A stretch of 64,000 nucleotides of DNA, taken from the NCBI GenBank assembly GCA_964234715.1, contig OZ174284.1; one strand, 5' to 3'. Numbering within the stretch: position 1 is the first letter of the stretch; every line of letters starts with the position of its first letter. The position numbers and the translations under genes are program-made. Shown here in pieces: positions 1 through 64,000 of the stretch. The notes under the pieces were generated by a model. The model did no database searches, was not told the DNA's origin, and worked only from the letters and a program-made list of their open reading frames with translations. This DNA is from Podarcis melisellensis. Lineage: Eukaryota.

Positions 1-833
1 TGAAGAAGGATGGAGGCAGGGAAAGTCAAGAGTGACGACATCACGTTGCATAGCAATTTTCACTGGGCATTAAGAAGGGTGTGTGGGCAGAAGACTACAT
101 GCAGAGTTTGGGGTTTTCAGTAGCAGTCCTGTGTGTGCAGTAACATTTAGTTCTGCTCTTAATGTCTTTCATCTATGTTAATTCCAAGTACCATTCATTA
201 GACCAGGCCATCAAGTGTAGAGGTTCATTCCATTAACAGCAGATGACGATGACAACAACTGTTTCACATGTTGTATTGAATTTCTGTTTCACACGCCTTG
301 AAGCTGTGCATGATTTTGCAGAGAGCATGTGGTACTTGCTGGGGCTGTTCTGTGATGGTCCCTTATGAGGGTGCTAATGCTGATTCAAGGCACAGTGAAT
401 TAAAAAACACAAATTTATATCAATTACTTTCTTCTCTTTTTCATCTTGCTGGGCAAAGTGAAAGCTTCCTTGCCACAACCAAGTTTTATTTCCTAAAGGA
501 AAGCTAGGCAGATGGCTAACTTATATGCATTACCACCTTTTTGCAATAATTGGACAAAACTTTGTCCTGAAGAGGTGAAACGTATTTTCAGAGCAAATGA
601 AACCCGGCTAAGGGAACTTGCCATTTAGGTAGCTTCACAGGCAGAGAAGCCCAAGATCTGATAGAGAAGGGAAATGGTGAATTTTAATTCATTTGTTTAA
701 AAAGATAATTTAATAAAAGAACTTGCAGCTTAGGGAGGGACCAGTCTGTAAAGCTAGCACACAGGTTGTTATGAACCTTTGCATAAAAATGTAGTAAGAA
801 AAGAAAAACACAAAATGGAAGACTGGAAGGTAC

Positions 834-927
834 CTGCTTCTCCCCTAAGAGCCTTCTCAACAGCGACTCCCCTCTCCTCCAGCTGCCTTTGCTTCTCTTC
901 TACTTGCTCCAGCTGTCGTTGGATAAT
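834..927 (-). CDS. MICAL3: MICAL3 exon, bMERB coiled coil (IIQRQLEQVEEKQRQLEERGVAVEKALRGEA), phase 0/1
   Basis: tag|ATT acceptor, GCAG|gtacc donor, 94 nt; canonical bMERB helix sequence. Confidence 0.96.
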
Positions 928-2055
928 CTATGGGAAAAGAGGGAAAACAGACACATAGGTCCTCATTCTCCTGTGTTCAAATGGCAGGATACTAATTTCA
1001 AGAATCTCCAGTGCTTCCAAAGCAGACCAGCGCCACCTAAGAGCTGTTCCAGAGGCAAAAACCAGAGGGGCCTTAAGGTTTTGTAACTGACGATCAACTC
1101 CTGGGGGAAAAGAGAGCACTGATGTTTTCCAAACAGTGGCCCATCTGGGAATTCCCCCCCCCAAGTACCTGGTTTGGCAACATGCTCTCCATGTGTCCTT
1201 AAAAATGGTGGGTGAAGTATCCAGTGTGTGGACACTATGGGGACCAGGGGCTCGTCTACACATTTGCTTTCCCCCAGGGAAATCTACTCTTTAGCACTGA
1301 ATCAGAGCAAATGTCAATCAGGTTTCCCATGGATTGACCTTGCTCCGATTCAGTGCCAAAGAGTAGGTTTTCATGAGGCAAGCAGCGGGGCAAACAGAAA
1401 AGTTCTCAGACTCATGCTTTCTAGACATGGGACAAGCAAAGTGTGGACAAGCCCTAGATATGTGGGAAATACTCACACACCTTTCCCAAAAATACCTTCA
1501 AATAATTTTGGAATCTTTCTTCCACAACATCTCTTAACCATAACCCCCAACTATATTTGAGTAGTATGAATTTGTGTATATTCCTCCTCTTGCCCCAGGG
1601 TCCACCTTCCTCTTCTTTGTCTCCATTTGGTCAAAATCTAGACTGAAAGCTCCTCAGGGCAGGGATATGCCTTTTTGTTTGTGCTGCTGTGTGAAGTGTC
1701 TTCAGGATATTGATAAGTCACACATTCTCCAGTTACTGTTTTGGATCCGTACAAGGCAGAAGTGTACATAGGTATCTTGCTTGCAGCTGCTCATACAGGT
1801 GTCTTACAAAAGCGGCACTCCAGGCAGCAACAAGAGAGTAATATGTACCGTTGTCAAACCTTACATGTAGGAAGTGCAGTTAAATTATGGGAAAACATCA
1901 GGATCATACCACCAGACAGGTCAATGTAATGTGACCTTCCTCGAGACATGCAGTTTTCTGATGCACACTGCAAAGATGTGCACAAAGAAGGTTATTTTCT
2001 TAAAGGCTCATGATTTTTTCTTCCTGGAAATTATGGATGAAAATTATGGCTTTAC

Positions 2056-2163
2056 CTGAGCCCTGTGTAACCTCTTCAGCTCCTCCTGCTTGGCTTGACG
2101 GCGAGCAGCTTTCTGCACCCGCCTGGTAAGTTTGGCGTTGAGCTCATCCTCCGTGTATGCTTT
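2056..2163 (-). CDS. MICAL3: MICAL3 exon, start of bMERB (KAYTEDELNAKLTRRVQKAARRQAKQEELKRLHRAQ), phase 0/0
   Basis: ctgcag|AAA acceptor, CAG|gtaaag donor, 108 nt. Confidence 0.96.
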
Positions 2164-2616
2164 CTGCAGCAATAAAGAGAGGAATGCATTTCAGTCCCTT
2201 ACAACAAAACTGTCAGCCTCAATAAGTAGGAACAGAAGGTGCTACTTGCTGGGCTTTCTTCTCAGTGGGCAAACTGTCAATTTGAGTGCTAACAGTGCAG
2301 TGCGTGGGCCTTGGTGCAGAAGTAAGGTGTGAAGGAAAGGCATGAATCAGGTGCAAAGCAGTGATTTAACAGAGAGCTTCCAGTTACAGCTGCATTCTCT
2401 TCAATTCTCCTTGTGGCTTGCCCTAAAGATAGGAGGTGTCCCTGATTTCATCAACTTTCTTATAAAGAAGGGAGCCTATTGTATTACTTTTTGACCTAGG
2501 CAAAGTAAAAAAAAATAAACCCATGACCAAATCATCTTACGAAGTAGGCTGAGAGTTTGTTGTAGATTAAAGCACATGGTATACTGCCTATTTCCTTGTG
2601 CTACCATGAGACCAGG

Positions 2617-2757
2617 TTGCAACTCCTACCATATTTGCAACTCCTACCAATCACTTAATCAGCAGGGCATGGAACCACTCAACCTGCATTTTCAATGCAA
2701 CAATAGAGGAAACTCATTATCTAAAGGCCTATGTAATGTACTAAAGGCCTATGTAAT
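2617..2757. repeat. Two short tandem duplications
   Basis: ttgcaactcctacca x2 and ctaaaggcctatgtaat x2. Confidence 0.85.
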
Positions 2758-4282
2758 CACTTCAACCTGCAAGTGGGAATAATGGCAATATGAATTCTTT
2801 ACTATATTAAAAAGTCAATTCTTAGCACATACAAAACTAGAACGCAATGAGGAAAACTACGCAAATATCCTTCCCGCTAACAGAAAAACATTCTAGGCAA
2901 GCATACAACTGTGAGAGAACCCTAACAGCAGTCTTAAATGGTCCAGTAGCAGTTGTGTCACATGGGCCTGCTGATCATACAACTTAGCTATAAATTTGTG
3001 GTGTGAACTAGCTCTATGGGGTTATAAGCTGCCTATGTCTTCCAGTTTTATGGACACATGCTCCAGTGTCTTTTAAACATCTTGTCAAAATCATTAATAT
3101 ACACAGCTAGTTTCAAGATAAACATGCAACTTACAGAGTTGCTTTGGGGCTGTGAATTCACATCCATGTTGTAACAAGATGTGTGGAGCATGTGTTTTCC
3201 TAACATATAATCCTCCCTTGACAATTCAGAGCAGCTCCCCATTGACACAAATATCCCAGCATCTCCTATTACCTTCATGCCATTTAAAAAAATCAAGTCA
3301 ACAAGATTTGGGTGGCTGAAATCCTGGTCAGATTAGAGATTGGAAGTCATTAGAGTTACCAGAGTTTATTAGTGCTAAAAAAAATGCTAAATCACAGGAA
3401 GATCACTTTGGAGCCCCACTAAGCCCATACCTAACAGTTTCACTGGTAGTTTAAGTATTTGGCCACAGAATGTGTAAAAGTGATGTGTTTGCCCTGAGAA
3501 AAACAAATCTGTGAATTGCCTCTTTCATTGCTTTCTTATTCAAGACTCCAACCTGAAACCAAGTGCTACTTCTCATATTATGTTTATATGTTAAAATCCA
3601 CACTTCAGCAGGAAAACCTGCATTTCCTAAGCTGAGAATGCTGGCACATTTCTTTCCCATTTGGCTCAATGTATGCATCAAGAAGTTGAAGCATATACTA
3701 CGCCAAAAGAAGAAAACACACCTGGATGACAACTCTCACATTACAATGTGCACGCTTTCAAAGATGTGCAGATTTCGACACACAAAATGGTAACATGAGA
3801 ATATAACCTGTGAGCAGAGTTGGAAGGCATCGCTGCACAACAAACTTGATACTGGTTTCTCCCAAGAATCTTGAGAACTGTAGCTTGCTGAGAAGTCAGT
3901 TTGACATATCTAGGTCATACTCACATAGAACTCAAGAGTTCCTTAGGGAAATGGAACAGGTACAAAACCAATTACAGCCACTGATGTGAATGTGCTTAGA
4001 ATGGGAAGAGGGGCAACTGAGGTGATAATTGTGATACCCCCTAAAACAATATGTTACTTGGACTGCAATTTGGAACCAGCTTTTATCAATAATTCAGAAT
4101 TAACCAAATGATTTGGAGAACTGTGGAAATGAACACAAGTATTTGCTAAAGTTGTTGTTGCTGTTGTTATTAAAATGACGCTTGTTTTGTGCACTCTACC
4201 TATAGCACTATGTGTATACTTATATTTTTACACTGACTTATACGGAGTGTACAGAAACATATCAACAAATTATAATGGCCAA

Positions 4283-4497
4283 GGCTGCTGTGTGGCATGG
4301 TGATTAGAGTAGAGGACTACAATTGGGGAGATCCAAGCTCAAATCTCCATTCACCTCACTGGGTGACCTTCAGCTGATCTCTTCCTCTCAGCTTACCCTA
4401 CCTATCAGGGTTGTTGTGAGGATAAAATGGGGAAATCTTGTAAGCCACCTTGATCTCCTTGGAGGATGAGCAGAATAAAAATGCAATAAATAATAAA
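4283..4497 (+). mobile_element. tRNA-derived CORE/MIR-like SINE (second copy about 9338-9485)
   Basis: A/B-box remnants, cactgggtgaccttg, cagggttgttgtgaggataaaatgg, A-rich tail. Confidence 0.65.
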
Positions 4498-4636
4498 GTA
4501 AAATAATTTCAATTTATACCAGATATAAGTAAGTACCTAATATGTCCAGCAAAATACCCTTTAAAACCTTTTTTAAAAGCAACAAACCAAGATCAAGAGG
4601 TTTTCTCTCTCTGGTTGATCCTTGATGCACATACTG

Positions 4637-4811
4637 CATGCATTTCAAGTGAGCATGAAGGTTTAGGATTTGACATTTCCTTGATCAGGTTGCCCTTATT
4701 TTTTTTAACCATTTCATACATGCACAGTCAGGAATTACATTAGTACAAACAAAGGCAGGGAGATGGGACATAGACTATAGTTCTGGAAGGTTAATAATGG
4801 GAATGCATGCA
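4637..4811 (-). promoter_or_regulatory. RBFOX-type UGCAUG cluster downstream of the 51-nt exon
   Basis: catgca on + at 4637-4642, 4719-4724 and 4806-4811. Confidence 0.6.
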
Positions 4812-4844
4812 ACTGTGGCCAGTCAATGAGAATGGAGACACTAC

Positions 4845-4895
4845 CTTTGATGCGTATGATCTCTTGAATGCCAAGGCGTGTGGGACGTAAATCGA
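4845..4895 (-). CDS. MICAL3: MICAL3 51-nt cassette (micro)exon SIYVPHALAFKRSYASK, phase 0/0
   Basis: Long polypyrimidine tract with taaag|TCG acceptor, AAG|gtagtg donor. Open in the required phase, CpG-retaining, with downstream UGCAUG motifs. The ORF track misses this frame. Confidence 0.8.
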
Positions 4896-6053
4896 CTTTA
4901 AAAAGGGGGAGGGGGAAGGAATGGCAAAGGCAAAAATAAATAAACAATAAAACCCACACACATAAAATGGAGCACAGTCAGTTAAACATTAAAACGCTGA
5001 AAACAAAATGAACAGTAACAAACACAAAGGTTGCTCGAAGTGCAACATGGCACTATGTATGAGGGTGAATGCTTCAGAATCAGGAAACAAATACTTGACC
5101 AGGCCTGCACTGCCTGTGACCCAAACCCAAATGCAACCTACAAGCCATGGATTGTAGCCTGTCAGATGTACAACCCTACCCCCTACCCAACCCCCGCTGC
5201 CCATTTTGGTAGTCACAGGCAACAGAAAGAGTTGGTTCATCAAACTCTTGGTGCACTAATATACATGGCTTGGGAGCACTGTTCAGCTTGGGAGACGGCA
5301 GGGATCACAACTTGTGGAAGTCCAGGCCAGATCAATTTAGGTACAACATAGCAACAAAGCAGCTGTTTTTAATTAAGAGACGTTATTATTGTTGCTCAGC
5401 CTACTGATTCACTATCATAAGCTTAAATGCATGCAGAAGCTTAACTCTCTTTGCTCCTGCATGAACAGTAAAAAGAGGATTACACAGAGCCCTCTCCTTG
5501 TTTCACTCTTCTGCTGCTTGCATCCTTGCCTGGGCCAAGGCAGAAGCAAACGGAAGTTTGCAGCGCAGGTGGATTGGAAGAAAAGGGCTCTGCAAAGCTT
5601 CTGTCACTATTCAGAAGGAATAGTGCAAGGAGGGAGTTTAAAGACCACTATGGCAGTGACAGAGTTCACATGGGAGAAAGCAGCTGATCATACCCCCCCC
5701 CCATATGTGTATCTGTGCTTCTCCCCCGAGGAATAGTCACATAACTATTTCTTGTCTAATGAAACTGTGTATGAATGCCTAGTCTGGCATTCAATTCTGA
5801 CACCAGTCTTCTACTTGAATTGAGATTTACCTTTACTGACGTTATGGTTCTCCACAGGGCACCTAGGCATCCTTCCACCCTGTTTTCACTGGAAAGCACT
5901 CAGTTAAACAATTTTGCAAATGAAAATTTGCATGTGGTGCTGCTTTGGTTAGTTATGCAGGGCAAAGAGCCAAACGGGGCATTGAAGCCCGGTCAATTAC
6001 CCTGGTAAACCTTGCTCCTCCCCAAGGCATTACCCATCTCAGAAGTGTTATAG

Positions 6054-6186
6054 CAGGAATGGGGAAGCTACAGCCCTCCAGAAGTTGTTGGACTACAGCT
6101 CCTATCAGTCCCAGGCAGCTCAGCCAAAGGACAGGGATGAATGGTGTCCAGCAGCAGCTAGTAAACCAGAGTTTTCCCCATCTCTG
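6054..6186. mobile_element. Decayed copy of the 35468-type hAT MITE (others at about 7631-7743, 18763-18874, 20381-20501, 37989-38111, 42173-42309, 43689-43826, 63272-63410)
   Basis: Shared core similar to ctccaga.gttgttggactaca.ctccca, with imperfect palindromy. Confidence 0.65.
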
Positions 6187-6397
6187 TTTCATAGGCTATA
6201 AGTGTAACTTTTTTTTTAATGAAATGTGATTTTTCAGAACACTGAATTTTGTGCCCAATTTTTTTTTTTGCAATTGTATGGTACCTTTTATGGAATTGCT
6301 TAAAGCACACATGTCACTCTGCCTTTCAGTACTTTCATAGTACACTTAATCTTCATTAAATAAATGCATAAACATGAAAGGAAAACTGAAGTGCAAC

Positions 6398-6459
6398 CAG
6401 AGTTTAGACTTTGGGTGCTCCAAAGTCTAAACTCTGTTTGACACCCATAGTGTCAAACA
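6398..6459. repeat. Two abutting perfect inverted repeats (17-bp and 10-bp stems, each with a 5-nt loop)
   Basis: cagagtttagactttgg-gtgct-ccaaagtctaaactctg and tgtttgacac-ccata-gtgtcaaaca. Confidence 0.9.
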
Positions 6460-8952
6460 TCCCCCTTAGCATAAGAGCATAAGAAAAGCCTAGTGGACCA
6501 GGCCAAAGGTTGATCTATTTTGTAACTAGGAGGGGTCCTCCATGACCATAAGCCATAACAGTTGGGGACCCCTGCTTTAGACAAAACCTCAGCCTTCAGC
6601 AGGCTACCAGAGAAGGAAATATATCCTTGAACGAACAGCCAGATACTAAGTATATCAAATACTTGCAACATCAGCACATACACACATACACTGACCAAAG
6701 CTCCAAGAAGCACATATCCCACAGGAAGCTATACCAGCATTTATTTAGAAGCTGCTTCTAGTGTTAGACAGCAGACAAAACTAAAGAGCTAATCGCAAAC
6801 ATTACAGTAAACCACATCAAACAGGCAACCTTTGGGAAGAGGATATGGTATTGCAACAAGAGAGCTAGCTGCTGGGTTTTGGTCTATAAGCAGTTCATGA
6901 TCGGTCATGTAGCAGAGAGAAGAAAATACTGGCTCAGGAGGTACACACAAGACCATGCCCTTGCATTCCAGATTAGTAATCAAATTAAGACCATCCCACA
7001 ACACCCTGCCATTTCTGTTCTCACAACTCACCAGCACGGAAGACATCACACTGGGGCAGTGAAGAGCAAAGGTGGCTCTATGAACTACAACTAAGCAATG
7101 GGGAACAGACTGCAATTGTGTATTTCTTCCTCACAGCTGCTCCCCTCTCTCCTTCACTGAAGTCAAGCCATGTATTGTCACTGACACAACAATCCTGCAG
7201 CCTGCTCCTGATCTCTCTACTGAGGTAAGGGAGCTGCTTTGTTTTATGCATCCCAGCTCAATATCAGAACTGGAGAGGATTAGTTAGTCCATGGAATGTT
7301 TAACCATCCTTTCATTCATGTAACTGGAGGAGTTAAGATTGGTAAAATGACCAATTACTTCTACTCTTTCAGTACATATTCCTTCTTGATGCAACTCTCA
7401 ATGCATATTAATAACAGTTCTTTGCTGTTGATTAAGATACCTGGAATGTCTGCAATATTCAAAATACACAACAAAACAACCATCAAGCACTCCAATAGCT
7501 ATTTAGAGGTGAAGTAATTCTCACTCTTCATCACATGTTGGCCACCTGTGTGAATCAGATGTGGCAGAAGTGCTAACCAATCCATGCTAAGCAGCTATAT
7601 GAATGTTGAGGCAGCTTCAGGACTCTAAGCCAGAGATTGGGTACCAAGGCCCTACAGATGTTGCTGGGCTGCAACTCCCACCCTCCCTGTCTACTGCCTA
7701 TGTTGGCTGGGGAAGGTAGAAATGGGAATCCCACAACATCTGGTCTATGCAGACATGAATAAGTAACTGCTTCATGACTTATCAGAACCCACCACATTGT
7801 TACTACTACCCTCTCCCATGATGCTGTTTCCAGCATCTCCAGGTACCTCCTCATTCCTTTGCATCCCAGATGTAATGTGGAACCTGCCAGGAAAATCCTG
7901 AAGGCAAGCATTTGGGAAGTTGAGGGGCAGGGAAGGGTCCAATAAAAAACAACAACAGCTCAAATATAGGTATGTTAAACATGGGAAGAAACTCAGCGTC
8001 TGAGTATGAAAGACAGTCACATTTACAAGCTTACATCATCATCCTTGGACAGCTGCCTGAGCTGTAATTTATCATCCAAGATAAAAGTGGCCCGTTGGAG
8101 TGCTTACTCACAAGCAGATCTTTTAGCAGGAAAAGCTACAGATTATTTGCTCGACATGCAAATAATCATACTTGCAAATAAGACCTCCATCTTGCCATTT
8201 GAAACAGCGCTTGTAGGGCGTTCTTCACTGTCACAAAACTGAACAGTGCAAGGAACTTAGCACCTCTTTGATGAGGTAGTGACTTTCCCATAAAGCTTGG
8301 AAACTGAGTCCTAAACCAGTGATATGGTTTGTCATGAGGTTTAAACCATACAAGCCATTCCCAGTACACATCAAAGGAACAACAACTGGAACAAACATAC
8401 TAGCTTTGCAAGCTGCATCTCATTCTCAACAGGAGCAATGTGAGATGATAAATTGATGCTACAGATCACACAACTGAGGTTGAGACATAGTCAGTGGAAT
8501 CATTTAGGAAAGAGATCCAGCATTTCCGGCCAAAAGTGAGGATTCCTCAGGAGGACCTATATTTCTGGATCAATGTGTTTGTTCTATACCCCAATGGACA
8601 ACTGATATAAAGCAATTAAGTGGTCAGCGTGCTAAATATGCATGTCACAGTTCCGACATTTGCTAAAAGTGTGTTTGTATAGATAGGCAGATCATCTGAT
8701 CTGTGTAGATACCATATATAGTTATTAATAGATGTGAAAAGCAATGTTCTTCATAAACACTGAGTTTTTACAGTATAATTCCAGATATATCCAAAAGTGG
8801 GCTTTTGTCTGCAGGTTTCTTCCAGCCCAGATAAAGTAAATTAATAGGAAATATTAAACATTAATCACTTCAGCTTTCCTAAGGTTTTATTATTTATCTT
8901 GGCTATGAAAGAGCACAGCTAGCTCAACATTTCCCACCCAGTTTAATCTTAC

Positions 8953-9047
8953 CTCTCGCTTGGATCTCTGTGAAGAGCGCTCTAAGACGTCATCGTTGGA
9001 GAGGTCAGAGTCCTCAGAGAAGCTTAAGTGTCGACGTAGTTGCAAAT
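8953..9047 (-). CDS. MICAL3: MICAL3 exon ((D)LQLRRHLSFSEDSDLSNDDVLERSSQRSKRE), phase 1/0
   Basis: cgcag|AT acceptor, GAG|gtaag donor, 95 nt; matches the MICAL3 LSFSEDSDLS motif. Confidence 0.95.
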
Positions 9048-10910
9048 CTGCGATGGTAAAGAAACAAATCAGATGACACAGCCAGAGGAGCAGCTGGCTT
9101 CATAATGAACTTAGATGATGAGTCTCTTGAAGTCTGAAAAAAAGAACATGCCACCCACTGTGCTACATTGACTAGAGCAGCTACCCCTTTCTCCCGGAGC
9201 AATGCCCTGGCCATTTGTGATCCCCCCTCCCCATTTTTAATGATGTTCTTTGACATCTGTGTGCTCAATTTCTTTAATTTTGAAGGACACATTTCTCCTC
9301 CCTGGTCCCTACTAAATTTATTTCTAACCACATCACTGAGAGCCATGGTGGTGCAGTGGTTACAGTGTTGGGCAGGAACTGGGGAGACTCAGGTTCAAAT
9401 CCTCACTTGGTCATGAAGTTCACTGGGTGACCTTGAGGTACTCACCTAGCCTATCTCACAGGGTTGTTGTTGTGAAGATAAAAAGGAGTGTGTGTTTATG
9501 CATCTATGAGTTCGGTGGAAGAAAGCAAATACACACCAGGTTTATCTGTCCCTGTTTTACCTACAGTAAGACTACATCCCTCCTCTTCTATGACATGGGA
9601 AAGAGATATCGTGCTGCTGGTATTAGTTATAATAATCTGCGGAAGATCTAAGAGTGTGGCCTTTTTGCACCTCCACTAGTAACTTTCTCAGATGCCTTGA
9701 TTTATACTTCTTCAATACTTTTCTTCAAAAAGCAGTGTAGATGTTCCTTGAAGAACAGCTGGGACTTATTCTTTCCATGCCAAGCAAGTTATCTGGAAGG
9801 TACGCTGCCAATTAGGCCAATACTATTGCAACTGGAATGGAAGTTTATGAGCTGGGCCTCAAGCTGCAAGTTGCTGAATATTTCTGATTTCGTCCGAGGC
9901 ACCTTTATTACTTATTCTCCACATAATCAACCTGCTATTTTAAAAGTTATAAACTGAGTCAGACAATATATGAGAAAGAAAACCATCAGACCACTCAGAA
10001 CACTATCCTTCAAACGGATTTGTTCAAGTGGCTTAAAATAAGAGCAGGGCACAGAACCAGACACACCTAATCCTAAACTCCCAAGCCTGGTTGACAATGA
10101 AGCAGACTGTTCATACTGACTTCACCAGGCTTGAGATGGGAACTGGGGGGAGAAAACGATGACTCATACATCAAGCCTAACACTGCTGCTGATACAAATA
10201 TCCCTAGAGTCTGGGTGTTGCAGCAAAATGGGAACTCATGGATGTGTCCAGTCATGCCTCACAAAACTAGGCCACGCATGGGATCTTTTGTAGCCCATTT
10301 GGGGCACTTGGATAAAACAGCTGCTCCCAGTTAGGCAGGGAACAGCGATACCACTGGGTAGCTGTGTACTCCTCCCCCAAATGTGCATGTCTGTGAATAT
10401 GCTGCTTAGGAGTAGGGAGCTAATTCTCAATCATCATCAGAGTGACTGCACCCCCCCCCCAAATCAGGCCTCCCACAAGAAAGCTGTTTCAACAATTTCA
10501 TTTTTAAAAGAGAAAGAGGTTGCAAGAATTGAAGGAGTCCCTGAAAGCACCCACAGAAAATATACATGTGCCTTGCATACATCACTTCAAAGGGAACGTG
10601 TGGTGTGTTGTTCGCCAGATACCATCCATGACTGCTTGGAACTGTGGCACATGAACATCCAGAGGAACACATATTCCTATTCCTCAAGCTAAAACTAGAA
10701 ATCCCATGCTTTTGTAAAATACTATTTTTTCATGCTTTCCCTGTTCCTCTTCTGCTTTTTTATGCTTATCTCTTCCTCCCCCCCCCCTTAATCACCTCCC
10801 AAATCACAGGTTACATTGCTCAAATATCTCTTGGGCTCATATTCTGTGCATGGAAGAAATCTGCAAAAGATTTTCAGGTACACTAAAGAATGCAGTCAGT
10901 GACACTATAC

Positions 10911-12768
10911 CTGCTGCTCTAACTATTGGAGACGCCTTATGCTTCCCAGAATCCACTGTGGCCCCACTGGAAGGTGTACTAGGGCAGGATTTGTCATCTG
11001 TCTTTTTCTTCTTGTCTTTCTTATAGCCAGAGAACACAGACTTCCACAGTGATTTGGGCTTCGTGGCTTCCTCAGCCGCACTGCTGGATTTGTCAGAGAG
11101 CTTGCTGTCATTCTTGGACTTCTTCTCCTTTTTGTTCTTGCGGGGGGAGAAGAGAGAAGTCCTTTTCTTACTCTTCCCTCCAGAGCCTTCTGAGGATGTG
11201 ACTGATCCATCACGCCCACTGGTGTCCGCAAAGGGTGAAAAGAACCTGTCACTACTAGCCTCGTGTTTCAGCGTGGGGCCTTCGCCAGCTTTCATACCCA
11301 AATGCTTCTGGGATTCAAAATACAGCTCTTTGGTCTTTGAAGGCATGGTAGATGCCTTGTGCAACTTGGAAGCGCCAGCAGCATTGGCCATCTCCAGCTC
11401 TTTCATCTTGCATAGCTGCTTAGCCATGGCATCGCGTAAGGCCTGGCTCTTGATGGACTTCTCTCTGGCTCTCATTCTTTCCTCCGCTAGCTCCTTCGCT
11501 TCTGCAGAGACTTGAGGGAGGCCTCTCTTTTGCTGGCTCCCCCCTTCCATTGATGGCGGCCCACCATTCTCTTTAACAAAATGTAGGTGAAGAGACTTCT
11601 CTGGCCTCGGCCTACTGGGGGGCGTGTAATATTTTTCATGGATGCTCGAATCCTCAGTCCTCTCATCATAAGTGTCCTCCACATCATCGGCAAATGGTAT
11701 CTCATCTACACTCTCCACAAATGATTTCCGTACCTCCTCTCTGGAGGGCTGGGATGGCTCCCTGGCTGGCCGGATCCTTTCATTGGCTGCTGGTGGCGGG
11801 TGAGGTGTTTGCATAGAAGCCGGCTTAGACTCAGCCTCATTCTGCCAAGTTGCCTGGTGCCTTTTTCTCCGCAGCGTTGCTGGCTCTTCGTTTTGAGGTG
11901 GTGGAGGAGGAGGGCTGGATGGAGGAGTGAGCATGGTGGAATCAGAAGTGTTGAAACTCTGGCTGGCCAATGTTCTCATGTTTGATGAACTGCCCTGAAG
12001 ACCCAGTCCAGAACTGCTGGACAGCTCTCTCTTAACATCACTCAAATTTTTCAGCTCTCTCTCTGATGGGGATTTTGGAGTCAGCAAAGAAAACTGCTCA
12101 CTGTCTAGCTTTGCTGTGACTGGCTTCTTTGAGGCTGACTGAGGTTTTACAATGTGGATCCCCTTCTCTTCTGAAATACGCTCAGGGGTGTATGTTTTCA
12201 GGGGGGCAGACTCAAGGGGGGAAATGGTAAAGCTTGGCTCTGGTCCCCTGCTTCTGTTCACAGGGGTGAGACCCAAACTCCTCCGGATTTCAGCACTCTT
12301 CATCCAGAACTCCTCCACAAGATTATTCCTTTTCAAAGCTTCTTCTGCTGTGGTAGGGCTCCCCAATTTTTCCATCTCTCCATCTTGATTTTTTAGGGCA
12401 AGCTTGGCCAAAGGAGTGGAGGTTAAGGCTGGGACTGGTTGGAAACAGACAGGTTCCCCTGGAGATTGAATGGATGCTTCACCAGAGGGTAAAGGCTGTG
12501 AACAAATAGGCAAGGGGGTGGCAGGTGGAGATGCAGGTGCTGCAGGAGTTGCTGGCTGCGATTTTACAGGTGATGTTGGTGTGATGGTCTCAGGCATTGC
12601 AACCGGCTGGGACCGTATTGGAGAGAGTGGTGCAGGTGGGCTTTTGACTTTTTGGTCATCACAGATCTTGACTTGCGCCTCCTCTCCTGGGAGGAACGGT
12701 TCAGGGAAAAACCGTACATCGGGGGATTCATCTTTGCAGGGCGCTGTTGCAAGAAGCTCCTTTGAGTC
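10911..12768 (-). CDS. MICAL3: MICAL3 large exon (1858 nt), Pro/Ser-rich disordered region, phase 0/1
   Basis: Core of the 586-aa ORF 10837..12597, extended upstream in frame (DSKELLATAPCKDESPDVRFFPEPFLP...) to tgtgtag|GAC, where the acceptor TAG is an in-frame stop. Donor GCAG|gtatag after ...PIVRAA. Confidence 0.95.
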
Positions 12769-15346
12769 CTACACAGACAGATATAAAACACAGAGCATCA
12801 TCAGTGGAACAAAACACCCACCAGCAGGTTCTAGACCAAGGAGTTCCAAACTTTGTACATATACCAGCTGCTCCATGTTTGCCACAGACCCCTAGATTGT
12901 TACGAGCAATTCTGGGAAACATTCTAGTGTACACACTCTGCTCATATGAGGCACTGGTCAGAGGGTGCAATATTGCCGGCTGCAGGGTTCTGGATTGCCA
13001 GTGTGTCACCTACAGGGAAAGTACTGGGCAAGCAGACCCAAGCAGGATTGAAAAATGGGTGGCCAAGACTGCAAAGGTCCTAAGTGGGAAGAGAACCTAA
13101 CCGTGGGGGGAGAGGAGGACAGAAGAACTGTCCCCATGTTGCAGGTTGGTTTCTCATACTTGGTTATTGCCCCCATGGTGATGGCTGATACAGAAGTTTG
13201 TTTGTGGGAGTGGGAGTGACGTGGGTCCGGCTCAGGCAGCCGCTGCCAGCAATATACTGGTGGTGGCAACAGCAACAATAGCTGAGTAAGAGTAATAGAG
13301 TAAAGTGGTGTGGCATTGTTGGTGGTGGCGGTGGCAGCAGGGACGCCTGGGTCTAAACTGAGCTAAGACAAGTTGGGGGCATTGACATGGGAGTGGGAAG
13401 GTGGCAAACAGACCTGGCACATACACTAGTCGTCCACCAAGGGTGAAGTTCTGCTGACTACAGTGATCTGTACCTAGCAAGAAGCACGCTGGTGAAGAAG
13501 AACCCAGCAAGACTGAACCCTTTTGCATTCTGCAGTGCAGTTGGGGGAGCAAGAAAGAAGAAACAATTTCTCCTTCCCTGTCCAAGTTGCATAGGATCTA
13601 AAAGAACCAAAATATTAACCCAGCCTCCTGAATTGATTTGGGGCAGGAACTGGGGAGCATACACAGCCCTTGTAACAAATCACATTTTCCAGTTATATAT
13701 ATCAGGGTGGATTTTGTTTCTAAGAATTCCCATGCAACATTGGGTACTTTCCACTGTCAGAATTTAATTCACAACCCTAGCTCTCAACAGATTCAGTAAT
13801 ATGATGCAGATCTAAGGGCAGAACAGACAGACAGCTGGTGAATAAGGACCATGAATAAGGACTACAGTACTAGCCAATATGAGTTATTCCTTCTTCAGGC
13901 ATTATGACAGCATTACTTTTATATCTATTTAGATCACTGTGTACTTTTTGGACATTGTGTCACTAACGATTGTCATTCTTGTTCTGTATGTTTTTGAATT
14001 TAAGCATTTAAGTTGTGCTAAAAAAACCACAAGGCACATGGATTGTATTTCATAACACTAGTTCAAGTCACACGAAGTGCCAGCAAAAATGATTGTTGGG
14101 TGACTTCTGACACATCCTCAAGGAATGACTGACTCAGCTCTGAATAAGTTGGAAAATTGTCCTGCAACAGACTGAAGTAAAGAAGATTCTGGGAAATGAG
14201 TCTTTTACCTACAAATCTATGGGAAAGAATAAGGAGAAAGTCTCATTCTGCCACCGCCCACCCCCCTTGTCACAGAATATAGCCAATTAAAAGTACTGCT
14301 TGATACTAGCAAGCTGTTTCTTAACGTCCAAAGTAAATCAGCTTTTCAAAAAGCTAAGAAAACTCCAGAGCATGAGGCACAAAAGTAAAACATGGCTTCA
14401 CCTAAGGTGTCAGCTGCCTCACATATTGTACCCATGACGCGAGAGCCTTCTCTGTGAAGGTGTCTCAGCTGGCCTCCTGTCTTGCACTGGCCCTTCTTTC
14501 ATTAGCTTAAAATGATTTTATTTACTCTGGCATTTACAGTGGGGGCGGGGCAGTCATTTGAAAGATGTGTATTTTCTGTTGTTCTATAGACATTTAGCTG
14601 ATGGGTGGGATATAAATATTTCAATAAATAAATACATTCTTGTGAATCAAATGAAGAGTAGTGTTTTCTAAATGCACACACACTGTGTCCTTACAGAATA
14701 ATATATGGAGGCACTGTGGGCTTTGCTTGCAAAAACAGCAAAAATGAGAGCACCAACAGGAATGAGATCACACCTTCTCCCTAGGTAGGTTTGTGTTCCT
14801 AGGATTCTAAGTGTGTGGGAAGCGCCTGTCTTGATTTTTGAAATATGCTTTAGACTGCTGAGCAACTTTATGAATAATAAATATTGTTATTAAAAGCCAC
14901 TATTTGTACAAAAGCACAGTGTTCACAAATGATGCCTCAGTTTTGTACTCTGGAATTTTTTCCCCAAGTACCAAATATAACGTAGGCAGCACTCTCACAA
15001 ATTCAGTGGCTTCAGCTATCTCAATTAATTTCTTAAAACACATTCCCATTAATTTTTCACCAATTTTTGTTCTAAGCATATTCATGGCAGAATGTTTGGA
15101 ACTTGTTTTTATACAGAGATCCCAAACCAATTATTTGCCAGTCCTGTTTCAATGAGAGAAGCACTTCCACATGCATTTACGTTGCAAGGCAATCTATTAT
15201 AAAGCAACACAAATAAAAATTGAAAATAAGCTTACAAATATTTTGTGTATGGAACCAGGGGTTATGATCAAGTTTCTCTTTTAACATTTTACTCAGCTGG
15301 GTACATAAGCATTAGCTATGAAGAAAATAACAATGCCTTTTCTTAC

Positions 15347-15438
15347 TTCTTTTTCTTCTTCCTTGTGGTTTTCAGCTGGAGTAGGCAGAGCAGTCCTCTC
15401 ACACGGTGACTGATCAGGCAGACAAAGCTTGCAAGGGT
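15347..15438 (-). CDS. MICAL3: MICAL3 exon ((D)PCKLCLPDQSPCERTALPTPAENHKEEEKE), phase 1/0
   Basis: ttttccttcag|AC acceptor, GAA|gtaaga donor, 92 nt. It supplies the phase 1 to 0 change needed between its neighbours. The peptide is divergent. Confidence 0.8.
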
Positions 15439-15715
15439 CTGAAGGAAAACCAACAAAAAGGTCCATAACTATTTTAAACCAAATGAAGTGCATTGAGTTT
15501 ACTGCTGCCTCCTTGCTTATTTCCAGATAGTCAACTTGGTACTTAACTTGAACACTACCATTCCACCTGGTTAAACAAGACACTCACAGTACTATGATCG
15601 GTGCAGCCTGATGGGATGCATATTACTTGGCAGCAAGTACTATTAAAATGAGTGGAGATTACTCACAAATAGGTGTGCACAGAATTGTAGCTTTAGATAC
15701 TAAAATATTACACTG

Positions 15716-15770
15716 CTTGTAGAGGTTGTGGCTCATTACAGGTCTTGTAGAGGTGTGGCTCATTACAGGT
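15716..15770. repeat. Short tandem duplication (about 27-28 bp x2)
   Basis: cttgtagagg(t)tgtggctcattacaggt occurs twice. Confidence 0.9.
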
Positions 15771-16627
15771 CAAAAAGAAATATGTTTAGCAGTAAAGGGT
15801 AGTTGGACCAGACACAAGGTTAATCCTAGTCTATTCTGCTTCCCATAGTGGCCACTGAGATGCCTCTGAGAAGTGGACAAGAAGGATTCAGAGACTAATT
15901 GTAGCTTATAGTCATTGATAACCCTGTCTTCCATGCATTTGCCTAATTGCTTCAAAGCTACGTAAGCTAGTGGTCACCACTACATTTTGCATTAGCAAAT
16001 TCCATAAATTCTGGAAGGGCAGGATGGAAATTAAGCCAGAAGATGACAAGAGAAGCCTTCATTTCCAGGGAAGATAGTAACAAAACCCAAAGGCAAGACA
16101 GCAGAAGCAGCTTCCACAAGACTCATGCCAGTCTAAGATGGTTAGCTGTAAGTCGTGGAGGAGTCCTTCTATAGAGCCAAAAGGAAGCCACTGATGGAAA
16201 CTAGCACCACAGAGGTATCCCATACTAAGAAGACTTCCCAATGTGAACTGGCTCCAGCTAGTACCCCCTTATGAAGCCTGAATATCCTGAAGATCAGCTG
16301 CCATAAAAATGTCAGATGTCAAGTATTATTCCTTGGCCTTTTATTCTTTTTCTTTTAGGGCTTATGACAAATCAGGTTTTGAAAAGGCAGCCTAGACTTA
16401 AGCAAGACTATCATTCCCATAACCTGACACAACATTTTCCATGTGTACACCTTCATGGCAGCCACCTGCAAGCATTCCCTGAGTAGCAAATGTTCTTTGG
16501 CAACTTGGCCACAGATTTACTTAATGGTAATGAGAACCATGTATCGTGTTAGAAAATAACAGTTGCCTGCAGTGCAGACTGCTCAAAACTGCTTGGGGCT
16601 TCAGACTTGATGATTAAATTTTGGTAC

Positions 16628-16759
16628 CTTCTGTCTCAACAGAAGGGGCAGCTGTCTCTTCTTCTTCTGCTTCTTCTTTTTCAGAGACTTTCAGCTCCAG
16701 TTCTTCTGCCTCTTCTTGATGCAAGCGGCACTCTGCTTCTGCATCAGATGGGATGTCAT
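16628..16759 (-). CDS. MICAL3: MICAL3 exon ((D)DIPSDAEAECRLHQEEAEELELKVSEKEEAEEEETAAPSVETE), phase 1/1; acceptor position uncertain (16759, 16762 or 16777)
   Basis: Resembles the MICAL3 PSDA..ELELRVSE segment; donor GAAG|gtacc. No AG directly follows the polypyrimidine tract; an in-frame GAGCAG tandem acceptor lies 15-18 nt downstream. Confidence 0.85.
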
Positions 16760-17349
16760 CTGCTCCCCATTGTTTTTTGCAAGGAAAGGAGAAGAACAAA
16801 AACTAAAGGATCTGACATGCAAATCTAGAGTGTCTTTGTGGTAAGATTTCACCTTGCCAACCCAGAGTCAAGAGAGATGAGTGAAGGGAAATGGTGGCTG
16901 TGACAGTAAGATTTGAAGGCAATCAGATGGACGGAGGGTGGCTGGCTCACCTTCTGTATCTGATTCTCAAAATGGCCCCCCATTAAAACAATCTGCTGGC
17001 GAAGGACTTGGCACATTCTCTGAATAATTAACATATCCTTTATTACTTTTGTATACCCATTTAGCATATGGCTAGCTCTAGGTCAATATTGATAGCAATA
17101 GGTTCTCTCCACTCATATCAGAAGCTTTCTTGAGCACCGCTAATCCTCAAATGAATAAAAATTACAATTGTAATTACAACTGTCTCCCCACACATTCACA
17201 CGCTGCTAAAACAGCACATGCACTGAGCTCAAATGTTTTGGGGTTTGCTAAGTCTTGCACAAAATACCACCACTGCACCCGTTTGAGACATGACTTTGTA
17301 CTACAGAAACTATGTCTGTCGCCACACCAGGGAGTTCATGGTCCCATAC

Positions 17350-17442
17350 CATCATCCAACTCTGCACCTGTGTCCCCATCTTCAATAGCTTCTGCGGGCT
17401 CGGTGCCTGCCTCATCTTCATAGTCGTTCTCTTCACACAGGG
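17350..17442 (-). CDS. MICAL3: MICAL3 exon ((A)LCEENDYEDEAGTEPAEAIEDGDTGAELDD), phase 1/1
   Basis: ttctag|CC acceptor, GATG|gtatgg donor, 93 nt; GDTGAELDD motif. Confidence 0.92.
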
Positions 17443-19602
17443 CTAGAATAAATATGATACATAAAGAAATGGGGGTAGGGGAGAAAACAAATCCATGTAA
17501 GTTCAAGTTCTAAGGTGTACTGTGGTCTCTTCAGAAGTCCACTTTTGTGTGTGAAGATCTAAGCGACAGAAACAGTAATAGCATGTGATGCAGACTCTGC
17601 TGAACTATACCACTAGTTAAAAGTGAGGTGTGCTGTATGTTTGTATGCTGCCCCCATAAAACCACACTTTGCATATTAAACCTAGCATGTCAGAGAGAAA
17701 ACTATATAGAACTTTTTTTTAAAAAAAAACAACCCTAAACAAAACATGGAAGCATTCAAACCTTTTTGCATTTGAAATGGTAAAGCCAACCATGAGTTGC
17801 ACTACATTACACTACTGATTATGTAGCTCAGCTCACAGATACTTTTAATAGGTTCACTTTACACATTTTTTGCCCTGAAATTGCTTGGGTGACCTCTTAT
17901 ATCATATCTGAAAATCTATGACACCAGATTTGTTTTCTGTTGGGTGCATTTTGTCTTGCAAAGAAGTAGTTTCAAAGCACAGTTATATTTGGCATATGTT
18001 TACCAGACTTTGGCTTGTCTGCGCAACTATCCAAAGCAAGCACTGGTTGGGTAAGCTGGAATATAGCATCTCAGAGACAAAAAGAATTGGCGCTACGTGA
18101 TGCGACATTTTGGAACATCCTCTTTAAAAAATGATATTTTGTAATTGCCCAAGCTATCATGCAATTTCCCATGACTGCCCTGTTAACATTATCAAGATAT
18201 ATTTATTTTATTTATTTATTGAATTTATATACCGCCATGCCCGTAGGTCTAAGGGCGGTTCACAGAATAATCTCAGGCCGATTCATAGAATAAAAATAAA
18301 GACCTCAGAAGTCAGTGACATGTTTAATGGAGGTACAAATTGGGAACACACTGGTACAAACATATATTGGTGTGGTGGAGACACATACCTATTCACAGTT
18401 ATTGTACAAGTATGCATTTACACACACTAGGCAGTTAAAGATGAAGTGCAAAGGGATAAAAGCTGTCACACCAAAATTTGTGAGCTATGCACTACTGTAG
18501 CCAGAAACGAATGGAGCCAACATTTTGTCCAAGTTGGTCAGCAGCCACAACTGGGTAAGGCGGAATGCAGCCGTCCTGTAAGCTCTGCTGTCAGAAGCAA
18601 AAGGTTTTAGAAATGCACTAACTACATTCATGCAAAACTCAGGTGCCAAATCTCAAGTCATCACTTTTCTATTATGCAAAATTAAGTTTCTAGCTTGTAA
18701 AAACCTGGTTCTTCTTTCCTAAAATGCCCTCAGTGACAGGGGCTATTCTGAATAATAAGTGCAGGGAGGGAGTAGGGCATTTTCCAGATGTTTTAGACTG
18801 CAGCTTCCTTCAGTCCCAGACAGCATGCTAAATGGCCACAACATCTGGAGAGTGCCATGCTGGCTACCCCTGATCCAGAAGATGGTCTGGCAAGAACAGC
18901 TAACATATTCCACTTCTCTCTCAGATTTTAGGGTTACAACAAGCTTCAGTTTGTTAAAGCGTTTTCTCCTCTTTGAAATGATGCCAAATTCAGGGGGTGC
19001 CCAGGTCTCTCTCAGGAACAGAAGAACTTAGAAATTCACAACTAGGGGCTGCTGCAAACATGATGCTTCCAAGTCGCTGTGATATTTTCCAGCCAGGTGC
19101 CTGGGACTACACACTGCTCATGTCTGCCATATGCACATGGGCTATTGTAGCATAGTGGCTGTGAAGAAAATGTCTCTAATCCAAATGTCACCTCTGCTAT
19201 GAATTCAGAAGAAGCTACAAGGCAAGCTATCATCTCTTAAAATGAGCTGACATCTACAATGCGGGAATAATCTTAACCTATTTTACAGGATTAATGAGAA
19301 AAAGATTAATGATAGAAAAAGTGTGAAGTAACTTGAACCCTTTGCTGTATAATGCTATATAGTTCTATATAAATGGCCTTATTATTATTATTTGCATAAA
19401 ACAACCTTCAAAACATAGAGGGATCTGCATAGCTTCTTTGAAGTGCCATGTACAAGAAACGTTAGATTTAAATTCCTAATTTCCTACTGCACAAATGAAA
19501 AATCTGTTTCTTCCTCAACAACAGCTGCGGTTCCTTCATAATACACATGGACCTCTTTTTTGTTTGGCCTGCCTTGGGAGAGGTTAACGTGGAAGCCTAG
19601 TT

Positions 19603-19674
19603 CATGCAAGAATTAACCATCTCAGTGAGACATGCAGCCTCCTCCCTTCTCCTTCCTCCCCAACCCAGCATGCA
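19603..19674 (-). promoter_or_regulatory. RBFOX-type UGCAUG cluster downstream of the 63-nt exon
   Basis: catgca on + at 19603-19608, 19631-19636 and 19669-19674. Confidence 0.6.
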
Positions 19675-19813
19675 GTAGCACCAAAGGCATAGATAGCTCC
19701 ATGGTTAAAAAAGGGCCAGCAGCTGGAACACTAAAATTCCGGGCAGGTGGGAGCACCAGCAGTGGCGGGCAGGGTTACTTGTGAGCTGTAAAACAGAACA
19801 TCAGCAAAACTAC

Positions 19814-19876
19814 CTCCTGGGACTGCTTCCAGCCACGCCTGCACTGCCTCGTGGCGTATGGAGGGAAGGTCCGATG
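19814..19876 (-). CDS. MICAL3: MICAL3 63-nt cassette exon ((A)SDLPSIRHEAVQAWLEAVPG), phase 1/1
   Basis: U-rich tract with ttcag|CA acceptor, GGAG|gtagtt donor; a GC/CpG-rich stretch in an AT-rich intron; frame preserving; UGCAUG cluster downstream. Confidence 0.8.
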
Positions 19877-22800
19877 CTGAATTAAAATAAAATAAAATAA
19901 TAATAAATTTCAAAGCAACGAAACAAATACTTTGAAGGTGAAAACATCTGAAACGGAAACATCAAGGGAGGGAAACTTCAAGAAGAGCAGACAGACCAAG
20001 GAGACACCAAACACAGGGAAGACCAGACTCAAAAGTCGTCCCACCCCCTGCTCCGAAAGGCGGGGGGCGGGGGGAGAAAGATGAAGCATGAATCCTTGAA
20101 GCATGAGTAACTGCTGCAGTGGTTTGTGCTACCCACCTGCAAGGAAAGGTGGTGCAAAGATGTTCGTTTCTGGTAGCAGATGAATCCTTGTCCAAGCTCT
20201 GGATCAATCAAGCCTCACTTAAGACTACTGCTGGCCATTTCTTTTCATTCAAATCACAACAGTCCTGCAAAATGTATCCCTTTCCCTATCTGTATTATGT
20301 CACCGCATCCCTTTGGATGGTTGAACTGATTCTTCAATTCCCACACATTTAATGCATTAAAGTGTGTGAAGTGCTGTATCAGCTTTTCCCAAACTGGTGC
20401 CTTCAAATATTTTGGACCACAATTCCCACCAGCTCCATCACAGTGGCAAATGGCCAGTGTTTGTGGGACTTGTAGCTGAACACATCTAGAGGGTGCCAGG
20501 TGCAGTCAGGTAGTCAATGGCCTAAGTCCAGCACAGAGTTTGGCTTACTTAAACTCAAGGATTTAACTGGGTTTATGTATGCCTAACTGTTGGGTTTAGA
20601 ACAGTGTCCTCACACCAAAGGCTCTTCAGTTCTCTGTGTCTTCTGCTCATCTGTTACAGACTCATCTGATGCCTGCATTACCCAGAATGCTGTTCCCTAT
20701 TTCGTAAGAGCCCTTCAAAGTCATCAGGTTCTTACTTCTCACACCTGACAAAGCCTTTCCTGTAGAACTGTAGACAATACAAAGGAGTGACTTTATGTCT
20801 AATTTACCATCTTCTGTATGGTACTCCTTCAGCAAGCCCTAGTCTCTTTTCACCATTCTCTTGTATTTGTTATTTATGTGACAAGGAAGAGATACTAAAT
20901 TAATCTGTGGACAGTAAAAGCAGCTTACAGTTTATAAAAATCAAGATGGTGAATAGGATAAGAGGAAAGAAAACTCAGAAGATTCCAAGAAGGGCACACG
21001 GATTCAGATTCTAGGTCACCAGTGAAAGTTTATGTAACACCCTCATGTGGAATAAAGCAAAAACAAACATCTACTTCTGTTATAAAATTTCCTAGGTCCC
21101 GAGATTTACTGGCATTCCAAGTTCAAATTTTAATTTTGTTTTACTTTGAGAAATAAGTTCTCAGTGTTTGGGACTGGGCCTTCTCAGTTTTGGCCCTGTA
21201 ACTTTAGAACCAGGAAAGAACAAGTCCCTTGACCTAAAGAGGTTTGCTATTAAAAAAGTTTGATACTTCCTGAGACAGACAGATCGAATATGCAGTTGGA
21301 TAATGAAAGGCATGGCTGAAGACTAACAGCACCTATGTGAGGCTTCCAAAACACAGGAGAATTCTGGCTGGGAAAATTATGCAGCCAGAGGTTGAAGGAT
21401 AGGCATTTCCTGACATTTGAAATGTGTAAAGAGTGAAAAGATAACATTTCTCTTGCAAAGACTGTCCACATGACCTACTCTACTTAGAATTTATTTTCAA
21501 TATTAATCAAACACAGAACATCTATTAAAAGTTAGTTCTATATTAGAGGGAAGACGAGACACTGCAAATCATTTGGAAAATATAACCAAAACTGAACCGA
21601 AACGGACTACAGATCCTGACAGCTTTGTAGCAGCAACATACTGCTCTCTGAATACTAGGCACATGATGAATCCCTGCAGCTGAAGAATTACCTAGAGAGA
21701 AGTCTGGAACCCACTGCAAGAGGAAAGTAACAAGCTGCACAGTTATTGTGCAAAGCAAATACTTTATGGGAAGTACCTTAGCAACACAGACCTGGAATGA
21801 CATAACAAACATCAGCTCCAGGCAATGGCAAAGGCAGGCATTTCCTGGGAGCTCTGAGCATAGGAAAGGGCCCACTATCTCAACAGCAACAGGAAGCCAG
21901 AGTCAATGAAAAAGAATTTTCAAGTTTCCATGCCCTGCTTTTTTCTGGTTAACGAGGCCCACAGAGAATGCTTTGTATGGATTTCCCCGCAAATCCTGCA
22001 TAGAAGAAGGAGCATCGAGCAACACCACTTTAGCTACAGGCAAGATACTTAAAAGCATTCAGTTTCAGCTTTTAAAAGAATTATCCAAGGAAGAAGAATC
22101 CAGAACTGTCATAGGCAATATTTGTCTTATACTTAGGACATTTCCCCTAACGTTTAAGAAAGAGCAACCTTCTTAAAACTTAATTATTTAGCACTGCATT
22201 CTCTATTCTTCTTCAAACTTTTGTCAGTCATGCAGTAGATATAAATATATTTAAATAAATGCAAAAGTAAAACTTTCCTCTTCACAATGAATATACTCAA
22301 CTCTTTCAGATTCTCCAGACATAATTTGGCTTCTAGGCCATTCATCGTTTTTGTTACTCTATTCTGGATCCCAAATTCCAACTGAGGTCTCCACAGTACT
22401 GAGGTTTTTTTAAAAAATGGATTGGCCTTTCTATTTAACTTTCTACAACTCTCTGCTCCTGATATTTAGGGACTTACTTGCTTTCACATTTCTATCTTGC
22501 ATTAGCCGTCACCACAAGCTCTCACTAGTATAGAACTGCTTCTATCTCCTTTAGGAAGCCCAGGACACGTAAAGGCCTGCTCAAAGGACTGCCTTCCACT
22601 ATACCCCACATAGGCATACTAACAGACATCAATCATTGCAATCCTGTTCTCATACTTTTTCACCATTCCATGGCATATTTCCAGGCTCGTTAAAAGCCAC
22701 TTCCTAAGCCTAGGTGCCAAAACTTCCTTGAACAAGCTTCTCAGAGAGAGGACCATCTGTGGCTATGATATCCTTGTTAAGCACAGGGGAAAGTAAGACA

Positions 22801-23500
22801 CAGCAGGAAGTGCCATGAGCCTCTCTTCCACTCAGCCTCAGCAAGGGTGGGATCACCCTTGTTATCTTCCATCCACTTTAAGATTAAGAAACTTCTCATA
22901 TTGAAGCTGGTTGAAAGAGGAAACCAAGACAATTCCTGCTCTCATATCCTCCTCTGTACCTGGAGCCTAGTAGGGCACTTAGCACCTAGTAGGGTTACTC
23001 TTCTCCTTCCTACTTAATGTTAAGCAAAACCGTATTAGATACCAGCTGTATTGTCACAAAAGGAGCTGCCAAATTTAATCCGGAGAACATTGTACTATCT
23101 TAAGAAAATTGGCACTTCCTGCTTTCAGACAAAATTTGGGATCCACACAGGTCTAAGTTGTGGACACAAAGAATAACAATTTGTTTTCAGAGTTAAATAA
23201 AATTCCGCTAAGACTTCCTGCTAAATCATGCCAAGGGTCTATCAAGTCCTGTATTCAGATCTTTCTCCTGCTACAATTAGATCCTTATACGTAGGAGAGC
23301 ATCAGAACGTAAATGTAACCAGGGATGGAAGCCTGGAAGATTCCCTTTTGATGCAACAACAAACGGAGACCAACCTGAAATGAGCATTGGTAAAAGTGGC
23401 ATTCGAGAGTGACATTTGAGAGTTGGCCTTTCTGGAGATACAATCAATAGGGAACAAATGTCCTTGTGATGTAAGGGGTCAACGCAGCAGACACGTTTAC

Positions 23501-23638
23501 CTCTGGAGGTGGAGGACTTAGAAGTAGGGCCCAGTTTTTCCTCCTCCTCTTTCTGACGGATGTGTGTCCAATGCACATCTGCCAAGATCTCCAGTGGATC
23601 AATCGGATTTACTATCTGCTGCAGCCTCAGGTTTCCAG
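23501..23638 (-). CDS. MICAL3: MICAL3 exon ((A)GNLRLQQIVNPIDPLEILADVHWTHIRQKEEEEKLGPTSKSSTSR), phase 1/1
   Basis: gctag|CT acceptor, AGAG|gtaaac donor, 138 nt; DPLEI.ADVHWTHIR motif. Confidence 0.95.
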
Positions 23639-25093
23639 CTAGCAGACAAGAGGCCAATGGTGGATCATGTTGATGGAGTGGCAAGGGATAAAAGGGAGGA
23701 AAAAGAGAGGGAAGGGAAAGGAGCACACACAATAGGAAAGAAATGCAGGGAAAGGGAGGGAAAAATGAAAGAAGTTACTTGCTGAGATCAGCTGGCAAAA
23801 GAAGACAGGTAAAATTCAGCATCATGCATGCATATGCTCCCCTCCAGACTCACTCGCCCTCTCCCACACATGCGCAGACAGGATTGCAGTTTGGAAATTC
23901 CACTCCATGCCAAAAATGGTTCAATGGTGCATATTATTACTCAAGAATTCACCATCTCCAAGTTTTCCTTTTAAGTATTATTACAGGGAAAAGTCACATT
24001 CTGCTAGTAACTGGATATCCATGTGCACAGAAAAAGTACACAAACCTGTACTTTTTAGCATTCTTTGCTTAATACTAAGAAAACCCAGGAAGATGACATT
24101 ACAGAATGGTTTATATATAAAAAGTGACTTCTGTGTTCCCTTTCTTTTCTAGACAAAAGCATTTCAAAAAGTAACATGACTGTCCTATTTTTAATTAATA
24201 CCTTTCTAATTTGACACAAATTGAGTTATAAAACTGAACTGTGGAAGGAAAAATGCCATTCAGAAGTGAGTGATGAATCCTGGTGGCCACATGGCATCTC
24301 GTGCTGTCAAGTCCCCTTGATGCAAGTCCTTGGGTAAGTAGAGTTAGTGTTTATACCACATCACACAGCATTAGGAGTTAGAAGGGTGAGTTTCAACCAG
24401 CAAGAATTGAGAGTAGAAGGGAAATTTATAGAAACCTAGCAAGGCTTCCAAAGAGCAGGCCTCACCCTATCATCCCAAACCGTACCTTCTTATTCTGAAT
24501 GCATTTCACCATTTCCAATTTCACTTGGCCAGTTAAGAGACCTTAAAATGAACATTTCTCCGATGGGAATTTGTGTGTGTGTGATACAGATGCTTATCTG
24601 AGGGCAGCTAATTGGCCTTGTTAACAGTCATTACTCCTGTGTCCTTTATCTGATTTGTACAATAATAACTGAAACTGCATATAAAGCAGTGAAGCTTTTG
24701 TTTCAGTGTATCATGTATTCTGCAAAAAAGGAACCAAAGGAATATGGTTCATGAGATAAAGTAGGCATTTCAGCACCCTTTCCAGGCTTGACCTCTCTTT
24801 CCAGAGACTCAAAGCAGAAATAGGAACAGAAGATGGGCAGAGGCATCCTCTCTTTGATCACAGAAGTCTTTAATCAGACACACAGATGTTGTATTTAATG
24901 CAAGAAAGCAAACAAACAGAATATGAGCTGTAAATTTACAGGTTTTGTTCGCTCCTTATCTGGAAGCTAACAGTAATTCTCAATTACAACCAATTTGGTG
25001 AAACAACTTAAAAAAAATATGTTGCTTCATGTGAAGCCTGCTCTTTGTAAAATGCCCCCCTCTTTAGGGGAGGTGATGACAATGTGAGGGTAC

Positions 25094-25183
25094 CTTTAAA
25101 TGTACCCGTGTCCTCTTCATTTGAGAGACGTTGAAGCCAGAGGCCTTGCTGAAGTTCTCTCTCCCAAGGGTAATACTCTCCCT
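25094..25183 (-). CDS. MICAL3: MICAL3 90-nt cassette exon ((E)GEYYPWERELQQGLWLQRLSNEEDTGTFK), phase 1/1
   Basis: ctgtag|AG acceptor, AAAG|gtaccc donor; frame preserving; lies within ORF 25008..25202. Confidence 0.8.
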
Positions 25184-26951
25184 CTACAGCAGGGGGAGTC
25201 ACACATCAACAAATAGCATTGATACAGAAATTAGAGCAGAACAAAGAAAAGAGAAGGACAGAGAATCAGAAAGAACACAACGATGTTTTAGGGAAATCCA
25301 GAAAGGTTCAGGACTGCTTCACCTATAAGAAACCTTACACAGATTTCACTTACGTGTAGAGAATTAAATGCAATGTGTAGGAACACCGCCCCATATGATG
25401 AACACCTGTGTACTTTGTTGTGTGTGCCTGTTGCAAAAAACTCTTTCCTTCTTCATGACAGGTATATATAAATTAATCACAGCTGTCTATAGGGTTACAG
25501 GTAATTTCCTTGCCAAAAAGCAATATCTGTTCAGGGGGAAAAAATCATGCTTGAAAGTGCTCTTCGGTTCCAGAGCATTCATCAACTAAATTTATTTCTG
25601 ATGTGCAAATTTAAGTGAGCTGGTGGTAAAGGAATTCTGAGAACGTCACATTTGTAAACCTGCTTGAAGCAGAAGGTGCCAGATTATCTGTCTCCGAGAT
25701 GCAACTTTACAATATTCAGGTACAGAAATATTTTGGTCTGTTTAATAGCACAATTGAAGCTGCCTTGATCTCTGTTGTCTTTAACTCATCAGTGGCCTTT
25801 ACTGAAAATGCACTTTGTTCTTAAACAGGTCCTGCAAGAGATGTGTGAGTTTTCTGGCAAACGAGGACCATTTTGAAGCATTTTGTAACTGAACACCTCA
25901 TTTGGAAGAGCCCCACCCCCCAAAGATATATGTCTGATGAAACTGATCAGGTACCAGCCACCACGACAAAAAAGTGACTTGAGCAGCAAGGCTTTCTATC
26001 TCCACAAACAATCCTCAAAAGTGATTTAAAATGCCAACACCCTATAAATCCCTGAAGACTGACTATTATGCAGATTTATGGTTCCCAAACCTTTCAATAA
26101 CTGAGATACCTGCCTGTTCTGATCTGTAACTGATACTCCTTTAAGCAGTTAATGCAGAACTGTTCCCATTAGATGCAAGCATGAATATCTACACATAACA
26201 CTTTTTGTGACTCACTCTTGATTTCCCAACTACCTTAGGTGGTAATCCCTAGTTCAGACATGTGGTTTTCCACCGCCAATTAATCCATGTCTTAAGCAGT
26301 CATAAAGGAGCTGAGGAGAAAAAAATCCAATTTTTGATCCAAGTGCAAACCCCTATATAAATAAAAGCAGGGGTCCTTCTGGTCTGGAAGCAAAGCTTTG
26401 TCCTTTCTGCTGTTCATAGGCCTTTGCTTCTGGTTCCTAGTTCTGAGCTGTGATAAGACTCTAAACCTATGCAAACACATCCAAGCCAAATAAATACAAC
26501 CTCTGAACATTTCATCACCAACAGCCACAGAAACATGCCAAACTTTTCACTTAACCCACTTACTGAATCACAGTTCCAGCCCTGACTTGCCTCTTCACCC
26601 TGCTACTGAACTACTTCCTTGGCCTGCAGGCAAATCAGTCTTTCATTACTTCCCTAACCCTGGCAATGGACCTTTGAGCTCACCCAGCTGCCATCATGTA
26701 GGATCATAAAAAGCTACCTATAGAGCATTTATCCATCTAGATCAGTATAGCCTACACTGTCTGGTGGTAGGTCTCCAGGGTTTCAGTCAAGTCTCATCCA
26801 GCCCTACCCAAAACTGCCAGGGATTGAGCCCAGGGTGTTTTTGAATGCAAAACGTGCATTGTAAATTAAGCTTTGGCTCTTCCCCAAGCCTTTTGTTATG
26901 GAGGAGTACCTGTCTGTTGAACCGGCTCCTCAAATTATAATTCTGTTTTAA

Positions 26952-27935
26952 GCCTGAATGCAACATGTGACAACTGGGGTGCTGCAAGGTTCTGTCTTGG
27001 GCCCAGTGTTGTTGAATATCTTTATGAATGACTTGGATGTAGGTATAGAGGAGATACTCATCCAATTTGCAGATGACACCAAACTGGGAGGAGAAGCCAA
27101 TGCTGCAGAAGAGAGAATGGGGATTCCAGATGACCTCAACAGACTGCAGACCTGGGCCATAACTAACAAAATGAATTTCAGTAGGGACAAATGTAAAGTT
27201 CTATACCTGGGCAGGAAGAACCAGGTGCACAAATATAAGATGGGTGACACCTGGATTGCAAATAGTACATATGAAAAGGCTCTAGGGGTTTTAGTAGACC
27301 ACAAGTTTCATAGGAGTCAACATGCAGCAGCAAAAAAGGTGGAAAGCTACTTCTATTCTAGGCTGCATCAACAGAAGCACAGTGTCCCGATCAAGGGAAG
27401 TCACTAGTCCTGCTCTATTCTGCTTTGGTCAGACCACACTTGAAATACTGTGCCCAGTCCTAGGCACCACAATTTAAGAAGGATATTGACAAGTCGGAAC
27501 GTGTGCAGAAAATGGTGACTAAGGTGATCAAGGGTCTGGAAACCAAGCCTTATAAGGAACGATTGAGGAAATGTGGTATGTTTTAGCTTGCTAAAGAGAG
27601 ACTGAGAGGAGATATGATAACCATCTTCAAATATCTAAAGGGCTGTCACATGGAGCAAGCTTGTTTTCTTCTTCTCAGGAGGATAGGACCTGAACCAATG
27701 GATTCAAGTTACAAGAAAGGAGATTTTGACTAAACACCAGGAAGATCTTTCTGACAGTTAAGAGCTGTTTGACAGTGGAATAGACTCTCACAAGAGGTGG
27801 TGGACTGTTATTCTTTGGAGGTGTTTAAAGAGAGGTTGGATGGCAATCTGTCATGTACAATCTTGCTGAAATTCCTGCATTGCAGAGGGTTGGGCCGGAT
27901 GACCCCTGGGGTTCCTTCCAATTCTATGTTGATTC
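26952..27935 (+). mobile_element. CR1 LINE, 5'-truncated (RT C-terminal half plus 3' end), decayed
   Basis: VTTGVLQGSVLGPVLLNIFMNDLD...QFADDTKLGG RT motifs; frameshift after about 27330; CR1 3' end ending ccaattctatg. Confidence 0.93.
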
Positions 27936-28373
27936 CCAGACGTAAATTTGCAGACTGAAAAATGAAAGCCTGGAACAGTGTTACAGAGATGAAAACCAGA
28001 GAGAGAGGAGAGAGAGAGAGCAAGATAGGTTAGAGAAAATACAATTGTAATAAATGCCAACTTGATGAAGACCACCACCTTGGGCCCATATACTTCTTCT
28101 AAAGCTTTTTCATGGGACTTCCCAGTAGTCCGTAAACATGAGTCTCCAGCAGGTTTGCAGTCTTTGCACTGACTTCCAAGTTTTCCAAAAGAAATGGGAG
28201 ATGCACTTTATATTTGATTATCTATTCTGTATGATGGCAATCTGTGATCAATATGCCAGCCTGGGCTCCTTCAGGATCAATGGCAAGATATAAATTGAAT
28301 AGCATTGAAAAAATAAAATTAATATACGTATCCGAATCTGTATCATGAGAAGCAATTGAAACTATCTACTAAC

Positions 28374-28612
28374 CTTCACTTGAGACTTCTTCCTCTTCTT
28401 CCCCCTCCTCCTCCTCTTCTTCTTCCTCTTCCTCCTCTGCTTCATTATCATGATTCTTCTCTGTGTCCAGCTCTTCCTCACTCTTGCCCTTCAGCATGGC
28501 ATGTATCCGCACAGCCTCTTTCCAAGGCACACCACCCAGGTCAGAAGTGGGCTGCTGTTGCTGTTCCTCCTCCTCCTCCTCCTCTTCTTCTTCCATCTCA
28601 GATTCTGAACTA
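28374..28612 (-). CDS. MICAL3: MICAL3 acidic exon (SSESEM-polyE-QQQQPTSDLGGVPWKEAVRIHAMLKGKSEEEL...polyE-VSSE), phase 2/1
   Basis: ctgcag|T acceptor, GAAG|gttagt donor, 239 nt. Confidence 0.95.
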
Positions 28613-30491
28613 CTGCAGAGGAAAATCAGGAAAGTTAGTAGATGATACTTCAACAGGGTTTCCCCCCTGTGTGTGTAAGCAGATGATTGTTTTAAAATAA
28701 TCACAGCCAACAAAACAAAACAAACTGCCTCAAACCAGGTCAGAATATTTCTCCATCTATTCTAGGAGTGGGGAACTTTCATCCCATAGACCAATCTTGG
28801 CCTGCTAGCGAGTCCACGAGGCCACTTTTCCACAACCATTGCCACATGCTCCCCACCCCTGCTCTTGACTATGACAGATCAGGGTCATCCAAAACAGAAT
28901 TGAATCAGAATTTAGCACTGAAACACAACCTACATCCCAATTGTCAAGGGGTTATATTCCCCACTCCCAGTTTGAAGCCAGTTTGAGGTCTCTGCGGTCC
29001 CTTATTCCAAAAAGTCAAAAAGAGCCAGTTATGAGAGGAAGGTAAGCACTCAGACACAACCAGCATCAATGGAATGACAGCCTCTTTCATTTCAGCACAC
29101 GCCTTACTGAGGAATGATCCCATTAGAAGAAGAAAACAACATTTAATCTTTATAGGCCTGTTACATATTCCTCTTAGAAAAGCAAGCTCCTCCTCTCCTG
29201 GAGGCTAAATCAACAGGAATTCACCCTTCTTTTCTTTGTCATATGTTTTACCCTTTCCCCCTATCCATTTTTATTGGACAAAATCCAGCAGGAAATTCTC
29301 CAGTACAAAAAATATCTGAAAAGATTAAGAGGTACATATCTCCAACTCATTTCACTTAGAACTGTAGCAGCAAAAGTATACAGTAAATATATCTCGTTTT
29401 TGTTTTGTTTGTTCCTGGGAAAAATATTGTTACTTGTGTTACAATTAAGAGTAGCAGTGGGATTCTGTCTTTATTCACACAAACTGCGAAATCTTCCATT
29501 TGTTGCTTAGCCATCTATTTTCACAAAAGATGTGGGAACAGGTTTTTCATAACTTTTTAAAACAAGGCTGTTATGTGAAATTATGGGCAAACTTCAGAAA
29601 TGCATAATCCTTCTGGGAATTTTATCTAGACAAAGAAATGTTCATTGTGATTTTCTCAACTCCTAAGAATGTGTTTTTCCTAACATTTGTGTTAAGAATT
29701 ATTTTTTAAAAACAGCTTTTTATTTTAGTACATTGCCTGACAGATAGCTAGGCCCTCAAGGAGGAATGTTGGCTTTGCTTTGTTGGAAGAAGAAGAAAAA
29801 TCAGTTTTATGTTTACTGACACTTAAAAATAGTATGCAACTCCCTGTCAAAGTGCAGAACACGTGCTCAAATTACAAAAAAAAGTGGAATTCAGGTTCTT
29901 TCTTCTAAAATATTTCTTTTAAAGCAGAAAGGATCCTAGTGCAAGCTGTGTTCAAGTGGAAGAAAAGTGAGGTGAAGCTGCTTAACCCTTTTCCACCTTG
30001 AGAGGACTTTGTCCAGAAAGATGATCTGTAAATGCCTTTAAAAATGATAAACTAAAGTTTCCCTTTGTGTCATTCTTCAGCTAAAAATCATATTCCCCAA
30101 GTTCCTTTTCTACTTGCCGTGGATGGAGGGGGAGAGAACAAGGCCCAGCCAGTCACATCTCTCAGGACTGGGCACCTTCAAGCAAACTTTGGCCTGTAAA
30201 CTGGCTTATGATGCAATTTGTCTTATATGATTGTTTTGCAAGGATATGGTTGTTATTTCAATAGTAACTTTTTTTGGTTCTGTATTACTGCAAGTTTTAC
30301 TTCAAGTTTTTCAAAAGGTTTGAAAGTCATCTGTTCTCTAACTGGCCTATTCCTGCCTAGTGCTTTTTGGCTTGGCTTGTGGTTGTTAGAACTGTGAAAT
30401 GTATTTTAACTAGTTGGCTGAGAATGTTTTGGCTTCTGTCTAATATAGTGCTAAGTGCCCCATAAGCGCAAGAATTCCTGCTTGCGCAATG

Positions 30492-30770
30492 TAGGGCTGC
30501 CATACCTCCAGAATTTCCCAGACAATAGCCGGTATGCGGCTCTCTTAAACAGCATTTGGGCAGGAAATCGCTGAAACGTCCGTGAAAATCTGGATATGTG
30601 GCAGCCCATGTTGGAAGTGCAGATTTTTCTGAATTTCATTAAAAGTTGCTCAGAAACTCTGGCAAAAAAAACCAAACTGAACAACTCTGGCAAAAAAAAA
30701 AAAAAAGGAAAGGAAAAAGGTCAACAACTTTTGTGTCCAGATTTCCACTTTTTGAAATTTGGCAACCCTA
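30492..30770. mobile_element. Non-autonomous hAT (Tip100-like TAGGG[C/T]TGCCA ends) nested in another MITE
   Basis: TIRs tagggctgcca / tggcaacccta; 8-bp TSD gcgcaatg / gagcaatg. Confidence 0.85.
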
Positions 30771-31110
30771 GAGCAATGGGACTTCCTCCTCCTCTCCCCT
30801 CTGCACCCCATAAATCTGTTCTGGGGGTTCCCCCAACCCTCCAGAGTAGATTTGGAGAGGGCATACGGCATATGCAGGTGGAGAAAAGAGGGGAGAAAAT
30901 TCTGTTGCGCATGTGAGAAACCTTATTCAGCGTTGTACTGCATTTGATACAAACCTTATTGGTTTTAAAGGGGGAAACTCTAAGCCTTTTTGTATTATTG
31001 ACATTTTTTAAAACTTCTGTTTTTTCAAGCCACCTTGAACAGGCATTCTTTAGAAAGGCAGCCAAGTCATATTTTAAATAAATTAAGGCTTTTTGAAAAA
31101 GAAAAATAAC

Positions 31111-31306
31111 CTGCTGGGTACATCCTCTTCTGTTCCTTTGTCTAGCACGCTGCTCAGGTTGTGCTCTGCCAAGGTCTCCTCAGGGACTTCTTCCAACTCC
31201 TCTTCCCGTTGTACCGAGAGACGGTAATTCTCCAGTTCAATCCGCTCTGGTGTGCCACGCAGTCTCTTTGCAATACTGGGTTCCTCTACGCCATTTACAC
31301 TGGGAA
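31111..31306 (-). CDS. MICAL3: MICAL3 exon ((V)PSVNGVEEPSIAKRLRGTPERIELENYRLS...EEDVPS), phase 1/2
   Basis: ttccccag|TT acceptor, AGCAG|gttatt donor, 196 nt. Confidence 0.95.
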
Positions 31307-31795
31307 CTGGGGAACACAAAATAACAGGGGGGGGGGAGAGCATTATGAGCATTGATCCGGAATGTGAAAGCATTGTATTTGTTTCCATCAATGAGCCAAA
31401 TTTGATTCTGGTTGATTCTCCTAATAAGAGATTTGACCATGAAAACTGTTATTAAAAAGCAGGGTTTGAAAAAGAACTAATAAGAGGGAATTTCTGCTTT
31501 GTTTCTGGAAAATGTCTACCTTATATTGACAAGTAATGCAACGTAAGAGGTGTAGGCTTAATCCACACATGTCGCTCAGTGAGGAGACTGTTGGGTAGAG
31601 CAACCACCTCCAAGGAGAAAACTGAAGAAGAACCCCTTTCTTTGCTATGCTGCATTTCTTCCTACTAGAGTTCGATTGTTGTTGTTGTTGTTGTATTTTT
31701 TAAACCTAGGGGATCATTCAAAAATGGTATACAAGTCTGCTCTCCCACCTCAGTCTGTTGCATGCATGTATATGTTTATTCTCATTGGTTTGGGT

Positions 31796-32366
31796 TAGTG
31801 TTGCCAGACATCCCCGGTTCCCAGGGACAGTCCCCAGATTTGCAAATCTGTCCCCGAACAAAATCCGTCATCAGAATATCCCCTGATTTGCAAATCTGTC
31901 CCTGGGGAACATGGCAGCGGCAGCCTCAGCAGCCTGGAGCCAGTCTCTTAGTGCAGTTGGCTCTGGCTGGCTTCAGGAGTTGCTCGCTGCTCACTGCCGT
32001 GGCGCCCACCATTTTTCCTGCACCACAACAGTGAGCAGCTCCTGAAGCCGGCCAGAGCCAACTGCACTACCAGGCTGGCCCCTCCTGGGCAACTCCTGCC
32101 CGCTCGTGACTCCCAAGCCTCCCCTGATCTGTCAAAACAAAGGGGGAAAGAGATCGGGGAAGGCTCGGGAGTCACGGGCGCGGGGCACGCCGTTGCCCAG
32201 TCTCTGCTCATTTATGTTTCACAGGGTGCGAAAGAAGGGCTTTGCACCTTTATACAATATGCATGTGTGCTTGGGCCCAGGGTCTTTTGCTTCACTATCC
32301 CCACTACTGACTCCCTGTTGCTACTAAGCTTAAAAAAAAAAGTGTCCCCGGATTCTGGTAACCATG
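31796..32366. mobile_element. Non-autonomous hAT (Tip100-like) element with internal hairpin
   Basis: Ends tagtgttgccaga / tctggtaaccatg; perfect 8-bp TSD gtttgggt (31788-31795, 32367-32374); subterminal gtcccc repeats. Confidence 0.85.
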
Positions 32367-32582
32367 GTTTGGGTTAATAAATACAGAAATGCTATCACTT
32401 CTTCCCTCATTTCTCACTTATTAACATGGATTAGAATCCCCCTTTCAACTCTAAACAGAGCACTGAGTGAATCCATTAACTACCCTGACTATGAAAAAGA
32501 TGACCGATTAAAGCTTATTCATATTTCTTCTCCATTTTCTTAGGTATTTGGACCAGAGCTATGAAGGGTAAATAATAATAAA

Positions 32583-32740
32583 ATCATAGCACCATAGAAT
32601 TGTAGAGTTGGAAGGGACCATGAGGGTCATCTAGTCCAACCCCCTACTATGCAGGAATCTCAACTAGATCACACATGATAGATAGTCATCTAACTTCTGC
32701 TTAAAAAAAACTTCAAGAAAGGAGAGTCCACCACCTCTCA
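32583..32740 (-). mobile_element. CR1 3'-end fragment
   Basis: Reverse-complement similarity to 27790-27930 (catagaattgtagagttggaagggacc...ctagtccaacccc). Confidence 0.85.
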
Positions 32741-35467
32741 TAATGATGATAAAAACCAGCATCGCCAACACCACCATAACTAGACTCTGCCAAAATCGAG
32801 TTTTGTCATCTCCCAATGACAAACTCATAGAACCAGGAGGCACAGTCTGGAAATGTGGTCTATCAATCTTGGCTTACATAGCAAATGCAAAATGAATTTT
32901 GTGTAATGGAAGAGCATTGGGTGATGCAAGAACCAAGATTTTAAAAGTCAGTAAATCTCGACTCCTGTCCCCAAATTTTCAGGGGCTTAATATTAATGTG
33001 ACATTTCAAAACAGACTGAATAATGACCAAGTTCACATTTGCACTAGCATATAAATTTTGTTATAACTTCTGTTTTGATCTGTTCCATGTTTCTAGCAAC
33101 AGGACTATAAAATTCAGAGCAGGAAGACAACAGGCATAGGACATGATACAAGATTTTGTTAAGTGTTGGGGTCCTGGCAAAACTGCATTGCACTGCAATG
33201 ACCCCACTGCAATTATGTGCCTGTTTCCAGAGCACATAAAAAGGGGACTGTTGGCAGGATATGTAGTTACTGGAGTATTTTTACCATTTCAGGAAGAAGC
33301 AATAATTAGTTCAAGTTTAAGACATTCATAACACAACGATGGTTAGCAAGAAATGAGGTTAGTTTTAGAAACAAACTGGATAAATAGTCCTGTTAATGTT
33401 CATTTGATAAAGGTTAGTTTAACTGTTGATAACTGGAGTTAAACACTTATAGTTAGGATCACATTTCTATAATATGGTAACATGATTGTTTAAGATGGCT
33501 TAGTCTGTACGTTGATCTTTTTATATTATAATCTATGGCTATTTTTGTGTGTGTTAATTCCCCCTCCCCATAATATATGAATTGATTTTTGATGTCAACA
33601 CAGTAGACACTTATATCTTACTCAGGCTCCATTACCACAACAAACATATACCAAATATCCCAGTTAGGATTTACATAAATCTTTGAATACTGAATATTGT
33701 AGTTGATGCCAAAAGACATTTATGGTTAAAAAGTGTGACACACTTAATGGGAAGGGCATAGCTCACTGGTAGAACATATGCTATGCTTACTGAAGATTCC
33801 AGTTTTTATCTACATGTCCAGTTAAAAGGATCACTGTAACTGAAAGGCCCAATAACTTGGGAGAGATCCTGCTAGTTTGAGTGGGCAACACTGGCCTAGA
33901 TGGACCAAAGAATCTGATTAGTTGTAAGACAGATTTATATGTGTCTTATACCAGTGACTAAGTTTTGCATTCTGGGCAAGTTACAACAGCGATTATCCTA
34001 TCAGGGTTGTTGCAAAGGCAAACTGAGAAGACAGTATTTGGTAGTTTTATATGAAAAAGTATTCAGTATACAACCTCACTATCCATCCAGCCATCCACCA
34101 CCAAAGGAAGTTAAATAATTGTCACATTTACTATTAAAGTCAAGCAGATACAGTACCACTATTACACCAGTATTGCACACAGATGCGTCGCTTAAAAGTT
34201 CTATTATCCTGCTGCATTATTTTACGGGTAAATGTGCTAATATGGCGGTTAAAAAAATCTGGTTGTAAGATGTAAACATCCTTAAATAGACAAGTGTTTT
34301 ATTCCTCAACAGTTTTATGTTTTGGAAGCATTTGGCGATGAGCAGTACACAGATCAACCAAAAGGAGCTGTTTTTCATAAGTGTGCAGCCCGCTTAGCTG
34401 TTTTGTGAAAGCTGACAGAAGATTTATTTATTTCAATCCTTGACTGAGCCAACTTCTTGGTAGAAGGAATGCCAGGGACAGAGATAACATCACTCCTCTG
34501 ACGTGTCCTTTGGCTTTTTCCCTTGTATAGAATGTTCCTAAAATAATCTCCATTTTCTGTGACTTTTTAAAAAATTAAGCCAACTGACAGCTATTTGTCT
34601 GAACACCACCCGAACCCATAAAGTCAACCATCATTCCCCATTGCAATTTTGACAAAACAAATCAGAGACTGACTGGATTGTTGCCTCCTTTGCAATGGTT
34701 CTGCAGTGAGGGTAGGAAGCTAGTCAGCAACTACTGCTTCTGTGAGGTGCGTGGATTAGGATGGGCAGAAACTCTGAACATACATAAGCATTTATACTAC
34801 ACTTTATGCTGGCTGGAGCTGACGGGAGTTGAAGTCCAAAATAGCTGGAGAGTGCCAGGTTAGGGAAGTCGGTGTTAGAGGCCTCATGTACTTTGTCCAG
34901 GATCTTAAGGGCTGAGAAGCTAATTTTGTCAATATCAAGTAGACTTTACACTTTTTCGTAAACAGCAGTAGAATGTGAAACACAATAAACTCAAAAGCAA
35001 TTTGCAATATGGCAAAAAAATTAGCTGTTTAAAAAAACAATGAAGTCTACATGGTTTTCTACAGTGTAGGAAGAGGAATACTGGATAATTTGCTGTAGAT
35101 CAGCAAGAGCTTATGACTCCCAGTTGTTCAATAACCACAGCAAAAAGTTTCCCACACCACAAAGGCGGCAATTAAGAATCCCTGACCTGTACTCAGAAGT
35201 ATATTGTCAATTGCATATTCAAATTACCCCAGTGCCTGGGGTGGGTAAGTAGGTAATTGGCTCTGCCATTTTGTTTCTAGCTCTGCCCTTCAGTGATTAT
35301 TTTGTGCCTGGCTCCAGTTGACAGAACTCAGCATTTCAGGGGATTTTTTAAAAGTAGATCTCATAAGACTTCCCATGCTTGGTTGAAGTGTTTCTTTCTT
35401 TTAACCCTAGCCATTCTCTCTGTAATCCTTACAACAAATCTATAATATATGCCAGTGTTATCTATAT

Positions 35468-35603
35468 CAGTGTTTCCCAACCTTGTGCCTCCAGCTGTTT
35501 TTGAACTACAATTCCCATCATCCCTGACCACTGGTTTTGCTAGCTAGGGATGATGGGAGTTGTAGGCCAAAAACATCTGGAGGCACAAGGTTGGGAAACA
35601 CTG
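35468..35603. mobile_element. Young palindromic hAT-type MITE, 136 bp
   Basis: 27-bp perfect terminal inverted repeat (TIR) cagtgtttcccaaccttgtgcctccag; perfect 8-bp TSD atctatat (35460-35467, 35604-35611). Confidence 0.92.
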
Positions 35604-36460
35604 ATCTATATATTGTAGACATGGAGGTGGGGTAGGGGCTAGATCTGAGAAGGTAGCGGCTTGCATGGTGGAATCAGGGACATTCTTTTTCACAGCTCAA
35701 TCTTTTAGCCATTGTATTTGGAATCTGGGAATACATTATGGTCTGGGAATCAGAAGTAGAAATCAGCATTTGGTATCTGACGTGGAAGCCACTGAGACAA
35801 GCCTTAGTAGAGAGAAAACAAGCCCACAAAGAACCTAACCACAGAACTGCAAAGTGAACAGGTCAAACTGCATCTTTGCAGCTTCAGACCAGGCCACTGT
35901 GTTTGATAGAAGGTCACAGGAAAGCAAGAAAAGCTATTAAGAGAATTCTTAGCGGAATATTCTTAGATATTTTCCCCACATCAGACCTATCAGGGCTTTT
36001 AAAATAGGATCGTTTTGTACCATGCTGAGCAAAACTATGCACAAACACAATTATTTTGCATGTATTGTCTTCTTTTGAATTATTTGTTTTGTTTGTGCTG
36101 CTGGGTGCAGGAACAGAAGCCCCACAATATTGACCACAGGGCATCCTGCTCAGTCCCACCTCTGGAATCCAATATTTTACAAGCACTGCTCTTTTCCCAT
36201 ATACTTTGAAGCCCAAAAGGTTCTGCTGGAAGTAAATTGTCAGGATGTTCAGTTCTGTGCTAAACAATTCTGGTATTGACTTCTTTCCACCCATTGGGAT
36301 GGGGACAAATACTTTGAGTTAGAGGGAACTTCCATATTTTTCCTTGGTGATCCATTGCTTGGCTGTAATCATCAATTAACAATATGATTGTTCCCCCATT
36401 CCTTCCTCTCAAAACATCTCCGTAACTGGCTAGCATTTTTCAGTTTCTACCATGGCTGAC

Positions 36461-36660
36461 AAGGACTACAGCTCAGTGATAAAACACATGCTTCACATGC
36501 AGATGGTTCCAGGGTTCAATCTCTGGCATCCTCAGTTAAAGGATCAGAAAGCAGGTGAGATGGGAAAGTTTTTTGCCTGTGACCATGAAGAGATGCTGTC
36601 AAAGGAGACAGTGCTACGCAAAAGGGACCAATGATCTGGCAAAGGCCTACATGTGTTCCT
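36461..36660 (+). mobile_element. tRNA-derived squamate SINE, Squam3-like (related copies about 33749-33943 +, 40370-40548 +, 41664-41833 +, 26703-26885 -)
   Basis: Head agctcagtg.ta..acatgctt...ggttcaatc.ctggcatc; tail similar to tagatggacca...ggcag.ttcatatgttc. Confidence 0.6.
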
Positions 36661-37275
36661 AAATCATAACCCGATAAACTCCGGTCAAGTTATGTTGCTT
36701 TCAAATCATTGGCTTCAACAAGTGTCCAATCTAATGCATTCAATCAGAGCAGCTGCCAAATAAAACTATCAATGGCTGCATTTACATCAGAAGCATTATA
36801 GAAGCTTCCAATCCCTTGATTAATTAGAATACATAAGGCATTTTTTTTAAAAAAAAAAGGTCAATAGATGTCAGGAATACATTGTACTTTTTAAACACAT
36901 AGCAGCTAAGTAAATATCAGTGTGCACAATTCTATTCTGTAAGGTTGCCAGAGGCATCCAGAAAATATTGAATTCCATAAAAATCAACAAAGCTTTGTTG
37001 AGAAAGGTCACCGTCATCATCTTGTGATTTCAAAAAACTGAGCCAAATCCCAACGAAGGTACAAAACCAAGAGATAGCTCTTGGAACTCTGACCAGCCCA
37101 CCATCTCTTCTCGAGTCATTATCTCCTCCTCCCCCCCCCGCCCTGGACCACACCTGTAACTCATTTAATTTTCTTGGATGTTTTTACCTGGTTGGTATGT
37201 TAAACTCTCATAATGACTCATTTGCCTGGATGGAGAAGAGTGTTTGATGTGTGTAAAACTACACTACTGTGCCAA

Positions 37276-37693
37276 GTTGTTGTTGTTGTTTATTTATACC
37301 CCACCTATCTGGCTGGGTTTCCCCAGCCACTCTGGGCAGCTGCCAACAGAATAAAAACAGAATAAAATATCACACATTAAAAACTTCCCTAAACAGGGCT
37401 GCCTTCAGATGTCTTCTAAAAGTTAGGTAGTTGTTTATTTGCTTGACATCTAGTGGGAGGGCATTCCACAGGGTGGGCGCCACCACCAAAAAGGCCCTCT
37501 GCCTGGTTCCCTGTAACCTCACATCTCGCAGTGAAGGAACCGCCAGAAGGCCCTCAGCGTCCGGTCAGAACGATGGGGGTGGAGACGCTCCTTCAGGTAT
37601 ACTGGGCTGAGGCTGTTTAGGGCTTTAAAGATCAACACCAACACTTTGAATTGTGCTCGGAAACATACTGGGAGCCAATGTAGGTCTTTCAGG
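37276..37693 (-). mobile_element. L2-clade LINE 3' fragment
   Basis: Minus-strand peptide LKDLHWLPVCFRAQFKVLVLIFKALNSLSPVYLKERL (L2 ORF2 C-terminal motif), then 3'UTR and a short simple-repeat tail. Confidence 0.88.
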
Positions 37694-39681
37694 TTTTGGC
37701 AGCCACTTCCAGTCACCAGTCTAGCTGCCTAGTCTAGTTAAAATTATTCTGTCCATTTTTGCTTTTGATTCCACCGGTCACCGGCATATAACTTGCAGAA
37801 GGTTGACTAGAAGGATAAGTAACACTTGGGCTGAAAAATGTCCCCCAATCCCTAGTGTACACAAACACCACTTTTATTTTCAGGTACCCACAGAATCATC
37901 CAGGAGCAAGATTGTCAGAACATGTGAGATGCCATGTGCATTTCACATAAGTCTTATTTGGGTTTTCTTGAAGCCTATCTGTGTAGTGCAGGGAAGGAGA
38001 ATTTGTGGCCTCCAGATCTTGTTGTACCACAACTCGCATTAGCCCCAGTGGTAAGGGATAATGGAAGGTGTAATCTAACATCATTTGGAGAGCCACAAGT
38101 TCTCCATTCTTGGTAAAGGGGCTACTGGCAGCGGCCCTATCCCACTGTGCCCCTGTGATTGGGAATTCTGATGGCACAGGGTTCCTGATCACAATGAGGA
38201 ACAAGCACATTTAGTTGAATACACTTACAATTCTCCTTAAATTCTTCTTCCCACTCAGTGTAAGTAGGTGTGTGTGGAGGGGAAGCACACACATCACCAC
38301 ATGGATAGATTTTAGGAACATCTGAAGAGGGTCTATGTGCAGCACTGCTTTGCTATATCATCATCCTGTCTTTGACTACCATAAAGTCCCCTATTTGCTA
38401 GGGCTAGGCTGATGTCAGGCTTGCATTATATATTTTGTATTTTTATTTGAACCCCAAGATCCACCAAGCCTCGTGTGAAATAGATACACTAAAATGAAAT
38501 AATACTGTAATAAAAATGTTGAACCCAGGAATTTGTTTTGAACTGGACTGAGTCCAGAAGATGGTGTATAGGCAATACGTGCAAAATAACATCCAAATGA
38601 CATAATAAGTTCTTATTCCAGACTACCATTTGTATAGAAGGTGATAAATAATTTATGTTAACTGGAAGGTTTTATAATGCGAGGGGAGACATGTACATAA
38701 CAAAGCTGTACCATTCAGTTGCAAATGAGTCTTTGAGCTTCAAACCTTGTGCAATTTTATTTTGTTAGTCAGTTTTTCCAGTATCTCGTTATTATGAGTC
38801 TGTCTGCTATGCTAGTAAAAGAGAACTTATTAGAGGTTTGAGCTGTAAGTTAATATTTTCTCCCATGAAAAGACTGAGCTGCATAGACTCTGGATATTTA
38901 GAGATGTTTTCTCCAGTAATTGCTTTTATTTTGGCAAATACTTCCTAATAACATAAAATGATAGTGATGATGATAGAATTGGACTGAGTCATAAGTCGTT
39001 CCGCCCAAAAGTATCCCCTCTCCTGCAACACAGTTCCTTCATGTCACCAGTATAATTTAGCAGGGGGTAGCATTTTTGTTGTTGAAGTAAGATCAGATTG
39101 AAATTACCCCGAGATCTACCAGTAGATAATTCTGCCCACCGCTGTGCTAGAAGACAGCAATTATATTATTCATCCTGACTCCTGTGTGGCTATACACCTC
39201 TCTGGCCCCTACCGACCAACCTTTGCAGAATGAGAGGCCACGCTCAACAGAAGAAAATGGATGCCCCTGGTTTACATTATCACTTACCCCAGATGGAGAA
39301 GGTGTGTCAAAAGTCTCAACTTCTGGTGCCCTCGCCCTCTGAAGGGCATTCAGCAGTTGTAATACTAACGGCATAGCCCTATGTATGTGTACTCAGAAGT
39401 AAGTTCCACTGAGTCAAATCTGGCTTATTCCCAGTTAAATGTATATAGGATTGCAGAGTCAATTAGTTACTTTAAGCAGAGTTTGCAATCTAGTGTCTGT
39501 ACCTTTAAATTGATGAGTTGAGTTTCTAGACACCAGATTTTTTTTAAAAAATATCCAGGTACTTGGCAACCTTTACATTCTGCCCCATCTTATCCTATCT
39601 ATTCCTTGTCTCCCCAAAAACAGTTTAGCACAAGGCCTGTTTACAAAGCATGGGAGACGTACTATAGAATGAATGTCACCA

Positions 39682-39694
39682 GTTGCCTAGCAAC
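39682..39694. promoter_or_regulatory. RFX X-box-like motif GTTGCCTAGCAAC
   Basis: Match to the palindromic RFX consensus; function unknown. Confidence 0.35.
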
Positions 39695-40917
39695 TACCCT
39701 ATGCTGGTTCAGCTCTCTCCCTCTGGCCTAGTCCCAGGCTTGAGCCCTTTAGCCTCAGTGGACTATGAGAAGTGGAAGCCATTAGCACTGTTTTGCTGTT
39801 TATATGTTTGCATCCGTTTTTTATGATACTGCTTTATTGTTGCTCTGAGTCTTTTAAAATATTAAAAGAGTTTAAAGTAAATATACCGCACCATAATACA
39901 TATCTATATCGTTGAGACTGTGTGTGTGTGTGTTACTTCATTAACTACAGTACTTATATGACTGTTCACACACATACTTGTGACAAACTAGAAACACGGG
40001 GGAGTTGCTATATTCTAGATAAACACAGTCTTTATCTATGGCTGTTTCTTCGTTGTTTTAATTCACTGTATTAATTCATTTTTCTGTATTAATTCACAGG
40101 ATGTATTTTTGATACTGGTGCAGGTTATCAAAACAGCCTTGTCTATAGGAGGAATGTGGACTCCAAAACTAACTTAACTGGCTCCATAATTGCTTCTGGG
40201 CCCAATTCCAAGTGCTGATAAACCTTACATAAACCCAATTCCAAGTGCATTTGAAACCTTACATGACCTGGGGTGGAAGATACCTTAAGAACTGCCTTTG
40301 CACATATGAAACCTACTTTCTCACTTAGTCTTCAGCTGAGTCCCAAGCTGTCCTTCTGCCTTTTCAGAGAGGCCATAGGCCCAGCCATAGCTCTGGCATA
40401 CAGCAGGTTACAGGTTCAATCCCTGGCATTTATATGTAAGACTGGGAAAGACCCCCATCTACAACCATACAGTAGCACTGCCAGAAAATTCTGAGCTAGA
40501 TGGAGCTAAGAATGGTCTGACTCAGTAAGAGGCAGCTTCATATATGTTCTTCTCAGGTTAGATGGGTGTGTATGTGGGGAAGGGCCACTGAAGTCAGGCT
40601 TTGAAATTCTCTTTCCCAGGATGCTCATTTGGCCCCCTGACTCTTGGTCTCTTGCTGTTCTGTAAAAACTTTTATTTCAGGGGGTTTGCAGATGAGGTAG
40701 AGGTTACTTGCAGCTGATACGTGTTTTGCTCATGATGCTGATTTTATTTCTCTTCTTTTTGTATGTTTTATGGCGGGTTTTGGGTTGCATTTTTTTTTTT
40801 TTAGGTGAAGCTGATATTTCTGGCAAGATGTTTTGAAATGTAGAAGCAGGAGAAGTATGTTATAAACACAAAACCATTGCCTCATGGTGGGGTGCATTTT
40901 GATTTGAATGTATAGAG

Positions 40918-41153
40918 CATGGGGAGGCAAACTAAGGCCAGGGGCCGGATCCGGCCCAATCACCTTCTAAATCCGGCCCGCAGACGGTCTGGGAATCAGT
41001 GTGTTTTTACATGAGTAGAATGTGTCCTTTTATTTAAAATGCATCCCTGGGTTATTTGTGGGGCATAGGAATTCAAAAGATATAGTCCGGCCCCCCCAAA
41101 AGGTCTGAGGGACAGTGGACCGGCCCCCTGCTGAAAAAGTTTGCTGACCCCTG
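40918..41153. mobile_element. Non-autonomous hAT (Charlie-like) element
   Basis: Imperfect TIRs catggggaggcaaact / caggggtcagcaaact; perfect 8-bp TSD gtatagag (40910-40917, 41154-41161). Confidence 0.9.
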
Positions 41154-42077
41154 GTATAGAGCTCCTTGCACACTTTACTGCAGAAGAGAACATTAAAGAA
41201 GTGAGAAAGTAATGTTTGTATTTCAAATTTTATGATGGCAGCAAGGGATGCAGCTGTAAGGAAAAGGATTATGTGCCACAGTGTGAAGGGCCTTCCCTAT
41301 AGTTTGTGATGTATCTATCTTAATACCTGCAGATCTTTCCCCTTTATGTGTTATGTGTTTAGAAGGTTATCCCAGAGCTTCTGTTTGGATCACTAGGCTT
41401 TTTATGACAGAAAAGGGAGAGGAAAGAGGAGACAGGGAAGGATTGTAGCAAAAGTTAATTTTTATTCATAGAAGTTTGTGTGTTTCAAATCTTGCCTTAG
41501 GCACTCTCATGAAAAGAGTGTAAAAGCTGACAATACTAAATAAAAGGGGATTCCATATACTTCTAATAGCATTGATGGTTCATCATGCAAGTTTAATTTT
41601 TCAAATTAGCAACTAAAGCAGGCCTAATGCGAACTTATTTCCATACTGGCTCAAGTTGAATTGGGAAGCACCATAGCTCAGTGGTAGAGAACATGCTTTG
41701 AATTTAGAATTCCTGGCATCTTCACATAAAAACATCAGATGGCAGGTGATGGGCAAGACCTCCCATCAACCGCAGTATACAATACTGGGCTAGATGGACA
41801 AATAGTCTTGACCTGGTATAAGGCAGATTCTTCTGGTTTTGCAACTGGCCCACACTCAGAATCCGAATCCATGGCTTGGGTTGGGTTTGCAAACTGCGTT
41901 TTGAGGTGGGCTTAGCAAACTGTGGTTTGGCATGTTGTCTGAATTCACTAACTATAGTTGTGGCTCTATCTTTCGAAGCCCCTGTTCCATGGAGGTGGCT
42001 GTAAGCTTATAAAGCTGAGAGGAAATAAATGAAAGCTAGCAAGCTGGGCTACTTGCCTATCTTATATAGGGCATGCT

Positions 42078-42152
42078 GGTTCTTCCTGCCTAAGTGTAGA
42101 ACCTTACGTTGAAATTCATTTTGTTAGTTTTGGACCAATTCCCAAGTCTGTT
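42078..42152 (-). mobile_element. CR1 internal fragment, inverted
   Basis: Reverse complement resembles 27140-27222 (aactaacaaaatgaatttca...ggcaggaagaacc). Confidence 0.65.
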
Positions 42153-42335
42153 ATGTGTGAAACAGACATAACAAGGATGGAGGAAACTGTGGCCCTCCAT
42201 ATGTTACTGGACTCCAGCTCCCATCATCCTTGACCACAGACCATGCTGAGTGGGGATCACGGGAGAGAGTCCAGCAACATTTGGAGGATCACATTTCCCC
42301 CCATCTCTGGTATAGGCAATACTGAGCCAGATAAT

Positions 42336-42517
42336 CTGGAAGAATATTCTGACAGTAAGAGTTGTTTGACAGTGTGGACTCCCCTTCCTTGGAGGTTTTT
42401 GAAGCACAGGTTGGATGGCTATCTCTCATGGATGCTTTAGTTGAGATTCCTGCATTGCAGGGGGTTGGGCAAGATGACCCTTGGGATCACATCCAACTCT
42501 ACAATCAATTCTATGAT
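42336..42517 (+). mobile_element. CR1 3'-end fragment
   Basis: Similar to 27740-27930, ending caattctatgat. Confidence 0.85.
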
Positions 42518-45500
42518 CTGATTTATCATAGGATGCTGTCTATGGTCTATCTGGATACAGACAGTTTTAAGCAACATGCTGAGGATCTTTAATATGATTG
42601 CGGATGCAAAGGAGATAACGTACCACATTCTACTATGTGCACAACAGAGGTACACACTGTCAATGTTTATCATGAAACTCAGCAAGTCTAGTGCTAAGTG
42701 CATAGTATTTAATCCACACCGATTGTTAGCTGAATATTCAGATGAAGCGAAGGAAGAAAGGATCTGGCTTTATTGCTGGTTTCTGTACAACTTGGCAAAG
42801 CAATGCTATTTATTCAAGGTGCAAACTACTTTACCATCCAGAACCAAAGGTGTTTTAGGAGTTCAGTGTTCTCAAGGCCTCCTATGTGCCTTTTATTGCT
42901 ATTACTTTCAGTGACAAGGAGACACAACAAAGAGAAAATATTTCCAGAGTTCATTTAATTAGTTTGCAAATTTGCAAAGAAAAACTAGGAGTATGAAATT
43001 CTCCCACTGTCTCGAGAGTGAGCTGAACCAATAATATTTTAAAGAAACCCCTTCCAAAGCAGACTACTGCCAAAACCAGTTCATTCCTGAACTCCGGCAG
43101 CCTTGCCATGTTTGAGAAATAGAAAGTGTTGCCACTGTGATAAAATTTTTATCTGTTTTGTAGAATAAAGGTGGGTCAACAGATTCAGAACAGAAGCAAC
43201 ATTAGAAATATACCACAAGCAAGAGGCCTACACATCATTCTCATTGATCAGGTATTAATAAAATACAGTGGATGCATATTTATTTCTGTGGGATATTCTT
43301 AAAGCTGAAAATAAACCCCTGGAAACTTTTTTGATATGGATTTAACAGTTTGCGTTCTCTTTGACCTGTCTCCATGTTCCAGCTCTTTAGTAGTATGAAA
43401 GGAGGGCTTGTGCACTGGAAGGATTGTGTATGTGTGTACATGTGCATGCACAAACATTGTTGTGTACTTTGTGCACAAATCCACACTTGGCTTGCATGAA
43501 AAACCCCAGTTTTAGAGGAACAGCTCATTAGGTATCAATAGTGGAAGACAAGTTTGGCTCCCTTAGTGCAGTGCTTTACTTCTCTCAATAGCAGTGAATG
43601 GCTCTTACATACTTATTTAGAATTAAGGGGGCTCACTCAGGGAACACCGAGGAAGAGGTCAAATCTGCTCCACACCTTTGATGGAGTTCAGGGTTAGCCA
43701 ACACAGTGTCTTCCTGATATTGTTAAAACTCTAACCCCCAATAGCCCCAGCCAGCATGACCATTGGTCAAAAATACTGCGAGTCGTAGTGCAACAATATC
43801 TGGATTGTACCACGTTTGCTATCCTTGCTCCATTTATTTAGAATCAAGATTGTCCCTTTCTGTATAGTTACATACTAGGTTCTGTTTCTCAGTATGAGGG
43901 CTAGAGCATGAGCAGCTATCACTACCTTCTCCTGTAAGAAACTTGCTGAGCTTGTGAGGTAATAGGATGTTCATAAACATTCTGATTTGTTTAGAAGAAT
44001 GTTGTTAGCAACAATGAGAATATTAGCAGCAATGCACTTTAGCAGAAAAGAGAGAGATAGTTACCGTAGGAAAAAACCTCTCAATCTTGGGCCTTGATGA
44101 CAGGAAAATACATGTGTTGTTGGCAGCAGGCAAGGGACCTAAAGACATGATATTGGGAAGCAGGGTGCAAGGCGTCGAAGAGAACAGGGACAGAGGCTGA
44201 ATTTTATATATTGATTTGAAATCACTGGACAAATTTTTGGCTGCTGGTCAAAGTTCTCATTTTTCCTCTAAGAAGAACCAATGTATTACTTTAAGGCATC
44301 TTATTGCCTCGGGACTCCATGCATACTATAGAACCATAAACTGGAAATGCAAGCTCTGAATTATGTTAAGCAAATCCTTGTCCTGCCAAATCTTACTCTA
44401 AAGTATATTTTTCTTAGCACTAGCCAACACTTAATTTCAATCTAATGGACCGACTGCAGAAACTCCATCTCCAGGAAGTCTTCATCCCCCACCTCTTTAG
44501 GCTTGAATCAAAGGAGATAAACAATGGAGTAGAAAAGAAAAACTCAGAAACCTTTGAAACCTCAGAAAGATTGTTTGGAATTTATTCCCTTTTTAACGTG
44601 AAGAGGTAACATTTGCACAAAAACGTATTGTTTTCACAGCAACAAGAGTTCCAAAGTTACAGAATTTGAACACAAATGCACACTCTGCACCACCACAGTA
44701 AGGCCAAGAAAACAAAAATAAAAAAGGGTACAAGATCTCAAGTTTGAGATGTGAGGCTTTTCAGAGCACATTTCCCATTCTTCCCTGAGCCACAGCTTAA
44801 ATCTCAAAGCAGGGGATGTTTTTCCCCTTGGATTTTGCATTTCAAAATAGGGGGCATTTAAGCACACCCCAGTTTAATTGCTGGGAGGGGGAAAAACAAA
44901 ACCCGTTTCTTACGAGATTTAAGGTATTTTTCGCTGACACACAAGTAATATTGCATTCTGTTTAAGAAAATACTCAGAATAACTCACATCATCCCTCAAG
45001 AAATGCATATATATACAAATAACAATACAAGTCACTATGATCTACAAGGTTTGAGAAGGGATGAAAGGACAAAGAGAAAGGAATTTCATCTCTCCCAGGA
45101 AAAAAGTGTTCTCAACAGGATTTTATGGTGGATCCCCAACAATTGTATAAATTTTACATTTCATTTCTTCCCTGTAGCTATTCAAAAGTGATGTTCACTT
45201 TGAAAGCACATAACACTGCATTTTCCTATGTGCATCGTTTCCCCTTGATGCACCATGTCCAGACTCCTCATTTTGCTGCCTGCTCATGTGCCCTGTGGTT
45301 GGACACATTCTTCCCTCCACATCAATCCCACCATAAAAACCTAGTAAGAACACTGAAGGGGAATGCAACGGGGTCTAGGAACAGTCTCTCAAGAAAGCTT
45401 CCGGGCTGAGCTCTGGAAGGCTATTTTCCACAGGGTAGGGACACTATCTTCAGCCATTCAACATGCATGCTTAACAGTAACCTTCCAGCTACACGGGACC

Positions 45501-47689
45501 TTTGATTTCATACTAAAAGTGATTCCATACATTATGGTAGTTCAGTGCAGGCCACAAGAAATGCAACCATACACTGGTATTCTGTACAGGAGATGACTAA
45601 ACCGCTTCTGGCACAGCAGAACACTGTGTCGGAAGCCAGAGCGCATGGAAACACTGTTTACAGACTACACAATAGAGCCAATCTATTATTGTGCAATTAA
45701 TGCTGATTAGGGTCTCTTGTGGAGCAGCCATCAAACTCCAGGTGGCTGCTTTAATATATAAAATAATCCTAACCTCTTTGAAGAGACAGACCTTGCTTGG
45801 GTCTCTCTGCACATAATGTGGCATAAATCCTGGAGTCCCACTGTTCTACCCAGCTTCAGGTCCACAGTAACATTTAGAAAAAGAACTGTATCCTTATACC
45901 TACTTGTTCAGAATCCACCGCACACAGTTTTGATTGGCCTGCAGAGTTTTTTAAAAAATGGTTGCTATCTTGCTGCAGTGGACACAGTAAAAACTAAGCA
46001 ACATTTCAAAAAACATTTCAAAAAAACTTCTCAAATGCTGCCTTCATTGTGCAAGGTTACCAAGACCGTCTCTAGACTTCCTAAAAAGTATTCTGTCACA
46101 GGTGGAAAATTGTATCACATCAGCCCAAATGTTTGCTAACCTACGATTAATTCTGTAAAGAACATGTTCCGTTAAAACAGAAATTGGTGCTGTTTGAGTA
46201 CTGGCAGAGTTCATGCCAAATTTGGGGCAAGTGAATTTTGCAGCATTACCTATCAAGTGCATTTTAAACCAGGGTGACAGCTAATAATAATTTAAGGAAC
46301 TATATTAACTGAGATCAAGTTTAGTACAATTTATAGTTTGTAAAGCATATGCTGAATCAAAAAAAATACTTATACACTAGTTATTATGTCAAAAAACAAA
46401 GAATTATATTCATTCAGATCATGGTTTGTTGAGACTAAAGGTAGTATTCTAATATTTTAAAATTTGTGTCCGGGAGACATTATATAATCTTATTAAATTA
46501 CATATATACGGACATTCTTCACTGATTCTATACTGCAAGTATGTTCTTGTAACATTACCATTAGCACAATTTAACACAGAGCTTAACCATGCTTATACTG
46601 AATCATGGCCCACAGAAATATGTCTTAACTTCTCCCTGTGCAATTAAATGGCAATTCCTGCTTCTCATTGGTATACATTGGATGAACCAATGCAGTTTCA
46701 GGATTCAACAATAAGTTTGTTACAACCAACAATATAATTTCTGTTGTTTTTTTAAACAAAATTATTCAGTGCTCTATTGAGGAAAGGGACAAATTTACTG
46801 ATACACCTTTTTAAGTAAGAAAGAAGAATCTGCCAAAATGGCATCAAAGGGAATAGAAGATGCAGCTCCTCTAATCACTGATAAAAGAAGAGCATAGAGC
46901 ACCTCTAATCACTGATCAAAGATTACACCCTCTTTCCCTCTTCCTGTGTTTTAAAAACAAATACACAAGCAAATTCAGCTTGCATTCTGCAGATATGGGT
47001 GCATGCTACTAGAAACCCATCAAAAGCTCCTTCAAGTATATGAAAGAGCAACTGAAGTCCTACAACCCAACTTTCTGTCCATGTGAAATGCTGCAAATTC
47101 CATAGTGGAGTGCTGGCCTCCACTAAAAACAGCAACTATGTGTTCCAAGATTTGACTGTTAGTCTGAAAAAAGGTCATATTTAAGTCCTAGTATTTCATG
47201 ATTACTTGCCACATTCCAGCCACCTCACTATAGTGCAATTAGCTTACTTCACTGGAATATACCGTTAAGGACAGATATACTCCACTGATAATACTATTTA
47301 CTTCCCCTCTTTCAAAGGAGGATATTAGTACAAATTCTCTCAATTTCCTATATTTCTTTTCTTTTCTTTTTTAAAATTAGAATGCTTTTGACTATGTGTG
47401 TAACATTCCAGTGACCTAGCTCGTGGTGAATTACCTTAATTTCATTACCCCTAAAAGTTATTGAGTGAAAACCAACCGCCTTTATATAAAATTGTAAGGG
47501 CAAAATGCAAAGAGACTGTTCCAAGCCCACTGGACCCACAGGAGGATTAATACATTCAAAAATATTTTACAGACATTTACAACGAAGTGCAGAAAGAACA
47601 ATACTTCCGTGTTAAAAAAAAAAAGACATGTATAAAAAATGACACTCACTGTAAAACATTCCAAAATACAAGAGACATACAACTATTAC

Positions 47690-47743
47690 AGAATACAACC
47701 ATTGAAAAGCAAGGGATTTTTTTCCACCCCCACTCCTTTTATT
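47690..47743 (-). promoter_or_regulatory. Candidate distal polyA site for the short isoform (AATAAA at 47738-47743 plus GU/U-rich downstream element)
   Basis: On the minus strand, AATAAA is followed by ttgcttttcaatggttgtattctgtaatagttgtatgtc, within a 3'UTR-like block (47480-47980). Confidence 0.4.
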
Positions 47744-50370
47744 GGCACCAGCAGCAATTGTGTCACAAAGGCAAATGCAGAGAGTGCTTGACACAAAATC
47801 CCAGGAAGACAGTACAAGAAAAAGGCGTAATACAGAGTTTGCCAGAAGCATGCCAGAGTTCAGCACAAGAAAGCGCCTGTCACAGCTTTCACCACCCCTG
47901 CACCAGCAGAAAGGGTTGCACGTTTGGGAGACAGTGTGCAAGAAGTGTAACCGGATAGCAGCAAACATCAAAAGCTAACTCACTTAAAGCACTCACATGT
48001 GCCACACACACTCCTGGGCAGACCAGGAGGTGGACATCAAGAGAAGATTTGGTCTATCCTAATGGCTAAATACTGAGCTTTGAGATCAGTTAATTTCCCT
48101 CTTTGTAACAGAATAGGGGAAGTCACAAAACACCTATAATGCAAGAGCCACACATGCCAGAGAGCGAAATTATCTCACAATAAAAATTGCTTATTGTTTC
48201 CTGACCATTATTCTAATGCCTCAGTACAGAAGAGCTCTCTTCTCTACTATTCAAGTTCGCCAACAAGTAGGGAAGGGAGGCGCATAAAATTTCATAGTAA
48301 CCAAGCAAATACTGATTGCAGATTTGTTTGAAACATGCAAATAGAGTAAGCACAGCTCCACTAGCATGCATTTACCTATTCCACGGGAACCAAGGGTCAG
48401 CTTGGAATGGGCAGCTGACCATGAACACAGGCCAATGGGAGGTGCAGATTTCTATTCGTTCCAAGACTGCACTTCTCCGCTTCCCCCACTACCATCCAAT
48501 TACATTCTATTAAAATCACATTTCCCCCCTTTTCAAATCACCATCATTTTCCACATTATGAAATGCCAATCTCTGCATGAATTCAAGTGTCCGAAACATG
48601 CAGTTAATAGAATTATATCTCTACCTCAATGGCAATTCAGAGTTTGCATGAGGACAGACCAGCCTCGTAGAGGACTGCCAAAGTCTGAAACTTCTCTGAT
48701 TAGGATACTTCAGCTGGAATTTAGGGACTGAAACGTTTTTTATCAGCTCTGAACACATAAAATGCTGGCTTCTGATTATCTGAAATATTTCCCCCCAGCA
48801 CTGTCTTTAACTATTATAATAGTTCATGGTGCTTATATAACACAAAGGTCAGAATTAATTATTCAATTCATTATTGCTGGATTCTACTTTGTAGTGATTA
48901 CAATATCTATAGACACATAAATAGGTATATGTAAACAAAGACACATGAAAGAGTCCTGATCTTAAACTTTAAACATATAGAGATTCCTCTAGCAGCCTCC
49001 TATGAAAATACACATTAATTTCCCATATTCTTTGAGTGATTAGCAAACTTATACATTCAAGTTAATTTTGAACTCAGCAGAGAGCCAAAAATTATCTGCT
49101 TTTTGCCCTGACCAGCAGGGAACTAGAACTAAAAGTTAGATGGCTTACAGGGAATGTAGGACAGGTTTCACTACAATATTAGGCCAAGAATAATTATTGC
49201 TAAACTGAAATTAACAAGGTAAAGAGCTGGTGAAATATGCTAGACCAAGTTGGCAACTCCAACTGCAATCAACTTCTGCAAGATTGTCAGTCTCATGACA
49301 ACAGAGGCAGAAGCTCAACACAAGCAGTATTCAGAGCCTGAACTCTTAAAAGTTATCTGAACAACCACATCCAATCTCTGATCAAGCAATTTAATCAGTG
49401 CAAAATTCCAGAACTCTGTTTCCACAGCCAAATGACTCCTATCCAATAGTTACAAGAAGCTGTGTTTTCACATTTGAAAGACTTGCTTAATACAAAATGT
49501 TTTTCAGAGCTTACTTAAATATTAAATCTCTTTCATTTTGCTTCAGGGTGGGAAATGCCACACAAATACAGAAACTGTACAATGCTATTGAGTGCACACA
49601 ACTAAAAATAAATAAATGAAAAAACATATCTTGAATGATCCTTCAATTGGATTTTTTCATACTATTTAGAAACGTTTAGCCAATGGAAGGGTAACAGTTT
49701 AGTTCCTACGCACGACTACGGCTATATAATTTAATTCTACATAAAAAAATAAAATCTAAATCTGTTTGGCTTGGAAGATTCCGCAACTAGAATCCAGTCT
49801 GGCCTCTTATCAAGTGCTATTCAAATTTAATCACCAAAAGGTCAAAGTAAAAGTCCGTCCAAACAAGAGTTTGTGGCACAAATTGAGTCTATCGCTCTCT
49901 CTCACACAGAGACAGGAATCAAGTTTAAGATTAACCAGAATGCCCTCAACAGCATACAGCTTGGTTTGTCAGCCCCAGTCCAGAACAGCAAAGCATATAT
50001 TTTGGGAGAAATTTCCACAACCTGCCAACACCAAGATCACCCAGAGTTAAAGGCTGTGAAAGACAACAAGGAATGTATAGCAGGCATGGTTCAAAACGTA
50101 TCAACAAGGTTTTGATGTTTTGCTATTCAGACACCATGTTGGTGAGAACTAGAAGATAGTTTTGCAGGTGAACACAGAAATCCAGTCAATGGACTTCTTC
50201 ATAACATGCTAATGCTATATTTAATTCACTCAGCAATGTAGATTTTGCAGACTAAGGGTTGCATCCAGCTACGTTCTACTCAGAGTAGACCTGATGAAAT
50301 TAATTAAGCTAAGTTAGTCGTGTCCATTAATTTCAATTGGTCTGTTCTGGGTATGACTAGCAATTTTTAA

Positions 50371-50376
50371 TTTATT
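50371..50376 (-). promoter_or_regulatory. Candidate proximal polyA signal (AATAAA) for the short isoform
   Basis: tttatt on +, about 165 nt downstream of the alternative stop. Such hexamers are common in AT-rich introns. Confidence 0.3.
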
Positions 50377-50540
50377 TGAACCTACCCAAGAAATCTTGAA
50401 CTGGGTATCTGTGTTTACCTGGACAGCATTCAGAACAGCAGCTTTGTCTTACAAACCATAATGTAATCCCACCACCACATAACCCCTAATTTCCTCCTGC
50501 ACACATGTTACACAGCGTTACAAAAGTTGTTATTACTGTA

Positions 50541-50782
50541 TTAATATCCTAGTGCTGATAAAAACTCCCCCATTATCTGCACAAGAACCTCTGACTGGAC
50601 ATAGATAAAGGGGACTCCAAAAGCCATCAGCTGGCACATGAAAAAGGAGTCCAAAGGATTTTGGGCTACATGTTGCCCAACTGAGGAAACTGTGTTTTGC
50701 AGGAGCTGGCTTGCCACCCTAACTCTGTCAAAGAGGTGGAGCGAGTACTGCATCACCCTGCCAAACAAGGAAGCAGAGCTAC
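50541..50782 (-). CDS. MICAL3: Alternative C-terminus of a short MICAL3 isoform (80-aa read-through of the donor, ending ...QNPLDSFFMCQLMAFGVPFIYVQSEVLVQIMGEFLSALGY*)
   Basis: The frame stays open 242 nt into the intron to TAA at 50541-50543. It resembles the C-terminus I recall for short human MICAL3 isoforms (..QNPLDSFFMCQLLAFGVPFLY..). Confidence 0.8.
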
Positions 50783-50870
50783 CTGGAGTCCTCTCTGACG
50801 AAGTTGAGATGGAGTTTGCACGTCCTGCACCGTCAGCCGCCATGTTGTCCTGCTGGATCCCTTTGCTGTC
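50783..50870 (-). CDS. MICAL3: MICAL3 exon (DSKGIQQDNMAADGAGRANSISTSSERTP), phase 0/1; composite internal/terminal exon
   Basis: ccctcag|GAC acceptor, weak donor CCAG|gtagct, 88 nt. Confidence 0.93.
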
Positions 50871-51722
50871 CTGAGGGGGAAACAGGCAAGGAAGGATGCA
50901 GTTATTACATTTATGTAATTTAAAAGTGAGCAAATGCAAACAGACAAAAGGTGGTTTTATGGTTTTAGATCCAGGAGAAACAATAACCTTAGTTTATTCA
51001 GGCATATTCCAGATCTGGACACACATTCTCAGTATATCTTTGTTATTTATCTAACTGCTTCTTCAAGTAAAGCCATATGGAGGGCATGTCTGGGGGTAGC
51101 TGATTTTAACAAAAAATAATAGTATCACACGTATCGTTTTTCCATAGTATTGCCTTGAAGAACTACTTGCCATAAAACCAACTGCCAAAAAATTAACTGC
51201 ATAAGTAAAATTAATTCATGTTACTTTGTAAATGTAATCATTGTCCAGTAGATCAGCTATTACATATATTCTCAAGGCAGGATTTACTTTAATGCATATC
51301 CATGTTTTAATTATTAAATTCCCACTCTTTGGGTATGAGTACTTTTCAATAGTCCCCTGATAAAAAGAACCTATTTTTATTATCCAACACCATAAATTGG
51401 ATTTTGGATAGACAGAAGTAAATATGAATGGAGACGTGCCTATTTGCACACCACTGGCACAGCTTTTCATCTTCCCTCTCCAGACACACTGCTGTCTTGG
51501 TTTTGGTAAGCCAACAAATTTATAAAAACAACAACTGATAAAAAGTTTCCATTATGTGTTCTGTTTAAGAGTTTACAGCTAATAAAGGCACGCAAGATCA
51601 ATGCACCTAGGATTCAGAAAGATTCTGCAACACTGCTCTCCCCCTTCTAAACAACCCAAAGCCACTTCCCAACATAAAATGGCAAAGCAATCTTATCTGG
51701 GAAATGCAAGGAAACAGCCTAC

Positions 51723-51811
51723 CTTTCCTGACAGAGGGCCCACTGCCGGTCTCTTCCTCTGTGCATAACCTGAAAGTCTGTAACAGTAGTGAGGCTTGCA
51801 GTAGAATTTTC
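51723..51811 (-). CDS. MICAL3: MICAL3 exon, LIM C-terminal half ((G)KFYCKPHYCYRLSGYAQRKRPAVGPLSGK), phase 1/0
   Basis: ttgcag|GA acceptor, AAG|gtaggc donor, 89 nt; C-x2-H zinc ligands. Confidence 0.96.
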
Positions 51812-52673
51812 CTGCAAATAGAGCAAGGGGAAAATGGTAATGAGAAAGACAAAAACTACAGTCTGGTAATGCTGTGCAATGCCACAGTTCCTCTGTATCT
51901 CCTCTGCCCTGTCACATACAAAATACATGGAGACAATTATGCCTCAAAGATTTCATTCACGTTAATTTCCTCCTTTCCTGAAAACAAATGGATTTTCCAT
52001 AGGGTGCCTGACAGCCATTTACCCAGCACCCAACCAATAGCCAGAACATCCCAGGGGAACTTGCGTGGTATCACACACAAAGCAGCACTGTATGAGGAAC
52101 AAAGGCTGCATCACATGGAAATCTGGCAGAAGTGCTGTGGAAAAGGCAAGAATGAATGCAAAGAGGAAAGGGCTGGGCATTAACTCCAAACAGACCACTG
52201 CTTACCAAGAATTGACCAATCCAAACAGAAATCTATGTACCATGGTCACCCAGGTGATTTCTAACTACAAATATTCAAACGTTATCATCTCACAGATGCA
52301 AATAGCCTGTGGTATGGTGCTGCAAGAACTTCCAATGTGTTGCTGAACATTCTAAACAGTATTCAAGGAGAGCCCTGTTTACATGAAGCTGCAGTTGTCT
52401 AGCCATGAGTGCAAATACAAGAGTAATGGCTTCCCACTCTGAGTTTTCCATAATCTCTGGCAGCACACAAAATCCTGAGCATGGAGAGGAGTTCAACTCC
52501 CAGTTCAACCAGCTTCAGACTGCAGTATTTACAATGTGCGTTTTAGTTTCTACAAATACCTCTTGCACAATAATAATTTTGGATGATGTATCTGAAGTGG
52601 GCCAAACAGTGATGTAATAATTTCCTGATCATACTAAAGATATATGGAATCCTGAAGGTTATTTCTAAGTCAA

Positions 52674-52913
52674 AGGGCTGAATCCAATAAAAGTCATGTT
52701 GTGATCTCAATGATTTCTGCTTGCACAATGGAACTCCCTCTCCTTCTGCTCCCTGAGTTCCCGCCCCCCCAAAAAACCTATCACAGAAGCCTGTGGGAAC
52801 CCCCAGAGAAGATTTGGTTATGGGGACACAAGTGGGGGGAAGGAGGAGGAGGAGGGGAAGTTATGTTATGCAAGTAGAAGTCACCTGCACAACAATTTTG
52901 CTGAATGCAACCC
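52674..52913. mobile_element. Palindromic MITE-like repeat (related copies at about 30451-30930 and 62425-62650)
   Basis: Imperfect terminal inverted repeat gggctgaatcca / ctgaatgcaaccc; pyrimidine-rich and purine-rich arms shared with the other copies. Confidence 0.6.
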
Positions 52914-52967
52914 ATCAGATGAAGCTCTTGCCCATCCCCTCCTAAGGCAAAGGTAAATTTCACTTAC

Positions 52968-53154
52968 CATCCACCAGGTCATAGGCATAAGAGGACAAGC
53001 GCAGGGTTGTAGCACAGTATTCACATTTGAAGCAGCTGCGGTGGAAGAATTTGCCTTCAGCACTCAGCCTTTCCATCACGTAGACACGCTTGTGGCAGAA
53101 GTAGCAGACATCACTGCCTCCCACATTCGGAGGGAATTCTTTTTTTAAGGAACC
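52968..53154 (-). CDS. MICAL3: MICAL3 exon, LIM domain ([62 protein letters not shown]), phase 0/1
   Basis: ctttag|GGT acceptor, GATG|gtaagt donor, 187 nt; C-x2-C...H-x2-C-x2-C-x2-C LIM signature. Confidence 0.97.
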
Positions 53155-53886
53155 CTAAAGCAGCAACAAGGAAAGGTCTAGACTGAGTCACAAGCTTACT
53201 GTTACTTCCACTGTCGTGCCATATGTATTCATTAGATTGTTTTGGAATCCTTCAATGGGAAACGGAGGACGTTTCAGCAAAAACACTAAGCAGGCACCTA
53301 TGGATAATTCCAAGGCCCCAACATGAGGAAGAAAAGGTCAGCCAAGGAACACCCTCCGTAAGGTGTCGCATCCAACCACCTGAAAATAAAGAGTCTGGCA
53401 GAATATGGGAGAACTGAAGGATCTAAAAATTCTTTAATTCTCTCAGCTTTAGCTTTCCCACACATCCTGCCTCTAAAATGGGAATAATGATGACATACCT
53501 CACAAAGTTGATGAGAGACACCAAGTGTACACAACTAACGAATTGTGGAAATGGTCACACAATTATGATAGTAATCCTCCTCCTCCCATATTACCACTGA
53601 AGCTAGGCTCCAAACAACCACTGTCAAATGATATCTCCACACATTTACTCCAAAGACACCAAGGCTTTCAGCAACAGATCTTTTGTGTACTATCCATTTT
53701 CTTTATAGCAAGAATTCAAGAACCCACAAGGGCAAGTGGAGGAACAGGCAAGGGAGTGCTTACATCAGCTACCTTTAACTAAACACTGAGGGAAAACTAA
53801 AGGCTCCATATTACTGAGGATCTAAGGAAGAGCTGTCTAACTTCTAATCACAAATACTCATCACCTTCTGAACATCATTCTCTTAC

Positions 53887-53994
53887 CAGTTCCTTCTTGT
53901 CTAGAAGGGTTTTGGGTTGGTCTTTCCTTTGAAGCTGATTGGCTATTTGCTCAGCCAATGAGCTCACGCCACCTGTATACATCTTTATATACTT
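53887..53994 (-). CDS. MICAL3: MICAL3 108-nt cassette exon (KYIKMYTGGVSSLAEQIANQLQRKDQPKTLLDKKEL), phase 0/0
   Basis: ggtag|AAG NAGNAG acceptor, CTG|gtaaga donor; matches a segment I recall from MICAL3 isoforms. Confidence 0.9.
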
Positions 53995-55567
53995 CTACCA
54001 GATGAAGGTAATGAGGGTGGGGGGGAGGTAAGATGGATGGGGAAAATGAGGGAAAAGAGAAACAGTATAAATTCAGGATGAAAACTACGAAAGAAAAAAA
54101 TGGCAAAAAAGGTGCAGAAAGGGCTGAAACCATGCCAAGACAGTGGACAACACAAGCGTGTGTGGCACCAGCAAAACAAGTGATCTCAGCAACCACTGGT
54201 GTGGGCAGCACTAAATAAAATTATTAGCAGTTTGTAATCAGCCACTCTAAGACCCTGGGTCAGAGACTTTCTTTTGCCAGAGAGTCGTCGGAGATGAAAG
54301 GTGTTTCTAACCCCATCTCCAACAAGGGTTTCCCATAAGAGCTGCCATGTTCTTTCCAAAGACCATGCTTATCTCTAGATTGGCAGCTGAACATAGTCCT
54401 GCCATAGGGTCAGATCTAGTCCCTGCTGGTTGTTGACCCCCTCCCCCAAACGGAAACCCCAACAATAGGTGACTAAGAGTGCTATGGGTTCAGGGATGAG
54501 GTAGCATGGATTACCCATATTGGGATATCATGGCTATTTATGATATCCAAAATCAGACTGGGGAATTACATAGTCTGGGGAAAGGGTATCTGGAGGAGAA
54601 GTTAAAAGGGAAAGAGGGGTGTAATAAATTTGCATGCTCAGATATATGTTCTTTCTTGCAGGGCTGCAAAAATTCTAGTGTCTATAGCCACTGTGTGTTT
54701 CTTCATCCCGGTCTCCCCGGTTGGATATTATGTCCACTATCTCTTTTCATACCCCATCTCAGGTCAGAGGCCAATGTGCAGATACTGTAGTTTCAAAACC
54801 AAGCAAGCCTTTTTCTCGCCCACATCCAGCTTATGAAGAATGCTGGAGAACCTGAAAGCTTGCTCATTATTTTGTTATATCTTGGATGGCCTTAAAAGGG
54901 TATTTCCTTGCTATGGAAGTTGCGAGGGGAGTGTCTTATGGCCCAACATGGCTGCCTTTGCTTATTTTTATTTAAACAACATGATTGGTTTCAACTGTTA
55001 TTTAAGCAGCAAACCGTATAGCACAAAAAGATAACTAGATAGGATTGTGTTTCAGAAATATATTGGGGGGGAGCACAAGCCATTAAGTTTACAGAACCTT
55101 AGATACTGAGATTCTTCACACACAGTCCCACCTAGCAAGTCATATAACTGCACCCCCCCAATTCTCCCTTAGGTTTATGGGGAGAGGAAAATGGATGAGG
55201 GTTGCCTGGCCTCTCAGCAAGGAAGCAGAATATTAAATTCAGCTCAAGAACCTTTGACAGTTTGCCCTTTTCAAAAACAACAGATATTCCGCTTATTATA
55301 AGCCAATGCACTTTGTACAGAAGAACAGAGAGTAAAATCAGCAAGTCCTTCTATTTACCTAAGTAGATACATTATTAACAACTAATGGGCCTTTCTGTTG
55401 GAAGAATAGACCTGAGGGATCAGAAGACTGGTCAGGCGGAGGGCCTGAAGTCAACAGGACTCTCAACTGATACGGTATTTCAAATTGCAGCTACTTGCTG
55501 ATAGATCTACACATTTTGAAAGATCCATAACCCCATGAGTCTGTGTAAATTCTCATGACTTCTTTTA

Positions 55568-55893
55568 AAGGTAAAGGGACCCCTGACCATTAGGTCCAGT
55601 CGTGGCCTACTCTGGGGTTGCGGCGTTCATCTCGCTTTATTGGCCGAGGGAGCCGGGTCATGTGGCCAGCATGACTTCTGGTGAACCAGAGCAGCGCACA
55701 GAAACGCCGTTTACGTTCCCGCCGGAGCGGTACCTATTTATCTACTTGCACTTTGATGTGCTTTCGAACTGCTAGGTGGGCAGGAGCAGGGACCGAGCAA
55801 CGGGAGCTCACCCCGTCGCGGGGATTCGAACCGCTGACCTTCTGATCAGCAAGTCCTAGGCTCTGTGGTTTAACCCACAGCGCCACCCGCGTC
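55568..55893 (-). mobile_element. Sauria SINE, near full length, with 14-bp TSD
   Basis: tRNA-like head GGACGCGGGTGGCGCTGTGGGTTAA (A box) ... GGTTCGAATCC (B box); ACCTTT tail; TSD catgacttctttta (55554-55567) / catgactgctttta (55894-55907). Confidence 0.93.
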
Positions 55894-56699
55894 CATGACT
55901 GCTTTTAGACCCAGGCAAAAACATTTCTCTTCAACCAGGCCTTCTGTTAAACAATCTATGGCCTTTTAAAGGTGGTGTGTGTGTTGTTGTTTTTATTATG
56001 ATTGTGTTATGCATTTTGTGTTTTTATGTTGTAAACTGTGATCTCCGTATGATGTGTGATATATAAATTTAATTTAAAAATGAACAAGTCATTAAAAAAG
56101 CAATCTGAGCCATTGACCACCACATCTTATAACACCAGTGAATTCCATAAGTTTATTACATATTGTGTGAAAAAAACGCTTTATTTCATCTGCTACTGAC
56201 AATTTCATTAAGTGAGTTCTAGTTTTATGAGAGGGCAAACATTCCCACATTTTCCCCGCATCATGTATTATTGATGGCACAGGTGTTGGGGTATATTTCA
56301 GCAGGTAGTGCATTCCACATCTGTATAGGTATTCTACCAGCTTCTGAAGGCACACTTGTTTACACAGGCATTCCTTTCATCTCTTGACCCAAGTCTCCTG
56401 TTTTAATTGCTGTGGGGTTTTAATGCGATAGTTTTATTCCATATTTTAATCACATCTTTCTATTTTAACATTTTAATGGGATGGATTTATTGTGTATTTC
56501 AATTATGGTGCGTTCTTCATTATTCTGTATTTCAACAAGGTTGTGCAACTGGTTTTAATGTTTTGTAAACCACTTTGATGCCATGTAGACATTGAAAAGT
56601 ATATAATCATCTTATAACCCTATATTGTGTCTCCTTTAGTATTTCTTTTCTAAATTAAAAGGCCCCAAACATACAAGCCTTGCCTGGAATGCCCTCCCA

Positions 56700-57250
56700 A
56701 CTTCTTGACTGGTATTTTGGTGTCTGTTCTGCACCACTTATCCATCTCTGCAATATTGGAATTTGTCTTTCCACAGCTGCTGCACCAAGTTTTGACTGAG
56801 CTCTCCACCGCAGCTCCAAGTTGTCATTCTTGGACAGTCTCAGCCAGTTTAGACTCAATCAGCATTGGAATGTTTTGTTCCAATGTATATCACTTTACAC
56901 TTATTAGCACATTTTTTTGCCCCTTCACCTCATTTGGAGATGTTCTTTTGGAACTCTTCACAGTCTGCTCAGGTTTTCATCATGCTTTATAAATTGGTGC
57001 CATCTGCAAAGTTGGCTTTCACTGATCACTTCCAGATCATTTGTGGGCAAGTTACACAGTCTTATTGTCTCTAAGACAGCCTCTTCTATTTTTTTTCTTT
57101 TGTGTGTGGACTGTGTGCAAAACAAATCTCTTCAGATACAGACTTCCTCATAGACTGTCCCAATACAGATCTTTGGGGGATTCCATGACCTATTTCCAAC
57201 AATTGTGAGAATTTTTAGCCTTTATTCTACAAGCATTTATTCATCTTGTA
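56700..57250 (-). mobile_element. Old CR1-like RT remnant
   Basis: Minus strand tttgcagatggcacc (FAD[G]T) with degraded CR1-like context; boundaries approximate. Confidence 0.5.
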
Positions 57251-58139
57251 GATGTTCAATGGCCACAGAAAATCCAGTGCTAGAAACAGCTGTTAAGAGA
57301 CAGACAACACAGTGAATCCCACTCTTGGCAACAATGAAGCCTTATTGGGGGATCCTTAGTAGTCAGAAATGGCCGTTTGACACAATGGTCCAGTTCCAAC
57401 ATCACCATGGTTTGGTGGTCAGTAGCAGTCTGCATTATTCCACTTCCCTTCCCCGCATAGCAAAAGATATACTGGGAAGCCATGGTTAAACTAGCAGGTC
57501 ATAATTACTGCTAGCCTAATTTTGTTTTCATTTGCGTGACTCAAACCACAATTTGAACTTGGCTTTAATTGCCAACTTGAGAACGAATTATAGTGAGAAG
57601 TGATTATGGCAGCACCTGTTCAAAACATTATAATAAAACCAAGATATAGCTACGGAGGAAATGAAAGTGAAGTGAAGAAGCCCAAGGAAGATGCAGGAGA
57701 AAGCAGAGGAAGAAGCATTTCAGTCCACAAAGGACTCCTGATGATCAAACTATGGCTTGGTGATTCGGACCCAACACACCTCCCAACAGGGTGAGTGCGT
57801 TCCAGGGTATGCCTTTACTTATCTGAAGGCAGAACAAGCCAGTTCTGGATGAGACATACAATATTCTTTGTGAAATGTTTGCTCTCTCTCCTACCAGACA
57901 ATCAGTAACTCCGAGGTGTAAAGGATATGCACCATTTCCAAATTCACAAGCCTTGGAATAACCAGGATAGAGAGGAATCCCAAGCCTTTCTGCAGGCACA
58001 CAGGCTAAGCTCAGCCACACCCAAGGCAAAGAGAACTTATTAGCCTAGCTTTATCCAGTGCGGCATTCTCAAGTGGCAGGAGATGGAATAGGCCAAAGAT
58101 GTGCAACCGGGTGCAGCCTCAAGCCCCACACCATGCTAC

Positions 58140-58247
58140 CTGTCTGAGGGAGTCAGAGGAGGGAGAAGAAGGGCGACTGGAAGAGCGGAGGTTGCGGGAG
58201 AGCTCCCACTGCTCAACAACAGATCGACGAGATCGCTCAATCTCTGG
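58140..58247 (-). CDS. MICAL3: MICAL3 108-nt cassette exon (PEIERSRRSVVEQWELSRNLRSSSRPSSPSSDSLRQ), phase 0/0
   Basis: ttttgtag|CCA acceptor, CAG|gtagca donor, CpG-rich; QWELS..LRSS.RP.SPSSDSLRQ motif recalled from MICAL3 isoforms. Confidence 0.88.
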
Positions 58248-59510
58248 CTACAAAATAAAGATGAGAAAGTCAGAAGACGGCATTTTAAAATAGATAGGAG
58301 CTTTTGGGAAGGGGCGGGTGAGACAGGCAGCAGAGATCTTGTAGCTTGCAAGTGACGTAGGAAAACTGTGGGCATGCTCTACTACTTTTAAACTCCCCAG
58401 CCAAAGTTCAGAACATTGATATTTGGGGGGAGGGAATGGTGGAACACCAAATCCATGTACTAATTTCAGCTGTGAATGACCTTCCTGATGCTTGTCTTTC
58501 AAGTTTTAGAAATGAGTGGATTTATAAAGAACTGTGGGCTAGATGTATCCTGAATAAAATACGAGGAATTCTATTCCAATCATGAAGCAATACCAAAAAT
58601 TCCTAGTGAGAAGGTTGAAAAGAAACAACTTTCTAAAATTTCTGCATGGTAAGAGAGACTGCAAGACTGTTAAGCAAGACACATGTCAAAATGCATGTGC
58701 TTGCATTCAATAGTCTCTTTTTACCCCATCAGTATTTTGTTTGGCAAAATGAATAAAAGCAATTGATATTAGACCTTCCAGAGTTTAACGAGATGAAATA
58801 CATTATAACAGCCCACACAGGGTCAGAAAATAAATTCTGATCAGCAACTGATGATATATGATTGAATATTGGCACTGACATACATGTTTAAAAATTAGAG
58901 CACATATAGAAAGAATGTGTATATTGCTTAAAGAAATAAACAAGTTTTCAAAGCCCATTTGGTTTATATATAAAGGCTGTTCTGAGGTTAGTTAACTTCC
59001 TGGTTTCATTTGTTTTGGGTTACTCTTCAGCAAGTTAATTTTATGGAACCTTGCTTCTGAAACCTAGTTACGTACTGCAGACCCTCTTCTTCTCCAGACT
59101 GGCTAAGCAATGCTCCACCAACACTTCTTGAATCTAGCGGAGTCTTTCTATACAGATTCTACCCTACTCTATGGAAGTGCAAACTCTCAAAAGCCCCTTT
59201 AAGTTAGGAGCTTCCTCCCCACATATGCCACACATCTTTTATTAGTGCTAGACGCATCTATGCAAGATTAAGTGTTGATTCAGCAAGCAGGAACAGTAAG
59301 TTAACAGGAAAGACGGAATAATGAGTTTGGATGTTGTTCTTTTACCCTAGAGTGCTTGAAAGTGTTCTGCTACAATGTGATAGTGTACTCATCAGCCATT
59401 AAAACAGGACATCTGATGCCAGCCATGTTACAGCCCAAGCAACCTTTCATTTCCCATTCTACGGAACGGCAAGCAGACACAAAGCGCCAGACAGACAGGA
59501 AGGCAGTCAC

Positions 59511-59624
59511 CTGATGCCTGGTTGCTGGCCTTTGCTCCAGGAGGGCAGCCAGCTGGCTTGCCCTCTGCTCAATGGTAAGCGTGCGCTCTGGCACACGGTC
59601 ATCTGAAAAGAACTGGTGAGGTCT
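59511..59624 (-). CDS. MICAL3: Probable MICAL3 114-nt cassette exon (RPHQFFSDDRVPERTLTIEQRASQLAALLEQRPATRHQ), phase 0/0
   Basis: Pyrimidine tract with ctgcag|AGA acceptor, CAG|gtgact donor; GC-rich, open in the needed phase, helical-looking peptide. Confidence 0.72.
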
Positions 59625-60547
59625 CTGCAGAATAATGAGTGAGGGAAAATGAACAAGAGAGCACAGGGGAAAAAATATTCATGGAAAAAGCATGGCTGTA
59701 GGAAAAGTAACAAAGCTGAAAATAAGGTCAGAGGCAGTTAATTAAATGCTTGTGCATTAAAAAAAAAGTGGGACACAGGGGTAAGGAGGGGAACAAGAGC
59801 TCAAAATCCTCTGGATGAAGGTTGCACACACACCCACACACACACACACACACCGCAGATGTGACATACATACAGCACAAACCATTTACGGTAGCCGAAT
59901 CCAAATTAGGTCTACTCTGGAAGTCACTGATTTAAATAGGTTTACTGCTCAGGAAGCATGCAGAGGGGCTGTGACCTTTGGAAGCTGTGGTTTATGAATC
60001 CTACAGCAGCAGGAAAAGGAGCCAAGATTGTGCCGCCAAAGTAGCATCATAGTTTAGTTGCAGTGAAATACAGGTGTGTCACAGGGATCTGGAGGTAGGG
60101 AGTGAATAGAGGCAGGGAAGCCAGGCAGATGCAATATTGACACAGGGACAAAACCTCTGGGTTTTCCTTCCTCACTTCCCTCGCTCCAACTTTTTAACCT
60201 GGTTGTTTTGGAGACTGGATGCAATACCAAGCTAGTGGTGAAGAGAAGGGTCATGGGAGGGAAACAATGGCAAAGGCATAATTCTCTGAGGGGCTAGTGA
60301 TGTTTAACACAAAATTCTCAGCATCCTCAAAACTGTATTGTGTAGGGTTCCTTTTCAAAATTATTTACTGTGATGAGCAGCTTTTAGAAATATATTGATC
60401 AGGCAGACTGCAGCATCGATCCATGCCTTTATTATGTCAATTCATTCTCTTTCCTTGTATGTTCTACATTGGTCCAAGCTTATTCCAGTTAATTTAGTTT
60501 TGTATGCTTTTGTGGAGGGATGCTTAGCTTAAAAATGCTTCTATCCT

Positions 60548-60565
60548 AGCTACTACTACTACTAC

Positions 60566-60617
<52 letters not shown>

Positions 60618-60647
60618 GTTGTTGTTGTTGTTGTTGTTATTATTATT
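60548..60647. repeat. Compound trinucleotide microsatellite (TAC)n(TAT)n(TGT)n(TAT)n
   Basis: Directly visible; it is the tail of the L2 element. Confidence 0.95.
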
Positions 60648-60830
60648 AAAAATACTCCACCCATCGGGCTGGGTTTCCCCAGCCACTCTGGACAGTTTCC
60701 AGCCCACAAAAAACCACGATAAAACGCCAAACAACAACAACTTCCCAATAGAGGGCTGCCTTCAGATGTCTTCTAAAAGTTGTGTAGTTCTTTATCTCCT
60801 TGACATCGGATGGAAGGGTGTTCCACAGGG
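60548..60830 (-). mobile_element. L2-clade LINE 3' end (same family as 37276-37693) with expanded microsatellite tail
   Basis: ggctgggtttccccagccactctgg and gggctgccttcagatgtcttctaaaagtt are shared with 37311-37424. Confidence 0.85.
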
Positions 60831-61405
60831 ACGAACAATAGTTTTATTATTTACAAAAAGAACTAACAAAGAACTGGTTCCTGCATTGTCTTGTTTTCCT
60901 CTTTCTGCCCCATCCCTTTTTCATTTTGTGTCATTCCTTTTAAAGTGTGAGCCTGAGGGCTAGGACTGTCTAGCTTTTTATTGATCTGTAAGCTGCTCTG
61001 GGAGCTTTTTTGGCTGAAGAATGAGGTAATAATGATTCGGATAGATGGATAGATATTTTCCGACACATCAGCAGGCCCTTTCTACTCCACTATAGTAACT
61101 CCTATTATAGAGAAAAATAGGGAATGCCAAATTCAAAGTGCTAATATGTGCCCAACAGGAAAAAACAAAACATACTGCATGATGCTCAAAAGTGATCAAA
61201 AGCCTGTCAAGCAAGTAATTCTGCAAAGGCCACACAGACACAAAACCACTATTTTTACGAAGCATTTTCAGTAGAGCCTGGCTATTAGTATTATGCTGGC
61301 ATATGAATAGCTCTCCAGCCTTCTCTCACCCACCCCCAGCTTGCACAACATTCTCCCAAGAGTGCACACACCCTCTTCATGCTGCTTTTGCTCATGCTAT
61401 TTTAC

Positions 61406-61462
61406 CCGCTGCTGTCTGGGACTCTGCTCTCCAGCTGGTTCTCCATGAGGTTCCCTGTTTGC
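61406..61462 (-). CDS. MICAL3: Probable MICAL3 57-nt cassette exon (ANREPHGEPAGEQSPRQQR), phase 0/0
   Basis: ttttgcctgcag|GCA acceptor, CGG|gtaaaa donor; same length and G.QSP...R pattern as a 19-aa segment I recall in human isoforms. Confidence 0.65.
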
Positions 61463-63865
61463 CTGCAGGCAAAATAATGACCTTGACAAATCCCACATAC
61501 ACACTCACAGAAAGATAGCATCATTCAGTTAGGAGTCACCCTACAAGAGAAACATTAAAACCACAGTCCTGGAAAAGCCATAGGAGGTTTGCAAAGATCA
61601 TGTGGCTGCTGTGAAGAAAGAGGTTTTGTGCAGAGCAGTTCAAAAGAATACTTTATACAAACTGTGTTAGTAAATGGTGACAACAGCAATAAATATCCAC
61701 ACAGTGATACACGTGGTGGTGGCAGAAGAAGGAACTGCTCCCAAGAAACCATAAATTGTTCCTTGGAAAATCCTAGTTTAGTTTTAAAAGTAATAAGAAG
61801 AATAAACTTTAGAGAACTTTAGAGGCAAAGTGAGATATGTCCATTGAGCTTAAGTAATCACCAAGTCTGTTTTTAATTCAAAGGTTATTTTGAAGAGCCT
61901 GGGCTCCCCTCAACGTGAACAAGAAACAAGGCTCCCTGGCCTGCGAAATCCACAGTGGTATCCTACGATAAGACAGACTGTAATCTTCCCTGCCCCAAGA
62001 ATGCAGATACCTGGAGGCAGCTTTGATTATCCTCTATACACACAGGTATAGTTTTATAAAAAATGTAGCTCCCAGAAACTCACAAACCTGCTCATACTTC
62101 ATAAGACAAAATAGGGGTGTGTGTGTGTCCTGCAACTTTCTAGTTTTGTGAGTCAATGCAACTATATATGAAATATAAAACACCATAAAAACAAATAGTT
62201 TACAAGACTGAGTGGTAAGTTCCCCATTTAGAAGCTAACTCTTCTTGCAGATCAAGCAAGAGAACCTGACCCAGTTTTTCCAACTGTAAGTAAATCATTT
62301 TCTACGTTGCGGACATCAGAATAAGTGTGCCTTTGTGACTAATACTATTTTGGCCCTGACATTATGGAGGGAACTCCTGGGGTAAAATATGTACCATGAT
62401 TCACCTAACAAAACAACCCAGTTAGTGAATGTCCTGCACAAGGACTTCCCCTTGTGCAATGGGTTTCCCCTCCTCTCCACCCCCTGCTCCCCCTGAAATT
62501 GGCTAAGGAGTGGGGGTCAGGGGAACCCCAACAGTATCACGCTGGGGAGGAGAAGAGAGAAGGAATTATTCTTTTCGGCAAGTTGCAATGCTTGCACAAA
62601 CGGAACGTTCAACATGGCGCGATACCAATAAAATATGTAATTGATGTTGAGATGGATTGTACGACTGCCCCGTATTGTATCAGTGTATTTTGCACTGTTA
62701 TCTAATTTTATTATCAAATAAAACCATTTATTATAAATTGACTCAAGGCCCCCACATTTTTTACACCATCATGTAACTGGGGTGCCTGATTTGAACAAAG
62801 CATTCAACAATAAACCACTTTGGAGGAATGTTTTAGCAACGTCAGTGAGGGAGGGTAACCAGGAAATGAGGAAAGCTTCCCAAGGTCCCAAAGCCAGGTA
62901 ACACAGCTGGGCCCAGGCATTCTAGACCACTGCCATGCTGATTAGTGGTGCTATGGTCAGTTGGTGGAGGTAAGTAAGAGCAGCACAACACACTAGGAAA
63001 GTAAGGGAAACCGCAGCAGGCTAGAATTGGTAAAACCTGGAGGACTTTGGGGGGCTATGTTTTGGAATTCCTTGTCATTCTTGTGAAGTAGGGAGCATCC
63101 TGGCCTCCCCCAACTTCTAAGTAATGTAGGTACAACAATGGGTTTACATTCTAGCAAATCGTAGGGTGTCTGCACGACCCCTTTATGAAACAAAGTCATC
63201 CTGGTGCTGTGGGAGAGGTGCTGCAGCAGTTCCCACATCACAGGCCAAATGTAAGAATCTGCTTCAAGGCTAACATTCCCCAGTCTGGTGCCCTGAGGAT
63301 ATCGTTGGACCCCCAACTTCCATCAACTCTACGCAGCATAGCTAATGGTCTGGGGGTAATGAGAGTTGTACTAGAACAGGCCAGAGAAGGCAAGTTTAGG
63401 CACATTATCCAACTTATAGAGAGACAGTAAGGTCCAGGATAAGCTCTGATCCTGAGATAGGATACCCCTTTCAGTGGTATTTAATGGGGGCAGGGGAGAG
63501 AAAAAATATCCTAAACCGCTAAATTGTCCTGAAATATCTTTTGTAAGCCACCTTGGGAGTGAGTGGCTTTTCTCTGAAGGGTAGCATGTAAGTAATTCAG
63601 ATAAACAAACAGATGGATAAAGGATGCACCTGTAATCTCAGCAATGAATGGGAAGCCCACAGAAGCATTAGATTATACTTCTCTTCTCATTACAATGCAA
63701 AACCAAGCTGAAGGCCACCTAGACTGCTCATTTTAGATCCAGAAACCAGTATGTCACTCCTCTTACAGCACCCAGTATAACAACTGGGTGCTATCAGGTT
63801 TTTGTTTGGTACACCAACCTACTATACAACGTAACCATAACAACAGAATGTAAGAAGTTATATGT

Positions 63866-63927
63866 GTAAAGGTAAAAGGTAAAGGGACCCCTGACCATTA
63901 GGTCCGGTCGTGACCGACTCTGGGGTT
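63866..63927 (-). mobile_element. Sauria SINE 3'-end fragment
   Basis: Nearly identical to 55568-55620 (aaaggtaaagggacccctgaccattaggtcc). Confidence 0.85.
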
Positions 63928-64000
63928 ACCTTAAATCAAACAATGATAAAAGGAATTCTGGGTTTGCTTGTGTTACTGGTTTTGGGGAAGGGAAGATCAA

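Follow-up and report, generated by a model that had tools for sequence, protein, structure and literature searches.

The window, a 64,000-nt stretch of contig OZ174284.1 from Podarcis melisellensis, carries MICAL3 on its minus strand. MICAL enzymes oxidise and so dismantle actin filaments, an activity that calls for tight autoinhibition by the C-terminal Rab-binding domain. This autoinhibition is conserved in MICAL3 (PMC11315924). The N-terminal exons lie beyond the window. Exons were searched individually, and the following were placed:

52968..53154, minus strand: MICAL3 LIM-domain exon 1 (187 nt; acceptor AG at 53156-53155, donor G/GTAAGT; Pfam LIM, E=1e-7)
51723..51811, minus strand: MICAL3 LIM-domain exon 2 (89 nt; donor AAG/GTAGGC)
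50783..50870, minus strand: constitutive part of a composite exon (88 nt; internal in the long isoform, joined to 31307)
31133..31307, minus strand: next MICAL3 exon of the long isoform (start at 31307 read from the sequence; 3′ end approximate)

In gene order, LIM exon 1 (53154-52968) is followed by LIM exon 2 (51811-51723) and by the 88-nt exon (50870-50783). LIM exon 1 is spliced to the next exon in a named bird protein (P0021) and a named orangutan protein (P0020), and LIM exon 2, which is 87% identical to loci L001 and L008, corresponds in both proteins to the segment that separates LIM exon 1 from the composite exon. The acceptor ...ccccctcag/GAC sets the start of the 88-nt exon at 50870 and the donor CAG/gtagct its last base at 50783; in starling MICAL3 isoform X3 (P0019) the exon corresponds to residues 1028-1058, and 7 other loci keep its polypyrimidine tract and AG acceptor. 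The exon starting at 31307 is 90% identical to residues 1055-1115 of the same starling protein. Between these two exons lies an intron of 19,475 nt, in agreement with the 19.5 kb given by a first-pass annotation of this DNA.

That annotation had also described the donor of the 88-nt exon as weak, had read the frame through it for 80 more residues to a TAA at 50541, and had proposed that this yields a short MICAL3 lacking the bMERB domain. The donor and the extension were both found as described:

50777..50785, minus strand: weak 5′ splice site CAG/GTAGCT (G at +4, C at +5; inside the codons for P-G-S-S)
50541..50783, minus strand: read-through coding extension of 80 codons (G to Y) plus TAA (50543-50541), identified as an ORF and by 14 homologous ORFs and dN/dS

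Read on the minus strand, the donor mismatches the consensus at +4 and +5. For comparison, the 14 homologous ORFs were used together with 7 genomic loci from other species (Logan contigs), which were grouped solely by their likeness to the named bird and orangutan proteins. Two of the mammal-like ORFs (P0011-P0016, P0018), namely P0012 with 23 members in ENA metagenomes and P0015, which falls into one 90% cluster with an orangutan protein, may each be human and were excluded from every alignment, fold and search. The acceptor is present in all seven loci, each with an uninterrupted read-through of about 69 to 81 codons, and six carry the identical donor 9-mer, while the most divergent locus (L009) has CAG/GTACCC. 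This recurrence of ORF, acceptor and donor makes the feature more than a chance occurrence.

The read-through is protein-coding sequence under purifying selection. A codon model gave an omega of about 0.37 for the tail and rejected omega=1 (2dlnL = 21.7), and Nei-Gojobori dN/dS values ranged from 0.15 to 0.5 with an excess of third-position changes. The tail is predicted to be helical, and its hydrophobic core of 35 codons (codons 40-74) is almost invariant: one amino acid is kept at 30 of the 35 positions, 15 of these 30 showing synonymous variation. The core is recognisable even in the most divergent locus. No locus interrupts the frame; an indel occurs solely close to the C-terminus, and only the most divergent locus is shorter in the first half. 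Between groups, nucleotide identity is 0.2-0.3 in the upstream intron, climbs at the acceptor to 0.60-0.76 in the exon, reaches 0.78-0.94 in most of the read-through, and falls to 0.42 over its final 30 nt and to about 0.3-0.5 past the stop codon. An antisense or other-frame gene was rejected as the source of this conservation, as each of the five other frames holds 2-7 stops in every species. Selection on the tail, which the first-pass annotation had postulated, is borne out, both by the non-neutral dN/dS and by the open frame in the seven loci. Synonymous divergence is low (dS 0.2-0.8), so part of the conservation may reflect RNA-level constraint on top of the coding constraint. By its codon pattern, the alternative tail is conserved as protein across the sampled land vertebrates; a large profile search with the tail returned only six representatives, none of them clearly fish-like.

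Three elements downstream of the stop codon bear on how a transcript might end here:

50499..50516, minus strand: GU/UGU-rich element, 25-45 nt past the stop, found in alignments and common to most other loci
50371..50376, minus strand: proximal AATAAA, 164 nt past the stop, not conserved and with a poor downstream element
47738..47743, minus strand: distal AATAAA, 2.8 kb past the stop, with a G/U-rich downstream region (60% G+T)

Both AATAAA motifs had been put forward in the first-pass annotation as polyadenylation candidates, the distal one with a GU-rich downstream element. They are indeed the only minus-strand AATAAA between 50993 and 44586, and the GU-rich region is present, but neither hexamer is conserved in other loci. 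The proximal one borders a window-specific insertion of about 115 nt (50375-50260), is followed by A/C-rich sequence (35% G+T), and aligns to no hexamer elsewhere. The distal one has the better downstream element and lies inside a conserved block (47894-47742), in which the bird-like loci read AAGAGG or AAGAGA at the position of the hexamer. The 2.8 kb past the stop contain two AATAAA and five ATTAAA, and not one of these polyadenylation hexamers is conserved. The GU/UGU-rich element at 50499..50516 may be a candidate site for an RNA-binding protein.

The tail closes several named proteins. 'MICAL3 isoform 14, partial' of Pongo abelii (P0020, PNJ08532.1) comprises a CH domain and a LIM domain with the tail at its C-terminus; in BLASTP the lizard exon plus tail matched it with E=3e-39 and 59% identity over 103 residues, and 31 of 36 core residues are identical. 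'MICAL3-like, partial' of Pterocles gutturalis (P0021) and 'F-actin monooxygenase' of Amazona collaria (P0023) likewise end in the tail, with a core nearly identical to that of the lizard. In P0015, LIM exon 1, LIM exon 2, the composite exon and the tail occur within a single product. Short human MICAL3 isoforms in RefSeq presumably have about 950 residues. The lizard-human conservation of the tail claimed at first was found here as conservation towards a primate protein, that of the orangutan. In human cells, RT-PCR showed that a terminal exon of MICAL3 contains a 5′ splice site and can hence also be used internally, and its terminal use goes up on depletion of CELF1 or ELAVL1 (10.1101/373704). 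Human MICAL3 is also among the genes for which proteomics revealed two non-overlapping proteins (PMC4465641). The short isoform is therefore already known, being annotated in a primate and in birds, with the exon switch seen in human cells; judged by alignment, the lizard exon is the orthologue of the annotated short-isoform exon and not the discovery of a new isoform. Our search of the MICAL3 literature (isoforms, intronic polyadenylation, KIAA0819, tail-anchoring) yielded nothing on the tail, in line with the earlier remark that its function is undescribed.

Could the read-through instead be a conserved intronic regulatory RNA element or a degraded intron-retention product, with an incidental ORF? 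The low synonymous divergence of the tail, the GU-rich element just past the stop in most loci and the lack of a conserved poly(A) hexamer would fit such an origin. It is nevertheless very improbable, as no locus has lost the open frame, the core varies only synonymously, omega=1 is rejected, conservation stops at the stop codon, and databases hold spliced products carrying the tail; moreover, N-terminal-only human MICAL3 products are backed by proteomics (PMC4465641).

Exon anatomy, conservation, purifying selection and the match to the C-termini of named short proteins lead us to the reading that the locus is a composite terminal exon of MICAL3, orthologous to the exon that closes the short isoforms of primates and birds; to this account as a whole we assign a probability of roughly 0.82. 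When the donor CAG/GTAGCT (50783/50782) is used, the 88-nt exon would be internal and joined to 31307, giving the long MICAL3 with its bMERB/Rab-binding domain. When it is skipped, with cleavage and polyadenylation of the transcript inside the 19.5-kb intron, ribosomes would read on for 80 codons to the TAA at 50541. The short product would then consist of monooxygenase, CH and LIM domains, with the conserved helical hydrophobic tail replacing everything downstream. The alignments support a short MICAL3 that would stop after the LIM domain and hence be devoid of the Glu-rich region, the large middle exon and the bMERB/Rab-binding domain, and the short form proposed at the outset agrees with the named proteins that share this end. 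To judge from conservation alone, the read-through is probably used in this lizard. We infer that the short form would escape the Rab-binding-domain control described for MICAL1 and MICAL3, and it may in this sense be 'constitutively active', by analogy with the published autoinhibition (PMC11315924).

Regarding the tail itself, two properties noted earlier could be located in the 109-residue translation of exon plus tail. The 19-residue uncharged stretch (SFF...VQS) corresponds to residues 75-93, flanked by D74 and E94, and the helix upstream of it, described as amphipathic-looking, is moderately so (maximum hydrophobic moment 0.50). From the end of the stretch to the C-terminus there are 16-19 residues, or 11 in the orangutan protein. 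Averaged over 19 residues, Kyte-Doolittle hydrophobicity reaches at best 1.51 in the window and 1.47-1.68 across species, the usual transmembrane cut-off being 1.6, and the unweighted Hessa sum amounts to +4.5 to +6.6 kcal/mol. Residues Q, P, G, Y and S and two E in or just past the stretch are invariant across the whole sample; such polar and helix-breaking residues suggest specific packing. AF2 predicted two long helices at low confidence for the 109-residue exon plus tail (10 sequences; mean pLDDT 58), and for the bird CH-LIM-tail segment (P0021 residues 185-754; mean pLDDT 49) a helical tail with a break at G-V-P.

These properties bear on the suggestion that the tail anchors the protein in a membrane, the stretch serving as a tail-anchor or re-entrant hairpin that holds a constitutively active, Rab-independent actin oxidase at an organelle membrane. 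The position near the C-terminus is right for this, two lineages reach Kyte-Doolittle means of 1.62-1.68, the preceding coiled-coil-like amphipathic helix would resemble that of many tail-anchored proteins, and the central G-V-P, where the AF2 model breaks the helix, could form the turn of a monotopic hairpin. However, most species including the window lie at 1.47-1.59, the Hessa sum is positive at the values given, the invariant Q, P, G, Y, S and two E fit a packed protein interface better than a lipid-facing helix, the segment past the stretch is likewise conserved and acidic, and no support was found in the MICAL3 literature. Of the original suggestion the position holds and the hydrophobicity is at or below the usual threshold, and we regard a membrane tether as doubtful. 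Somewhat less probable still is the more specific form, in which a membrane-inserting hairpin or tail anchor puts a MICAL3 free of the Rab-binding domain and of autoinhibition permanently on one organelle; if it were true, the weak-donor switch would decide whether the actin oxidase is soluble and Rab-gated or constitutive and resident in a membrane.

A helical hairpin that docks onto protein is a possible, tentatively held alternative, in which the tail would pack onto the CH, LIM or monooxygenase domains as a stand-in for the Rab-binding domain, onto some other partner, or onto a second copy of itself. The mixed hydrophobic and polar 35-residue core with its near-total invariance, the 3-4 spacing of hydrophobic residues that we read in the first helix, and the prediction of two to three helices are consistent with it, and full-length MICALs dock a helical C-terminal domain on the CH and LIM domains (PMC11315924). 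Against it, neither the model of P0021 residues 185-754 nor the exon-tail model gave a confident docking pose, both being of low confidence and too weak to support a fold search, and the tail has no relative in the protein resources searched: Pfam assigned exon plus tail to no family at E<=1 and hence not to bMERB, to which the tail bears no detectable likeness, a profile search of solved structures gave chance-level matches only (E of 0.4 or higher), and a search of the ESM Atlas by features returned no usable match for the tail. A homodimer prediction for the tail gave no answer (score 0.00), which speaks neither for nor against binding. Overall, docking onto protein, be it another one or the same molecule, seems to us somewhat more probable than a true membrane anchor. 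Within the composite-exon reading, the tail would be pictured as a module for specific docking, in which an amphipathic helix pairs in a hairpin with a hydrophobic one that is interrupted at G-V-P, with either a protein surface or a membrane as its possible target.

Control and localisation of a conserved isoform that has lost the Rab-binding domain and gained an 80-residue tail under selection are expected to differ from those of the long protein. The core of about 35 residues, nearly unchanged among the lizard, the bird-like loci and the orangutan protein, offers a precise target, and since the sequence coding for the tail is part of an intron in the long isoform, the tail can be changed while the long protein stays as it is.

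Canonical MICAL2 consists of monooxygenase, CH and LIM domains without a bMERB domain. The short MICAL3 follows the same domain logic and, without a Rab-binding domain, would be expected to stand outside Rab-relieved autoinhibition; no MICAL2-like protein came up when the tail was used for the profile search, the tail being MICAL3-specific within that search. Like tail-anchored membrane proteins, the MICAL3 tail has a single hydrophobic stretch near the C-terminus preceded by an amphipathic helix, but it is borderline or sub-threshold in hydrophobicity, contains invariant polar and helix-breaking residues, and continues into a conserved acidic segment. Human composite terminal exons regulated by CELF1/ELAVL1, among them those of MICAL3, SPTBN1 and PPP3CB (10.1101/373704), obey the same internal-or-terminal logic, and lizard MICAL3 has a GU-rich element just past its stop. 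The closest counterparts are the annotated short MICAL3 proteins of Pongo abelii (PNJ08532.1) and Pterocles gutturalis, in which, as in the lizard locus, this exon follows the LIM domain and the donor in P-G-S is read through into a homologous tail, with 59% identity to the orangutan protein over 103 residues and near-identity to the bird proteins in the core; the last 6-7 residues and the stop position vary among the lizard-like, bird-like, mammal-like and most divergent groups, and the lizard copy is known from its genome sequence.

MICAL3 was found on the minus strand of the window, which contains no N runs, and its pieces lie in order as stop-free stretches:

53154-52968, minus strand: LIM exon (Pfam LIM, E=1e-7; boundaries read from the sequence)
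51811-51723, minus strand: second LIM half, read from the sequence
50870-50783, minus strand: exon of the finding, acceptor ...ccccctcag/GAC, donor CAG/GTAGCT
31307 (start), minus strand: next MICAL3 exon, 90% match to residues 1055-1115 of starling MICAL3 isoform X3
following the exon at 31307, minus strand: Glu-rich MICAL3 exons among the stop-free stretches
12768-10840, minus strand: 643-codon exon, stop-free stretch
near 2190 and 927, minus strand: coiled-coil/bMERB-like exons, stop-free stretches

The donor of the 50870-50783 exon deviates from the consensus GTAAGT at +4 and +5 and opens an intron of 19,475 nt. If it is ignored, the frame stays open for 80 more codons, here called the tail, up to a TAA at 50543-50541. 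The weak donor, the 80-codon frame, the intron of about 19.5 kb and the positions of two AATAAA hexamers had all been described correctly by the first-pass annotation. The next exon has a tandem acceptor (31296-31312, minus strand; ...ccccag/TTCCCAG/TG), of which only the first AG yields the long isoform, since the second leads to an immediate in-frame TAA.

The 109-residue exon plus read-through, used as the query of a word search, matched 14 ORFs from public assemblies, among which the final residues distinguish three groups. Across all 14, a 22-residue stretch that begins shortly ahead of N-P-L-D and ends at the tyrosine following G-V-P-F is constant except for one hydrophobic and one I/L position. 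The genomic comparison comprised seven distinct loci, two of them taken again from another sequencing run; the contigs of mammal-like ORFs lay outside this set. The labels lizard-like, bird-like and mammal-like denote resemblance to the window and to named proteins of birds and orangutan. P0012 and P0015, both possibly human, were excluded from alignments, folds and further searches. P0018, a Logan ORF of 191 residues, is a mammal-like version of the tail whose frame is locally disrupted and which continues beyond the usual stop; decay of the copy, a pseudogene from duplication or a misassembly could each account for it.

In all seven loci the exon is preceded by a polypyrimidine tract and an AG acceptor, which identifies them as genomic DNA and not cDNA. 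The donor 9-mer is identical in six of them, and CAG/GTACCC in the most divergent locus, L009, which at a guess is perhaps amphibian. Six of the seven carry an open read-through of 80 or 81 codons, with no indel in the first 74; L009 lacks about 8 residues of the first helix and keeps the core (codons 40-74).

Nucleotide identity between lizard-like and bird-like loci is 0.2-0.3 in the intron before the exon, rises to 0.75 at the acceptor, remains at 0.78-0.94 across the donor and most of the read-through, and falls to 0.42 in its last 30 nt and about 0.3-0.5 past the stop. The conserved block therefore tracks the ORF and not the annotated long-isoform exon. Pairwise dN/dS (Nei-Gojobori, 74 codons) was 0.15-0.5, with third positions changed most. 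A codon model gave an omega of 0.37, and fixing omega at 1 gave 2dlnL = 21.7, a test with one to two degrees of freedom because kappa was also fixed in the null model. Among seven sequences, 30 of the 35 core codons keep one amino acid, and 15 of these 30 use more than one codon. From these patterns, with frames open across the seven loci, we conclude that the tail is likely translated and that it is under purifying selection, as had been proposed. Tail dS (50544-50783) was 0.2-0.8 versus mostly 0.4-2 for the 21 codons that precede the donor (50784-50846), a noisy comparison on a small sample; the lower value suggests that RNA-level constraint may be added to the coding constraint. Coding in other frames was rejected, as 2-7 stops per frame occur on both strands in every species.

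Candidate polyadenylation signals downstream of the tail were as follows:

50376-50371, minus strand: proximal AATAAA, at the start of a window-specific insertion
47743-47738, minus strand: distal AATAAA, with a G/U-rich downstream region
between the two AATAAA, minus strand: five ATTAAA, read from the sequence

No other locus compared has an equivalent of the proximal hexamer, whose downstream sequence is only 35% G+T. The insertion of about 115 nt that starts exactly there (50375-50260, minus strand; window only) is probably a mobile-element fragment; it holds a 19-nt palindrome (50273-50291). The distal hexamer stands at the end of a non-coding block (47894-47742, minus strand) with 70-73% identity to two bird-like loci, 2.8 kb from the tail stop in the window and about 3.4 kb in the bird-like loci. 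In these two loci the hexamer is replaced by AAGAGG or AAGAGA and conservation extends past it; the block may act in a 3′ UTR or as a regulator within the intron. The proposed GU-rich region downstream of the distal hexamer is present, and both poly(A) sites are putative. In human cells MICAL3 has a terminal exon that contains a 5′ splice site and can therefore also serve as an internal one; its terminal use, giving a shorter C-terminal region, rises on depletion of CELF1 or ELAVL1 (10.1101/373704). Most other loci share a GU/UGU-rich element that lies 25-45 nt past the tail stop (50499-50516, minus strand), a candidate site for this CELF1/ELAVL1 effect reported on the human exon.

No relatives of the tail were found in Pfam, a solved-structure library or the ESM Atlas. 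AF2 gave low-confidence models, with two long helices for the tail alone (mean pLDDT 58) and three helices, interrupted at G-V-P, for a bird CH-LIM-tail segment (mean pLDDT 49). The first helix, by our reading, has hydrophobic residues at 3-4 spacing and, as had been supposed, is amphipathic, to a moderate degree (moment up to 0.50). Membrane anchoring, also proposed earlier, is a putative role: the best 19-residue Kyte-Doolittle mean is 1.51 for the window's tail and spans 1.47-1.68 among homologues, against a usual cut-off of 1.6, and the unweighted Hessa sum of the hydrophobic stretch is +4.5 to +6.6 kcal/mol. Invariant polar and helix-breaking residues (Q, G, P, Y, S, E) lie in and just after the stretch. 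The following segment, S-E-V-L-x-Q-I-x-G-E-F, is also invariant. This pattern suggests specific packing more than a lipid-facing anchor. We assign a probability of roughly one in three to protein or intramolecular docking and of about one in four to a membrane anchor, which may be a moderately hydrophobic tail anchor or a re-entrant hairpin; some other role takes the remainder.

The weak donor sits inside the conserved codons P-G-S-S, where splicing versus termination would select one of two MICAL3 protein ends. The Rab-binding domain clamps CH and LIM and keeps the enzyme off until two Rabs bind, as seen in MICAL1 and, through mutagenesis, in MICAL3 (PMC11315924). A short form lacking this domain should escape such control, unless the tail acts in its place.

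When 1.84 billion representatives were searched with a profile of the tail, six proteins matched; none had a fish-like tail, which does not prove absence. One, P0015 (200 residues), joins both LIM exons, the exon and the tail and is therefore a spliced product reading through the donor. It shares a 90% cluster with GenBank PNJ08532.1 (P0020; 'MICAL3 isoform 14, partial [Pongo abelii]'), which has CH and LIM domains and terminates in the tail. Three named bird proteins were matched when a further word search used the tail part of the orangutan protein: Pterocles gutturalis 'MICAL3-like, partial', with LIM exons correctly spliced into the tail, Amazona collaria 'F-actin monooxygenase', with the tail at its end, and a mis-predicted Melospiza protein. 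Human RefSeq has short isoforms of about 950 residues. Human MICAL3 is among the genes to which a proteomics survey ascribes two non-overlapping proteins (PMC4465641, S7 Fig). Overall, the observation is confirmed and its interpretation partly supported: the selected short-isoform tail holds, and the isoform itself is not new, being annotated in orangutan and birds. What retains interest is the unexplained, almost invariant core. The switchable C-terminus is already known and annotated, and the lizard copy is its orthologue; aligned with the orangutan protein, it is 59% identical across 103 residues and agrees at 31 of the 36 core positions.
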